A stretch of DNA of 63,211 nucleotides, filler included, from Octopus bimaculoides (lineage: Eukaryota): NCBI RefSeq assembly GCF_001194135.2. It is 5 parts of 4 records of this genome, joined end to end, with 100 filler letters (N's around TTAATTAATTAA, not from the genome) between each part and the next. Parts side by side here need not be neighbours in the genome. Positions count along the whole stretch, not along the records: positions 33,029 to 44,997 come from NC_069007.1; 4 more parts are not named here. One strand, given 5' to 3'. A program made the position numbers and the translations under genes. The stretch's first letter is position 1; each line of letters opens with the position of its first letter. Positions 1 through 63,211 of this stretch are shown here, piece after piece. The notes under the pieces were generated by a model that had not been told where the DNA came from, did no database searches, and worked only from the letters and a program-made list of their open reading frames with translations.

Positions 1-556
1 TGTGGGTAATAATGCTGGTGTTTTGGGTTTTTGGTTTTCCCGTGGCTGTTGTTGTTGTTGCTGTTGTTTCGCGACAGAATTGCAATCCTTTTGGAAGTGA
101 GCTTCACTGCCACATATGTAACAGCGTGGTCGTCTGCCTTCCACCACTACATACAGCCTTTGCGTTGACGGTAACTTTATGTCGGTGGGTATTTTATTTA
201 GTGACTCCTGGGTAATATGGAGAAGGATCTCCATTTTTTTACCCACCCACTGTTGCTTTTCAGAAACATTAATTTGCAATATGTCAACTTCCTCCATATC
301 GACACATACGGCTGATGTTATCCATAGTGTGTCTACCGTGGGAGGAATATTTTTTATGATAACCCTTGTTACCCTCTGACCAAGGTAACTCAGTATCATT
401 GTTAACTCTTCTGTCTTAAGAGTTAACGTCGAGAATCGTTTCGCTAACTCTTCACTTTGAAAAATAACTTGCACATGGGCAAATTTATGCCACCAAGTTA
501 CATAATCTTTATATTGCCATACAGATCTCAAGCATTTCTCGATCTTTTCCGTGCTT
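1..556 (-). mobile_element. Tx1/L1-like non-LTR retrotransposon ORF1 (gag-like) fragment with CCHC zinc knuckle
   Basis: Minus frame is open across 1-556 (missed by the ORF track because it runs off the window): TEKIEKCLRSVWQYKDYVTWWHKFAHVQVIFQSEELAKRFSTLTLKTEEL...VVVEGRRPRCYICGSEAHFQKDC; C-X2-C-X4-H-X4-C at 82-123; clearly homologous to the ORF at 32176. Sequence 971-1316 beyond the gap may be its N-terminus. Clade assignment is from recall of Tx1-type ORF1 architecture. Confidence 0.75.
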
Positions 557-1324
557 NNNNNNNNNNNNNNNNNNNNNNNNNNNNNNNNNNNNNNNNNNNN
601 NNNNNNNNNNNNNNNNNNNNNNNNNNNNNNNNNNNNNNNNNNNNNNNNNNNNNNNNNNNNNNNNNNNNNNNNNNNNNNNNNNNNNNNNNNNNNNNNNNNN
701 NNNNNNNNNNNNNNNNNNNNNNNNNNNNNNNNNNNNNNNNNNNNNNNNNNNNNNNNNNNNNNNNNNNNNNNNNNNNNNNNNNNNNNNNNNNNNNNNNNNN
801 NNNNNNNNNNNNNNNNNNNNNNNNNNNNNNNNNNNNNNNNNNNNNNNNNNNNNNNNNNNNNNNNNNNNNNNNNNNNNNNNNNNNNNNNNNNNNNNNNNNN
901 NNNNNNNNNNNNNNNNNNNNNNNNNNNNNNNNNNNNNNNNNNNNNNNNNNNNNNNNNNNNNNNNNNNNNNTTTCTTGTGTACTCCTCTGACCTTCATATG
1001 AGTTACGAAGTGGCGGGAAATTTTTTTCATAATTTTCTTCGGCGTTCAGGCGTATTTGAGCAAATTGTTTGGCCATCATGCTCTTCTCTTTCTCTCCTTC
1101 CGTTGTCTGTGGGGAAAGGAACAAAAGAGGAGTGGAGTTGTTGTTGTTCTTTTTGTTATTGTTGTTCTTGGTGGTAGTGGTGGCTGCGATGTCGGTGGCA
1201 GTAGTGGTTTTGGTTTTGTTGTCGTTAGTGGCGGTCGTAATGGTGGTAGTGGAGGTGGTGAAGGCAGTAGTAGTAAACGCAGTATTCCTGGTAGATCTTC
1301 CTTCAGTTTCCACCATGTGTATTT

Positions 1325-1668
1325 CACTGATTGTAATATCACACTCTACCGATTATATTGCACCACTCAGATTGTATTAGCGCTACCCACTAATTGTATT
1401 AGTACCGCCCATTGATTGTACAAGCACTACCCTCTGATGGTATTAGCAATACCCATTGATCCTGTTAGCACCATCTACTAATTGTATTAACACCACCCAC
1501 TGATTGAACTAGCACCACCTTCTGATTGTATTAGCACCGCTCATTGATTGTATTAGTACCACCCATTGATTGTCCAAGCACCATGTACTGATGGTATTAG
1601 TACCACCCACTGATTCTGCTAGCACTGCCTACTGGTTGTATTAGCACCACCAACTGATTGTACTTGCA
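1325..1668. repeat. 22-bp minisatellite (~15 units, consensus ~AGCACCACCCACTGATTGTATT) with 154-bp higher-order period
   Basis: Unit starts at 1379, 1401, 1423, 1445, 1467, 1489, 1511, 1533, 1555, 1577, 1599, 1621, 1643; diagnostic variants recur 154 bp apart. Confidence 0.9.
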
Positions 1669-2619
1669 TATAAATATCTGAATATTTCACACGTAGTTGT
1701 GCCATTAACGTAATCTTAATGCTGAATCAGCGTGTGACAAACAGGACATTTTAAGTACAAGCACAGTCTGTTTGATAGGCTACCACATAGTTTCCATTTA
1801 CCCAGTTTCAAACTTGGATTGATCTGAAACCGTAGTAAAAGACACATGCCCGAGATGTTATGCAATTGGATTAAACTCTGGTCGCATGATTGTGTCACAT
1901 ATATGCAATTTATATCTGCATCTCATACATATATACACACATACTCATCTATACAGATACACATACAAACAAATACACTCAGTCACACACAAACATATAT
2001 ACATAACTTTCAAACATACAAAGACAAAGAGGTAAACGGCAGATAGATAAAACTATAGATTGCTAGATAGATGGATAGTTAGATAAGTAGATATTGTATT
2101 TCATTGTAAATGATAGGGCAATTACAAAAAAATCTAGTTTAAGGTGAGTTCTTGGTAGGAAAGGTTGTATAATTTAGTTATGTACGTATTTAATCGTATG
2201 GACATCTTTTCATTCCCTTCGCAATTTTCAAGATTAGATAAGGAATGGTAAAAATTTGTGCCTTTCCCATGGGTATTAGCAATATAATTAAAGCGTAATT
2301 ATTTTAGCTAAGATAGAAATCGGGTCACAATGTTGGCGCACCAGGAGCGTATATCTTCTCCTAGGGAACTTATTATTTTTTTTAGAATATATAATATTGA
2401 TGAAAGAGTGAATAAGTGAATGTATGTTTGCTTGTGTGTGTCGTGGTCCACGCATATGTACCATTGCGTGCGCGCGTGTTACATTTTTGTATACACTGGG
2501 TCTTCAGGCTAAATTTGACAGTTTGCATAAAAGAATAAGAAAACACAATATCCCAACCAAAAATAAAAGCATGTTAAAAAAAATCAAAAAATATTAACTA
2601 CATTATAGCTGGGAGATTC

Positions 2620-3260
2620 GAATTTATTCAAAGCAACCGCCCTCAGCTCCCACCATGGTCTTGATACGGCTCTGGGACCTGGTGCATGCGTCCCTCACTG
2701 TGTCCCTATGAAGATCTTCGAATACCTATTTGATTTTGGCCACCAGCTCGACCTTGATGTTGCAGGCAGAGCGGTTGGTGTCTTTCTCAACCGCGTATCA
2801 CTCATAGTAATCTATAGGATTCGGGTGAATTTGGAGGCCAGAAATTGGGGTTGGTAAAATCGTTGAAATTCTCTGACAATCACTTCTGACTCTTCCCGGA
2901 GGTAAGACAGGGAGCCGAATTCTGCAGTTACACACACGGCCTTCCAACAGCAACTCTTTCCAGTTAAGATTTGACCACATTCTCCAGTAGCTTCACGTAG
3001 CCGTCTGAATTGAAACTAAGGCCCTGTTTATCAGTTATTGGATGAATTCTGGCGTGCGAACGCAGTCAGAACGCCTGCTATGTCCCTTCCTGCTGACCAC
3101 AGCTTCGTAGGCTCCGTTGCAGCTACCCATGTCACGTCATACAGCCTTTACAGTATTCACAGAGCATTGAGCAGCAGCAGTCACGGTACCAGCATTTTGA
3201 TACCCGGCCTGAATCATCACGATACAGTTAGCTCTTTTCCAATGTTGAAATGGCTTCAAT
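2620..3260 (-). mobile_element. Degenerate, internally deleted Tc1/mariner DD37D (maT-like) transposase
   Basis: Minus-strand SDGYVKLLENVVKS*LERVAVGRP..., WPPNSP..NPIDYYE*YAVEKDTN..., homologous to the 25388-26653 element; stops and frameshifts. Confidence 0.75.
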
Positions 3261-3628
3261 TCTTCCATGTCAGCCAACTTTTTCACAACTACAGCTTTAA
3301 TTTTTAAGCTCTCCAATGCCGTTGACCATTCACCAATATACTAAGCTCGTCATTAAAAAAAAAAAAAAAAAAAAAACAGGAGGGACATAAGAAGATCGTC
3401 AAATTTAGCCCGAACACACTGTATGTATATGTGCATTGTTAATATATGCGAGCAACTATGGCCAAGCGGTTTCATTTTGCGCTCATAAAATCCCGGGTCT
3501 GATTCCATTACAAAATTGTGTAGACAGAAATTGCGAGGAAACCTATCGGATGGGGTGCAATAGCAGTTCTAAGAACCAGCCTTGTAACATGCTATGTCAT
3601 GTTGTTTCTACTTCAGTTTTACGTTAAG

Positions 3629-3843
3629 GGAAGGCAGCGAGCTGGCAGGATCGTTAGAACGCCGGACAAACTGCTTAGCGACATTTCTTTCAGCTTTATG
3701 TTCTGAGTTCAAACTCTGCTGAGGTTGACTTTGCCTTTCATCCTTTCAGGGTCGATAAAACAAGTACCAGTTGAACATTGGGCTCAATGTAATTGACTTA
3801 TTCCCTCCCACGAAATTGTTAGCCTTGTACCAACATTTGAGAT
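3629..3843 (+). mobile_element. tRNA-headed SINE with Nin/Deu-like core (family B)
   Basis: GGCAGCGAGCTGGCAG...GAGTTCAAA head, core GCCTTTCATCCTTTCAGGGTCGATAAAACAAGTACCAG; further copies at ~11891-12015, ~46765-46970, ~58474-58650 (+) and ~31435-31560, ~58880-59090 (-). Confidence 0.75.
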
Positions 3844-4879
3844 CATTATTATTATCATTAAAATGCTTTGCAAGATTTCATTTGCTGGGATCGAGCTAAT
3901 CGGGTACATCTTTCCAAAAATTTCAGGTGTTGTGCCTCTAGTAGAAAGGAGTATTGTGTTAAGGTACCCAACCTCTGACGCTATAAGGCAAGAAACAAAC
4001 GAATCAGCTGACCTAATAACTGGAAATATTCATCGTCAAAAGCGACGAAGAATCCGTTTTCTTTTATTTACTGTAAATAAGTATTATTTAAGCATGCATT
4101 GATATGTTTATATGTATGTGGGTGTTTCTTGCTACATGTCTAATTATTGTTCTACTTGTATAATTGCTGTAGACGTAAACTGTCTCTATTTCATTGAAAG
4201 ATGTGGTGTCTAAATTGTTTCCTCGGTATTTTTATATCTCTTCCTTATCTGGAATGTTTTTAGAAGATTATGTTGCTGTCAACAAGGCTGTTCCTATTCT
4301 GCTCTACAACCCTGTGCATTTCTTTGACAAGGCAATTTCAACAAGAATATCTTTAGTAACAAAGGCGCAAATAATACCATATATAATATACATTTATTCA
4401 AGTTTCTTAACTTTAGGCACAATTTTAGAGTTGGAAAAGTAAATAGTGTGTTTGTATACCCTTTCATCAGAGCATTAATGACCTATATTACATCTATTCA
4501 GTAACTGAAACTGCATCGCAGTTGACCTGCCAAGTGTTTCTCTCTTGCTTTGCGACGCTTGTCGCAAAACTATACGTAAGTTAATACTTCTAATAGATTA
4601 AATAATTTTTGCATATTCCTAGGCTGGAAATAATTCTTTATTGGCCTACTTATTCAAGAAATTATAAGCCATACATCCATAAAAAAGTGAAGAGCAAGAT
4701 ACAGAAATCATTTAAGTGTCGACGACTTAGGAAGGATGTCGAAAGTTCTGTAAAGAGTCAAACTATTATTGGGGAAGTACGCTTAGATAAATATCAATTT
4801 ATTGCACAATTTTAACGATACCCATGCTATGAATTCAGTTCTTTTACAATGGAGTTAATACAACATTATTAATAACAGC

Positions 4880-5190
4880 TACGACGTGGATTCAAAAGTT
4901 TATAGGCTGCAGTAATTTCAACTTTTCTTATTAATAACTGCATAAATGACATCTAACTGTTCAAAGAAGGCTTCAAAAGTAACTAATAGCAACTTCTCTT
5001 GAAAATCGACAAAATTTGGCATCGTACTATTATCAAGTACCTGCAGAAAAAGGGCTTGTCTCCCAAGGACATTAACACTGACATAGTTGCTACATTAGAG
5101 GATAACACTTCAGCTTTACCAACAGTGCAAAAGTAGACAACTGAATTTAGGAGGGGAACGGAGAGTCTTAACGATGACCCAAAGTCTGTC
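4880..5190 (+). mobile_element. Mariner transposon 5' remnant (TIR plus N-terminal HTH)
   Basis: TACGACGTGGATTCAAAAGT TIR-like start; KIDKIWHRTIIKYLQKKGLSPKDINTDIVATLEDNTSALPTVQK*TTEFRRGTESLNDDPKS matches the mariner N-terminus. Confidence 0.7.
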
Positions 5191-5677
5191 TGTCCTGCTG
5201 GTTTCCTTGAACGTTTCCTCCATCATCGGAGAGGTATAGGTTCGACAGTGGAAGAAAGTTCCTCGTCAATGATATTTGTTGTGATTCATTATGTCCAGGA
5301 GAGTGGAAGGGTTCAGTTAAATTCAGTTAGATCGGGTATTCTTTAGGTAAATCCCTCATCAGCAAGGATGGTTGGTAGTACACCATGATGAGAAGAAGAA
5401 AAAGATGTTTTTGTAGTACACCATTGTGAGGAAAAATAAATACTAACATTCTAAAGTTGTGAAAATACTGTCTAACCTATATCTCACCAATGACGGAATA
5501 CTCACCTACAAAGTCTTCGCTTGATACGATACCTCAATAGCAGGGATATCCCGGAAACAGCTGTCAAAGACTATTTTTTATTTTTTACCATTCGTTATGT
5601 AATTAAATAAGATTAAATTAAATGAAATGTCCTTGTCATGCCCTGCCTAATTGCTTGCCTTTCCTCACTACTTTACA

Positions 5678-6228
5678 TACATACATACATACATGCATAT
5701 ATACATACATACATACATACATACATACATACATACACACATGCATGTATGCATACATACATACATACATACATACATACACACATGCATGTATGCATAC
5801 ATACATACATACATACATGTATGCATACATACATGCATACATACATGCATACATACATACATACATACACACATGCATGTATGCATACATACATACATAC
5901 ATACATACATACACACATGCATGTATGCATACATACATACATACATGCATACATACATACATGCATGTATGCATACATACATGCATGCATGCATGCATAC
6001 ATACATGCATGCATGCATACATGCATACATGCATACATACATACATGCATACATACATACGTGCATACATATATACATACATACATGCATACATACATAC
6101 ATACATGCATACATGCATACATACATGCATGCATACATACATGCATACATACATACATGCATACATATATACATACATGCATGCATACATGCATACATAC
6201 ATACATACATACATACATACATACATAC
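5678..6228. repeat. Compound (TACA)n/(TGCA)n microsatellite
   Basis: Direct reading; source of six spurious ORFs in the track. Confidence 0.97.
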
Positions 6229-6319
6229 AGAAAAGACGCATAGACTATCAAAGAAAAGCTGCATTTGAAAACAAATTTGTACAAATAATTTTGAGAATAT
6301 TTTTTATCACACTTATTCG

Positions 6320-7200
6320 ATGAATCCACCATTAGCATTAATGGCGGCTTCAATACGGGGTCGGAAGCGTTAACATGCCGGAATTAGATGGTCTTTATCA
6401 ATTTTGGACACATTGCTGGTTATGACTGATTTGAAAGATTTATGGCGTTATGGGGGTATTGATTGACCTCTCTCTCGACAACGCCTCATATGTAATAATC
6501 CAGTAGACTGAGGTCTGGTAAGCTAGGCGGCCATGTGTCTGGGAGAACATGACCATGCAGATTGGGTTGTACAAGCCTTATGAATTGAACCTTGTTGGAA
6601 GACGTACGGTATTCTGCTGCGTTCCTCTATGTATCCAAGGCTTCACAATTTTCTCCAATAGCTCTGTGCAGAAAGCGGCATCGACTCTGAAGCCCTGTGA
6701 AAAGAAGTGAGGTGGCATGACATATCCCTTGTTGCTGACGACTTCTGGAACCATCACAGTTGTTGTGAACTTAGAATGCATGACCGTTGGGACCTAATTC
6801 GGGTCTCTGCATAACCATCTTTTCTTCCTTCAGTTTACCCTTTGGCTTTGATCAAAGTGTTTCTCATCGGAGAAAAACCAAAGCATTCCACCCTCTTGTT
6901 TAGCAAGCACTTTGCACGGATAGAACGATTCTGTCTTGTCGCATTCAATATAAACTGATCCCTCCACCACACATACCACTTGTACCAGATGTTATCATGC
7001 ACAACTCTTCTGATGGTGCATTCTGAAAACTTGAGGTCTTTGCAATGGTTTTGATTGCAATTGTTTTTATCGATTATTTCTTAGACTTCTTGTACCAAGT
7101 TATGTGTTCTGATGGTATTAGGACCCTGTGCAGGCGTTTGCCTTCAGCTGGTAATGTTGAATCCCCGTAAGCAGCTTCCAGATCCTTTCGAACTTTGACA
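6320..7200 (-). mobile_element. Degenerate DD37D (maT-like) Tc1/mariner transposase
   Basis: VPTVMHSKFTTTVMVPEVVSNKGYVMPPHFFSQGFRVDAAFCTELLEKIVKPWI and DTWPPSLPDLSLLDYYI*GVVEREVN...RFRPRIEAAINANGGFIE*. Confidence 0.8.
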
Positions 7201-8007
7201 ACGAAGGATCGGACAAATTTCAGGAAGCTAGCTATCTTTGTATCTTTATGCCGAACTTTTAAGGCAACGGTTACAGTGTGCCTGTAGCATTAGCAGGGCT
7301 GTCGAATTACTTCACCCCAGCGTAGCAGCACACTGGTGCTGCGTTCCACCGCTCTTTAAAAGTTAGCAGCGGAAGAATACACATGACGACTTTCGCCCAG
7401 AGTAATAGCGCGCGCTTTTCAAAAGCGTTTTATCCAGTCGCTGTCTTTAATGTCGAAACGTTAACATCTAGTTCCCTTTCGTCGCTGTTTTGCTTTATCC
7501 CATTCAGATGTAGAAACTAATCTATCGACGAGCTTGTGACTTGTCTAGCACGACACACTATGTGATTTCTACCACGCCTCGCTACCGCTTCAAAACTTAT
7601 TGGATATTTTAAATTTACAGCCAAATACCGGAGCTAACTACCTTGATGTGCATTAAGGAATTAACTCATGCCTTCTACACCCTATTGTCTTGTACGCTTA
7701 TCTCTGTTGTGCCAGCTACTTCACGTGTGAGCAAGGAATAAATAGCTTTTGTTAACCAAAAGCATTACCTTCTGATTTTTATCGTTGCCTTTATGTAAAA
7801 CATGCATCTATACGTTTCAAACCTTCTTACTTGCACACATCTAAATATACTTCCTTAATTGGTAAAGCCCAACTCTTAATTAACCTCTTATTCATTGCTA
7901 AGTCAACCTGCTGTCTAACATTATTTATCTGAAAAGCAAGTTAAGAAAATAAGTTACAAGAAAGTTAGAGTTCTTAAAAGAGGTGTCCTCAAAAAGACTG
8001 ACGCACC

Positions 8008-8010
<3 letters not shown>

Positions 8011-8084
<74 letters not shown>

Positions 8085-8097
8085 TGTGTGTGTGTGA
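8011..8097. repeat. (TG)n microsatellite
   Basis: Direct reading; many similar (CA/TG)n, (TA)n, (TC)n and (TAGA)n tracts occur through the window (e.g. 15083-15195, 51180-51230, 51390-51443). Confidence 0.97.
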
Positions 8098-8739
8098 CTT
8101 TTCCACCACTTCAAGCATCGTGTTGCCTTGTTAGTTATCTATAGTACGTACTGAGAAGTCAAGATATTCAAAGCTATCATACATTGACCAAATTATGTTG
8201 CCAACCTCCACAACAGTTCCAATATATAGCATACACTAAATACAATAAGGCTCTACACTACATCACAGCATTACATCATCCCATATAAGAATTAAGCGTA
8301 ATACATCCTCGTTGCTGGACATTGAAAGCTGTTTTCAAGCCTTCGGACTTAGTCCTCGGTCATGTTAGACTAAAACTGACTGAGATTTACAAAGTAATTT
8401 CAATTTTTAGGTTTTGGTCAACCGTTAAGCTGTAACTATGCCGTTATTAAAATAGCCTCGCTCTTCCTATCTAGTAAGTTCCATCGTTAATCAACATCTG
8501 TTTGTCTCCTGTTTTCTCATAATACAAATATCATTGCATTTATTCATAGAAACTTATTATATTTTCTCCCATGCCAATAATATTTTTTCACACACCCAAA
8601 AACTCGGTATATTACTTTGAAATATTGCAATGCTTTTAATATCTGCTTTTTCGAAACCTGTATACAAGGTTTTACAAAGTTGTTTGTTAAACAATCAGAA
8701 TAGTGCATAATACACACACACACACACACATACACACAA

Positions 8740-8797
<58 letters not shown>

Positions 8798-8959
8798 GCG
8801 CGCGCTAATGTATGTATCTGCGCGCGCGCGCGCAAGCACTAAAATAAACCCTGTACGTCAATACTGCATTGATGCATAAGCATAAAGGTTTCAATAAACA
8901 ATAAATGCATGTGCACAGGTGTATTCTCTATATTTGTATAACCATAGAGAGAACCAATA

Positions 8960-9115
8960 CTCTTTTACTCTTTTACTTGTTTCAGTCATTTGACTGCGGC
9001 CATGCTGGAGCACCGCCTTTAGTCGAGCAAATCGACCCCAGGGCTTATTCTTTGGATGCCTAGTACTTATTCTATCGGGTCTTTTGCCGAACCGCTAAGT
9101 TACGGGGACCTAAAC
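8960..9115 (-). mobile_element. 3' half of the dominant tRNA-headed SINE (family A)
   Basis: CTTTTACTTGTTTCAGTCATTTGACTGCGGCCATGCTGGAGCACCGCCTTTAGTCGAGCAAATCGACCCCAGG; other 3' halves at ~9590-9775, ~12030-12152, ~33480-33600, ~36345-36550, ~39690-39895, ~47120-47280. Confidence 0.85.
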
Positions 9116-9534
9116 NNNNNNNNNNNNNNNNNNNNNNNNNNNNNNNNNNNNNNNNNNNNNNNNNNNNNNNNNNNNNNNNNNNNNNNNNNNNNNNNNNNNN
9201 NNNNNNNNNNNNNNNNNNNNNNNNNNNNNNNNNNNNNNNNNNNNNNNNNNNNNNNNNNNNNNNNNNNNNNNNNNNNNNNNNNNNNNNNNNNNNNNNNNNN
9301 NNNNNNNNNNNNNNNNNNNNNNNNNNNNNNNNNNNNNNNNNNNNNNNNNNNNNNNNNNNNNNNNNNNNNNNNNNNNNNNNNNNNNNNNNNNNNNNNNNNN
9401 NNNNNNNNNNNNNNNNNNNNNNNNNNNNNNNNNNNNNNNNNNNNNNNNNNNNNNNNNAAAACAACAACAGACGAGGACAGGTGGTACACACACAAACACA
9501 TACATACATATATGTGTGTGTGTGTGTGTGTGTG

Positions 9535-9584
<50 letters not shown>

Positions 9585-11858
9585 ATTTGTGTGTCTATGT
9601 TTGTTACCCACCATCGCTTGTATTACGTCCTCGTAAGCTAGCGGTTCGGTAAAAGAGACCGATAGAATAAGTACTAGGCTTACAATGAATATCCTGGGGT
9701 CGATTTGTTCGACCAAAGGTGGTGCTCCACCATGGCCGCAGTCAAAATGACTGAAACAAGTAAAAGAATAAAAAAGAAAGAAAATGTATATATATATATA
9801 TATGTGAACGTGTGTGTGGAGAGAGAGAGAAAGAGAGAAAGCCATTATGAGATCCAGTGCACATGTCGTGTTATATTGCGTGAAGCTATAGTGTTCTAAT
9901 GCATGTATATAGTATGTATGTATGTTGTGTAACACAGGCCCTTCGCCTGGATGTGCTTCAGAATATTCACTGATTTGTAATAATGCTAAAATGGAGTTTC
10001 GAAATAAGTGTTACACTGTAAATCTGAGGATGCACCATTGAATAGTGAGGCGTGGAGGACAGTGCCGTCCAATGCACCCCTTTAGTGACGGGCATGGTGC
10101 AACAATAAACAGTTGCAGTACATGTATATAACGTATGCTTCTCATAAAACTATGGAGTCAGTGACGAGAATGGTGACGATGATGATGTTGATAATGATAG
10201 AGATGAATATGTCTTATGAGATAGTTAAACTGTTGGACACCACTGAAAACTTCTTCCTCTTATAAAGTATGTAAACTTGTTTTCTTCTCCAGGCTATGCA
10301 GTCACAATCTAATTAATTTTGTTCAAACAAATAATTCTCCTTTTAAAACTCTACACAGAGACAGAGAGATAGAGATAGAGAGAGAGACAGAAGAAAGAAA
10401 AGAGTGAGAGAAAGAAACAGGGAAGTGAAAGAGTTTTTTTTTAATATATATAATCGGTTATGAACACAAACTGTATTACTATATTTGGTTACTCTTCTTG
10501 CACATTACTGAATAGATATATGTGATTATTTGCCTTAGTTTACTCCTAACGCGCGCTAGTGACGTCATAGTGGAATAAACAATTCAACGTTGATATATTT
10601 TACATGTTAACACCGAGATTCGGTCAATAAATATGTCGGATCTCCTTGATATAAATTCTTTTGCTTCTGTCAAGCTGCGAGACGAAATACAAATCTAAAA
10701 TAATTAGGACTGAGTTGACAATTAATTAAATGTCAACAAACAAATGTAGGAGTAAAACCTAGAATCTAAATAAACTAATAAAGGTCTGTGACAGAAATAA
10801 TGATAATAATTTATCCAGGCAGACCCTTCGCCTGACTTTAATGTCCGGGGTAGCTTCAGAAGGTTCTGAGTGAGCACTAATTTGAATAAGGCTAAAGTGG
10901 ATTTTCGAAATAAGTATGCCACTGTGAATCCGAGGGTCCACAATCAAATAGTGAGGAGGCAGTGCCGTCCAGTGCAACCACTTAGCAACGGGCATGAATC
11001 CAAGGGTGCTTGTCGGTGACAAAGCCCGAAACGCCAGCATTTTCCCCAACCTTCTCAGCAGGCAAACTTACTGACACCCATTGGATACTTTTTAATTTAA
11101 CAAGTTAAATAAGGGCGTAGCTAGGTTTTAGACCGTGGGTATCCCCAATTATTAACATGGATCCGTCAGTAAGTAATTTATTTTTGCACGTACACGTATN
11201 NNNNNNNNNNNNNNNNNNNNNNNNNNNNNNNNNNNNNNNNNNNNNNNNNNNNNNNNNNNNNNNNNNNNNNNNNNNNNNNNNNNNNNNNNNNNNNNNNNNN
11301 NNNNNNNNNNNNNNNNNNNNNNNNNNNNNNNNNNNNNNNNNNNNNNNNNNNNNNNNNNNNNNNNNNNNNNNNNNNNNNNNNNNNNNNNNNNNNNNNNNNN
11401 NNNNNNNNNNNNNNNNNNNNNNNNNNNNNNNNNNNNNNNNNNNNNNNNNNNNNNNNNNNNNNNNNNNNNNNNNNNNNNNNNNNNNNNNNNNNNNNNNNNN
11501 NNNNNNNNNNNNNNNNNNNNNNNNNNNNNNNNNNNNNNNNNNNNNNNNNNNNNNNNNNNNNNNNNNNNNNNNNNNNNNNNNNNNNNNNNNNNNNNNNNNT
11601 ATATATATACATATATCGTCAGTAAATCATAAATCTGGAGGAGAACCGCATTCTAAGTTATAGGGCAGTAGAGTATTTAGATGAAGATAGTTATGACCGG
11701 TTCATAGAGTTACCCAGGGTTTCGCATCCATAAAGCACTTGGCTTTACATACGTCTCTAGGTTCTGACGAGACGTATGTAAAACCAAGCACTTTGTGGAC
11801 GCGAAACCCTGGGTAACTCTATCAATTGGCCATAACTACCTTTAAATATGTATGTATG

Positions 11859-11892
<34 letters not shown>

Positions 11893-12150
11893 AGGCGAGC
11901 TGGAAAGATTGTTAGCACGCCAGGCGAAATGTTTAGCGGCATCTCATCTATCTTCACGTTCTGGGTTCAAACGCCACCGGGGTCGACTTTGCCTTGTGAC
12001 AAAATTTGAAACCAATGTGTATATATTCTTTCTTTTATTCTCTTACTTCTTTCAGTCATTTGACTGCGGCTAAGCTGGAGCACCACTTTTAGTTGAACGA
12101 ATCGACCCCAGGACTTATCCTTTGTAAGCCTAATTGTTTTATTCTATCGG

Positions 12151-13760
12151 TCTGAAGGAGGACAAATGATTGGAAAGACGTTGTTTGAGAGAATTCCTAG
12201 TTCATCCCACATATTTCTGTGGGTGCATGATGTCGGTACGCCTATTGCTGTTGTGGGTGCTGCTGTAAGTGCTGCATCAACAGGCGCAACGACATCACGC
12301 GCACACAGAAATACGTGAGATGCACTGGCAATTCTCTCAAACAGCGTCTTTCCAACCACTTGTCCTCCTTCAGAGTCCTGGAAAGGAGATACGTGACATC
12401 GCTGGCCAGCTATATCTGGTAACTAAGAGACGATGGGATACCATACATGATCGCATGGAAAATACTGAGAACCCAGGTCCCTGCATCAACGAGACGAAAC
12501 GTTGCAAATTATGCACTGCCGAACGCACGAGAAGCCTGTAGCGAAGCTTCTCTCTCAGTTATAGACATGCGAATGCAGACGTAGCGGGTAATATCTAGCT
12601 TTCGGCCGCATCTTTGGCCTGTTGTGTCCACCACTCCGATTGGTTGGTATTGGCGCACTTTTGTCTGTAGTTCTATTTCGCGCCAGGGTGCATACCAACC
12701 AATCGCAGCCTTCTGATAAGGTCACGTGGAACAGGTTTTCTGAAACCCCTGCTTGAGCCGATTTTTCCTCTTAAATAGCTTGCCTGTTTGCACTAAAGTT
12801 TGTCGCGACTCTAGACCTTCTGAGGTCTAGTCGTTGACCACAGCACCAGCCAGTTCCAGCGACAACACTTCAACACCTTGCTGCAACTCCATCTTCGACG
12901 CCACTATCAGCTTCTTCGTCGACAGCGTCTACACTGACGTCTCTATGTACACACCACCAACAGCACCCGCATAGCTTTCTTTCAACACTGTTTGTGTGAA
13001 TTGCTTCACCACGAAAAACAGCGAGACTCTCTGTACCAAGTAACCGGTCGCAGCATCGTAGGCTCTACTTCTCGGGCGACATGTATCTTTTCTCCAGGCT
13101 CCGCTATTCCGCCACGACCTCTTGTACAGAACCTTTACCATTGTGTACCATGAATACGAACTGGTATTTCATATCCTTATCCTTGTGTTTGGTCTTTTAA
13201 CGTCCTTATTCATAGACTTTTCTATGCTTTGTATCTCTCGCATTCACACACATTTGTATACACACACTCTTGTTTACACGACGGCCTGTCTTATATTGTG
13301 TTTTATTATGCCGCATTTACTCACACAGACATTTTAGTTGACAACCAATAAACCTTACTTTTATATATCTTTACCGGTTGAGTCTCTTTCTTTCCTTGTT
13401 GGCACTTAACTCATTCCATCTTTTGTTTTTTTCTTATATTTGTGCCGACTGTGCGACGCGCAAAAAGAAAGCCGTTCCTTCGTCACCATCTCCTTGGTCG
13501 CACAGTCGTCTACAAGCTTAAAAGACTCGCTCGTTCCAGGGAGCATCCTCAACTCCAGGACAGAGATTTTCGGGCCATGTTTGCATTTTAGAAGATTCCT
13601 GCTGGCTTTTGGAATCCGCAAGGCGACGCGACAGCCGGAAGCCAATAGCCAACGCCGAAGGGAGACAATCGTTTACCTTCGTGGTTCTTTGGTGACCGCA
13701 AGATCGCGGTGCGGCCGAAGCTCGATAGCCAATGGCAAAAAAGACCCTCTATTTTGAAGA
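12151..13760 (+). mobile_element. Penelope-like element GIY-YIG endonuclease remnant, with 5' inversion, interrupted by a solo LTR
   Basis: KYVRCTGNSLKQRLSNHLSSFR...TSLASYIW*L...AWKIL...KRCKLCTAERTRSL, resuming in frame after the LTR as SLKDSLVPGSILNSRTEIFGPCLHFRRFLL (resembles PLE endonuclease C-terminus LNKRSE..SKCRH..KFLL). Confidence 0.7.
12537..13514 (+). mobile_element. Putative solo LTR (~978 bp)
   Basis: TGTAG...CTACA inverted termini, near-TSD AGCC/AGCT, CCAAT motifs, AATAAA at 13347-13352; its removal restores the flanking reading frame; related 3' part at 39240-39649. Confidence 0.7.
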
Positions 13761-14548
13761 GGTCTTAGGCCAGCGGTGTTTGGGGTGTGAAGATACGCCT
13801 TAAGGCTAAACATCTTATGAGCGAGAAACCCAGTGTACCAAATCCATTCACAAGGCTTTGATCGCCCCGAGGCTATAGTAGAAATCACTTGCCTAAGGTG
13901 CCACGCAGTGGAACTGAACTCGGAACCATGTGATTGAGAATCAAGGTTCTTATCACACAGCCATATATATATTAAATACAAATACGTAACCCGGGGATTC
14001 ATCCTAACGTCTTAACCCCACGTCCCCCTTCTCCGAGTTGCGTATGTGTAGTCTAAGTTAAATTCTTTTGAGAGTCGGTATTTTAAAACTAATTAAAACT
14101 AATTATCGAGTTCCCTGCCAATTTCGGCGAGTGAAGGTTTTGCCTAAATCGATAGTATAGGACAAGATCCTTTTTATTTATTACATCCCTTTACGTTCAA
14201 ATCCTTGTTTTCATCTTTCTAAACTCAATAAAATGGATACCATTCAAATACTAGGAATCTATATAACCGTCTTTCCCCTCCTTCAAAATTTATAGACTTC
14301 TGCCTATGTTAGAAATCAATGTTCAGCTAAGAGGATTAGCTGAATATTGAATATGAAAGGGGACAAAAATCTGTTAAACAATTCTCTGCCCTCTATATTA
14401 ATATCTGTGAAATTCACTCCATCCGTGCCACTATCAACGATTTACTAATGAATAAAATGAACACCATACATGTTATTTCTTTCTCAGACCCTAACCATTC
14501 ATTATATTTATAATGTATACCTTTATGTGGAATCTACTCCCACAACAG

Positions 14549-14930
14549 TGGAGGTGCAATGGCCCAGTGGTTAGGGCAGCGGACACGCGGTCATAGGATC
14601 GCGGTTTCGATTCCCAGACCGGGCATTGTGAGTGTTTATTGAGCGAAAGCACCTAAGGCTCCACGAGGCTCCAGCAGGGGATAGTGGCGAAACCTGCTGT
14701 ACTCTTTCACTACAACTTTCTCTCACTCTTACTTCCTGTTTCTGTTGTGCCTGTAATCCAAAGGGTCAGCATTGTCACACTGTGTCACGCTGAATATCCC
14801 CGAGAACTACGTTAAGGGTAGACGTGTCTGTGGAGTGCTCAGCCACTTGCACGTTAATTTCACGAGCAGGCTGTTCCGTTGATCGGATCAACTGGAACCC
14901 TCGACGTCGTAAGCGACGGAGTGCCAACAA
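14549..14930 (+). mobile_element. Full-length tRNA-headed SINE (family C) with 12-bp TSD
   Basis: A box TGGCCCAGTGG, B box GTTTCGATTCC, (CAA)n tail; ACTCCCACAACA duplicated at 14536-14547 and 14930-14941. Confidence 0.9.
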
Positions 14931-15083
14931 CTCCCACAACAACAGAGACATCTAGTTACTCTGATTCAAAGAATCTCTTCATTCCTTTAAGGATTATCTG
15001 TGTCTTTGCCACTCTCCGATCTCTTCAGTCACTAACAATCCTCCAACTATCCCTCATCATGCATTGTTGACCTCTCACTTCAT

Positions 15084-15116
<33 letters not shown>

Positions 15117-15124
15117 TCTCTCTA

Positions 15125-15198
<74 letters not shown>

Positions 15199-16096
15199 GA
15201 TGCTTTTGTTGTTTTTTAGTCCCAAGTCAGACTTAACAGGGCAAGTCTTATGATCGAAGGCATTCTAACCACAGCCATTCCGTCCTTCTGACAAGCGTTT
15301 ATAGGCTTCTGGCTATGTTAAAAATCAATGACTACAGTATTCATTGTGTCCCTCACTTTTCAAGACAGGAGAGAGTATTTAAGGTGAAGGAAATTTGACT
15401 GATATTTCTATCTGGTCGAGCGATCAGCAGCGTCGATGGTGACTTAAAAAATATTGCTCCTCATAACAGCAACTCTTTGTGCTGGAGGGTTTTTAGAAAC
15501 ATAACAGTAACAATATCGGTCAAAAAAACTAACGAGCTCAACGTAGAAACAATGTCTATGTAGCAACAGCGTACAACTGATTACGCATGACGGTGTCACT
15601 TAAATAGGATTTTCATCAATCGAAACCTCTAGGACGGGCCTGGCCAACTCGAATTACATTGCAGGTCATTTTAATCACAGAAAGTTTTTTGGGAGCCGCT
15701 TGTATACCTTATGCACTAATAGTCAAATAATCAAATTACAGAATCAAGAATTTTTCATGTTTCCTTTGTCTAAAATTATAAGATTGTAGGTTATTGCTAT
15801 ATTGCCAATTATAAATTTTAAGTCTATTTTAAAACAAATGTTTTACACAAACAAATTTATTTTGAAATTAAATACAATATTTGGATCTTTGTGGTTTTCG
15901 TTACTGTTTACAATTTTGTTCCAGTTGTTTTCAAATTTCGTATATGGATTAAGTTTTGCATACTAATTATGGAAATGAAATTCAATTTCCCTATAAATCC
16001 ATAATTATAAAGTTATTAGCCGTTAAAATTTGCAAAATGTGGGTATCTTAGTCAATCAGAAGCGAGTATTTTACATATCACGTGGCGAATAACTCT

Positions 16097-16110
16097 GTTT
16101 CCATAGTAAC
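16097..16110. promoter_or_regulatory. RFX X-box-like palindrome
   Basis: GTTTCCATAGTAAC, next to CACGTG (16079-16084) and GCGCATGAGC; motif match only, may be part of an old transposon. Confidence 0.25.
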
Positions 16111-18092
16111 CAAAGATGCTGCGCATGAGCATAAGGAGTGTAACCACCAAATTGAGTGTAATCAGCAGATTGAGAGTACCTAGGCATCTTTAAAGCGTGG
16201 AAACAAACGCCGGTGTGGGATACACCGTTCCATGGTTGACTCTTATATTTGTGTATTTATGTTGAGAAGTAGATATGAGAAAGATAATTTATTTTATAAA
16301 ATCCTAGAGTGTATTGCAAACTTTCATTGTTGAAATTTTTTAACTAATAAAGGTCTGTTTTAGGCAATGTTTTGACTGTTTCGCAGCTTTTAAATATTTA
16401 ATTTGCTCGCGAATGTTTTTCACTGTTTTCACTTTGCTCGTGTATATTTTAATGTCTTAACTGTTATTTCTAGCAACTCCTGTTGGTTTGTTCGTAGCTT
16501 TTAAATACTTAATTTGCTCGCGAATGTTTTTATGTTTTTCAGTTTACTGTAGCTAGTTTAATGTTTTGATATGTCGATGGCCCACCCCACCATGATGATG
16601 GCAGAAGCAACGAACGCGCTGTTTTCTGATTGACTGAAAATTCTGAAAATGATCGAACTTTGAACACTTGTAAAATTTTTGCAAAATTTTTCTGATTCGG
16701 ATTCAACGTCAAAAATTACATCCATACAATACATTAAAAAATTTTTTTTAAGGTAATTGGAAACAGTAACGAATGCCAAGATCCCAATACTTCAAGAAAG
16801 TATGAAGCGGGCCTCAAGTTGGCCAGCCCTGCTTTAGGACTTAAAGTCAAATAACTCATCAGATTGACTGCGATAAGTCTTCCTTTCTCGTAGAGGAAAC
16901 TTTCCTTCACGAGAAAGCAAGAGTTCTTTTTTTAATTTTATTTTATTTAGTTCCATAGTAGCTTTACTTCCTCCACAAAACACTACATAAACCAATAACA
17001 GCTGTATTCTTACAACTGTGTGTATTACTCTCATACACTAACATATATTATTTATAATCAGTCGTCGTCTTTTCATTTCCAAATTTGGTGTTTGTCCTGA
17101 ATAACGTTTTCATTGATATGCAGGTTTCGTTAATATTTATCTGTATACTGTTTTTGAGGACATTCTTTGTGAAAAAAAATGTTTATAGATAGCATTTCCA
17201 GAAGCCTTCCTACCAATTATCGTCTGTTGAATAAGTTTATACTGCTTTTTTAATAAACCATATCCTGTTTCGCTAGAGATTTTTGTTTGCTTATTGTCAT
17301 TTATATCCTTTTATGTTCAGGTTATTTTCAGACGTTCATATCCTTTGTTGGTCTCTTTCATTGTTCTTTACAAAGTAAACAGAATGACGACTTAACACAG
17401 GACAACCAAAATTGGACCAACAGCATATTCAGCGACTATAGATGAGAAATAGGAGGGAGTTGGACTTTAGCGAACTTTAGCAAAATAAAATATAAATGAC
17501 ATTAACAAGCAGATCGGGAAGTCATTATACCGACGAATGTCTGTAACGAATTAACTTAAGGAATGTCTGTGTATTTCCAATGCAGCAGTGACCCAAAGCT
17601 CCTAGGTACCTATATTTTCGAACTGCAATCTCGAGGAAAATTGAAAGTCCGCTGATACAGAAATTCCAAACACATCACACTAAGTGTGGGTCTTATCTAG
17701 AGAAATATATAATCCAAATCAAAAGAAGAATGAACTTAGTTATAAATGTTTCGATATCACCTCGTTTTAACGGCATTGCTTATAAATGAATTCATTTGAA
17801 AAGTTACAAAAAATTTGCAGCTGATTGCATTGGAGAGGATCATCCGATTTGCAACAATAGGTGCACTCTTACAATATAACGCACTAAAATGTTGAAGGTA
17901 TACCTTTTGATGTAAATCTGATGAACTGCAATGACATTGAAAACCGAATAATGTCGAAACATTTGTAACTAATAGTAAAGATGTACAAAATTCATTCTTA
18001 ATTTTTTTATTTGGATTATGTGTGTGTATGTGCATGTGCGTGTGTATGTGTGAATGTGTGTATGTGCGTGCGTGTGTGTGTGTGTGTGTGTG

Positions 18093-18137
<45 letters not shown>

Positions 18138-18237
18138 NNNNNNNNNNNNNNNNNNNNNNNNNNNNNNNNNNNNNNNNNNNNTTAATTAATTAANNNNNNN
18201 NNNNNNNNNNNNNNNNNNNNNNNNNNNNNNNNNNNNN
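18138..18237. other. Artificial scaffold linker
   Basis: 44 N + TTAATTAATTAA (stops in all six frames) + 44 N; identical structure four times. Confidence 0.95.
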
Positions 18238-18316
18238 ACACAAGATGTCGAAATATCGTTCACTAGATAACAATGGCACTCTATATCTTCAGGAGGAGTT
18301 ACCTCAGTCCTTTCTA

Positions 18317-18400
<84 letters not shown>

Positions 18401-18461
18401 TAATAATAACAACATCGAAAAATACCTTAGGAATGAGAACCCATGTTCGAAATTTCCCCAA

Positions 18462-18507
18462 GACACCTGATGAAGGCTGGAGGGTATATCAGCCGAAACG
18501 TTGTGTT
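18462..18507 (+). ncRNA. Minimal type I hammerhead ribozyme motif (Penelope-type)
   Basis: GACAC-CTGATGA-A-GGCTG(10-nt loop)CAGCC-GAAA-CG-TT-GTGTT: stem I GACAC/GTGTT, stem II GGCTG/CAGCC, palindromic AACGTT in place of stem III; lies in a ~150-bp repeat (18419-18570) also found at 56861-57084. Confidence 0.6.
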
Positions 18508-18618
18508 AACAACAAACAAGATGAGGACAAATATCCGTCAAATGTAAATAATGTAAATAATGTACTTATTATTTCTTTTCATCATTCCTTCCTTCTTTCT
18601 TTCTTTCTTTAATTTTAG

Positions 18619-18871
18619 GTATTCAAGGTCATTTATGGAGCGAAACTGTGAGAAACCCTGAGCGGTTCGAGTTTATGGTTTATCCCCGTTTACTTGCTTT
18701 ATCAGAAAGAGCTTGGCACCGAGCAGCTTGGGAACTGGAAAAAGACAAAAAGAAACGAGAAGAAAACAGAAAGAAAGATTGGGAACGCTTTGCAAATACT
18801 GTTGGATACCGAGAAATGAAACGTCTTGATCGGTTAGGAATTAAATACCGAGTGCCGCCACCTGGTGCCGT
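18619..18871 (+). CDS. GH20 beta-N-acetylhexosaminidase (chitobiase type), internal exon
   Basis: tttag|GT...GCCGT|gtaaga; GIQGHLWSETVRNPERFEFMVYPRLLALSERAWHRAAWE...KDWERFANTVGYREMKRLDRLGIKYRVPPPGAV aligns with the Serratia/Vibrio chitobiase segment QLWSET..MEYMIFPR..AERSWH...KDW.RFAN..G.REL.KLD..G..YR.P.PGA. Confidence 0.92.
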
Positions 18872-19064
18872 GTAAGACAATTTCAAATTCATCATCATCA
18901 TTATCATCATCGTCGTCGTTGTTGTCATTTAACGCCCGTTTTCCATGAGGTGGATGGTTCGATAGGAGCAGGCAAACGGGAGAGCTGCACGAGGCTCCAT
19001 TTGTATGTTCTGGTATGTTCTCTATGGCTGTATGTCCCTCCTAATGCCAGTACTGGGTACTTTT

Positions 19065-19305
19065 TACGTGACACCGGCACGGATGCTCTTTACATGGCAC
19101 CTGCATGGATGCTTTTTCACATAGCACCAGTGCTTTTCCGTGGCACCGATGCTTTTCACGCGGCACCAGTGCTTTTCACGTGGCACCGGTGCTTTTCACG
19201 TGGCACCGATGCTTTTCACGTGGCACCGATGCTTTTCACGTGGCACGGGCGCTTTTCCATGACACAAGTGCTTTCACGTGGCACGAGTGTTTTTTACGTG
19301 GCACC
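19065..19305. repeat. 20-bp minisatellite (~12 units, TGGCACCGATGCTTTTCACG)
   Basis: Direct reading; intronic; unit junctions create CACGTG. Confidence 0.92.
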
Positions 19306-19340
19306 AAATTATTTCTCATTGAATATGTTGTTGCTTTTTG

Positions 19341-19500
19341 AGGCAGGTGTGGCTGTGTGGTAAGAAGCTTGCTTCCAAACCACATGGTTCCGGGTTCAGT
19401 TCCACTGCATGGCACTTTGGGCAAATGTCTTCTACTATAGCCTCGGGCCGACCAAAGCCTTGTGAGTGGATTTGGTAGACAGAAACTGGAAGAAAACCGT

Positions 19501-19548
<48 letters not shown>

Positions 19549-19722
19549 TGTGTGTCTGTGTTTGTCCCCCCACCATCGCTTGACAACCGATGTTCGTGTG
19601 TTTACGTCCCCGTACCTTGGCGGTTCGACAGAAGGGACCGGTAGAATAAGTACTAGGTTTACAAAGAATAAGTCCTGGGCTTGATTTGTTCGATAGAAGG
19701 CGGTGCTCCAGCATGGCCGCAG
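19341..19722 (+). mobile_element. Near full-length family A SINE with internal (GT)n
   Basis: tRNA-like head TGGCTGTGTGGTAAG...GGTTCAGTTCC, CORE-like GGCACTTTGGGCAAATGTCTT, internal microsatellite, conserved 3' half; another complete copy at 44535-44968 and split/gapped copies at 21755, 38345, 47965, 59303. Confidence 0.88.
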
Positions 19723-19824
19723 TGGGACTGAACCTGGAACCGTGTAGTTGAAACGGAAACTTCTTACCGCACTGCCACACCTCAGTAAGAATGTCTCTAT
19801 AAATGAAGTTTATTTACTTTTCAG

Positions 19825-19965
19825 ATACAACGATGACCAACTAAAAGTCAACACAGCTTTCCCTGGTTTAATTGTACAGTACAGCGTGAACGGTGGCAAA
19901 ACCTGGTGCGATGTGGATGACGCTGCCAAATCTATAACAGACGGATTGGTTCTCCTGCGTACCAG
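19825..19965 (+). CDS. GH20 chitobiase-type hexosaminidase, exon encoding C-terminal Ig-like (CHB_HEX_C-type) domain
   Basis: ttttcag|A...ACCAG|gtgagt; phase 2 matches the previous exon; YNDDQLKVNTAFPGLIVQYSVNGGKTWCDVDDAAKSITDGLVLLRTR resembles chitobiase N...PGL.IEYS.DGG..W. Confidence 0.9.
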
Positions 19966-21004
19966 GTGAGTCATTCTTTTTTTCTTTTTTCTGAGACTCA
20001 AATATACAAAGGTTTGTTTGAACCAACCAATTGACCTTTCTAGACACTTTAAATATCTTCCTAATGTCATTGCATGGATGAGTGTGAAAATCTTCTCTCT
20101 AAGAATTGGCAGAGTCCACTGTCTTCGTCGACCGTCTGAGATCGATGAGATCATCACTGATTATAAATAACATTGATTTCTTTGTGATGATGTGAAACGC
20201 CTGGCGAGGTTTCTATTTTATAGATAGGGAGTTATCTCCCTTGTCGTACATTGTTAACAGCGCATGACAGGGACTGGGGGAAGATATAAACGGTAGTCTC
20301 CTGGAATTCGGAAGAGGAGTCACTACCATTAAGTTCCCCGTACAAGGTGAGAACTTGGACATCGATACGTTCAATGTTCATTGGATATCTTGTCTTCTAT
20401 GGATACTTCCTGGATCGCAGTCTAGTTGGTTATTACTCGTTGGCGTGAATCCGCTCCTACCAACTATGAAAAATAACTGTCAGAGAAATAAACATGGCTG
20501 GTGGAGATTTAACAGCGCCTACATTCTGTAACAGAAGTACTAGATGTAGTAGTTTAGTGTGAAAGAGCAGGGTTGTCACATGGTTATCAGTTATCACGTA
20601 GGTCATCGAATGAATTTGAGGTGCTGGAGGTTGAGATGAGTTCCGTTTGTGTATAAATGATGCACAAAACTCCTGGACAATTAACAGAAACTTTATTTAT
20701 CGCACAAAACATTTTCCATGCTGCTCTTGAATTAATAATACAAACAACAAAGCATACACACTGGAAAAGACAATACTGTAGTTACAAGAAAATAGTTATA
20801 TAGGGCTAAATAGGCCCTGCGAATATGCTGTTAAGACTGTAAATGAATCATGCTAAATTTCTGACAGCAATACGGTAGCGGCCGTCTGCTCAGTTGAATA
20901 AGAAGTTGTTAAAACAACTGGAAAATACTGAAAAATGAGAATGTGGTTTTCAGAGCGACGATTCCCAACACTTTTAAATTTAGAAACCAAAACTCGTGTA
21001 TCTA

Positions 21005-21117
21005 CAGGGTATCCACAAGGTCTGTGTACATGGAGTAAATAAAATCATAACGTAAACAATAATAATTTCTTAAAGTATGTGTTAATCCCCACGTACCCAA
21101 ACTTAGTGAACACCCTG
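21005..21117. mobile_element. 113-bp Tc1/mariner-type MITE
   Basis: TA|CAGGGTATCCACAAGG...CTTAGTGAACACCCTG|TA; ~29-bp imperfect TIRs and TA flanks. Confidence 0.6.
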
Positions 21118-22780
21118 TATAAGCCTCGTTAGAAGACGTTCTATAAGATTCTAGAAGGTTCCGTCACGTGATGGCTCGATGTTGACTGGTCAATTAATCG
21201 GCCGATCATGTGAGATGGCTGTAACTAGGCCGTGACTTTTACTTGGAAATTTGTTGATTGGGTTTCGAATTTGCTGCAGGGTGGATACAATAGGGGTGAT
21301 GGAAAGAGGAGAGATGTCTGAGTTGAGGAGGTTTGAATAAAAGTAGCGTAAAACCAACTAGCTCTGAAGAGTAGGGGTAGAATAGCAAAGAGAGGAGCCA
21401 GTACATGTGCATGCTGAATGTTGCTGTATACTAGTTTCACATTTTAGCACAAAGCCAGCAATTTCGGTGGAAGGGGTTGAAAATATTGGAATATATTGGC
21501 CAGTGACTTCATGCTACCTCATTTGAGAAGACGTTTTTCTTCTTTCTTCCCTTTCTTTTATGTCCTTCGATATCGTTATGTGTAACGCTGGGACCGTCCC
21601 AAAAGTGGAAGCAGTACTACGTTCGTGTGCGTGTGGGGGTGTTTGTGTGTGTCTGAGTGTTTTTTCAGTGTGTGTATTTTTGTATGTATATAGATAGATA
21701 GAAAGATAGCTACATACATACATACATACATACATACATACATACATACATACAAGAGTAGCTGTGTGGTAAGTAGCTTGCTTACCAACCACATGGTTCC
21801 GGGTTCAGTCCCACTGCGTGGCACTTTGGGCAAGTGTCTTCTACTATAGCCCCTGGCTGACCAAANNNNNNNNNNNNNNNNNNNNNNNNNNNNNNNNNNN
21901 NNNNNNNNNNNNNNNNNNNNNNNNNNNNNNNNNNNNNNNNNNNNNNNNNNNNNNNNNNNNNNNNNNNNNNNNNNNNNNNNNNNNNNNNNNNNNNNNNNNN
22001 NNNNNNNNNNNNNNNNNNNNNNNNNNNNNNNNNNNNNNNNNNNNNNNNNNNNNNNNNNNNNNNNNNNNNNNNNNNNNNNNNNNNNNNNNNNNNNNNNNNN
22101 NNNNNNNNNNNNNNNNNNNNNNNNNNNNNNNNNNNNNNNNNNNNNNNNNNNNNNNNNNNNNNNNNNNNNNNNNNNNNNNNNNNNNNNNNNNNNNNNNNNN
22201 NNNNNNNNNNNNNNNNNNNNNNNNNNNNNNNNNNNNNNNNNNNNNNNNNNNNNNNNNNNNNNNNNNNNNNNNNNNNNNNNNNNNNNNNNNNNNNNNNNNN
22301 NNNNNNNNNNNNNNNNNNNNNNNNNNNNNNNNNNNNNNNNNNNNNNNNNNNNNNNNNNNNNNNNNNNNNNNNNNNNNNNNNNNNNNNNNNNNNNNNNNNN
22401 NNNNNNNNNNNNNNNNNNNNNNNNNNNNNNNNNNNNNNNNNNNNNNNNNNNNNNNNNNNNNNNNNNNNNNNNNNNNNNNNNNNNNNNNNNNNNNNNNNNN
22501 NNNNNNNNNNNNNNNNNNNNNNNNNNNNNNNNNNNNNNNNNNNNNNNNNNNNNNNNNNNNNNNNNNNNAATTACGGGTTCCATTCCCAGAACACATTTCA
22601 TTTCACGTTGCTCCAGTCCGTTTGGCTGTAAATCAGTAACCCTGAGACAGAATAGTCTTTCAAGCAGAAGGAATGTCGGCCTGATCGCCTAACCAGCGGA
22701 ATGGTCATTCGAAGGCTAAAACAGTGCGAAGTGCATCGTTACCAGTGATGCATAACAACATCCTATAGCGTGGTCAATAC

Positions 22781-22820
<40 letters not shown>

Positions 22821-22826
<6 letters not shown>

Positions 22827-23103
22827 CATAAATTAAAAACAGAGCACAGAGGATATCGCGGTACACGTGTTTCAAGCTTTATAAACAATCTGTTATTACA
22901 TAGGTATATTATTGATAGATATGTTATTGATATAATAGGTATATCATTGATATAGGTATATTATTGATATAAAAAATGGTGTAAAGCTCACCATCTTTTA
23001 TATCAATAATATACCTATGCTGATGTAATAACAGATTGTTTATAAAGCTTGAAACACGTGTACCGCGATATTCTTTGTGTTTTGGTTTTAATTTATGCTT
23101 GAT
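22821..23103. repeat. Long imperfect inverted repeat (foldback)
   Basis: Arms share GATATCGCGGTACACGTGTTTCAAGCTTTATAAACAATCTGTTATTACAT and its reverse complement; 7-nt loop 22982-22988. Confidence 0.85.
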
Positions 23104-25387
23104 ATATTCTCTCACCTCTGCCACTATCTGGCATATACAGTGCTTACACTTATCAAGTATTCCTTCTAAATCTACAGTACTTATATATATATATATATAT
23201 ATATATNNNNNNNNNNCCGCAGTCAAATGACTGAAACAAGTAAAAGAGTATACATACATACATACAAAAATACCTTGTTTTTGATATTGAAATTCCATTG
23301 AAGGAGCCTTGCATCTAGGTTAGAAACCGACTCTTTCTGTATTGGCAAGACATTTTGAAATAAAACTAAATAATGACATACATACATACATACATACATG
23401 TATCAATGAATGAATGAAAAAACTGCCACTCCGTCGGTTTCGACGATGCGGGTTCCACTTGATCCTTATCAACAAAACAGCGTGCAAATGGCTGAGCACT
23501 CCACAGAATCTCTGGGAGATTCAGCGTGACACTGGATATGCCAAGGCTGGCCCCTTGAATTACGGGTTCCATTCCCAGAACACATTTCATTTCACGTTGC
23601 TCCAGTCCGTTTGGCTGTAAATCAGTAACCCTGAGACAGAATAGTCTTTCAAGCAGAAGGAATGTCGGCCTGATCGCCTAACCAGCGGAATGGTCATTCG
23701 AAGGCTAAAACAGTGCGAAGTGCATCGTTACCAGTGATGCATAACAACATCCTATAGCGTGGTCAATACCGTGATATATNNNNNNNNNNNNNNNNNNNNN
23801 NNNNNNNNNNNNNNNNNNNNNNNNNNNNNNNNNNNNNNNNNNNNNNNNNNNNNNNNNNNNNNNNNNNNNNNNNNNNNNNNNNNNNNNNNNNNNNNNNNNN
23901 NNNNNNNNNNNNNNNNNNNNNNNNNNNNNNNNNNNNNNNNNNNNNNNNNNNNNNNNNNNNNNNNNNNNNNNNNNNNNNNNNNNNNNNNNNNNNNNNNNNN
24001 NNNNNNNNNNNNNNNNNNNNNNNNNNNNNNNNNNNNNNNNNNNNNNNNNNNNNNNNNNNNNNNNNNNNNNNNNNNNNNNNNNNNNNNNNNNNNNNNNNNN
24101 NNNNNNNNNNNNNNNNNNNNNNNNNNNNNNNNNNNNNNNNNNNNNNNNNNNNNNNNNNNNNNNNNNNNNNNNNNNNNNNNNNNNNNNNNNNNNNNNNNNN
24201 NNNNNNNNNNNNNNNNNNNNNNNNNNNNNNNNNNNNNNNNNNNNNNNNNNNNNNNNNNNNNNNNNNNNNNNNNNNNNNNNNNNNNNNNNNNNNNNNNNNN
24301 NNNNNNNNNNNNNNNNNNNNNNNNNNNNNNNNNNNNNNNNNNNNNNNNNNNNNNNNNNNNNNNNNNNNNNNNNNNNNNNNNNNNNNNNNNNNNNNNNNNN
24401 NNNNNNNNNNNNNNNNNNNNNNNNNNTATATATATATATATATATATATCCTTGAGTGAGGTCCCAATGGTCTGATAGTCGAAAGGCTCTGTTTCTTTTG
24501 TTTTATTTTTGTTGTAATTGTAAAATTATTTTCCTTTTGTTGTATAGCCGAAAGACTTTTGTCCATTGTATATGTATAATTCTATTTCATATGTTACGTT
24601 TGTCTGATAGTCGAAAGACCCTTTCTGTTGTTTACTTATTTGTTTTCGGATATGTACGTTCGTTTGTCTTAAGTCCCTGGCCCAGCTGATTTCGAGTAGT
24701 ATCGGAGATAAGTGGGCGAAACTGCGTGGACATTCCCGACTCTGACTGAAGAGGCAATTGGTTGCGAATGATGTGTGTATCTTGTTTTCGTCCTGTTTGC
24801 CGTAGACATGTTTTCGTCCTTTTTTCCACATGTATTTTGACGATTTCCGTTTGTTGTGTTTTTTCTGATCTACCTTCGATTTGTGTGTGTGTGTGTATGT
24901 GAGTGTGTGTAATATACTGATCAGTGATAGAATATTCAACAAAAACAGTAGTCCATCTGGTGAGAGATAATATTATCATTTAAAGGTCACAGTACATGTA
25001 TTAAAGCGCCTTTGAAGAATGTTTACATTCTCTCAACATATGAAACTATTAGTAGCGCTTTGATACATGTATTGTGACATTTAAATAATAATAGGGGTGT
25101 GTGTATGCGTGTGTTTGTGTGTGTGTGTGTGTGTGTTCTTTTATTTTTTTACTTGTTTCAGTCATTTGACTGTGGCCATACTGGAGCACCGCCTTAAAGG
25201 GTTTCTTAGTCGAAGAAATTGTCCCCAGGACTGATTCTTTGAAAGTCCAATACTTATTCTATCGGTCTCTTTTTGCCGAACCGCTAAGTTGTGGGAACGT
25301 AAACACACCAACATCGGTTGTCAAGCGATAGTGAGGGGACAAACACAGACACAGACACAAAGGCACACGCGCGCGCGCGCCCACATA

Positions 25388-26653
25388 CAGGATGGATGGG
25401 TAAACTGTCACCTTTTTATATCTTTGGTTTCGCGCATGCGCAGTTTGTTTTCGATTTTCTCGACTACACAATATAGTAGGATCAGTTGGGCATCGTCTGT
25501 GAGAAAAACACCTATGACGCAATTCACTCTGCCAGAAATTTGAAAATGATATGCTGTACTGCTTGGCATTCGCGCTAGAACCTCTAATACGAACATTTCA
25601 GAGTGTTTGGGTGTCAATCTGAGGACAGTGCAGAGGATTCGGAAAGAATCGGATAAGTCTAATGGCAGCTCGGAAAACATACTCTGATCATTCTGATAAG
25701 AAAAGAACTCCTGAATTTGTTGGTGAGATCCTGGCCATGATTGACAACGATCCCTCCAAATCAATCAGGTCCAAGGCCAGTGACTTAGGTGTGTCTAAGT
25801 TTCTTATCAGGCAAGCAGTGCATGAAAACATTCGGTATTCCTCATACAGGATATTTGTCACAAGCCATCAAGGACAAGAGGAAAGACTGCGCTACGAAGC
25901 TTTTGAACAAACTCAAGAATCTCCTCCAACCGAACATGCTTCGATTTTTCTCAGACGAGAAAAAGTTTTGCCAGGATCAGATGGTGAACACACAGAACAA
26001 CCGTTGGCTTGCCGTGTCACCAAAACATCTACCTATAGTGATAAAAATCAAACATCCAGTCAACATCATAGTGATTGTAGTGATCACTAGTGATGGCGAC
26101 GTTATGCCTCCATTCATCTTCCCACACGGCCTCAGACTCAACACGGAGGCCTACACCAAGTGCCTGGAGGAAATAGTGCTGCTCTGGGTCAAGAGAGTGA
26201 CTGCTGGAAGACCCTATCTGTCAACAAGACTCTGCACCCTGCCACACAAGCAGAAGAACCCAGTTATGGCTGTCAGACAATTTCTGCGACCACATTACCC
26301 CTAACATCTGACCACCTAACTCCCCACACTGCAACCCCCTTGATTATTATGTGTAGGGAGCAGTTGAACGAGAGACCAACAAAACTCATTGTAACACAAA
26401 AGATGAACTGAAGGCAAGGATTATGGCAGCATTCACCAACTTAAACAAGGAGACCGTCCAGAAAAGTTGCAGGAGATTCCGAAGTCATCTGGAGGCCATG
26501 GTTGAAGCCAATGGCGATTTTATTAAACAAATTTACTCTTTAGTATTTCAAGATATTTTTATGTAATTTTGGTTAATATATCTGTTAAAATGAGATGTCA
26601 GTGTTATTTTTCTTTTTGCGTAATTTAGATGACAGTTTATTCACCGCACCCTG
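25388..26653 (+). mobile_element. Full-length, frameshifted DD37D (maT-like) transposon inserted in a SINE
   Basis: TA flanks at 25386-87 and 26654-55; imperfect TIRs CAGG.TG...TAAACTGTCA; transposase motifs FFSDEKKF, QQDSAPCH (after frameshift), PPNSPHCNPLDYY; 37 residues between the second and third acidic residues. Confidence 0.9.
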
Positions 26654-26838
26654 TATATACGACGGTCTTCTTTTAGTTTCCGTCTACCAAATCCACTCAC
26701 AAGGTTTTGGTCAGCCAGAGGCTATAGATGTAGACACTGAACTCAAGTCAGACATAGAATAATTTTATATAATAATGAGGAGCAAATGTGTACGTTTTTA
26801 AATATAAATCCTCGCTTATTTTATTACTTTTCTTTCAG

Positions 26839-27004
26839 GTCAGCCACTGGAGGAAGATACAGCAGAGTTGTGAAATTACCAGTCTCAAGCAAAAGTTTAG
26901 GCGTTTCAGCAGTAATCGTAAAGAACGGATATACTCAACTGTTTTCATTGGTATCCAGTATTCTGTCTTTAATCATCTGTGCTGTTCTTCTGGAGCGGAC
27001 ATAG
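26839..27004 (+). CDS. GH20 chitobiase-type hexosaminidase, terminal exon with hydrophobic tail
   Basis: tctttcag|G; phase 2 gives ...LRTR|SATGGRYSRVVKL (chitobiase VRSVSPDGKRYSR) then PVSSKSLGVSAVIVKNGYTQLFSLVSSILSLIICAVLLERT*. Confidence 0.8.
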
Positions 27005-27363
27005 ACTTGCAATCAGTGCAGAAGAAAATATTTTTATGTTTTTGGTTTGTTGTAAATTTTGCTATTGATTGTATTCTATTTTATTTTATTATATCTTTGT
27101 TTCAATCTTCTAACTATACATATTTCCATTGAGTACTAATCACGCATCAAATAATACTCCGAAATTTCAGCCCATAACAGCTTACGAAAGGAAAGCAATT
27201 CGAAATTTGTTTCAATTTCTTTCTGCTTTCTGTTTTTCAAGATTTCAATCTATTTTGCTAGTTTTCTCTCTCAATATTGCGGTTTAAAATTCAAAATGAT
27301 AAAACTGAACTGTTTTTGGAGTTCTGTTGTGTGATAAATGACCTGATAGCTATATGTGTGTTT

Positions 27364-27415
<52 letters not shown>

Positions 27416-27702
27416 NNNNNNNNNNNNNNNNNNNNNNNNNNNNNNNNNNNNNNNNNNNNNNNNNNNNNNNNNNNNNNNNNNNNNNNNNNNNNNNNNNNNN
27501 NNNNNNNNNNNNNNNNNNNNNNNNNNNNNNNNNNNNNNNNNNNNNNNNNNNNNNNNNNNNNNNNNNNNNNNNNNNNNNNNNNNNNNNNNNNNNNNNNNNN
27601 NNNNNNNNNNNNNNNNNNNNNNNNNNNNNNNNNNNNNNNNNNNNNNNNNNNNNNNNNNNNNNNNNNNNNNNNNNNNNNNNNNNNNNNNNNNNNNNNNNNN
27701 NN

Positions 27703-27740
<38 letters not shown>

Positions 27741-28370
27741 CCCGTAAATATTTCCCTAGACAACTGCTAGTTCACTCATTGCCTATCGTCTTCAAGCTCC
27801 ATGCTGCAAGATGGTATGATTTTAATATATTGACCCTTCTGGCTTCTTCTCGAGGCCCTGTTCTTTCCTCTTCCCTCTTCCCTTCGTAAATTGTATTTTA
27901 TTTTACGCATTTGTATTTAGTCTGATAAATCTCAATGTACTAGATCGAATGTGCTGTCAAGATGACGAATATTATTTTCGAAATTTCTTTCGTAAGCACT
28001 GACTAACATTGGAAGCGGAAACAGCCGTAAGAAATGTGTATGTCATGTTTTTGTATTAAAAAATTATCAACTCATGTGGTTCAATTTGTTTTTTGATCAA
28101 AAGTTTTCTCCATTTTTCGATTATATATATATATATATATAGTACGTGTGCTTGAAAAGGTTAATCGAAAGCGCTCACATACTTAGAAATAAAAACTTTT
28201 TCTTTTATTGAAAGAAACAATATCAGTTGAGGGTGTGAAAAATAGCATCGATATACGTAAGTCTTCGCCTGGTCTTATAAATTCCATTCACATCGAGGAT
28301 GATTTATTGAAATAATAATACGTTTCTGTGCTTGTTTGGCAAAATCTCACAACGTTGGCCCTTACATTTG

Positions 28371-28630
28371 GCTAGCACTAAGAATAAACTACATAAAATA
28401 CAGAATAGACAACACATCAGAAAGTAATAAGTGCAGAATCTGTGGACAAAACGGTGAAACCGTATGGTACATTACCAGTCAATATACACCACTAGCCCAG
28501 AAGGAATATAAGAGACGCCACGACAATATAGTCAAGCTTCTCCATTGCACACTTTGCAACAAGTATGGACTTGACAGAGCAAAAAATTGGTACGACCACA
28601 AACCTGAACGCATCGTCGAAAATGGAAATG
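28371..28630 (+). mobile_element. Isolated fragment of the R4/Dong-like LINE (zinc-knuckle region)
   Basis: Near-identical to 30180-30440: LALRINYIKYRIDNTSESNKCRICGQNGETVWYITSQY...KRRHDNI. Confidence 0.85.
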
Positions 28631-28899
28631 CATTTACTGAAAATAAAACTCCGCAGCTTCAAATTCCTCCTGAATGTTTGGCATAACAGATTGTCACAGC
28701 AAGTTCGAGTGAATAGAAGCAGTCACATTACCGTAACAAAAGAATGGTCAAATTAACCCGTTTGATGATAATCCTCACCATATTGTAACACCAGGTAAAT
28801 TAACATGGTGATCTTCTGTAATATGTGGCTTCTCAGATCGCCAGTAGATGCAATTGTGGCAGTGAATTGAGTCCTTTAATTTTAATGTGGTCTCGCCAT

Positions 28900-30888
28900 T
28901 CCAAGTAAACTTTTTGGAAAGTATGTATTTTCTACACGTCTTGCAAATCTCCACTCTTCGGTCCGAATCATCTTCGTCTCAGGGCATAGACTATTCTTGG
29001 AATTATTTTGTTATGGTTATTTCTACAGAAATCATAACCAACACTGATTCTTTTGTTATAACGTTTCATATCGAGGCATCAGATGTAAACAACCAATAAG
29101 ATCGGAGACAAAAATGGATAATGAGTGACTCAGCAATTCGAAAGTGGAGATGCATCGTGACGCAGGGTTAGACATGCTCTCGAAGGAAATCTCTGTGTTA
29201 GACCGAAAAGAGAAAGGGGAGCTTAAAAGCGAACACAAATACAGGGCGCTGAAAAGGAAGTATGATGTTGAAAGAAAGGGTATGAAAGTAGTAGTGGAGG
29301 AACTGAAACAGCGCCTAGTTGTAAAGAAAGCAAAGATGGTAAGATACGACAAAAGAATGAAGGGTTACCACAAGAATAGATTATTCAGAGTAGATCTGAA
29401 GAGATTCTATAAAGAAATAAATGGAGAGTGTACAGATGAAAAGTTGAAACCAGATAACATCGAAGGTCAAAGGTTTTGGAGTGACATCTGGAGCAAAGAC
29501 AAGGAGCACAAGAAAGATGCTGCCGTCGAGGGAGGTTATGAAGCAGATAGAAGAGACGAACTATAAGTACTTGGGGATTTTGGAGATGGATAAATTGATG
29601 GAGAAAGAAATGACAGAAAAATTTAAGGTGGAGTACTTGTGCAGACTGAGACTGATTCTTAAGTCGAAATTAAATGGACGGAATAAGATCGAAGTTATCA
29701 ACACCTGGGCGGTTTCACTCCTTAGATCTGGAGCAGGGGTATTCGCATGGACAGCAGACGAACTAAACAGCTTAGACAGAAAGACAAAGAAGTTGCTAAC
29801 TAGATATGGGACACTCCACTCAAAAAGTGACAGACAGACTGTATGTACCAAGAAAGAGTGGGAAGAGGACTTATTGGATGCGAACACAGCATTAGAGCAG
29901 AAGAAAACAGCATAGCATGGTATATAAAAAATTCCACAGAACCACTATTATTAGAAGTAAGAAGGTCAAGCTTGTGTAGGATGAAAGACTGCAAAGATAA
30001 AGTACTGTACAAGAAATTGAAAACGAATGAAACTGAAAATAGGTGAGTAAAGTAAAGAATGCATGGTCAATTTCATAGGGATGTTGAAAATAAGACAAAC
30101 AGAGAAAAAAGGTGGCTATGGATGACTAAAAGTGATTTAAAACCGGAAACGGGGGCTCTAATCTGTGCTTCCCAAGAGCTAGCACTAAGAATAAACTACA
30201 TAAAATACAGAATAGACAACACAGCAGAAAGTGATAAGTGCAGAACCTGTGGACAAAACGGTGAAACCGTATGGCATATTACCAGCCAATGTACACCACT
30301 AGCCCAGAAGGAATATAAGAGACGCCACGACAATATAGCCAGGCTTGTCCATTAGACACTTTGCAACAAGTATGGACTTGACAGAGCAAAAAATTGGTAC
30401 GACCACAAACCTGAAGGCATCGTCGAAAATGGAAATGCAAAGATTCTATGCGATTTTATGATTCAGTGCGACCATGAGATAGAGAATAGGAAGCTAGACG
30501 TAGTCTTAATTGAGAAAGAAAACAAACTATGCTGGTTCATAGATACAGCATGCCCAGCTGACAACAAAGTATGCGATAAGGAAGAAAAAAAAGTCGAGAG
30601 ATATGACAGGTTAGCAGTTGTGGTCGACGGAAAAGGTAGCAGTAGTACCAATAATTGTTGGAACCCTTAGAAGAGTCAGTAAAAATCTTGAGAAATACAT
30701 GGAACAAATTGGGGCTACAATAACTGTGGCGCACTTACAGAAAACAGCACTGCTTGGAACTGCTCGAATACTCCGAATGGTACTCGAAAAATAAGAAGTG
30801 TTACCTTGGTTCACTGGTAGCGAACAGCTGACACTGTAATACATCTCTAGCGTTAGAAGCTGTGCAAAAGCAATAATAATAATAATAA
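28900..30888 (+). mobile_element. R4/Dong-like RLE non-LTR retrotransposon, RT core deleted, degenerate
   Basis: NRLFRVDLKRFYKEI, YKYLGILE, SKLNGRNKIEVINTWAVS, GGRGL-type motif, MHGQF, CRTCGQNGETVWHITSQC..RRHD, K.DVVLIEK...FIDTACP (PD-(D/E)xK); (AAT)n tail at 30872-30888. Confidence 0.85.
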
Positions 30889-32090
30889 CCCCAATAATGA
30901 AGTAAATGTAATTATGATCATATTGACTGTGTATCTAACGTAAATGATTTTATTGATTTAAAATATTACAAATTCATTTCTTTTTTCACCGTTCTTTGTA
31001 TATTTGTTTATTAAAATAAAGTTACTGAGAGTCTAACGCCACGTTGATGTTATTTCTGATCGAGTTACTAATTAATGCACACATGCCATGTAATTAACAT
31101 GTGTACATGAGTGTGAAGGTGCGTGGCTGAGTGGTTAAAGTGTTGCACTCTTGATTGCAAGATTGTTGTTTCAATTTCTGGAACACCACCTTTAGTCGAA
31201 CAAATCAACCCCTGGACTTATTCTTCATTATTTTCAAATAAATTACATCGTCTATCGTGGCCATTTTTTTAGACAGTAAGGCGTAGTGTGAAGGAAATTT
31301 GGTTGCTATTTCTTGCAGGTTGAGTAACCATATAAATCGACTACCTTCATACGACCTCTTCAGCTGCTAAAAACGGCAGCCAAATTTCTCTAATCACTCT
31401 TTACCATCTTGAATTAGAAAGAAAGACCGTGTATATATTGATTTCAAATTTTGGTACAAGGCCAGCAATTTGAGGGGAGAGGTGTGAGTCGAAATCATCA
31501 ATCCCAAAAGTTTTTGGCATTTCGCTGGGCGTGCACACGGTTCTGCCAGTACGCCGCCCTAAACCGTGTATAATTATGAGCAATATAGAAAAACAAAAAC
31601 AAAAAAAAAAACGATGATGAAAATGTGAACTTTTTGTTTTCAAAAAAAAAGGGAAAATTGTCCAAAATCATGTGTAAATGTAACCACTCGACTTCGGGGG
31701 TCGAGTGGGCATTGCGCCTCATTTTATCATTATTCATAATTTCATTCGTTTCTTTTATTTTTTCTTCTTTGCTCGATTGCTTTTTTGTATTTTTATTTCC
31801 CCGATTTTATGCTTTGTATTGTCTTTTGTGCTGTATAAACCTCTATATTTAACCCCTTGTGGGTAATAAGAAAAAAACGAGGATGTTGGTGTTGCCCCTT
31901 TCTGGTAAATACTCTCATTTTCCAATGCAGATTCCTCTGACCAAGACTTTTGTCAATTTTTTTCTTCTTTTTTCTAATTCACTATTAACTAAGAATCATG
32001 AACTGTATTTATCGATAATTAGGGAAATATCTTCTCTCAGCTACAATACATAGGCGCAGGCGTGGCTCTGTGGTAAGAAGCTTGCTTCCC

Positions 32091-32928
32091 GCGCATGCGT
32101 CGGTCTATTCGTTGCGTTGATTTTTTACGAGACGGACGGAATCTTTTGAGCTGCTTGGCAGCGGTTTGTCGGTGAATGTTGTACCGGTGGAAAGGAATGT
32201 ATTCGGACCTTAGCGAGTATGAGCTGTCCTCAGCGGAGGAGGAGCTCGTTAAGGCGGTAAATAGAATGGACGAGCATTTGGAAAGAGTAGAGAGTTTTGC
32301 TGAGGCTGCAGAGGTGAAGAAAAGGGAGATAGACCTAGCCGGGCTGAAGGAGCTAAGTAAGATGACACAGAAGGTGGGCGGTGACGTAAAGTTATTATCC
32401 TCGAAAAGGGTCATGGAAAATGTGGAAAAGAAGACCATTACCTACAAGGTGTACTTAGTGGAGAGTAGGAAGGTGGAGCGGATGGTGATGGAAAAAGTAG
32501 AAAAAGAATTGAAGGGGCTTTCGAAAGAAGTGACATACATAGCGAAAGGAAATGGATATGGGACAATAGTTGTCCAGTTTAGGACAGTGGAGGAAGCAAA
32601 GAGGCTGGCGAGTACAACGGTGAGAACGGAGGAAGTAGTACTTCTACCTACGTACCTTGGAAGAAAGACTTCCAAGGTGAGGGTAGAAGGAATCCCACCC
32701 GATATAGAAGTGGCCTGGGTTGCACCAGCCGTCCTCGTTGGTAATGAGGAGGAGGTGGCTGTCCTCCAAGCCACAGAGACAAAGGAAGGAGGATATAGAG
32801 GGAAAACATTAGAAATCATCATACAAGCGGAGGCGAAGCAGCTGGAAAATTTGGCGGAGACGGTGACGTTGGGAGAAATAGTATTGAGAGTATGGGTAGA
32901 GGGCAGAGTTCCGCGATGCTTTGAATGT
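32091..32928 (+). mobile_element. Tx1/L1-like retrotransposon 5' end with open ORF1
   Basis: ORF 32176 to the linker: coiled-coil-like N-terminus, VVQFRTVEEAKRL..LPTYLGRKTSKVRVEGIPP..VWVEGRVPRCFEC (start of knuckle); homologous to 1-556. Confidence 0.75.
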
Positions 32929-33028
32929 NNNNNNNNNNNNNNNNNNNNNNNNNNNNNNNNNNNNNNNNNNNNTTAATTAATTAANNNNNNNNNNNNNNNN
33001 NNNNNNNNNNNNNNNNNNNNNNNNNNNN
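32929..33028. other. Artificial scaffold linker
   Basis: 44 N + TTAATTAATTAA + 44 N. Confidence 0.95.
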
Positions 33029-33479
33029 AACAGTGTCCATATCTCTCTGATGTTGTTGCATTTGCTTGTCCATTTGTTCCCTAAACAATTTAATAAGTTC
33101 TACTGTCTGTTTTTCAGCCATCGTTATTACGATGAATAATTTTACGGTAAAGTAAGCATGTATCCTACCGGCGATGCCAATAAACTCTGTTTTATTTCCC
33201 TTGGGAGACTCGCAGAGATAACACAACGAGTTGTACAATTTAATTATTACATTTATTATTCAATTACATACAAAGAACGCACTCACCCAAAGTTCGTTAT
33301 GAATAAACAAGAATCATGTCCGCCATATATCTATCAATGACATTTTACTACGACAGTCACACAGAACAACAACAATGAAACAATGAACTCAGACGAACCA
33401 CATTGACACACGGAACGTCAGACGAATAACATATCCAACAGTCCATATAACAGTAACCATTGAGCTATGTGCCTTCACA
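33029..33479 (-). mobile_element. Gypsy-like LTR retrotransposon 5' end (LTR, PBS-like site, gag start)
   Basis: Minus strand begins TGTGAAGG at 33479; PBS-like TGGCATCGCCGGTAGGAT (14/18 to a tRNA-Ser PBS as recalled); gag-like MAEKQTVELIKLFREQMDKQMQQHQRDM. The LTR 3' end does not show a clean CA. Confidence 0.5.
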
Positions 33480-35206
33480 TGATAGAATAAGTACTGGGCT
33501 TAAAAATAAAAGTCCTGGGGTTGATTTCTTAGACTAAAACACTTCGGGGTGGTGCCCCCAGCATGGCCACTGTCAAATGACTGAAACAAGTAAAAGACGT
33601 GTCTATGTAGGTGCTAGTACTGTGTAAAAAGTACCCTGTACTGTCTGTAAAGTGGTTGGTGTTAGGAAGGGCATCCAACTGTAGAAACCAAGCCCAAACA
33701 GACTGTGGAACCTGGTGTGGTTCCTAGCCTTGCTAGTTCCTGTCAAGCCGTCCAACCAAATCCAGTATCAAAAACAGATAAGTGTTGATAATGATGATGT
33801 TTTTTGTTTGGCAGAAAATATGTATATATGCCAGAATTGTTGATGTTGATGTTAACATTTTCATTCAAGGAATTTAAACTAGCATTTTTTAATGTTAAAA
33901 CATTATTAACCCTGCATGCGTAAGGGAAGCAGGGTTAGTGTTGTCACTTGTCTGTGTGTTTACAAAATTACTGGAAAACAGCCAAACAGATTTTGACCAA
34001 ATTTGGCAGAAATACTCGTTGGCTGAGTGGCTTGAACTCATTAAATTTTGGTTTGATTATCTTTGAAACTAGCAGATGGGTGAATTAAAATGTTTTTCTT
34101 TTCTTTATTACATATGCATAGACTATAAGTAGGGGAAATAACCCTTAATGTCATTTTATTGAAATATGAATTTGTCTGAGAATATATTTATTGAATTAAA
34201 TTTTATTCTATCCTTGTGTGTACAAGGATATGCATTGCCGCTCCGATGCCTTATTTTTTTCATTGTGTTCTTTTTTCACTCATATTCAATGCTATTATCT
34301 TGCCATGTAATTCAACAACTATTTTCTTGTTTTCTGTTTGTGAACTAAGTTATTCTGTTCATTATTAATTTCCTTTGTAACTACATAATTCAGAATTTTC
34401 ATTGACATTTTCTTGAATGTAGAGAAAGCGAAAAAGAAATAATGTTTACCTAAATACATAACAAACATATTTCCCTTTCTATAAACTTTGTATGAATAAA
34501 CTCTAAACTTTCAAAAGCTATCAGCAAGTCAGCAAGTCAACAGAACATGCAGTAAAAATCCTCAGCTTCTAGGAGTGAATAGAAAAAAAAAATGTGACTA
34601 GGTCAGCAGTAAATAATAGTCTTTTATCTTACTATCACATCCCTTTTATATATATATATCTTAGATTGGGCCCTCAACTTCTGATGGAATCATAGGCATT
34701 TTGTTTGATGCATATTTGAACTGGGGAACAAGCTACTCTCTGCATTTTGTCATGGAGAATATATATAGCTTGTTGACAAATGGTGTGTATAGACCTAGAT
34801 CAGCTCACAGCACCATTTGCCTAGACTGAGAGATGCTAATGTTTCCAGTCATCGTATGATGACTGAGTCTCTCTTGATGATTTGCCTGGCCATTCTTTGA
34901 TATTTTCCATTTGTCTTTTCCTCTGCTTCTCATTTTCCCCCCCTTGCACAATTCCTTAAAAAACAGTCCTTACAAGACTGCTGGATCTTGTTACATGGCC
35001 ATACTGTCTCAGTTTTGTTTTCTTCATCCCCCCACCCATGGAATTCCATGTCATTCATCTCTCCTCTTCCCATCGCCCTCGTGTCTGACCCCTCCTACCA
35101 CCAACACTAATCACTGTGCCTGATTCTTCCTCTCGAACATCATCCTCCCTCCCACTCTTGTCTTTCCATCAGGTGTTAACTTACAAAGTCTCAAGACTAG
35201 CATTAA

Positions 35207-35428
35207 CCCTTTTGTTACCGTATTTCTGTTGAGATGCTCTGTGTTTCTTTCAATTAATTTTAAATATACCAAAGAATTTAGTAAAATAACTTAGTAATCA
35301 TTAAGCTAGTGTTAGGAACATAAATTGTGACTAAGGTTTGGTGGAAGATTTTAATTCAATACTTATTCAAACAAGACATTTGTACTACAGAACCAGGGAC
35401 AGTTTCAACCAGGTTGGTATCGAAAGGG
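35207..35428 (+). mobile_element. piggyBac-type MITE, copy 1
   Basis: TTAA|CCCTTTTGTTACC...GGTATCGAAAGGG|TTAA. Confidence 0.8.
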
Positions 35429-35459
35429 TTAAGAATTGTTTCTCTTTTATATATTTTAA

Positions 35460-35674
35460 CACTTTTGTTACCATATTTCTCTTGAGATGTTCTCTGTTTC
35501 TTTCAATTATCTTTAAATATAACAAAGAATTTAGTAAAATAACTTAGTTATCATTAAGCTAGTGTTAGGAACATAAATTGTGACTGATGGAAGATTTTAA
35601 TTCAGAACTTACAAAAACGAGACTTTTGTACTGCAGAGCTAGAGGTGGTTTCAAGCAAGTTGGTATCAAAAGGG
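35460..35674 (+). mobile_element. piggyBac-type MITE, copy 2
   Basis: TTAA|CACTTTTGTTACC...GGTATCAAAAGGG|TTAA; diverged from copy 1. Confidence 0.8.
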
Positions 35675-35811
35675 TTAAGAACATAAATAACACCATTCTG
35701 TGAAGGCTGAGGGTACTATGCCTTCCTCTAGACCCACCAAATAAGCCCTTCAACAACACCCTAGATCACCGTTTCATAATCAGCTTTTCTAACCTGTTCC
35801 CTATTTCACAG

Positions 35812-36058
35812 ATCATAAATGGTGAGGAGTGGCCTCCCTTTCTATTTGAAAGTCCGGTTGACATGCAATATCCTACAGGGTTACCTCAAACATCCCAGTT
35901 TGCTCTTGGGTATGAATATTACAGCGTACATAGTGGTCATCTGATGTGGTCAACTCTGTGGCTCCGTCAGCACAATCTCTTCTGTGATATCCTGGTTAAT
36001 GAACATCCAGACTGGACTGATGAACAGTTACATCAAGCCGCAAGAACTGCTGTCTTAG
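35812..36058 (+). CDS. PTGS: Cyclooxygenase (PTGS)-like exon (equivalent of PTGS2 exon 7), 247 bp
   Basis: ttcacag|ATC...TTAG|gtaagt; IINGEEWPPFLFESPVDMQYPTGLPQTSQFALGYEYYSVHSGHLMWSTLWLRQHNLFCDILVNEHPDWTDEQLHQAARTAVL vs PTGS2 IIDGEMYPP...[52 protein letters not shown]. Confidence 0.93.
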
Positions 36059-36547
36059 GTAAGTTCTTCATCTTCACTTTATGTAGCATATCTAGAGGTG
36101 CTCAGGTATTTATGAGGCTCCACTCTGTCTTAGCCTCACCACCTCCTAGAACTTGGTCTTTCTGTAACCTGCTGGAAAAGCTATCAAAAATATCTTCTTC
36201 TCCCTCTATCTCCTTTCTCTCTCTCTTTCTTTCTTTCTCTCATTCTCTCTCTTTCTCCCTCTCCCTCTCCTCTCTTCTCCTCTTCAATTTCCAGCTGTCA
36301 TTAAGTAGACTATGAGCAAATGTATACATACCAACACGCATGCTTACATATATCTTTCACTTGTTTCTGCCATTAGACTACGGCCATGCTGGGGCACTGC
36401 CTCAAAGAATTTTAGTTGGACGAATCGACCTCAGTACCTTCTTTCTTTGAAGCATATTATTCTGTCGGTCTCTTTTGCTGGACTGCTAAGTTTACGGGGA
36501 TGTAAACACCTCAGCACTGATTGTCTAATGGTGAGGGGTCAAACACA

Positions 36548-36616
<69 letters not shown>

Positions 36617-36973
36617 AGCCCTAGTAATCCATTACAGCACTTACCTAGCCTACCTAATCGTTTAGATCACTTGTGAACTAAACCTCCATACTTTGCCCTA
36701 ACTCTTCGAAACGCCTGTGTTAGAATGGTGGCAGCTGATGAAGGAAAATGTTCTCTATGTGGCCTGTGTGTTTTCTGTACTCTGGTTATTATTATTTTTT
36801 TGTCTACGTTTTGTTTGCAACATCCTGTACCCAGATATGCACCTATATATACAGGTAGATGTAGGTATGCACATACTTGTACGTATATATGCATATACTC
36901 ATTTTTTATTTGTTTTTTATATATATATATACATATATATATACATATGTGTGTGTGTGTGTGTGTGTGTGTG

Positions 36974-37262
36974 AAGGCGCATGGCTTAGTGGTTAGAGTG
37001 TCGAGCTTACAATCATGAGGTTGTGAGTTCGAATCTCGGAGCGGACTGCGTGTTGTATTCTTGAGCAAGACACTTTATTTCACGTTGCTCCAGTTCACTC
37101 AGCTGTAGAAATGAGTTGCAATATCACAGGTGCCAAGCTGTATCAGCCCCTTTGCCTTTCCCTTGGATAACGCTGGTGGCGTGGAGAGGGGAGGTCGGTA
37201 TGCATGGGCGTCTGCTGGTCTTCCATAAAACAACCTTGCCTGGACTTGTGCCTGGGAGGGTA
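36974..37262 (+). mobile_element. tRNA-headed SINE (family D)
   Basis: A box TGGCTTAGTGG, B box GAGTTCGAATC, core GTTGTATTCTTGAGCAAGACACTT; fragments at ~31115-31190 and ~56360-56480. Confidence 0.75.
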
Positions 37263-37282
37263 ACTTTGTCATAGACATCAGC

Positions 37283-37545
37283 TGTTTTGGTGAGGTGAAT
37301 ATCTCTTCAGAAAATCTAAGTGAAAGAGAATAACTATGGACAACTGCTTTGAAACCTTCAGCTTTTATACCTAAACTAATATTTGTACTCTTAGTAATTG
37401 GTGTGCTTGGTTTAGTGAGTAAATGCTTAGATGACAATCTGGATAAGCTAGGGTTTTCAGGAAAACAAATCAACTACATTATATGTACACTACAATTACA
37501 ATTTGTAAGCAGAACAGTAAAAATATGCAAGGCTTTTTGAAAGTT
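37283..37545 (+). mobile_element. C-terminal remnant of a second RLE-type LINE
   Basis: KLIFVLLVIGVLGLVSKCLDDNLDKLGFSGKQINYIICTLQLQFVSRTVKICKAF resembles the R4-type C-terminus (P..IGALG...L...L.KLG...LQ...GT.KI). Confidence 0.55.
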
Positions 37546-38520
37546 AGAATGTGACATTGCTTTGGTAAGCTACATTCCAATGATGGAGCTTTGCATCTTT
37601 GTTAGAAACCAGCTGCTTTTGTACTGGAAGATTTCAAATAATTAATTAAAAATTGAGGAGAACATACATACATACATACATACATACATACATACATACA
37701 TACATACATACACACATACATACATACATACATACATACATACATACATACATACATACATACATACATTTATACATACTTTGATAGGTTTCGGCCAGTA
37801 TTGGCCCGGGCCATGTCTAACTTAATAGCACTTCCTGGCAGAGTCATTCAAATCAGGAATCGGACAATATGGCCCACTCAACTACAGAGTTATTTACAGA
37901 GACATATTCGGGTGTAGGAGGTTTATCCAAGATTTTTTGGAGGAATTTGTCCAAAGACTTCTTGAACTTTATGGGGTCTGTTTCTGCTTTCATGTGTTTT
38001 AATGTAATGTTAAAGAGAGCGGGGCCAATAACATAACATAACTTATGTGGCTATTGATAAGGAGTTTGCAAATCCAGTACCAGGTTTTTAAAAAATTAAG
38101 TAATGGGGTTGATTCATTTGACTAAAATTCATCAAAGTAGTGCCCCAGTATGGCCATAACCTAATGACTAAAACAAGTAAGAGATAGAAGATAAAAGCTA
38201 TATTTGTGTGTGTGTGTTTAAATATGAATTAGAAGCAGCTTGAGGGATATAAACAATATCGAACACACATACACAAGGTATGTGTTTTGCTAGTTCGTGG
38301 GTGGGCTGCACTTATAGGCATAAGTAAATATATTCTCATCAATAGGCACAGGTGTGGCTGTGAGAATAGGTGCAGGTGTGGCTGTGTGGTAAGAAGCTCG
38401 CTTCCTAACCACACAGTTCTGGGGTCAGTCCCACTGTGGGTGTGTGTCTTCTACTATAACCTTAAGCCGACCAAAGCCTTTTGAATGGATTTGGTAGACG
38501 GAAACTGAAAGAACCCCGTC

Positions 38521-38555
<35 letters not shown>

Positions 38556-39239
38556 NNNNNNNNNNNNNNNNNNNNNNNNNNNNNNNNNNNNNNNNNNNNN
38601 NNNNNNNNNNNNNNNNNNNNNNNNNNNNNNNNNNNNNNNNNNNNNNNNNNNNNNNNNNNNNNNNNNNNNNNNNNNNNNNNNNNNNNNNNNNNNNNNNNNN
38701 NNNNNNNNNNNNNNNNNNNNNNNNNNNNNNNNNNNNNNNNNNNNNNNNNNNNNNNNNNNNNNNNNNNNNNNNNNNNNNNNNNNNNNNNNNNNNNNNNNNN
38801 NNNNNNNNNNNNNNNNNNNNNNNNNNNNNNNNNNNNNNNNNNNNNNNNNNNNNNNNNNNNNNNNNNNNNNNNNNNNNNNNNNNNNNNNNNNNNNNNNNNN
38901 NNNNNNNNNNNNNNNNNNNNNNNNNNNNNNNNNNNNNNNNNNNNNNNNNNNNNNNNNNNNNNNNNNNNNNNNNNNNNNNNNNNNNNNNNNNNNNNNNNNN
39001 NNNNNNNNNNNNNNNNNNNNNNNNNNNNNNNNNNNNNNNNNNNNNNNNNNNNNNNNNNNNNNNNNNNNNNNNNNNNNNNNNNNNNNNNNNNNNNNNNNNN
39101 NNNNNNNNNNNNNNNNNNNNNNNNNNNNNNNNNNNNNNNNNNNNNNNNNNNNNNNNNNNNNNNNNNNNNNNNNNNNNNNNNNNNNNNNNNNNNNNNNNNN
39201 NNNNNNNNNNNNNNNNNNNNNNNNNNNNNNNNNNNNNNN

Positions 39240-39649
39240 NAGAACTTTTCCTATAGTGTACTAAAGAACTGGTATAATTGCTCACGTGTTATTTACTGAC
39301 TCTCTTTCTATTTGCTGTAATAATTCACATACACACACATGTATCACTCACATACATACTCTTCTTTGTATGACGGCCTGTCTTTGATTATGTTCTTATA
39401 TGTCGCATTCACACTCACACACAGACATACATCTTTAACGCTACAATAAATATCTCTGTTATTCATCTTATATGGTTGTGGTCTTTCATTACTGGTCATC
39501 TATGTTATCGTCGTATAACATATTATGTATATCATCTCTGATATATATATTTTGTGTTCGACCGTGTGACGCGTTTAAATAAAAGGAGTCCTCTGTTTTT
39601 CCATTCATCACCGTTTCTCCTTTTTGAGTTCGCACGGTCGTTCCTTACA
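39240..39649 (+). mobile_element. 3' part of an LTR related to 12537-13514
   Basis: Shared GACGGCCTGTCTT, ACTCACAC..AGACAT, AATAAA, TTGTG..CGAC.GTG.GACGCG, ending GTCGTTCCTTACA. Confidence 0.55.
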
Positions 39650-40217
39650 TATATATATGTATATACATTTATGTATTTGTGCCTTTATGTCTTTGTTTGC
39701 TCCCCTACCATTGCTTGACAACTGATCTTAGTGTGTTTATGTCCCCGAAACTTTGCAGTTCAACAAAAGAGACTGATAGAATAAGTACTAGGCTTACAAA
39801 GAATAAGTCCTGGGGTCAATTTCTTTGACTAAAGGCGGTGCTCAAGCATGGCTGCAGTCAAAATGACTGAAACATGTAAAAGAGTCAAAGAGTAATGTAT
39901 CTGGTGTTAAAACATATATGTATATATGTGTGTATATTATTATATGTATATATGTATTTGTATATTATATGTATATATGGGTGTGTGTATATATTATATG
40001 TATATGTATGTATGTATATTATTATATGTATATATGTGTGTGTGTGTGTATTATGTATATATATGTATGTGTGTATATTATTTTATGTACATATGTGTGT
40101 GTGTGTATATTATTATATGTAAAAATGCATGTGTGTATTATATGTATATATATATGTGTGTGTATATTATTATATGTTTATATATATATATGTGTGTGTG
40201 TATATATTATTGTCCAG

Positions 40218-40504
40218 CTATGAACATAAAGATTATTGTGGAGGAATACATCGCCCACATGGCCCGTTACTACTACAGTTATGTCTACACTCCGGAGGCT
40301 GTATTCCAAGATGGTGCCCAGTGCAAAGAATTCATGCTGGAAGAGTTCAAGCTGCTTTTACATTGGCACCAAATGTTACCAGACCAAATTGCTTTCAATG
40401 GAACCGCTTATGACATGAAAGACTTTCTGTTCCAGTCACAGTTTCTCATTCAATTTGGAATCGGTCCTTATGTTGAGGCCCTCATTAAACAGTCTGCAGG
40501 AAGG
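40218..40504 (+). CDS. PTGS: Cyclooxygenase (PTGS)-like exon (equivalent of PTGS2 exon 8), 287 bp; HWH present, Tyr385 replaced by Leu
   Basis: tgtccag|CT...GGAAGG|gtaagt; AMNIKIIVEEYIAHMARYYYSYVYTPEAVFQDGAQCKEFMLEEFKLLLHWHQMLPDQIAFNGTAYDMKDFLFQSQFLIQFGIGPYVEALIKQSAGR vs ETIKIVIEDYVQHLSGY...EFNTLYHWHPLLPD...RQIAGR; phases fit both neighbours. Confidence 0.95.
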
Positions 40505-41893
40505 GTAAGTTCTTGCAAGTTCTTGGAACGATTTCTTTTTTTTATTCATTTTCACTTGGCTGGACACTGTCTATTGTTCTTTTTTTTTCTTTTTCCTTTT
40601 TTCTTTCTCTTTTTACTTTCCTCCCTCTTCTTTTCTTCTTCCTTCTTTTTCTTCTTTCTCTCTTCATCTCCTGTCTCCCCCCCCTGTACCCCACCAGATG
40701 ATGTAGTGTCATTCATCCCCCTTGTTTCTTCATTTCAAGATATTTTAAAAGCTGAAAGCAATTGGGGGGATCTAACTCCCAAGGCAGGACATTGCTCAGA
40801 ATCAGCAGAGCCCTGGACAAAACCCTTCACTTTAATTAGTTCCTGTCCTTTATGTTCTCAGTTCAAATCCCACCAGAGTCCAGTTTGCTTTTTTGCTTTC
40901 TTTATCTCTTGGGGGTGTGGTGGGGGTGGGGGAGCGATACTACCTCAAAATAAAGAAAGGGAGGAAGAGAAATGAGGGAGAGAGAGATGAAGGGAAACCT
41001 TGGATAACATTGCAGAATGCAACAGAAACACGAGAGAACAGAGCTGAAGACATTATAAAAAATACATATTGGAACAACTGCAAAGGACACCAGGACAGAA
41101 TGGAACACATAGGAACACTTTAGCGAACACCAGAATATGGTCATAGCAGGAGTCTGTGGAAGATTCTAGAATGTAACATAACACACCAGAATACAGTGGA
41201 ACATATAAGGGCACAAAGAACACATGAAGGCATTATAGAACCTGTCAGACTACAACAGAATGTATCAGAGCACAGTAGGACATTCCTGAACACAATAAGA
41301 ACACAATACAGAAGACAAGAATAGAAAGAACACAGCAGGTGGTGGTAGTGGTGGTGGTGGTGGCAGCGNNNNNNNNNNTGGTGGTAGTAGTAATGGGTGG
41401 TTGTCGAGTGACCATTGCAGTAGGTGGTATTGATGTTGGTGGTGGTGGGTGTGTGTGGCAGTAGTGATGGTGGTGGTAGTAGTAATGGGTGGTTGTCGAG
41501 TGACCATTGCAGTAGGTGGTAGTGCTGTTGGTGATGGTGGTGGCGGTGGGGGTGTGTAGCAGTAGTTATGGTGGGAGGTGATGGTGTAAGTGGTGGTGGC
41601 AATGAGGATAGTGGTGGTGGTGGTGGTGGTGGTGGTAAGTGGTTATGATAATGGGTGGTGGTAGCTGTGGTGGCGGTGGTGGTGATTGTGGTAGGAATGA
41701 GGGCAGAATTATAGTGGAATTAAGAATATTTGCTGATAACTGCACCCACGAGTCAATATGGCACCATCTAGTGGATGTTTGTAAATAGGTTTGGCTTTAA
41801 TTGACCAATTAGGGTTAAGCATTCCCTCGTGTCTTAAATGTGAGTTCACACACACAAGTGCAACTCACACTCACACATATACACATTCATATA

Positions 41894-41933
<40 letters not shown>

Positions 41934-44099
41934 TGTACATGTACACAAGCACACACACACGCATACATAGTCATGTACACCCACTTGTAAATACATATTC
42001 ACACACACCCATGAACACACACACACATACTCACAAACACACATATACACACATACACTCACACACACAGACACGTACACCCACTTATAAATACATATTC
42101 ACACACATACATATACACTTGAACACTCACACACACACAGAGTCACAGATGGTCAAGATAATTAAGGTAACAAGATCCACTGACAATATTTACTTTGCTC
42201 AATTTTTATTTTTTGCTGCCAACTTCACAGTTCGAATCGCACAGGTGGACCAAATTTATATTTCTGATATTGATCAATAAACTAAACTAAATCACCTGTG
42301 AAGATCAATCAACTAAAAAATAAATTACTTGTGAATTACTTTTGAAGAGCCACCTCAACTCCTTTGGTAACAGGATGCTTCACAGGACCACGGGTTAGTA
42401 TTGGTTAGATTTTCTGTCCAACCAATGGCTCCACTCAGAAATTGAAATGCTTCCTGTTACTTATGTGATTTGGGAGTGTCAGCTCAATCTGTTTGTACAT
42501 GTTACTCAATTTTCTGAGTTGAATTCTGTGTATTGTGTTCTTTTCTCTGAGGAAGAGTGGTGGCTCATGTTGGTTGGCCACATGTCGGTTGGCCACATGT
42601 CGATTGGCTACATGTCACATGGTCACAGTGGATGACAAAATATATTGTGGAAACAGGTGACGCCGAGGACTTTGTTTGTGCTTGGGGCGTTGTGTGGGAT
42701 GGCCGGAGCAAATAGAAGCACTGTCGTGAGAGCGAAGGGATTCAGCTGATGATGCCCACCCTTCCTGTCTTTAGATCTTGACTAAAACTGACCCCAAATC
42801 AGTGAAGGAGCTCCTCTGAAGTAGTTTGATTTCCCTGCTAGAAATACCAACCAAATCACCTCGCAATGCCTCTAATCTATCCAAACTTACAAAGCTTTGC
42901 ATTTGCCAGAAAATTTATTATTTGTTGTTTATATGTAAGAAGGACAGTTGTTGGTAGGTTGTGAATGATTGGTTCAGTATCTGTAGCTGATGAGGTGTAA
43001 TGATGTAGAAACATGTGGCCTGCTGTTCAATGATATTATTCAGAGCCCCACATTATCTTCTCATAGACAATGTAGATTTCCCCATACACAGCCAATCAGG
43101 AGAATTTCTTTTCTGAGACAACTACAACAGTAAATGTATCATTTGTATGTTTGGGTGTTGATCAATGGTTCTCGGCTATTTTTCCCCCCCCTATGAATCC
43201 CTTTTGATTTCAGTTTTATTCAACTGGATCTCCATAGCCATTCGCTGTAAATATAAAAAAAACTTACTGCATTTTTATTGTTAAATATTATTAGAAATTA
43301 TATATAAAAAAAAATTTTAATTGTTGAATTACAAATAATGAACTGTACATGAATTTTAACAGCAAAGCCTTATATGGACCCACAACGGAAATATGGTCTC
43401 TCAAGTATGGTCTCTCAAATATGAACCCTGGTTGAGAATCACTGGTGTACACAAACATGTTAAATATAAATATACACAGCTTAATTTTAATTATCACTTA
43501 CCTGCATGGCAATCATGTAGTTTTGAGTTCAGTTCTGCTGCACAGCACCTTAGGCAAGTTGTCTCCAACTAATACCCCCAGGGCAACCAAGTGAATTTAG
43601 TAGATGGCAACTGTGTGTATACATACATACACAAATAATATATATACATCCTAAATGTGAATGGATTTATAATAGAAGACTAAAGCTACTTAGTGGCTCC
43701 CTCATTGGTTTACATAAACAGCAGTTAAATACTGGAGTAGATTCAATCCTTTAACTAGAAAATTAAATTTCATGCTTATTCCAGTTATGATTTTAAATAC
43801 CTACCAAAGAATGATTTTTTTTTTCTGCAAGTTACATTGCCTCAACAAACTTGACATATATCAACAAAAAATAATTCCAAACACAACATTTCTTCAACAA
43901 AAGATAGACTGGTATACAGAACTGCCTTCTGCAGTTAAGGGTAATGAAATTTTGAGTGGCTGTATCTGATTTCCATTGTAAAAGGGTTAAATTAATGATT
44001 CTCAAGACTGGTATTATGTTAATTAATCAAAGCTTCTCATCATTGTTGTATTGACAGAAAGCTTGCTAAAGGTCTGCTTTGATTGTGTTGTTGCGACAG

Positions 44100-44244
44100 G
44101 TCACTCACCATAACCATGGTCCTGCAACTATACTCCATGCCAGAAAAGCCTTACTCCATGCCAGAACATTACGACTCCAGTCCTACAACAATTACCTCAG
44201 ACATTTCAAGTTGAAAACCCCAAAGACCTTTATTGAGCTGACAG
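44100..44244 (+). CDS. PTGS: Cyclooxygenase (PTGS)-like exon (equivalent of PTGS2 exon 9), 145 bp
   Basis: gcgacag|GTC...ACAG|gtaagc; VTHHNHGPATILHARKALLHARTLRLQSYNNYLRHFKLKTPKTFIELTG vs VAGGRNVPP...[28 protein letters not shown]. Confidence 0.9.
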
Positions 44245-44997
44245 GTAAGCTGGTACCTTTCCTATTCCCCTCTTCTCTCTCTCTTTCCATCTCTCCTATT
44301 TCTCTCAATCTGTAAGTTACCTCCTATCCACCCATCCATCCATCCATCTCTAACAAGTCAAGCAACCGCATGCAGGTTCCTTCATTGGCTGTTCTTCAAG
44401 TAGCTGTTGTCTAATGTACACTGGATGAGATTTCAGGTAAAGCAAAACAGATGGAAAAATATCAGCTCAACCTGGCCCAACCAATCCAAATTGTTTTAAC
44501 CCTGCAAGTTTTTTCTATCCTTTCTTTCATATATCAGGTGTGGATGTGTGGTAAGAAGCTGGCTTCCCAACCACATAGTCCTGGGTTTAGTCCCACTGTG
44601 TGGCACTTTGGGCAAGTGTCTTCTACTATAACCTCGAGCTGACTGACCAAAGCCTTATGAGTGGATTTGGTAGACAGAAACTAAGAGAAGGTCTCAAGTA
44701 TATATATATATATATATATATGTATATGTATATATCTGTGCACGTGTCTTTGTGTCTGTCTTTGTACCCTCATCACTGCTTGACAACTGGTGTTGGTGTG
44801 TTTAAGTCCCTGTTACTTAGTGGTTCAGCAAGAGAGACTGATAGAAAAAGTACTAGGCTTAAAAAAAAAAAAAGAAATTCTGGAGTTGATTTGTTCAACT
44901 AAAATTCCACAAGGCAGTGCTCCAGCATGGCTGCAGTCAAATGACTGAAACAAAGAAAAGAATAAAAGTGTGTATATATATATATATATATATATAT

Positions 44998-45097
44998 NNN
45001 NNNNNNNNNNNNNNNNNNNNNNNNNNNNNNNNNNNNNNNNNTTAATTAATTAANNNNNNNNNNNNNNNNNNNNNNNNNNNNNNNNNNNNNNNNNNNN
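44998..45097. other. Artificial scaffold linker
   Basis: 44 N + TTAATTAATTAA + 44 N. Confidence 0.95.
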
Positions 45098-46031
45098 GGT
45101 GGTGGTAGTTTCGATGGTAGCGGTGGCGGTAGCGGTGCTAGTGGTAGTGGTAGCGGCGCTAATGGTAGTGGTAGCGGCGCTAGTGGTAGTGGTAGCGGCG
45201 CTAATGGTAGTGGTAGTGGTAGCAGTGCTGTGATGGTGGGGATGTTTTAATGTTGGGGTGGTAGTTCTGATGTTAGCGTTGGCATGGCGACAGCGGTATA
45301 GGGATGGTGGTAGTTGTAACTAGTGCGGTTGCAGCGCTAGTGGTAGTGGTGGTGTAGTGATGTTCTTGTGGTAGTTCTGATGATAGCGGTGGTATGGTGG
45401 TAGCGGTGGTAGTAGCAGTGGTGGTAGCTGGAGTGGTAAAGATGGTGGTAGACAAAGTAGTGTCGGAGGTTGGATTTTGGTAGGGTGGCTGTTGTGGTTG
45501 TAGTGCTGGTGGTGGTGTCGTGGAGTTTCGATGGTGTGGTAGTGGTTGTGGTAGTGATATATATTGAGTTTTGATAGAGTGGTTGTTGTGGTTGCATTGG
45601 TGGTGACGGTGGTTCTGGTGGTAGTGGTGGAAGTGGTAGTGGTGGTGTGATGGTAGTGACGGTGGAGTAGTATTGGTGGTGGGTTTGGTGGTGGAGGTAA
45701 TGGTGGATGTGGTGGTAGTGGTAGTGGTTGTAGTGATGGTGGTAGTGACAGTGGTTGTAGTGGTGGTGGTTGTCTAAGTAAAGAATGGTATTGGTGGTGG
45801 TAAGTACACGTTGGTTGTGTTGATGGGTGTGGTGGTCCTCATGGTGGCGGTGAACTTTTGGTGGGACAGTAGTAGTAGTAGTAGTAGTAACAATAGCAGT
45901 AGTAGTGCTGTGGTGGTGGTGGTGGTGGTGGTTGTGGTGGTGGTGTGGTGGTGGTAGTTGTGGTGGTAAAGTTTGGTACTTGTGGTACTATTGGTAACTT
46001 TGGTTGCGTGGTAGTTCTGAAATTGGTTTAC

Positions 46032-46082
<51 letters not shown>

Positions 46083-46720
46083 AATCGGTAGAGTTATTGG
46101 TGGTGATGATGGTGGTGGTGGTGGTGGTGGTAGTAGTAGTAGTAGTAGAATCAGTAGAGTTATTGGTGGTGATAGTGGTAGTAGTATTGGTAGAGTTATT
46201 GGTGGTGGTGGTTGCGGTGATTAGTAAATTTATTATTGTTGCTACTGTTGTAGTGTATTGTGGTGACTGTGTAGTTCAGAGGTTACTGTTGTGGGGTTGC
46301 AGTTAAAGTAGCGGTGTAATACTGAGTCTCCTGGTGGTAGTGTAGTGATGGGACTGATGTGGTAGTGGTGTAGTACTGAAGCTGTTGTTGTGGTCGTCAC
46401 GGTTGAAGTGGCGGTGTAATGGTAAGATTGATGTGATGGTGGTAGTACAATGTAAATGTCGAGGTTGTGGTGGCTGTAGTGGTCGGTATACTATTGAAGA
46501 TGGTGTGCTGGTTGTAGTAGTGGTGGTGGTGGTGGTGGTGGTGGTGGTGGTAGAGGTGGTGGTGGTGATGGTGGTGGTGGTGTATGAAAGTTCTCTGAGG
46601 TGCCTGTACAGGTGTTAGTGGAGTGCTGATGGAGTGTTGATGTAATGTTGAGGTGGTTGTGATCGGAGTGGTGGTGCAGCGTTGAGACTGCTGTAGCTGC
46701 GGTGGCAGTGGTGGTAAGAT
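45098..46720. repeat. Degenerate (GGT/AGT)n low-complexity tract
   Basis: Direct reading; similar tracts at 41335-41700, 48390-48470 and 52770-52980. Confidence 0.92.
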
Positions 46721-48391
46721 TATATCATTGTTGTTGTTATTCCAGTTATTGTTGCGGTGCTCGTGGTGGCAGAATCGTTTGAGCGCCAGGCAAAATTCTT
46801 AGCGACATTTTGTCCGTCCTTACGTTCCGAGTTCAAATTCTGCCGAAGTCGACTTTGCTTTTCATCTTTACGTGATCGATAAAACAAGTACCAGTATTGT
46901 AATGGGGATTCATAAAAGTCATCAGTCCCCTCCCCGAAAATTTCAGGCCTTGTGCCTTTAGTAGAAAGGATTATTATTGCGGTGCTGATATAAGCGTCAC
47001 AATAACCCAAGGTCAGTGATAAACCATTAATCCTTTGATCACAATCATTCCTACCACGACCATCCCATTTTTTCCTAATGTATTGTGTCTCTCGGATCAC
47101 ATTATCCACGTTATTTAATACTCTTTTACTTGTTCCAGTCATTTGACTGTGGCCATGCTGGAGCACCGCCTTTAGTCGAGCAAATCGATCCCAGGACTTA
47201 TTCTTTGTAAGCCTAGTACTTATTCTATCGGTCTCTTTTGCCGAACCGCAGCATCGGGGGGACAAATATAGACACACAAACATACACATGCACATACATA
47301 CATANNNNNNNNNNNNNNNNNNNNNNNNNNNNNNNNNNNNNNNNNNNNNNNNNNNNNNNNNNNNNNNNNNNNNNNNNNNNNNNNNNNNNNNNNNNNNNNN
47401 NNNNNNNNNNNNNNNNNNNNNNNNNNNNNNNNNNNNNNNNNNNNNNNNNNNNNNNNNNNNNNNNNNNNNNNNNNNNNNNNNNNNNNNNNNNNNNNNNNNN
47501 NNNNNNNNNNNNNNNNNNNNNNNNNNNNNNNNNNNNNNNNNNNNNNNNNNNNNNNNNNNNNNNNNNNNNNNNNNNNNNNNNNNNNNNNNNNNNNNNNNNN
47601 NNNNNNNNNNNNNNNNNNNNNNNNNNNNNNNNNNNNNNNNNNNNNNNNNNNNNNNNNNNNNNNNNNNNNNNNNNNNNNNNNNNNNNNNNNNNNNNNNNNN
47701 NNNNNNNNNNNNNNNNNNNNNNNNNNNNNNNNNNNNNNNNNNNNNNNNNNNNNNNNNNNNNNNNNNNNNNNNNNNNNNNNNNNNNNNNNNNNNNNNNNNN
47801 NNNNNNNNNNNNNNNNNNNNNNNNNNNNNNNNNNNNNNNNNNNNNTATTGTCCTGTACCCAGATATGCACCTATACATACAGGTGGATGTCGGTATGCAC
47901 ATACCTGTACGTATATATGCATATACTCATTTACTATATATATACATATATATATATATACATATATACGACGGGCTTCTTTCAGTTTCTGTCTACCAAA
48001 TCCACTCACAAGGCTTTGGTCGGGCCGAGGCTATAGTAGAAGACACTTGCCCAAGGTGCCACGCAGTGGGACTGAACCCGGAACCATGTGGCTGGTAAGC
48101 AAGCTACTACCACACAGCCACTCTTACGCCTATGTGTCCTTCATTTTTATGAACCATGGGATGTTTCCTTCTATTTCTAGAATGATAAGCGACCACATAG
48201 CGACGCCCGTTGCTATGTGTGATGATAGTGTCGTCGCGGCGTGGTTGTAGCGATTACTCATGCTGTTGGCGGTGTTGTTGATGATGATGATGATTATGAC
48301 ATCAACGACCACGATAACTAAGATGACGCTGATTATAGTTTGCAGGGGTGGGTCGTCGGGTATGAAGTCGGTAATAGTGACGATGATTATT

Positions 48392-48467
<76 letters not shown>

Positions 48468-48529
48468 CAACTGGTGATCTTGGTGATCGTGCTGTTAGTG
48501 TTATTGCACATGTTATTTATTAGTGTTTT

Positions 48530-48568
<39 letters not shown>

Positions 48569-51085
48569 TGTTGAATGAGTTTCGAGAAGTATACAAATGT
48601 TTATATATATTCATGTGTACGTTATACGCATGAGTACAATATACATACATACATACACACACACACACATATATATATGTATATATGTATATAATTATAT
48701 ATATATATATATAATATATATATATATAATATTGAATATGCCCACGAGTGTATATGCTTAAATGTGTCTTCGTGTAAGAATATGTATGAATGTATGTTTA
48801 AGAATATGGAATGCTTAAGAACAAATTTTTTCACATACACGCATATATGTATATAGACATTTATATATATATATATATATNNNNNNNNNNNNNNNNNNNN
48901 NNNNNNNNNNNNNNNNNNNNNNNNNNNNNNNNNNNNNNNNNNNNNNNNNNNNNNNNNNNNNNNNNNNNNNNNNNNNNNNNNNNNNNNNNNNNNNNNNNNN
49001 NNNNNNNNNNNNNNNNNNNNNNNNNNNNNNNNNNNNNNNNNNNNNNNNNNNNNNNNNNNNNNNNNNNNNNNNNNNNNNNNNNNNNNNNNNNNNNNNNNNN
49101 NNNNNNNNNNNNNNNNNNNNNNNNNNNNNNNNNNNNNNNNNNNNNNNNNNNNNNNNNNNNNNNNNNNNNNNNNNNNNNNNNNNNNNNNNNNNNNNNNNNN
49201 NNNNNNNNNNNNNNNNNNNNNNNNNNNNNNNNNNNNNNNNNNNNNNNNNNNNNNNNNNNNNNNNNNNNNNNNNNNNNNNNNNNNNNNNNNNNNNNNNNNN
49301 NNNNNNNNNNNNNNNNNNNNNNNNNNNNNNNNNNNNNNNNNNNNNNNNNNNNNNNNNNNNNNNNNNNNNNNNNNNNNNNNNNNNNNNNNNNNNNNNNNNN
49401 NNNNNNNNNNNNNNNNNNNNNNNNNNNNNNNNNNNNNNNNNNNNNNNNNNNNNNNNNNNNNNNNNNNNNNNNNNNNNNNNNNNNNNNNNNNNNNNNNNNN
49501 NNNNNNNNNNNNNNNNNNNNNNNNNNNNNNNNNNNNNNNNNNNNNNNNNNNNNNNNNNNNNNNNNNNNNNNNNNNNNNNNNNNNNNNNNNNNNNNNNNNN
49601 NNNNNNNNNNNNNNNNNNNNNNNNNNNNNNNNNNNNNNNNNNNNNNNNNNNNNNNNNNNNNNNNNNNNNNNNNNNNNNNNNNNNNNNNNNNNNNNNNNNN
49701 NNTATGTACGTATGTTTACGTTATAAAAATTTAGAAACTTGTGGAAACGTGAAATACTTCATTTCTATCGGTAGAACTCGAAGTAAATAAAATTATAAAT
49801 AATAACAGCGTGTAATTATGAGGTTAAAATACTATTTGGATAGAAAAAGTTGAAGACTTGCACACACACACACACACACATACACACACACACACACACA
49901 CATACATTTATCTATTTATTTATACATACATACATACATACATACATACATGCATACATACATACATGCATAAATATGTATCGTTGTTAATGTTTGCGCG
50001 TGCACGTGTTGTTTTGTAGGATGTCGACTCGGCCAAGTGATTTTCCAAGCCTGAGGTCCCGCGGTTCGATCTACTGGCCAGAAGTGATGGGCAAGCATTG
50101 TACATAAAATTGGATAGACGGAAAATGGGAACCTGTTACACGGATTGTAACTGTAACTTGTCACACTCACTGCTTTCATTTAAGAGAATTTCATTTAAGC
50201 TGCACGTGTTTTGGGGACACTTTGTTACTTATATGCTTCTTCAGTGAATATGTAGTTTAGTTGATCGAACAACTGGGATCAATTTATTTGCTTTGTGGAT
50301 GCAGCCGAAATTGCAAAGATAATCTGGATCTCGACTGAAGAGAGAAAACTCCGAATGACATGTCCGTGTTTTCTTTGTAGCGTCTATCTGTATGTTTTGT
50401 CCCTTTCCTGTATCACCTAACCGTCTGGATGTTTTGCGTTCTTGTCCCATTCCGTATTATNNNNNNNNNNNNNNNNNNNNNNNNNNNNNNNNNNNNNNNN
50501 NNNNNNNNNNNNNNNNNNNNNNNNNNNNNNNNNNNNNNNNNNNNNNNNNNNNNNNNNNNNNNNNNNNNNNNNNNNNNNNNNNNNNNNNNNNNNNNNNNNN
50601 NNNNNNNNNNNNNNNNNNNNNNNNNNNNNNNNNNNNNNNNNNNNNNNNNNNNNNNNNNNNNNNNNNNNNNNNNNNNNNNNNNNNNNNNNNNNNNNNNNNN
50701 NNNNNNNNNNNNNNNNNNNNNNNNNNNNNNNNNNNNNNNNNNNNNNNNNNNNNNNNNNNNNNNNNNNNNNNNNNNNNNNNNNNNNNNNNNNNNNNNNNNN
50801 NNNNNNNNNNNNNNNNNNNNNNNNNNNNNNNNNNNNNNNNNNNNNNNNNNNNNNNNNNNNNNNNNNNNNNNNNNNNNNNNNNNNNNNNNNNNNNNNNNNN
50901 NNNNNNNNNNNNNNNNNNNNNNNNNNNNNNNNNNNNNNNNNNNNNNNNNNNNNNNNNNNNNNNNNNNNNNNNNNNNNNNNNNNNNNNNNNNNNNNNNNNN
51001 NNNNNNNNNNNNNNNNNNNNNNNNNNNNNNNNNNNNNNNNNNNNNNNNNNNNNNNNNNNNNNNNNNNNNNNNNNNNNNNNNNNNN

Positions 51086-51116
<31 letters not shown>

Positions 51117-51149
51117 TATCGAAAGAGAGAGAGAAAGAGAGAGAGCGAA

Positions 51150-51180
<31 letters not shown>

Positions 51181-51186
51181 TAGATG

Positions 51187-51231
<45 letters not shown>

Positions 51232-51384
51232 ATGGATGGATAGATGGTTAGACAGACTGATAGACATACATACATTATATACAGATGTATTGCGTGTGCA
51301 AGCACCATTTATATATGGTCGCTCGATCTGCTGGTATACACACACACGCATACATATTTGGAGAAGCATAAATACATGTATGTA

Positions 51385-51445
<61 letters not shown>

Positions 51446-51571
51446 CGTCGATCATTAACCACACAGGAAATTTAAAGTGTTCTTGCTTTCGCTCCAGCTA
51501 GCTGGTATGCTGGCACTGGAAGTGATCAGTTGAAATTCCTGCTTAATGTCTTCCCAGTCCTATTACAGCTG

Positions 51572-51917
51572 TGGAGGCGCAATGGCCCAGTGGTTAGGGC
51601 AGCGGACTCGCGGTCATAGGGTCGCGGTTTCGATTCCCAGACCGGGCGCTGTGAGTGTTTATTGAGCGAAAACACCTAAAAGCTTCACGAGGCTCCGGCA
51701 GGGGATGGTGGCGAACCCTGCTGTATTCTTCCACCAAAACTTTCTCTCACTCTTACTTCCTGTTTCTGTTGTGCCTGTAATCCAAAGGGGCTAGCCTTGT
51801 CACACTGTGTCACGCTGAATATCCCCGAGAACTACGTTAAGGGTACACCTGTGTGTGGAGTGCTCAGCCACTAGCACGTTAATTTCACGAGCAGTCTATT
51901 CCGTTGATCGGATCAAC
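51572..51917 (+). mobile_element. Family C SINE, 3'-truncated
   Basis: Same sequence as 14549-14930, stopping at GATCAAC. Confidence 0.9.
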
Positions 51918-52263
51918 AGCTAGTAATTAACTCTTAATGTCCTGTCTTCTTTCGTCGATGAAAGGAGCTGGTATTTGAACTCACAATGCACAGAGCTGAA
52001 ACACATTGCAAAATCTAACTTCTCCGACGCTCTAACTTTCTGTCAATCTACCGCCTTGTGTCGGTATTTTATCTATTGATCTCCAAAGGGTGGAACATGA
52101 ATTAGGACTAGGTGGAATTTGAACTCAGAACACAGACACCCGGGATCAATACCTTCAGTCTTTAATTTGCATAAAAATCAAAATGTATTTTTTCCCCCGA
52201 AAGAACAAAGAAAATTGACCCATTATATGAGTGCAACAATATTTACACATACACTTATATTTA

Positions 52264-52651
52264 TTGTTGTTGTTGGCACTCCGTCGCTTACGACGTCGAG
52301 GGTTCCAGTCGATCCGATCAACGGAACAGCCTGCTCGTGAAATTAACGTGCAAGTGGCTGAGCACTCCACAGACACGTGTACCCTTAACGTAGTTCTCGG
52401 GGTTATTCAGCGTGACACAGTGTGACAAGGCTGACCCTTTGAATTCCAGGCACAACAGAAACAGGAAGTAAGAGTGAGAGAAAGTTGTGGTGAAAGAGTA
52501 CAGCAGGGTTCGTCACCATCCCCTACCGGAGCCTCGTGGAACTTTAGGTGTTTTCGCTCAATAAACACTCACAACGCCCGGTCTGGGAATTGAAACCGCG
52601 ATCCTATGACCGCGAGTCCGCTGCCCTAACCACTGGGCCATTGCGCCTCCA
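52264..52651 (-). mobile_element. Family C SINE, full length
   Basis: Reverse complement of the 14549 sequence including the (CAA)n tail. Confidence 0.9.
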
Positions 52652-53056
52652 CTCATACATACATACATACAGGTGCAAAAAGATTAGGTAGTATATTTGT
52701 TTTTACCTTCTACCTATTTTCTGCCATTTTATCTTAGCTTTTGCTGTAGTTTGCTGCCACTGATGATAAAGGTGATGGTGCTGATGATGATGTTGGTGAT
52801 GGTGATTATGATGACGACGACGATGGTACTAGTTGTGATGGCTGCTCTGCCTGTGGTGATGAGTGCGGTGCTGGTGGTTGTGATGGTTGCCGTAGTTGTG
52901 GAGTGGTAATGACGGTTCTGGTGATGGTCGTGTTGATATTTGTTGTGGTTGTGGTTGCAGTTATAGTAGGGATAGTGGGGCAAATCAATCGAAGCAACCG
53001 CAGAGAGTCACCTTTGTCTCATTCAGCAAGTTTTACAAAAGGAATGGATTAAATAA

Positions 53057-55246
53057 CACTGGTCAACAAAATGAAACTTTTTTAATCATCAGAATTGCTG
53101 ATTGACTTTTCTGGGTTAATTTTTGATGCTGATTACGAATCTGAAGTCCGATTTCCTCTATCAGGTCACATTTTAACTTATAGGATGCGTAAAGCATGTC
53201 TATATAAAGTATATTGAATACAAGATACGATAATTTCATGGCTTTTTATTGTACAAAATTAAAGATTATTGTGTACAAATAAGTTAGAATACACTCAAAT
53301 GCATAACAACCTAAAATCTCTGGGATCTGGACTTTCTATGGTGTTTTGTCTCAGGTTCATCCCTGTATAACATCCAACAGTAGTCAGCTAACATTCCTGC
53401 ATTCCAAAATCCTTGATATCGTTGTTCCATCGATGCAATATCTTGATGAAAGCGTTCAACTTGCTCATCAGACACTGCTCCAAGGTTCTCTACAAAAAAT
53501 TCCAGATGTGAATCAAGGAAATGGACTTTTAGTGACATCCGACAGCCCATTCCAGCGTAGGAGTCTAGAAGACATTTCACTCCATCTCTAAACTCTAGAG
53601 ATCTCTTGTTGCCAAGGAAATTTTCACAGAGCCATTTGAAGAATTCCCAGGCTTTAAGCTCAATCTCAACCAGTGCTGTGAGGAAGTGGTTGTCCTTTAG
53701 GAGTTCTTTTATCTGCGGACCTATGAATACGCCCTCCTTCAGTTTTGCCTCGCTGATTTTTGGAAATTTGGCCTTCACATATTCAAAACCTTTTGAGCTT
53801 TTCCTGGCAAGTATCTTCACGAATTGTTTCATGAGGCCAAGCTTTATGTGAAGAGGGGGAAGAAGAACAGTTTCTGGGTTTAAAAGTAGCTTAATCTGGA
53901 TGCTAGTAACTCCCGGCTCATATGATTTTTCGCAAAGGTCACTCTGATTGCACATAGTGCTTGTTAGTTGCACGACTGTCTCATAGGCATAAAAAACGAC
54001 AATATTTCGTAAACCCAGATTGCATTCCCATCAATATTCCAATCACTTTCAAGTCTCCACATATTTTCCAGCTGTAGTTTGTATACTTTATGGCATTGAG
54101 AGGAGTACTTGCATGTTTTTATCATACTCCTTCATGTGCACTGAATGTCCTATGGGACTGGATGGTTTCTTATTGCTGTTGTGTAGAACTACTGCCTTGA
54201 GGCTTCTCTTAGAGGAATCAATGAATAAGCGCCATTCAGCTGGAACATGCTCTTGGAACCAACAGCGAAATAACTCATCAGTGTTATTACTGAAACAAAG
54301 TGGTCTATCAACAGAGAAGCATGAAGTCAGACCCTTATTTTTCTTCCTGAAATGAGTAATACAAACATCTTTCTTAAGCAGACACTTTTCTTGTAGGCGA
54401 GATGCTAATCGTTCAGTTTTATCCTTCGACACTGACAAGTCTCTAACTAAATCATTTAACTCTCCTTGAGAAAATTTCTGTGGTACGTCTTCATTTCCAA
54501 TCGTGAAATCTGCATCCACTTCAGTGTCTTCCACATCAGAAGTATTTTCTTCAGGAAATACATCTTCGTCAGACATCTGAAGGCCATTTTCTGGTGGTAT
54601 TGGAATAGGAAGATCATCATCGTTGTGTGGTACTGGTCTCCTTGCTGATTCCATTAACGTTGCAGAAATAACAGTCCATGAAATGATCCTTTGGCTCTCT
54701 CTATATCATAGGTATTGCAAACGGCATTGCTCTCTTCCTCTTGTTTAGCCAATCCCTTGGTCCATTTGAACAAGCTGAGCAGATGATGTGCGGGGCCCAA
54801 CTCTTATCTTGATCCCCAAGAGAGCAGCCACAGTATAACTGGTAGATCTTCATGATTTCACTTGTGATGGCACGTTGCTGAGCTTTAGTGACAAATGAAC
54901 CACAGACATGACAAAATATATCAGTTCTTCTTGACCTCCTGAGTAGAATTTGATGATGATGATGACTTGGCACCTTAAACAGAAAGTAAAATTTATAAAA
55001 AGAAAAGATTATGAAAACATAAAATTACAAAATGAATACAAATAGTTATAAAACAGAAGTCAGAATTTACCTGTATAAGACGTTTACGTGTAGCGATACT
55101 GCTGATGGGAGTTATATACTTCTCTTATCTCATAAGAAAAACTGTGCCTGATAGAAGGAAACCGATTGCATTTTTGAAATCTGCGGACAAAATTACATAC
55201 AAAACACCATATAATATCCCTGATGAAAATTGGCTGTTGACCAGTG
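53057..55246 (-). mobile_element. Full-length, inactivated Chapaev3-type (CMC) DDE DNA transposon
   Basis: 12-bp TIR CACTGGTCAACA (53057-68, 55235-46), TAA on both sides (53054-56, 55247-49); transposase in broken frames: FCHVCG..LGDQDKSWAPHIICSAC, DCYFC, WRLFIDSSKRSLKAV, CGDLKV, LPPLHIKLGLMKQFVK, LGAVSDEQVERFHQDI..MEQRYQG. Superfamily name is from recalled CAC..GTG ends and 3-bp TWA TSD. Confidence 0.85.
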
Positions 55247-56860
55247 TAATAAATAATGCATCATCAGGATTTGAACCCAAAATCTATGAACAAGTTATCC
55301 AGTACCTTTTACGTGCAGTTACCTGAACTCAACGATAGTCACATACATAAACTCATACACACACATATGCACACGAGACATCTCTACGTGATTACCGTAC
55401 TTACCGGAAATAGTAACTAAAATCTCCTTTCAATCACACTCTTACGTCTTATTTATTTAAAAACCTCAGCAGTGGATTTCCAGATGAAGTGAAGCAATCC
55501 TATTGTTCTCTGAAATAATTGTGAATCTATTTATAGATCTGCTTCGAGATAAATTGTCCTTCATTCCTTCATCAGAGACGATATATAATAGCAGCTTATC
55601 AGGAAGTAACATTAACAGCTGTACTGTTTTGTATGTAATGCGTGAGTCAGCCACGAAATAATATACATTGATAACACAGTGTAAATGTAGCAGAAGAATA
55701 GTGGAACATCTTCCCTATAAGTAAATATATATAATGGTATATATTCTTTACGAGTATATTTCCAATAATCTTTCTGTTTACTAAAGAGAACAATAGAGTG
55801 TTTTAACATCACCTGGGTGAGGTTTGCAAATAACTGTTGAGTTATCTACATCACACATGTTTCAGGTCTTTTGAATTATTTATGTATGCATGTATATATG
55901 TTTATGTGTGGTCTTTCTGATGTTTGGTAACAATCAGGCAGAGTACTCAAAACATATGTAGGACTGAGTAGTTGACTTAAACTGGTCCAATGGCCTCTTA
56001 CTCTATGCACTGTAGACACTCACGACTAACAGGCCACAGGACAGGCTTAAATAAATTGCATATATACATATATGTGTGAGTGATAACCGAGTGATAAAGA
56101 AGCTCGTTTCGCAATCTCTTGGTGCCGAATCCGATCGCACAATTTAGTTAGCACCTTGGGCAAGTGTCTTATCATGACTCCTAATCTGTCAAAGACTTGA
56201 GAGGACTTCTAAATAAGAAGACCATCGAAGGCTGTCAAGTTCTTCGGGTGACCGAACTAATGGTATCTGTGTCCATGGAATACTCAAGTGCTTTTACAAA
56301 TAATTCAATATTTACAGTCAAAGCCGACGGAGATCAATATACTTCATTGGAGGTACATGGCTTATTGATTAAAGTGTTGGCCTCATGATTGTAAGACTGT
56401 GGTTTCGATTCTTAGAACTGGCAATGCGTTGTGTTCTTGAACAAAATACTTCATTTCGCATTGCTCCAGTTCATTCATATGGCAAAATGACTAATCCTGC
56501 GACGGACCGACGGACTGCCCAAAGGGGGAGGGAATACATATACCACAGAAACCGGGAAACATTCTTTTTTAGTCTATGTGATACGATGATTGCTTCATCT
56601 TGACTGATGATAGCCGTCCCATCAACACACATACACCACATCCCATCACACATCACAATCCTTCCGTCGATGAGCCTTCAGATGACTTTTAAGACCAGCT
56701 GCTGACTGACAGGGTTTAAAACACAAGTGACAGATATTATTCAAGTTTCTTCTACATCTTTGCTCTTTGGAATTTGATTCTCAAGGAATGCTTTTTTTTT
56801 TTGTGAACTAACATGTCTTTAAGTCAAGATATTGCCTTACAAGTTTTGTGACTATTTATA

Positions 56861-57084
56861 TTATTTACATTTGACGAATATTTGTCCTCGTCTTGTTTGT
56901 TGTTAACACAACGTTTCGGCTGATATACCCTCCAGTCTTCATCAGGTGTCTTGAGGAAATTTCGAATGAGAACCCAGGTTCGAAATTTCCTCAAGACACC
57001 CGATGAAGGCTGGCGGGTATATCAGCCGAAACGTTGAATTAACAACAAACAAGGTGAGGACAAATATCCGTCAAATGTAAATAA
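56861..57084. repeat. 224-bp palindrome of two head-to-head hammerhead-bearing repeat units
   Basis: 106-bp arms (8 mismatches), 12-nt loop 56967-56978; each arm contains the motif seen at 18462. Confidence 0.9.
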
Positions 57085-57273
57085 ACTACATAATTTGTCA
57101 TCTCTTAAATATAGGACAGAAGTTTTGTGACATATGACACAAGCTGTAAGAGGCGGTTGGGTTTCAGGGGCTCATACAGACATACGTACGTACATACATA
57201 CATACATACATACTTACATACATACATACATACATACTTACATGCATACATACATACATACATACATACATAC

Positions 57274-57304
<31 letters not shown>

Positions 57305-58302
57305 CATACTTACATACATACATACGTACGTACGTACATACATACATACTTACATACATACATACATACATACTTACATGCATACATACATACGTACGTA
57401 CGTACATATATATATATATATATATATACATACACACATATATACAACAATACAGAAAATGTAACAGGTATTTTATGCTTTATATAATTTACACGTCTTC
57501 CAATAAGTTGGCTACCGTTATTACGTAAGCTAGCTAGCCCTACTATGCAACAGCAGATGACTCTTTTCCTCAGGATTATCAGCAAAAACACAACATAAAA
57601 AAAAATGCATGCTCATATATACATCAGTATGTAGATTAAGTACCATCTGGTTATTATAATAGAGGTTGAAGGAAGTAAGAGCATGGGATGTGTGAGGAAG
57701 GAGAGTAACAGAGTAAAGATCGGAAGACTAATAAAGCCACACAACCCCACCACACACACACACACTTCTGTGCACCCCTACTCACACACATTCGTATACG
57801 CTCACAACTGAGTCAGTAGATATAGTTCCATTTCCAGCTGTTTCTTCCTCTCTTAAAATAGAGTTCGAGTTTAAAGAAGGTGGGATATAGACAAGTGTAA
57901 ACACATATGAATGTGTATAAACATGCATATATTCCTACATATATAGTATACACATACACACATACTCACACACAAACATACACACATATATATGTATATA
58001 AACGCACATATATTATATAAAATGTATATATTTATATATATANNNNNNNNNNNNNNNNNNNNNNNNNNNNNNNNNNNNNNNNNNNNNNNNNNNNNNNNNN
58101 NNNNNNNNNNNNNNNNNNNNNNNNNNNNNNNNNNNNNNNNNNNNNNNNNNNNNNNNNNNNNNNNNNNNNNNNNNNNNNNNNNNNNNNNNNNNNNNNNNNN
58201 NNNNNNNNNNNNNNNNNNGACACATACATACAGATGTGATGTCCAGGTGTCAATACATTATGGCCGTTTCGAGCGGCTCCATTTAATCGATCAATTTATA
58301 TT

Positions 58303-58411
58303 AATACTAGAAACCAAAATAATTACATTGTTTCCTTATGTTATATTTGTGGCAGATTCGGCCACAAATATAACATAAGGAAACAATGTAATTATTTTGG
58401 TTTCTAGTATT
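58303..58411. repeat. Perfect inverted repeat, 51-bp arms, 7-nt loop
   Basis: AATACTAG...TTTGTGGC-AGATTCG-GCCACAAA...CTAGTATT checked base by base. Confidence 0.95.
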
Positions 58412-59518
58412 TTGGCTTCTAGTAAATCGAATGCATGTTTATTTCTAAATTTATTGAAAAACAACCTGCAATAGGGCAGCGAGCTAACAGAATCGCCGGG
58501 CAATATATTTCTGAGTACCAATTCCGCCGTGGTTGACTTTGCCTTTCATCCCTTCGGGTCGATAAGATAAGTACCAATTGAGCACTGAGGGTTGATGTAA
58601 TATCATTTTATCACTTGCACAAAATTGCTGGCCTTGTACCAAAATTTGAAATTGCATTATACATGTTTTTCAAAACCACCAGTATTTTCTCAAAGAAATC
58701 AGTGTTCATGTGTACACAGACATGCAGCTCTCCCTAACGTTACAAATGCTGACTGCAGAATACAGTTCTTGTCCCATTCATTCCACTCACCTATTTGAGT
58801 CGACTAATCTTCTACGCGCGCGCGTGTGTGCATGTATGTGTGTGTGCGTGTGTGAGTATGTGTACAAATATTTGATTTGAAATTTTGGTACAAGATTTCA
58901 AGGTCAACAAGTCCGGGGAAGTGGGTAAGTCGATTACATCGACCTCAGTGCTCATCTTACTTATAAGTGCTCAGTACTTATTTTATCGACTTCTAAAGGA
59001 CGAAAGCCAAAGTTGACCTCGGCGGAATTTGAAGTCATACAGTTAAGACGGGCGAAACGCCTCGAAGCAATTTTCCCGGCGTGCTTACTGATTTTGCCTG
59101 TGTGTGTACATATATCTGAGCGTGTATGCATGAGCAGTAATCACGGCATATTCAGATGGCATCCAGTCCTCCATGTTTCGCTAACTTTTTCTCAACTCCA
59201 ATTTTAAACTACTGCATATTCTCCAACGCTGTTCACCAATACATCTAGTTGTTGCTGAAAAAGAAAAGGAAACAAAAAAGTTATCAACTATATATATATT
59301 ATAGGCACAGGTGTAGCAAGAAGTTGACTTCTCAACCACATGTTTCCAGGTTCAGTTCCGCTGCAAGGCACCTTGGGCGCGAGTTTTTTCTACTATAACT
59401 CGGACTTACCAAAGCCATGTGAGTGGATGTGGAAGCCGGAAACAGAAAGAAACCCATCGTATATACATATATGTATATATATATGTATATATATAAATAT
59501 ATATATATATATATGCGA

Positions 59519-59618
59519 NNNNNNNNNNNNNNNNNNNNNNNNNNNNNNNNNNNNNNNNNNNNTTAATTAATTAANNNNNNNNNNNNNNNNNNNNNNNNNN
59601 NNNNNNNNNNNNNNNNNN
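59519..59618. other. Artificial scaffold linker
   Basis: 44 N + TTAATTAATTAA + 44 N. Confidence 0.95.
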
Positions 59619-59641
59619 ATATATATATATATATATATATA

Positions 59642-60250
59642 CAGAGGGTGCAGTGAATAAACTGTCGTATAAAGTACGCAAATGTAAAAATAGCACTGAC
59701 ATCTCATTTTAACAGATATATTTACCAAAATTGCATAAAAATATCTTGAAATACTGAAGAGTAAATTTATTCAATAAAATCGCCATTGGCTTCAGCCACA
59801 ACCTCCAGACGAATTCGTAATCTCCTGCAACTCTTCTGGATAATCTCTTAGTTTAAGTTGATGAATGCTGCCATAATTCTTGCCTTCAGTTCATCTTTTG
59901 TTGGTCTCTCACTCAACTGCGACCCACACATAGTAATGAAGGGGGTTGCAGTCTGGGGAGTTAGGTGGTGCTGTTAGGGGTGATGTGATCGCAGAAATTC
60001 TCTGATAGCCATGACTGGGTTCTCCTACTTATGTGGCATGGTGCAGTGTCCTGTTGCCAAACATAGGGTCTTCCAGCAGCCACCCTCTTGACCCAATGCA
60101 GTACTACCACTTCCAGGCACTCGATGTAGGCCTCAGTGTAGAGTGTGAGGTCGTGTGGGGAGATGAATAGAGGCATAATGTCACCATTTCTAGTGATCAC
60201 TCCAAACACAATGATGTTAATAGTGGCTTCAAAGTTTCCACTCACTTCAA
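59642..60250 (-). mobile_element. 3' half of a DD37D (maT-like) transposon
   Basis: TIR CAG(AG)GGTGCAGTGAATAAACTGTC; VFGVITRNGDIMPLFI..GRPYVWQQDTAPCHISRRTQSWLSENFCDHITPN; same family as 25388-26653. Confidence 0.88.
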
Positions 60251-60392
60251 CGCACTGACAAAAGCAAGTAAGGGATACTCCAATTCATGTTTCACTGTTT
60301 TATATATAACTATTCATGAACAAAACATGTACGTATGTATGTATACACACACACACGCACACGCACACGCACACACACACACACGCACACAC

Positions 60393-60470
<78 letters not shown>

Positions 60471-60706
60471 TTATTTATTTATTATGTGTTTCAGCCAAGT
60501 GGCTGCGGTCATGCTGGTGCACCACCGTGATATATATATATATATATATACATACATACCTACCTACATACATAAATAAATACATACATACATACATACA
60601 TACATACATACATACATACATAAGCATGTATATGTGCATATGTATATACAGAGACTACCTTAACCAAGCCTTTCCACAGCGTTAGTTTGGTAGACGGTGC
60701 AGCATC

Positions 60707-60953
60707 GAATGGCCACCACGCTCATCTAACCTGACACCAATGGATTACTTTTTGTGGAGTGTTATAAAGAACAACCTTTATGAGAAGAATCCCAAAACAA
60801 TAAATGAATTGTAAGATTACATTTCTGACGCATTCACTGAAATTGATGGAGATCGGAATTTCTGCCGCACTGTGTCTCAAAGTGTTCTGAAGAAATTTGA
60901 AGAATGTTGCAATGTTGAAGGAGGACATTTTGAGCATCTGATTATAAGATAGA
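60707..60953 (+). mobile_element. C-terminal remnant of another Tc1/mariner transposase
   Basis: EWPPRSSNLTPMDYFLWSVIKNNLYEKNPKTINEL*DYI...CCNVEGGHFEHLI. Confidence 0.8.
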
Positions 60954-62846
60954 AATTTAAATGTAATAATAGGTTTTAAAAGAAATNNNNNNNNNNNNNN
61001 NNNNNNNNNNNNNNNNNNNNNNNNNNNNNNNNNNNNNNNNNNNNNNNNNNNNNNNNNNNNNNNNNNNNNNNNNNNNNNNNNNNNNNNNNNNNNNNNNNNN
61101 NNNNNNNNNNNNNNNNNNNNNNNNNNNNNNNNNNNNNNNNNNNNNNNNNNNNNNNNNNNNNNNNNNNNNNNNNTATATATATATATATATATATATATAT
61201 GTGCAGATATATATACACATATATACATGCATACACACATACATATATATATTCCAACATCCATTATCTTTTTCAACTTCACTTTTTTCATCATTATAGC
61301 CACAAGTATTTACAAACTAAATTGTTATATTAACAACTATTTTTCTGTTTTTACTTATTTTTCTACCTTATACTTAATACATACTAACGAATATTAGTTC
61401 TTATGCAAACATAAGTACTCTCTCTTTAACCCCTTTTACCTCTCTAACACTTGCTTACGTTAACTATCTAGTAGCTCTTTATACACTATCTCCTCTAGAT
61501 TAGCTTCATTCTCATGTATTATTTTTTTTTTAATATACACCTCACTAAGTATTATTTTTAACTGTCATGTCATATCTTAATTCAGATATAGTCATGCCTT
61601 TCCATTGGACATTTCTATATAATTTTTGCACTATGCTACTTATTCGGAGTTAAAATTTCTAATCTCCTTACCCATCTATAGAGTGAACGTCTCTGAAACC
61701 TCTTTTACTAATATTTTCAAATAACAGCTGTAGCCTTTAGTTATAGTTAATACCTAACTGGACTCACGTCTTTTTTTTAAAATCTCCTAGATTCTATTCT
61801 ATTTCCTTTCTCAAGTTCTTTGTAAAAAAATTTGTTTATACTTCTTGCACTGAAGAATACATTAATATATAATTAATTTATTTAATTAATTATATTTTAT
61901 TCAATTCAAATTTGTATGATTTTTATATCTGTACGAAGCGATCGTCTGCTTGAATTAAAATTCTCTTATAGATTTTAACATCTTCTCTTCTCCAGTTTTT
62001 ACTAAATTGTTGAGTTTATGGGATCTCTTGCCATAAGTTCACAACACATCTTATGCAAATATATATATATAAAATCAAAATAAGCAACAGGATATCATGT
62101 AGTGATGCAGTACGACTGTTTCAAGTGGCTCCATTTAAATGAACAATGTAATCATTACATCAATTTAAATACAGTGCCATCTTCTTCTGCACAAATAAAT
62201 AAATAGAATTTTAACCAGTAGGACACATTAGTATAATTTTTTTCAAATATTTTAACAGAGAAAGAAGATGGAAGAAATTCATGTTGTCGCTACTGTACCT
62301 AAGAATAGACTACACTTCCAAGAACCGCATGAAGCCTATTGGGTCATAGTGTTGGAAGGAATTGTAATTGATTTCTAATTCATTTATCTCTTTATCAGCT
62401 ACTAAATCTAGGACTAAAAGACTGTGTCTATTTTAAATAAAGGACAAGAGTGAGTTCACAGCTCATGGCTAGGTATGGTCATAAATATTATCATATGTAT
62501 CCCTTTTTCTCAGGGAGGAAAAATGCATTAGGCATAGTCAATTGGATATAAGTAACTGTCTATAAAAAGAGGCTGGGTAGGGGAAGACTTCAAATCATGG
62601 TGCTAATTATCAGTTAATGGCGCTAAGATACCTAAGATGTTAATACAGAGGAAATTCTATTTTGAGGCATTATGGGTGATTGTTTATAAACAATATTGTT
62701 ATATTGTATAAAAATAAAATCTAAGATTTTCAAAATGATATCATAGCAAAAATAGATAAAATGTGTGTGTATATCAATTATAAACATTAAAGATTACATA
62801 GAATCAGTTTAATATTCATTCATATACATATATATGCATGTATATA

Positions 62847-62960
62847 TGTAATGTGAGATAACAGTTTCACTTTTAATAGTTTCACTATTAATAGTTTCAC
62901 TATGTATATATTATATACATAGTGAAACTATTAAAAGTGAAACTATTATCTCATATTACA
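62847..62960. repeat. AT-rich hairpin with a 15-bp duplication in one arm
   Basis: GAGATAACAGTTTCACTTTTAATAGTTTCACTA...TAGTGAAACTATTAAAAGTGAAACTATTATCTC. Confidence 0.8.
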
Positions 62961-63180
62961 ATAGAGATGCTATTGTTTCACTTTTGACACGTAATACCGA
63001 AACGCTGTAAAAGATTGCTACGGGCTTGCATTAGGCAAGAAGTTGAAAATCCTTTTGACCCGTGACACCCCATGGACCCTAAGTAGTGCATGTGTAAAAT
63101 TCGAATGAAACCGGTTGGGTAGTTCTCCAGTTTTAGTGATGCACACATGCAAGCACACAGACAGACGCACATACGTCAGT

Positions 63181-63211
<31 letters not shown>

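What the first reader, a model, noticed from the sequence alone, without database searches (positions are those of the whole stretch)
40322..40385. Cyclooxygenase homologue lacking the catalytic Tyr385 but keeping the heme-ligand HWH
Seen: the exon reads EEFKLLL-HWH-QMLPD where PTGS has AEFNTLY-HWH-PLLPD; the Tyr385 position is codon TTA (40358-40360), two changes from a Tyr codon, so a single base error cannot explain it, and A-to-I editing (TTA to TTG) cannot restore Tyr. The neighbouring NRI motif, Asn382 and Pro389 are also replaced, yet all three exons are open with intact splice sites. Established: the Tyr385 radical starts cyclooxygenation, and Y385F PTGS keeps peroxidase activity but loses cyclooxygenase activity; His388 is the proximal heme ligand. 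Inference: this is a repurposed PTGS paralogue (peroxidase-only, a different lipid chemistry, or a non-catalytic partner subunit, since PTGS works as a dimer), i.e. a possible cephalopod-specific branch of oxylipin metabolism.
Basis: partly seen in the sequence, partly recalled or inferred. Interest (0 to 1): 0.82.

Follow-up and report, generated by a model that had tools for sequence, protein, structure and literature searches.

The report
Octopus COX homologue lacking catalytic tyrosine
These are three exons of an intact, selectively conserved Octopus bimaculoides gene of the cyclooxygenase (PTGS) family whose protein keeps both heme histidines but has leucine where the radical-forming Tyr385 should be, so it almost certainly cannot make prostaglandin H2 the usual way, and it may be the octopus's only COX-family gene.

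Summary
Window 40218-40504 is exon 8 of a 10-exon PTGS-family gene of Octopus bimaculoides (XP_014768111.1, annotated 'prostaglandin G/H synthase 1'). Exons 7 and 9 lie at 35812-36058 and 44100-44244. The exon aligns without gaps to COX-2 and reads LLL-HWH, with TTA (Leu) at Tyr385.

O. sinensis has the same codon and O. vulgaris the same Leu, which rules out a base error. The full coding sequences of O. bimaculoides and O. sinensis give dN/dS 0.125 (catalytic domain 0.09), all splice sites are GT-AG, and the predicted fold is COX (TM 0.86-0.91). It is therefore not a pseudogene.

His207, His388, Arg120, Tyr348, Tyr355, Glu524 and Ser530 are kept. Changes include Gln203Asp, Tyr504Ile and Gly533Ser, and the otherwise universal WKPSTFGG motif is replaced.

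The protein is only about 35% identical to any COX, whereas other mollusc COXs are 56-72% identical to each other. No canonical cephalopod COX was seen, so 'paralogue' and 'cephalopod-specific' are unproven.

Tyr385-less 'COX-like' genes already exist in insects, a prawn and sipunculans, so this is a new member of a known kind. The most likely function is a cyclooxygenase-dead heme protein that still binds lipid. It matters for cephalopod NSAID pharmacology.

The parts
35812..36058 (+). Exon 7 of 10 (247 nt, ends in phase 1) of the O. bimaculoides PTGS-like gene. It encodes IINGEEWPPF...HQAARTAVL.
   Evidence: Acceptor cacAG| and donor |GTAAG were read. tblastn to COX-2 gives E 5e-22. The exact exon model reproduces XP_014768111.1 (L002 59599-59845 equals window 35812-36058). 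The size is the same as exon 7 of the Haliotis COX gene.
40218..40504 (+). Exon 8 of 10 (287 nt). It encodes AMNIKIIVEEY...KQSAGR, including Tyr348, Tyr355, Phe381, Leu384, Leu385, His386, Trp387 and His388.
   Evidence: Read. Gap-free alignment to COX-2. It is 98.6% identical to O. sinensis with no indels, against about 85% with indels for the flanking intron. The size is the same as Haliotis exon 8.
40358..40360 (+). TTA codon, giving Leu at the position of the catalytic Tyr385.
   Evidence: The codon is identical in O. sinensis, since it is not among the differing codons. The O. vulgaris protein also has LLLHWH.
40361..40369 (+). CAT TGG CAC, giving His386-Trp387-His388. His388 is the proximal heme ligand.
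44100..44244 (+). Exon 9 of 10 (145 nt). It encodes VTHHNHGPAT...TFIELT(G).
   Evidence: Acceptor acAG| and donor |GTAAG were read. tblastn gives E 8e-05. The size is the same as Haliotis exon 9.
36059..40217 (+). Intron 7. It contains a 685-N assembly gap (38556-39240) and an AT/TG-rich satellite that runs to within about 12 nt of the exon 8 acceptor.
40505..44099 (+). Intron 8. It contains a 10-N gap (41369-41378) and GGT- and CA-rich simple repeats.

Best explanation
The finding lies in exons 7-9 of the Octopus bimaculoides gene for XP_014768111.1, a real and selectively maintained member of the prostaglandin G/H synthase (PTGS/COX) family.

Shown:
- The gene has the full 10-exon PTGS structure.
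- The protein has a signal peptide, an EGF-like domain, a membrane-binding domain and a catalytic domain, and it is predicted to fold like COX-1/2.
- Leu replaces Tyr385 in three Octopus species.
- The coding sequence is under strong purifying selection.
- His207, His388, Arg120, Tyr348, Tyr355, Glu524, Gly526, Ala527 and Ser530 are kept.
- Gln203, Tyr504, Gly533, the 121-129 loop and the 540-552 'CSPxYWKPSTFGG' segment are replaced.

Inferred:
- Without Tyr385 there is no tyrosyl radical next to the fatty-acid channel. Tyr504, which I recall as an alternative radical site, is also gone. The protein therefore cannot start the bis-oxygenation of arachidonate. Recalled Y385F work showed loss of cyclooxygenase activity with peroxidase activity kept.
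- Because both heme histidines and the carboxylate gate of the channel are conserved under selection, the protein most likely still binds heme and a fatty acid or oxylipin.
- It probably works as a cyclooxygenase-dead heme protein: a peroxidase or hydroperoxide-handling enzyme, possibly with an altered distal site (Asp203), or a lipid-binding protein.
- It probably acts on its own rather than as a subunit of a canonical COX.
For: Family and integrity:
- phmmer gives E 1e-53 to COX-2/COX-1, against 3e-07 for the next superfamily member. Pfam An_peroxidase scores 4e-20.
- Exact 10-exon GT-AG gene models were built in O. bimaculoides and O. sinensis.
- Exons 6-9 have sizes 84/247/287/145, identical to the Haliotis canonical COX gene.
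- The AlphaFold2 model has pLDDT 80.9 and pTM 0.82. Foldseek gives TM 0.86/0.91 and rmsd 2.5 A to human COX-2 5f1a.

Leu385 is real:
- The TTA codon is identical in O. sinensis, and LLLHWH is present in O. vulgaris.

Selection:
- Full-length dN/dS is 0.125 (27 nonsynonymous and 53 synonymous differences, dS 0.157, Fisher p 4e-19). The catalytic domain gives 0.094 and exons 7-9 give 0.10.
- Introns are 83-90% identical with indels, while the exons are 93-99% identical without indels.

Residues:
- Of the six Tyr385-less lineages tabulated (Octopus, Pediculus, Macrobrachium, Timema, Ladona, Aspidosiphon), only Octopus keeps His207, His388, Arg120 and Ser530 together.

Acting alone:
- No canonical cephalopod COX appears among the best 120 relatives of Haliotis COX, although gastropods, bivalves, a chiton and an aplacophoran are all there at 56-72% identity.
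- WKPSTFGG is kept in every other sequence tabulated, including the most decayed ones, but is replaced in Octopus.
Against: - No expression or protein data could be obtained. The 90% cluster holds only genome-annotation proteins and no transcript-derived member. By contrast, an oyster COX cluster has 105 members, and at least seven of those listed come only from Logan run assemblies.
- Gln203Asp and several other changes near the heme could impair peroxidase chemistry or heme binding.
- The canonical N-glycosylation sequons at Asn144 and Asn410 are absent.
- Only 60% of positions that are at least 90% conserved in other COXs are retained, similar to the louse COX-like protein at 63%. A non-enzymatic role is therefore quite possible.
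- The absence of a canonical octopus COX rests on incomplete searches: a word-index search with only the best 120 shown, and clustering at 50%.
- The peroxidase/lipid-binding mechanism is inference, not test.
Confidence: 0.6

Rival explanations
1. Non-catalytic (allosteric) partner subunit. The protein heterodimerises with a canonical, Tyr385-bearing octopus COX and tunes its activity, in the way the allosteric monomer does in vertebrate COX dimers.
For: - From memory, COX dimers work as an allosteric plus a catalytic monomer, and a Tyr385-mutant/native heterodimer remains active.
- The fatty-acid gate residues Arg120, Tyr355 and Glu524, which an allosteric subunit would need, are kept.
- In a prawn, an F385 COX-like protein clusters beside a canonical-type sequence (P0167, an unnamed Logan assembly of unknown organism).
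Against: - No canonical cephalopod COX was found.
- The 121-129 loop (SPPTY becomes HTLSY) and the 540-552 segment (CSPxYWKPSTFGG becomes YMKARGLLDNYGS) are rewritten only in Octopus. I recall both as lying at the dimer interface.
- Keeping both heme histidines would not be needed for a purely allosteric role.
Confidence: 0.12
2. Still a fatty-acid oxygenase or isomerase with a relocated chemistry. One version uses a radical on the retained neighbouring Tyr348, or on one of the new tyrosines at 356-361. Another is a heme-dependent transformation of fatty-acid hydroperoxides. Either would give an octopus-specific oxylipin.
For: - Tyr348 is kept and the channel stays hydrophobic, with mostly conservative changes (V349I, L352M, S353A, F205L, I377M).
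- There are a few distinctive changes (L359Y, V523Q, G533S).
- Purifying selection is strong on the catalytic domain (0.094).
- The heme ligands are kept.
Against: - I know of no precedent for a COX-clade enzyme working without Tyr385. The tyrosine is present in 61 of the 70 superfamily representatives tabulated, including the bacterial-type 'LYRWH' sequences.
- From memory, Tyr348 mutants of COX keep activity and Y385F does not, so Tyr348 does not substitute in the known enzymes.
Confidence: 0.13
3. A heme-less or catalytically inert protein (pseudoenzyme) kept for a structural, lipid-carrier or signalling role.
For: - It shows the same overall level of loss at conserved COX positions as the louse COX-like protein (60% against 63%).
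- Gln203Asp, the lost glycosylation sequons and the C-terminal -SEF in place of -xEL point the same way.
Against: His207, His388, His386 and Trp387 are all retained. Four of the five other Tyr385-less COX-likes tabulated (Pediculus, Macrobrachium, Timema, Ladona) keep Trp387 but lose at least one of the histidines, and Aspidosiphon loses all four.
Confidence: 0.12
4. Pseudogene or gene under relaxed constraint, or a sequencing or assembly error at the codon.
For: - The protein is highly divergent, about 35% identical to any COX.
- The window is the same assembly as the public record, so that record cannot confirm it.
Against: - dN/dS is 0.125 with p 4e-19.
- All 10 exons are open with GT-AG introns in two species.
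- The TTA codon is identical in O. sinensis, and Leu is present in O. vulgaris.
- Two nucleotide changes would be needed to restore Tyr.
Confidence: 0.02

Closest known systems
Vertebrate prostaglandin G/H synthases 1 and 2 (PTGS1/PTGS2, COX-1/COX-2), and the laboratory Y385F mutant
   Same: - Same domain order: signal peptide, EGF-like domain, membrane-binding domain and catalytic domain.
- Same predicted fold (TM 0.86-0.91).
- Same heme histidines His207 and His388.
- Same Arg120, Tyr355, Glu524, Tyr348, Gly526, Ala527, Ser530 and Leu531.
- Like Y385F, it lacks the radical-forming tyrosine.
   Different: - About 33-35% identity only.
- Natural Leu385, plus Gln203Asp, Tyr504Ile, Gly533Ser, Val523Gln, Leu359Tyr and Arg513Ala.
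- Sequons at Asn144 and Asn410 are absent.
- WKPSTFGG and the 121-129 loop are replaced.
- The C-terminus is -SEF rather than -STEL.
Canonical molluscan COX (e.g. Haliotis cracherodii, Patella, Mytilus, Crassostrea, the chiton Liolophura, aplacophorans)
   Same: - Same phylum.
- Same 10-exon gene plan, with exons 6-9 of identical length.
- A sequon at the same place (NGT in Octopus, NVS in Haliotis), read from the sequences.
   Different: - Canonical mollusc COXs are 56-72% identical to each other and 54-59% identical to vertebrate COXs, and all tabulated ones keep Tyr385.
- The octopus protein is about 35% identical to them, sits on a very long unplaced branch, and its gene is 66-70 kb against 16 kb.
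Tyr385-less 'COX-like' proteins of other invertebrates: Pediculus humanus (Phe), Macrobrachium (Phe), Timema (His), Ladona (Gln), Aquatica (Pro) and Aspidosiphon 'cyclooxygenase a-like protein'. The sipunculan entries are GenBank ALG966xx, which I attribute from memory to Havird et al. 2015, J Mol Evol 80:193.
   Same: - They are PTGS-clade proteins that have lost the catalytic tyrosine.
- They have low identity to canonical COX.
- Conservation at otherwise invariant sites is similar (Octopus 60%, Pediculus 63%).
- Pediculus even shares 'HWHQMLPD'.
   Different: - Each of the five others tabulated (Aquatica was not) has also lost Arg120, and each has lost the distal His207, the proximal His388 or both. 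Octopus keeps all of them plus Ser530.
- Conversely, the five tabulated keep WKPSTFGG and Octopus alone has lost it.
- Whether they share an origin is unresolved, and independent losses are likely.
Other branches of the peroxidase-cyclooxygenase superfamily (alpha-dioxygenases, bacterial/fungal-type 'LYRWH' sequences, peroxinectins, DUOX, MPO/LPO)
   Same: The same superfamily heme domain (Pfam PF03098).
   Different: - They are far more distant (E 3e-07 or worse against 1e-53; TM 0.5-0.57).
- The dioxygenase branches keep the catalytic Tyr ('LYRWH').

Membership tests
PTGS / prostaglandin G/H synthase gene family (evolutionary membership) | Best sequence match is to PGHS-1/2 rather than to other peroxidase-cyclooxygenase superfamily branches | tested here: met
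   E 1e-53 to COX-2/COX-1, against 3e-07 for DUOX1 and 4e-05 for peroxinectin. Pfam PF03098 is hit.
PTGS / prostaglandin G/H synthase gene family (evolutionary membership) | Signal peptide, then a Cys-rich EGF-like domain, a membrane-binding domain and the catalytic domain, with the Cys569-Cys575 pair | tested here: met
   The full-length protein P0152 reads MKGSTLQIPLLMMMMMMIALIFPAYVKA / NTACCSFPCQNNGICSPTGRNGFICNCQNSGYYGTNCE ... LICSNIKQPCP. Cys159, Cys569 and Cys575 align. The helices of the membrane-binding region are predicted.
PTGS / prostaglandin G/H synthase gene family (evolutionary membership) | Conserved exon-intron plan | tested here: met
   There are 10 GT-AG exons in O. bimaculoides and O. 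sinensis. The Haliotis canonical COX gene also has 10 exons, with exons 6-9 of identical lengths 84/247/287/145.
PTGS / prostaglandin G/H synthase gene family (evolutionary membership) | COX three-dimensional fold | tested here: met
   The AF2 model has pLDDT 80.9 and pTM 0.82. Foldseek's top 35 hits are all COX-1/2, with TM 0.82-0.86 by query and 0.88-0.91 by target. The model was built from an alignment of canonical COXs, so the fold is partly imposed.
Catalytically competent cyclooxygenase (EC 1.14.99.1) | Tyr385, the site of the tyrosyl radical that abstracts the 13-pro-S hydrogen | tested here: not met
   Leu (TTA, 40358-40360) in O. bimaculoides. The codon is the same in O. sinensis, and O. 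vulgaris has Leu.
Catalytically competent cyclooxygenase (EC 1.14.99.1) | Heme ligation and peroxidase site: proximal His388, distal His207 and Gln203 | tested here: inconclusive
   His388 and His207 are present, and Gln203 is replaced by Asp. The effect on peroxidase chemistry cannot be read from sequence.
Catalytically competent cyclooxygenase (EC 1.14.99.1) | Substrate channel: Arg120, Tyr355, Glu524, Tyr348, Ser530, Gly526 and Gly533 | tested here: inconclusive
   Arg120, Tyr355, Glu524, Tyr348, Ser530 and Gly526 are kept. Gly533 is Ser, Val523 is Gln and Leu359 is Tyr. Eleven of 25 channel residues are identical to Haliotis, and most of the others are conservative changes. The residue list is from memory.
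Catalytically competent cyclooxygenase (EC 1.14.99.1) | Conversion of arachidonate to PGG2/PGH2 | not testable with these tools
   This needs recombinant protein and an oxygen-uptake or LC-MS assay.
Tyr385-less invertebrate 'COX-like' proteins | PTGS-clade protein with the catalytic Tyr replaced and low identity to canonical COX | tested here: met
   Leu385 and about 35% identity. The conserved-site retention of 60% resembles the 63% of Pediculus.
Tyr385-less invertebrate 'COX-like' proteins | Common descent with the insect, prawn or sipunculan COX-like genes | tested here: inconclusive
   In the NJ tree Octopus sits alone on a long branch, outside the canonical group and outside the arthropod/sipunculan COX-like group. 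Long-branch effects are likely.
Pseudogene | Disabling mutations, or dN/dS near 1 | tested here: not met
   The reading frames are intact in two species. dN/dS is 0.125 with p 4e-19.

The most novel reading that the evidence does not exclude
Octopus (perhaps all octopods) has no Tyr385-bearing cyclooxygenase at all. On this reading the selectively maintained, heme-ligand-retaining protein is the sole descendant of the molluscan COX. It has been rebuilt for a different heme-dependent lipid chemistry or a non-radical role: new distal Asp203, Tyr-rich lower channel, Gln523 and a rewritten dimer-interface motif. Octopus prostaglandin synthesis, if any, would then be COX-independent, and NSAIDs would have no canonical target in these animals.
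Probability: 0.25. Interest if true: 0.7.

Novelty: new member of a known kind. Interest (0 to 1): 0.45.

Why it matters
1. Annotation. RefSeq calls this protein 'prostaglandin G/H synthase 1'. A cross-genome survey says COX genes are present in all the Lophotrochozoa it sampled, a set that includes O. bimaculoides (PMC8835781). With Leu385 that functional label is very probably wrong.

2. Cephalopod welfare pharmacology. PMC9953149 proposes that ketorolac acts in cephalopods through the same target as in mammals, using an O. bimaculoides 'COX/PGS' sequence, XP_014768109.1. The residues that paper lists as not conserved include L359, R513, M522 and V523, which is exactly the set changed in this protein. 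It is therefore probably the same gene. If so, the octopus member of that alignment cannot be a working cyclooxygenase.

3. Enzyme evolution. This is a natural experiment: a COX that lost Tyr385 and Tyr504 but kept both heme histidines and the fatty-acid gate under strong purifying selection. It is a good candidate for finding what a COX scaffold does without its radical.

It is not a new kind of system. Tyr385-less COX-like genes are already deposited from insects, a prawn and sipunculans.

Tried and rejected
- **First word-index search.** The three-exon peptide returned nothing, although a 96-97% identical orthologue exists. The exhaustive representative search and a second search with the full-length protein recovered it. 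One search is therefore a tool miss, not absence.
- **Search for a canonical cephalopod COX.**
  - None appears among the best 120 of 845 relatives of Haliotis COX.
  - None appears among the representatives looked up by name.
  - There is no second COX exon set in the 10-kb flanks of the gene in either octopus genome.
  - All of these are incomplete, so absence is suggested and not proven.
- **Metagenome scan.** It used canonical motifs (WLREHNRV, WKPSTFGG) that the octopus protein lacks. It returned only canonical-type or distant loci and nothing octopus-like.
- **Neighbour-joining tree with 100 bootstraps.** Octopus is unplaced on a long branch, so the tree cannot separate 'ancient paralogue' from 'fast-evolving orthologue'. 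An earlier, slower version of the script timed out.
- **Literature.**
  - Havird et al. 2015 is not held.
  - Searches for cephalopod COX or Tyr385 reports found only PMC9953149 and PMC8835781. No paper noting Leu385 in octopus was found.
  - The Sepia genome paper mentions only HPGDS.
- **Rfam scan of the piece.** No RNA family was found.
- **Rejected readings.**
  - Sequencing error, because three species agree.
  - Rescue by A-to-I editing, because TTA can only become TTG.
  - Pseudogene, because dN/dS is 0.125.
  - Membership of another superfamily branch such as peroxinectin or alpha-dioxygenase.
Full report
**1. What is in the sequence**

The piece (33029-44997) is 100% identical to Octopus bimaculoides assembly GCA_001194135.2, chromosome CM046627.1. 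The identity includes its 685-N gap.

tblastn with a COX-2 sequence finds three colinear plus-strand segments. Reading the junctions gives three exons:

| Exon | Window coordinates | Length |
|---|---|---|
| 7 | 35812-36058 | 247 nt |
| 8 | 40218-40504 | 287 nt |
| 9 | 44100-44244 | 145 nt |

Each has an AG acceptor and a GTAAG donor. Joined, they encode 226 residues identical to residues 239-464 of XP_014768111.1, annotated 'prostaglandin G/H synthase 1 isoform X1 [Octopus bimaculoides]'.

The finding's range 40322-40385 reads CKEFMLEEFKLLLHWHQMLPD. TTA (Leu) is at 40358-40360 and His-Trp-His at 40361-40369.

Yes.

- Exon 8 aligns without a gap to COX-2 over 94 residues (E 4e-17). Leu lies opposite Tyr385, and HWH, including the proximal ligand His388, is matched.
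- The three exons together score E 1e-53 against COX-2 and COX-1. The next superfamily members score 3e-07 or worse. Pfam sees the animal heme peroxidase domain.
Two changes are needed to reach a Tyr codon, and A-to-I editing gives only TTG, still Leu.

**3. Is it an error or a pseudogene?**

No.

An exhaustive HMMER search of 1.84 billion cluster representatives found one close relative, P0001. It is O. sinensis XP_036370478.1. The same 90% cluster also holds an O. vulgaris fragment and an exon-4-skipping O. bimaculoides isoform. All of them read LLLHWHQMLPD.

I fetched both genomic loci and built exact 10-exon GT-AG gene models. These translate to the deposited proteins.

- Nei-Gojobori dN/dS over the whole coding sequence is 0.125: 27 nonsynonymous and 53 synonymous differences, dS 0.157, Fisher p 4e-19.
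- The catalytic domain gives 0.094, and the three window exons give 0.10.
- The TTA codon is unchanged between the two species.
- Exons are 93-99% identical without indels. The surrounding introns are 83-90% identical with many indels.

**4. Family membership**

The full protein has a signal peptide, the Cys-rich EGF-like module, a membrane-binding region and the catalytic domain.

The gene plan matches a canonical mollusc COX gene. Haliotis has 10 exons, and exons 6-9 have identical lengths of 84/247/287/145 nt.

An AlphaFold2 model has pLDDT 80.9 and pTM 0.82. It superposes on human COX-2 with TM 0.86/0.91 and rmsd 2.5 A. Other superfamily folds reach only TM 0.5-0.57. The model used an alignment of canonical COXs, so this is confirmation rather than independent proof.

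**5. Anatomy of the active sites** (ovine COX-1 numbering)

Kept:
- Arg120, His204, His207 (distal), Tyr348, Tyr355
- Phe381, Leu384, His386, Trp387, His388 (proximal)
- Phe518, Glu524, Gly526, Ala527, Ser530, Leu531, Leu534

Changed:
- Tyr385Leu, Gln203Asp, Tyr504Ile
- Asn382Lys, Thr383Leu, Val349Ile, Leu352Met, Ser353Ala
- Leu359Tyr, Ile377Met, Arg513Ala, Met522Val, Val523Gln, Gly533Ser
- The sequons at Asn144 and Asn410 are absent.
- The C-terminus is -SEF instead of the usual -xEL.

Two segments are rewritten. The first is the 121-129 loop (SPPTY becomes HTLSY). The second is 540-552 (CSPxYWKPSTFGG becomes YMKARGLLDNYGS). The second motif is present in every other sequence I tabulated, even the most decayed COX-like proteins, so its loss is specific to Octopus.

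Of 172 positions that are at least 90% conserved in 37 other COX sequences, Octopus keeps 60%. Canonical COXs keep 88-99%, and the louse COX-like protein keeps 63%.

**6. Relatives and context**

The octopus protein is only about 33-36% identical to any other COX. Canonical mollusc COXs (gastropods, bivalves, a chiton, an aplacophoran) are 56-72% identical to Haliotis COX. Vertebrate COXs reach 54-59%.

No cephalopod appears among the best 120 of those relatives. None appears in the clusters I could name. No second COX gene lies within 10 kb of this one. In a neighbour-joining tree Octopus sits alone on a very long, unplaced branch.

'Paralogue' is therefore not shown. The gene could equally be the only, fast-evolved descendant of the mollusc COX. 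These searches are incomplete, because eukaryote genomes cannot be scanned with the tools here.

The tyrosine is present in 61 of the 70 superfamily representatives tabulated. Public records do hold other PTGS-clade proteins without it:

| Organism | Residue at 385 |
|---|---|
| Pediculus | Phe |
| Macrobrachium | Phe |
| Timema | His |
| Ladona | Gln |
| Aquatica | Pro |
| Aspidosiphon ('cyclooxygenase a-like protein') | Pro |

 Each of the five placed in the residue table (Aquatica was not) has also lost Arg120. Each has also lost at least one heme histidine. Octopus is the exception.

**7. Literature**

No held paper notes Leu385 in octopus.

PMC9953149 aligns an O. bimaculoides 'COX/PGS' (XP_014768109.1) with vertebrate COX and suggests that ketorolac may act through it. 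The residues it reports as not conserved include L359, R513, M522 and V523. Those are exactly the ones changed in this protein. The accession is two away from this protein's, and the sequence identical to XP_014768111.1 carries two EukProt entries. Oyster COX shows the same pattern of several accessions on one protein sequence. I infer it is the same gene, but could not verify this. That paper lists 'Y387' as conserved. Trp387 is conserved here and Tyr385 is not.

PMC8835781 says COX genes are present in all the Lophotrochozoa it sampled, a set that includes O. bimaculoides.

**8. How it most likely works**

Shown: this is an intact, constrained COX-fold protein with both heme histidines and the channel gate, but without Tyr385 and Tyr504.

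From established COX enzymology (recalled, not tested here):
- The Tyr385 radical, generated by the heme peroxidase cycle, abstracts hydrogen from arachidonate.
- Y385F loses cyclooxygenase activity but keeps peroxidase activity.
- Tyr504 is an alternative radical site.

Inference: the octopus protein cannot perform cyclooxygenation. Selection on the heme ligands and on Arg120, Tyr355, Glu524 and Ser530 suggests that it still binds heme and a fatty acid or oxylipin. It would then act as a peroxidase or hydroperoxide-handling enzyme, or as a lipid-binding protein with a modified distal site (Asp203).

The rewritten 121-129 and 540-552 segments, which I recall as dimer-interface elements, together with the lack of a visible canonical partner, argue against the 'allosteric subunit' idea without excluding it.

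Other readings remain open. One is a relocated radical, for example on Tyr348. Another is a heme-less pseudoenzyme. No expression evidence was obtainable. The existence of a RefSeq exon-4-skipping isoform hints at transcript support only indirectly.

**9. Verdict**

This is a new member of an already known kind, the catalytic-tyrosine-less COX-like proteins of invertebrates. It is unusual within that kind for keeping its heme and substrate-gate residues. It has practical relevance for how the octopus 'COX' is annotated and for NSAID use in cephalopods.

Noticed in passing
window 39914-40205: A roughly 290-bp AT/TG-rich satellite (57-bp period, 4.6 copies, over TATATG-like units) runs to within about 12 nt of the exon 8 acceptor at 40216-40217. 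It leaves only 'attattgtccag' as the acceptor context. In frame it creates a spurious 349-aa ORF (39926-40975) that runs through exon 8.
   Followed up: partly
window 38556-39240 and 41369-41378: These are assembly gaps of 685 N and 10 N inside introns 7 and 8. The same gaps are present in the public chromosome-level assembly (L002). The O. sinensis locus has no gaps.
   Followed up: yes
window 35203-35433 and 35456-35681: Two tandem copies of a roughly 230-bp repeat lie just upstream of exon 7. Further copies at 82-94% identity occur elsewhere in the same gene's introns and downstream (L002 20648-20939 and 85346-85823; O. sinensis L001 73465-73694). It looks like a short interspersed element.
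   Followed up: partly
window 33187-33431: A 245-bp segment is repeated at 97.6% identity about 4 kb upstream in the same intron (L002 52958-53202).
   Followed up: no
L002 24920-25048 (exon 4, outside the window): RefSeq isoform X2 (XP_052833197.1, 550 aa) skips the in-frame 129-nt exon 4. That removes 43 residues, including Arg120 and the start of the catalytic domain.
   Followed up: partly
L002 76062-76450 (exon 10, outside the window): The otherwise universal CSPxYWKPSTFGG motif is replaced by YMKARGLLDNYGS in Octopus only. The C-terminus ends -SEF instead of the -xEL seen in the canonical COXs tabulated. AF2 confidence is low in both places.
   Followed up: partly
L001 versus L003: The octopus gene spans 66-70 kb, against 16 kb for the Haliotis COX gene with the same 10 exons. 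Intron 3 is about 20.7 kb in O. sinensis but about 9.7 kb in O. bimaculoides, and that locus contains 24 kb of N overall.
   Followed up: no
window 41380-41692 and 37662-37779: GGT-rich imperfect repeats (43- and 101-bp periods) create long His/Pro/Thr-rich or Gly/Val-rich spurious ORFs on both strands (e.g. 41141-41602, minus strand). An (ACAT)n array of 29 copies creates 'MYVC' repeat ORFs. None has any protein homology signal.
   Followed up: partly
proteins P0169, P0011, P0303, P0024, P0022 (other organisms): Insects usually said to lack COX (louse, stick insect, dragonfly, firefly) and a prawn carry PTGS-clade genes with Phe, His, Gln or Pro at position 385. The prawn protein clusters beside a canonical-type sequence of unknown organism (P0167).
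   Followed up: partly
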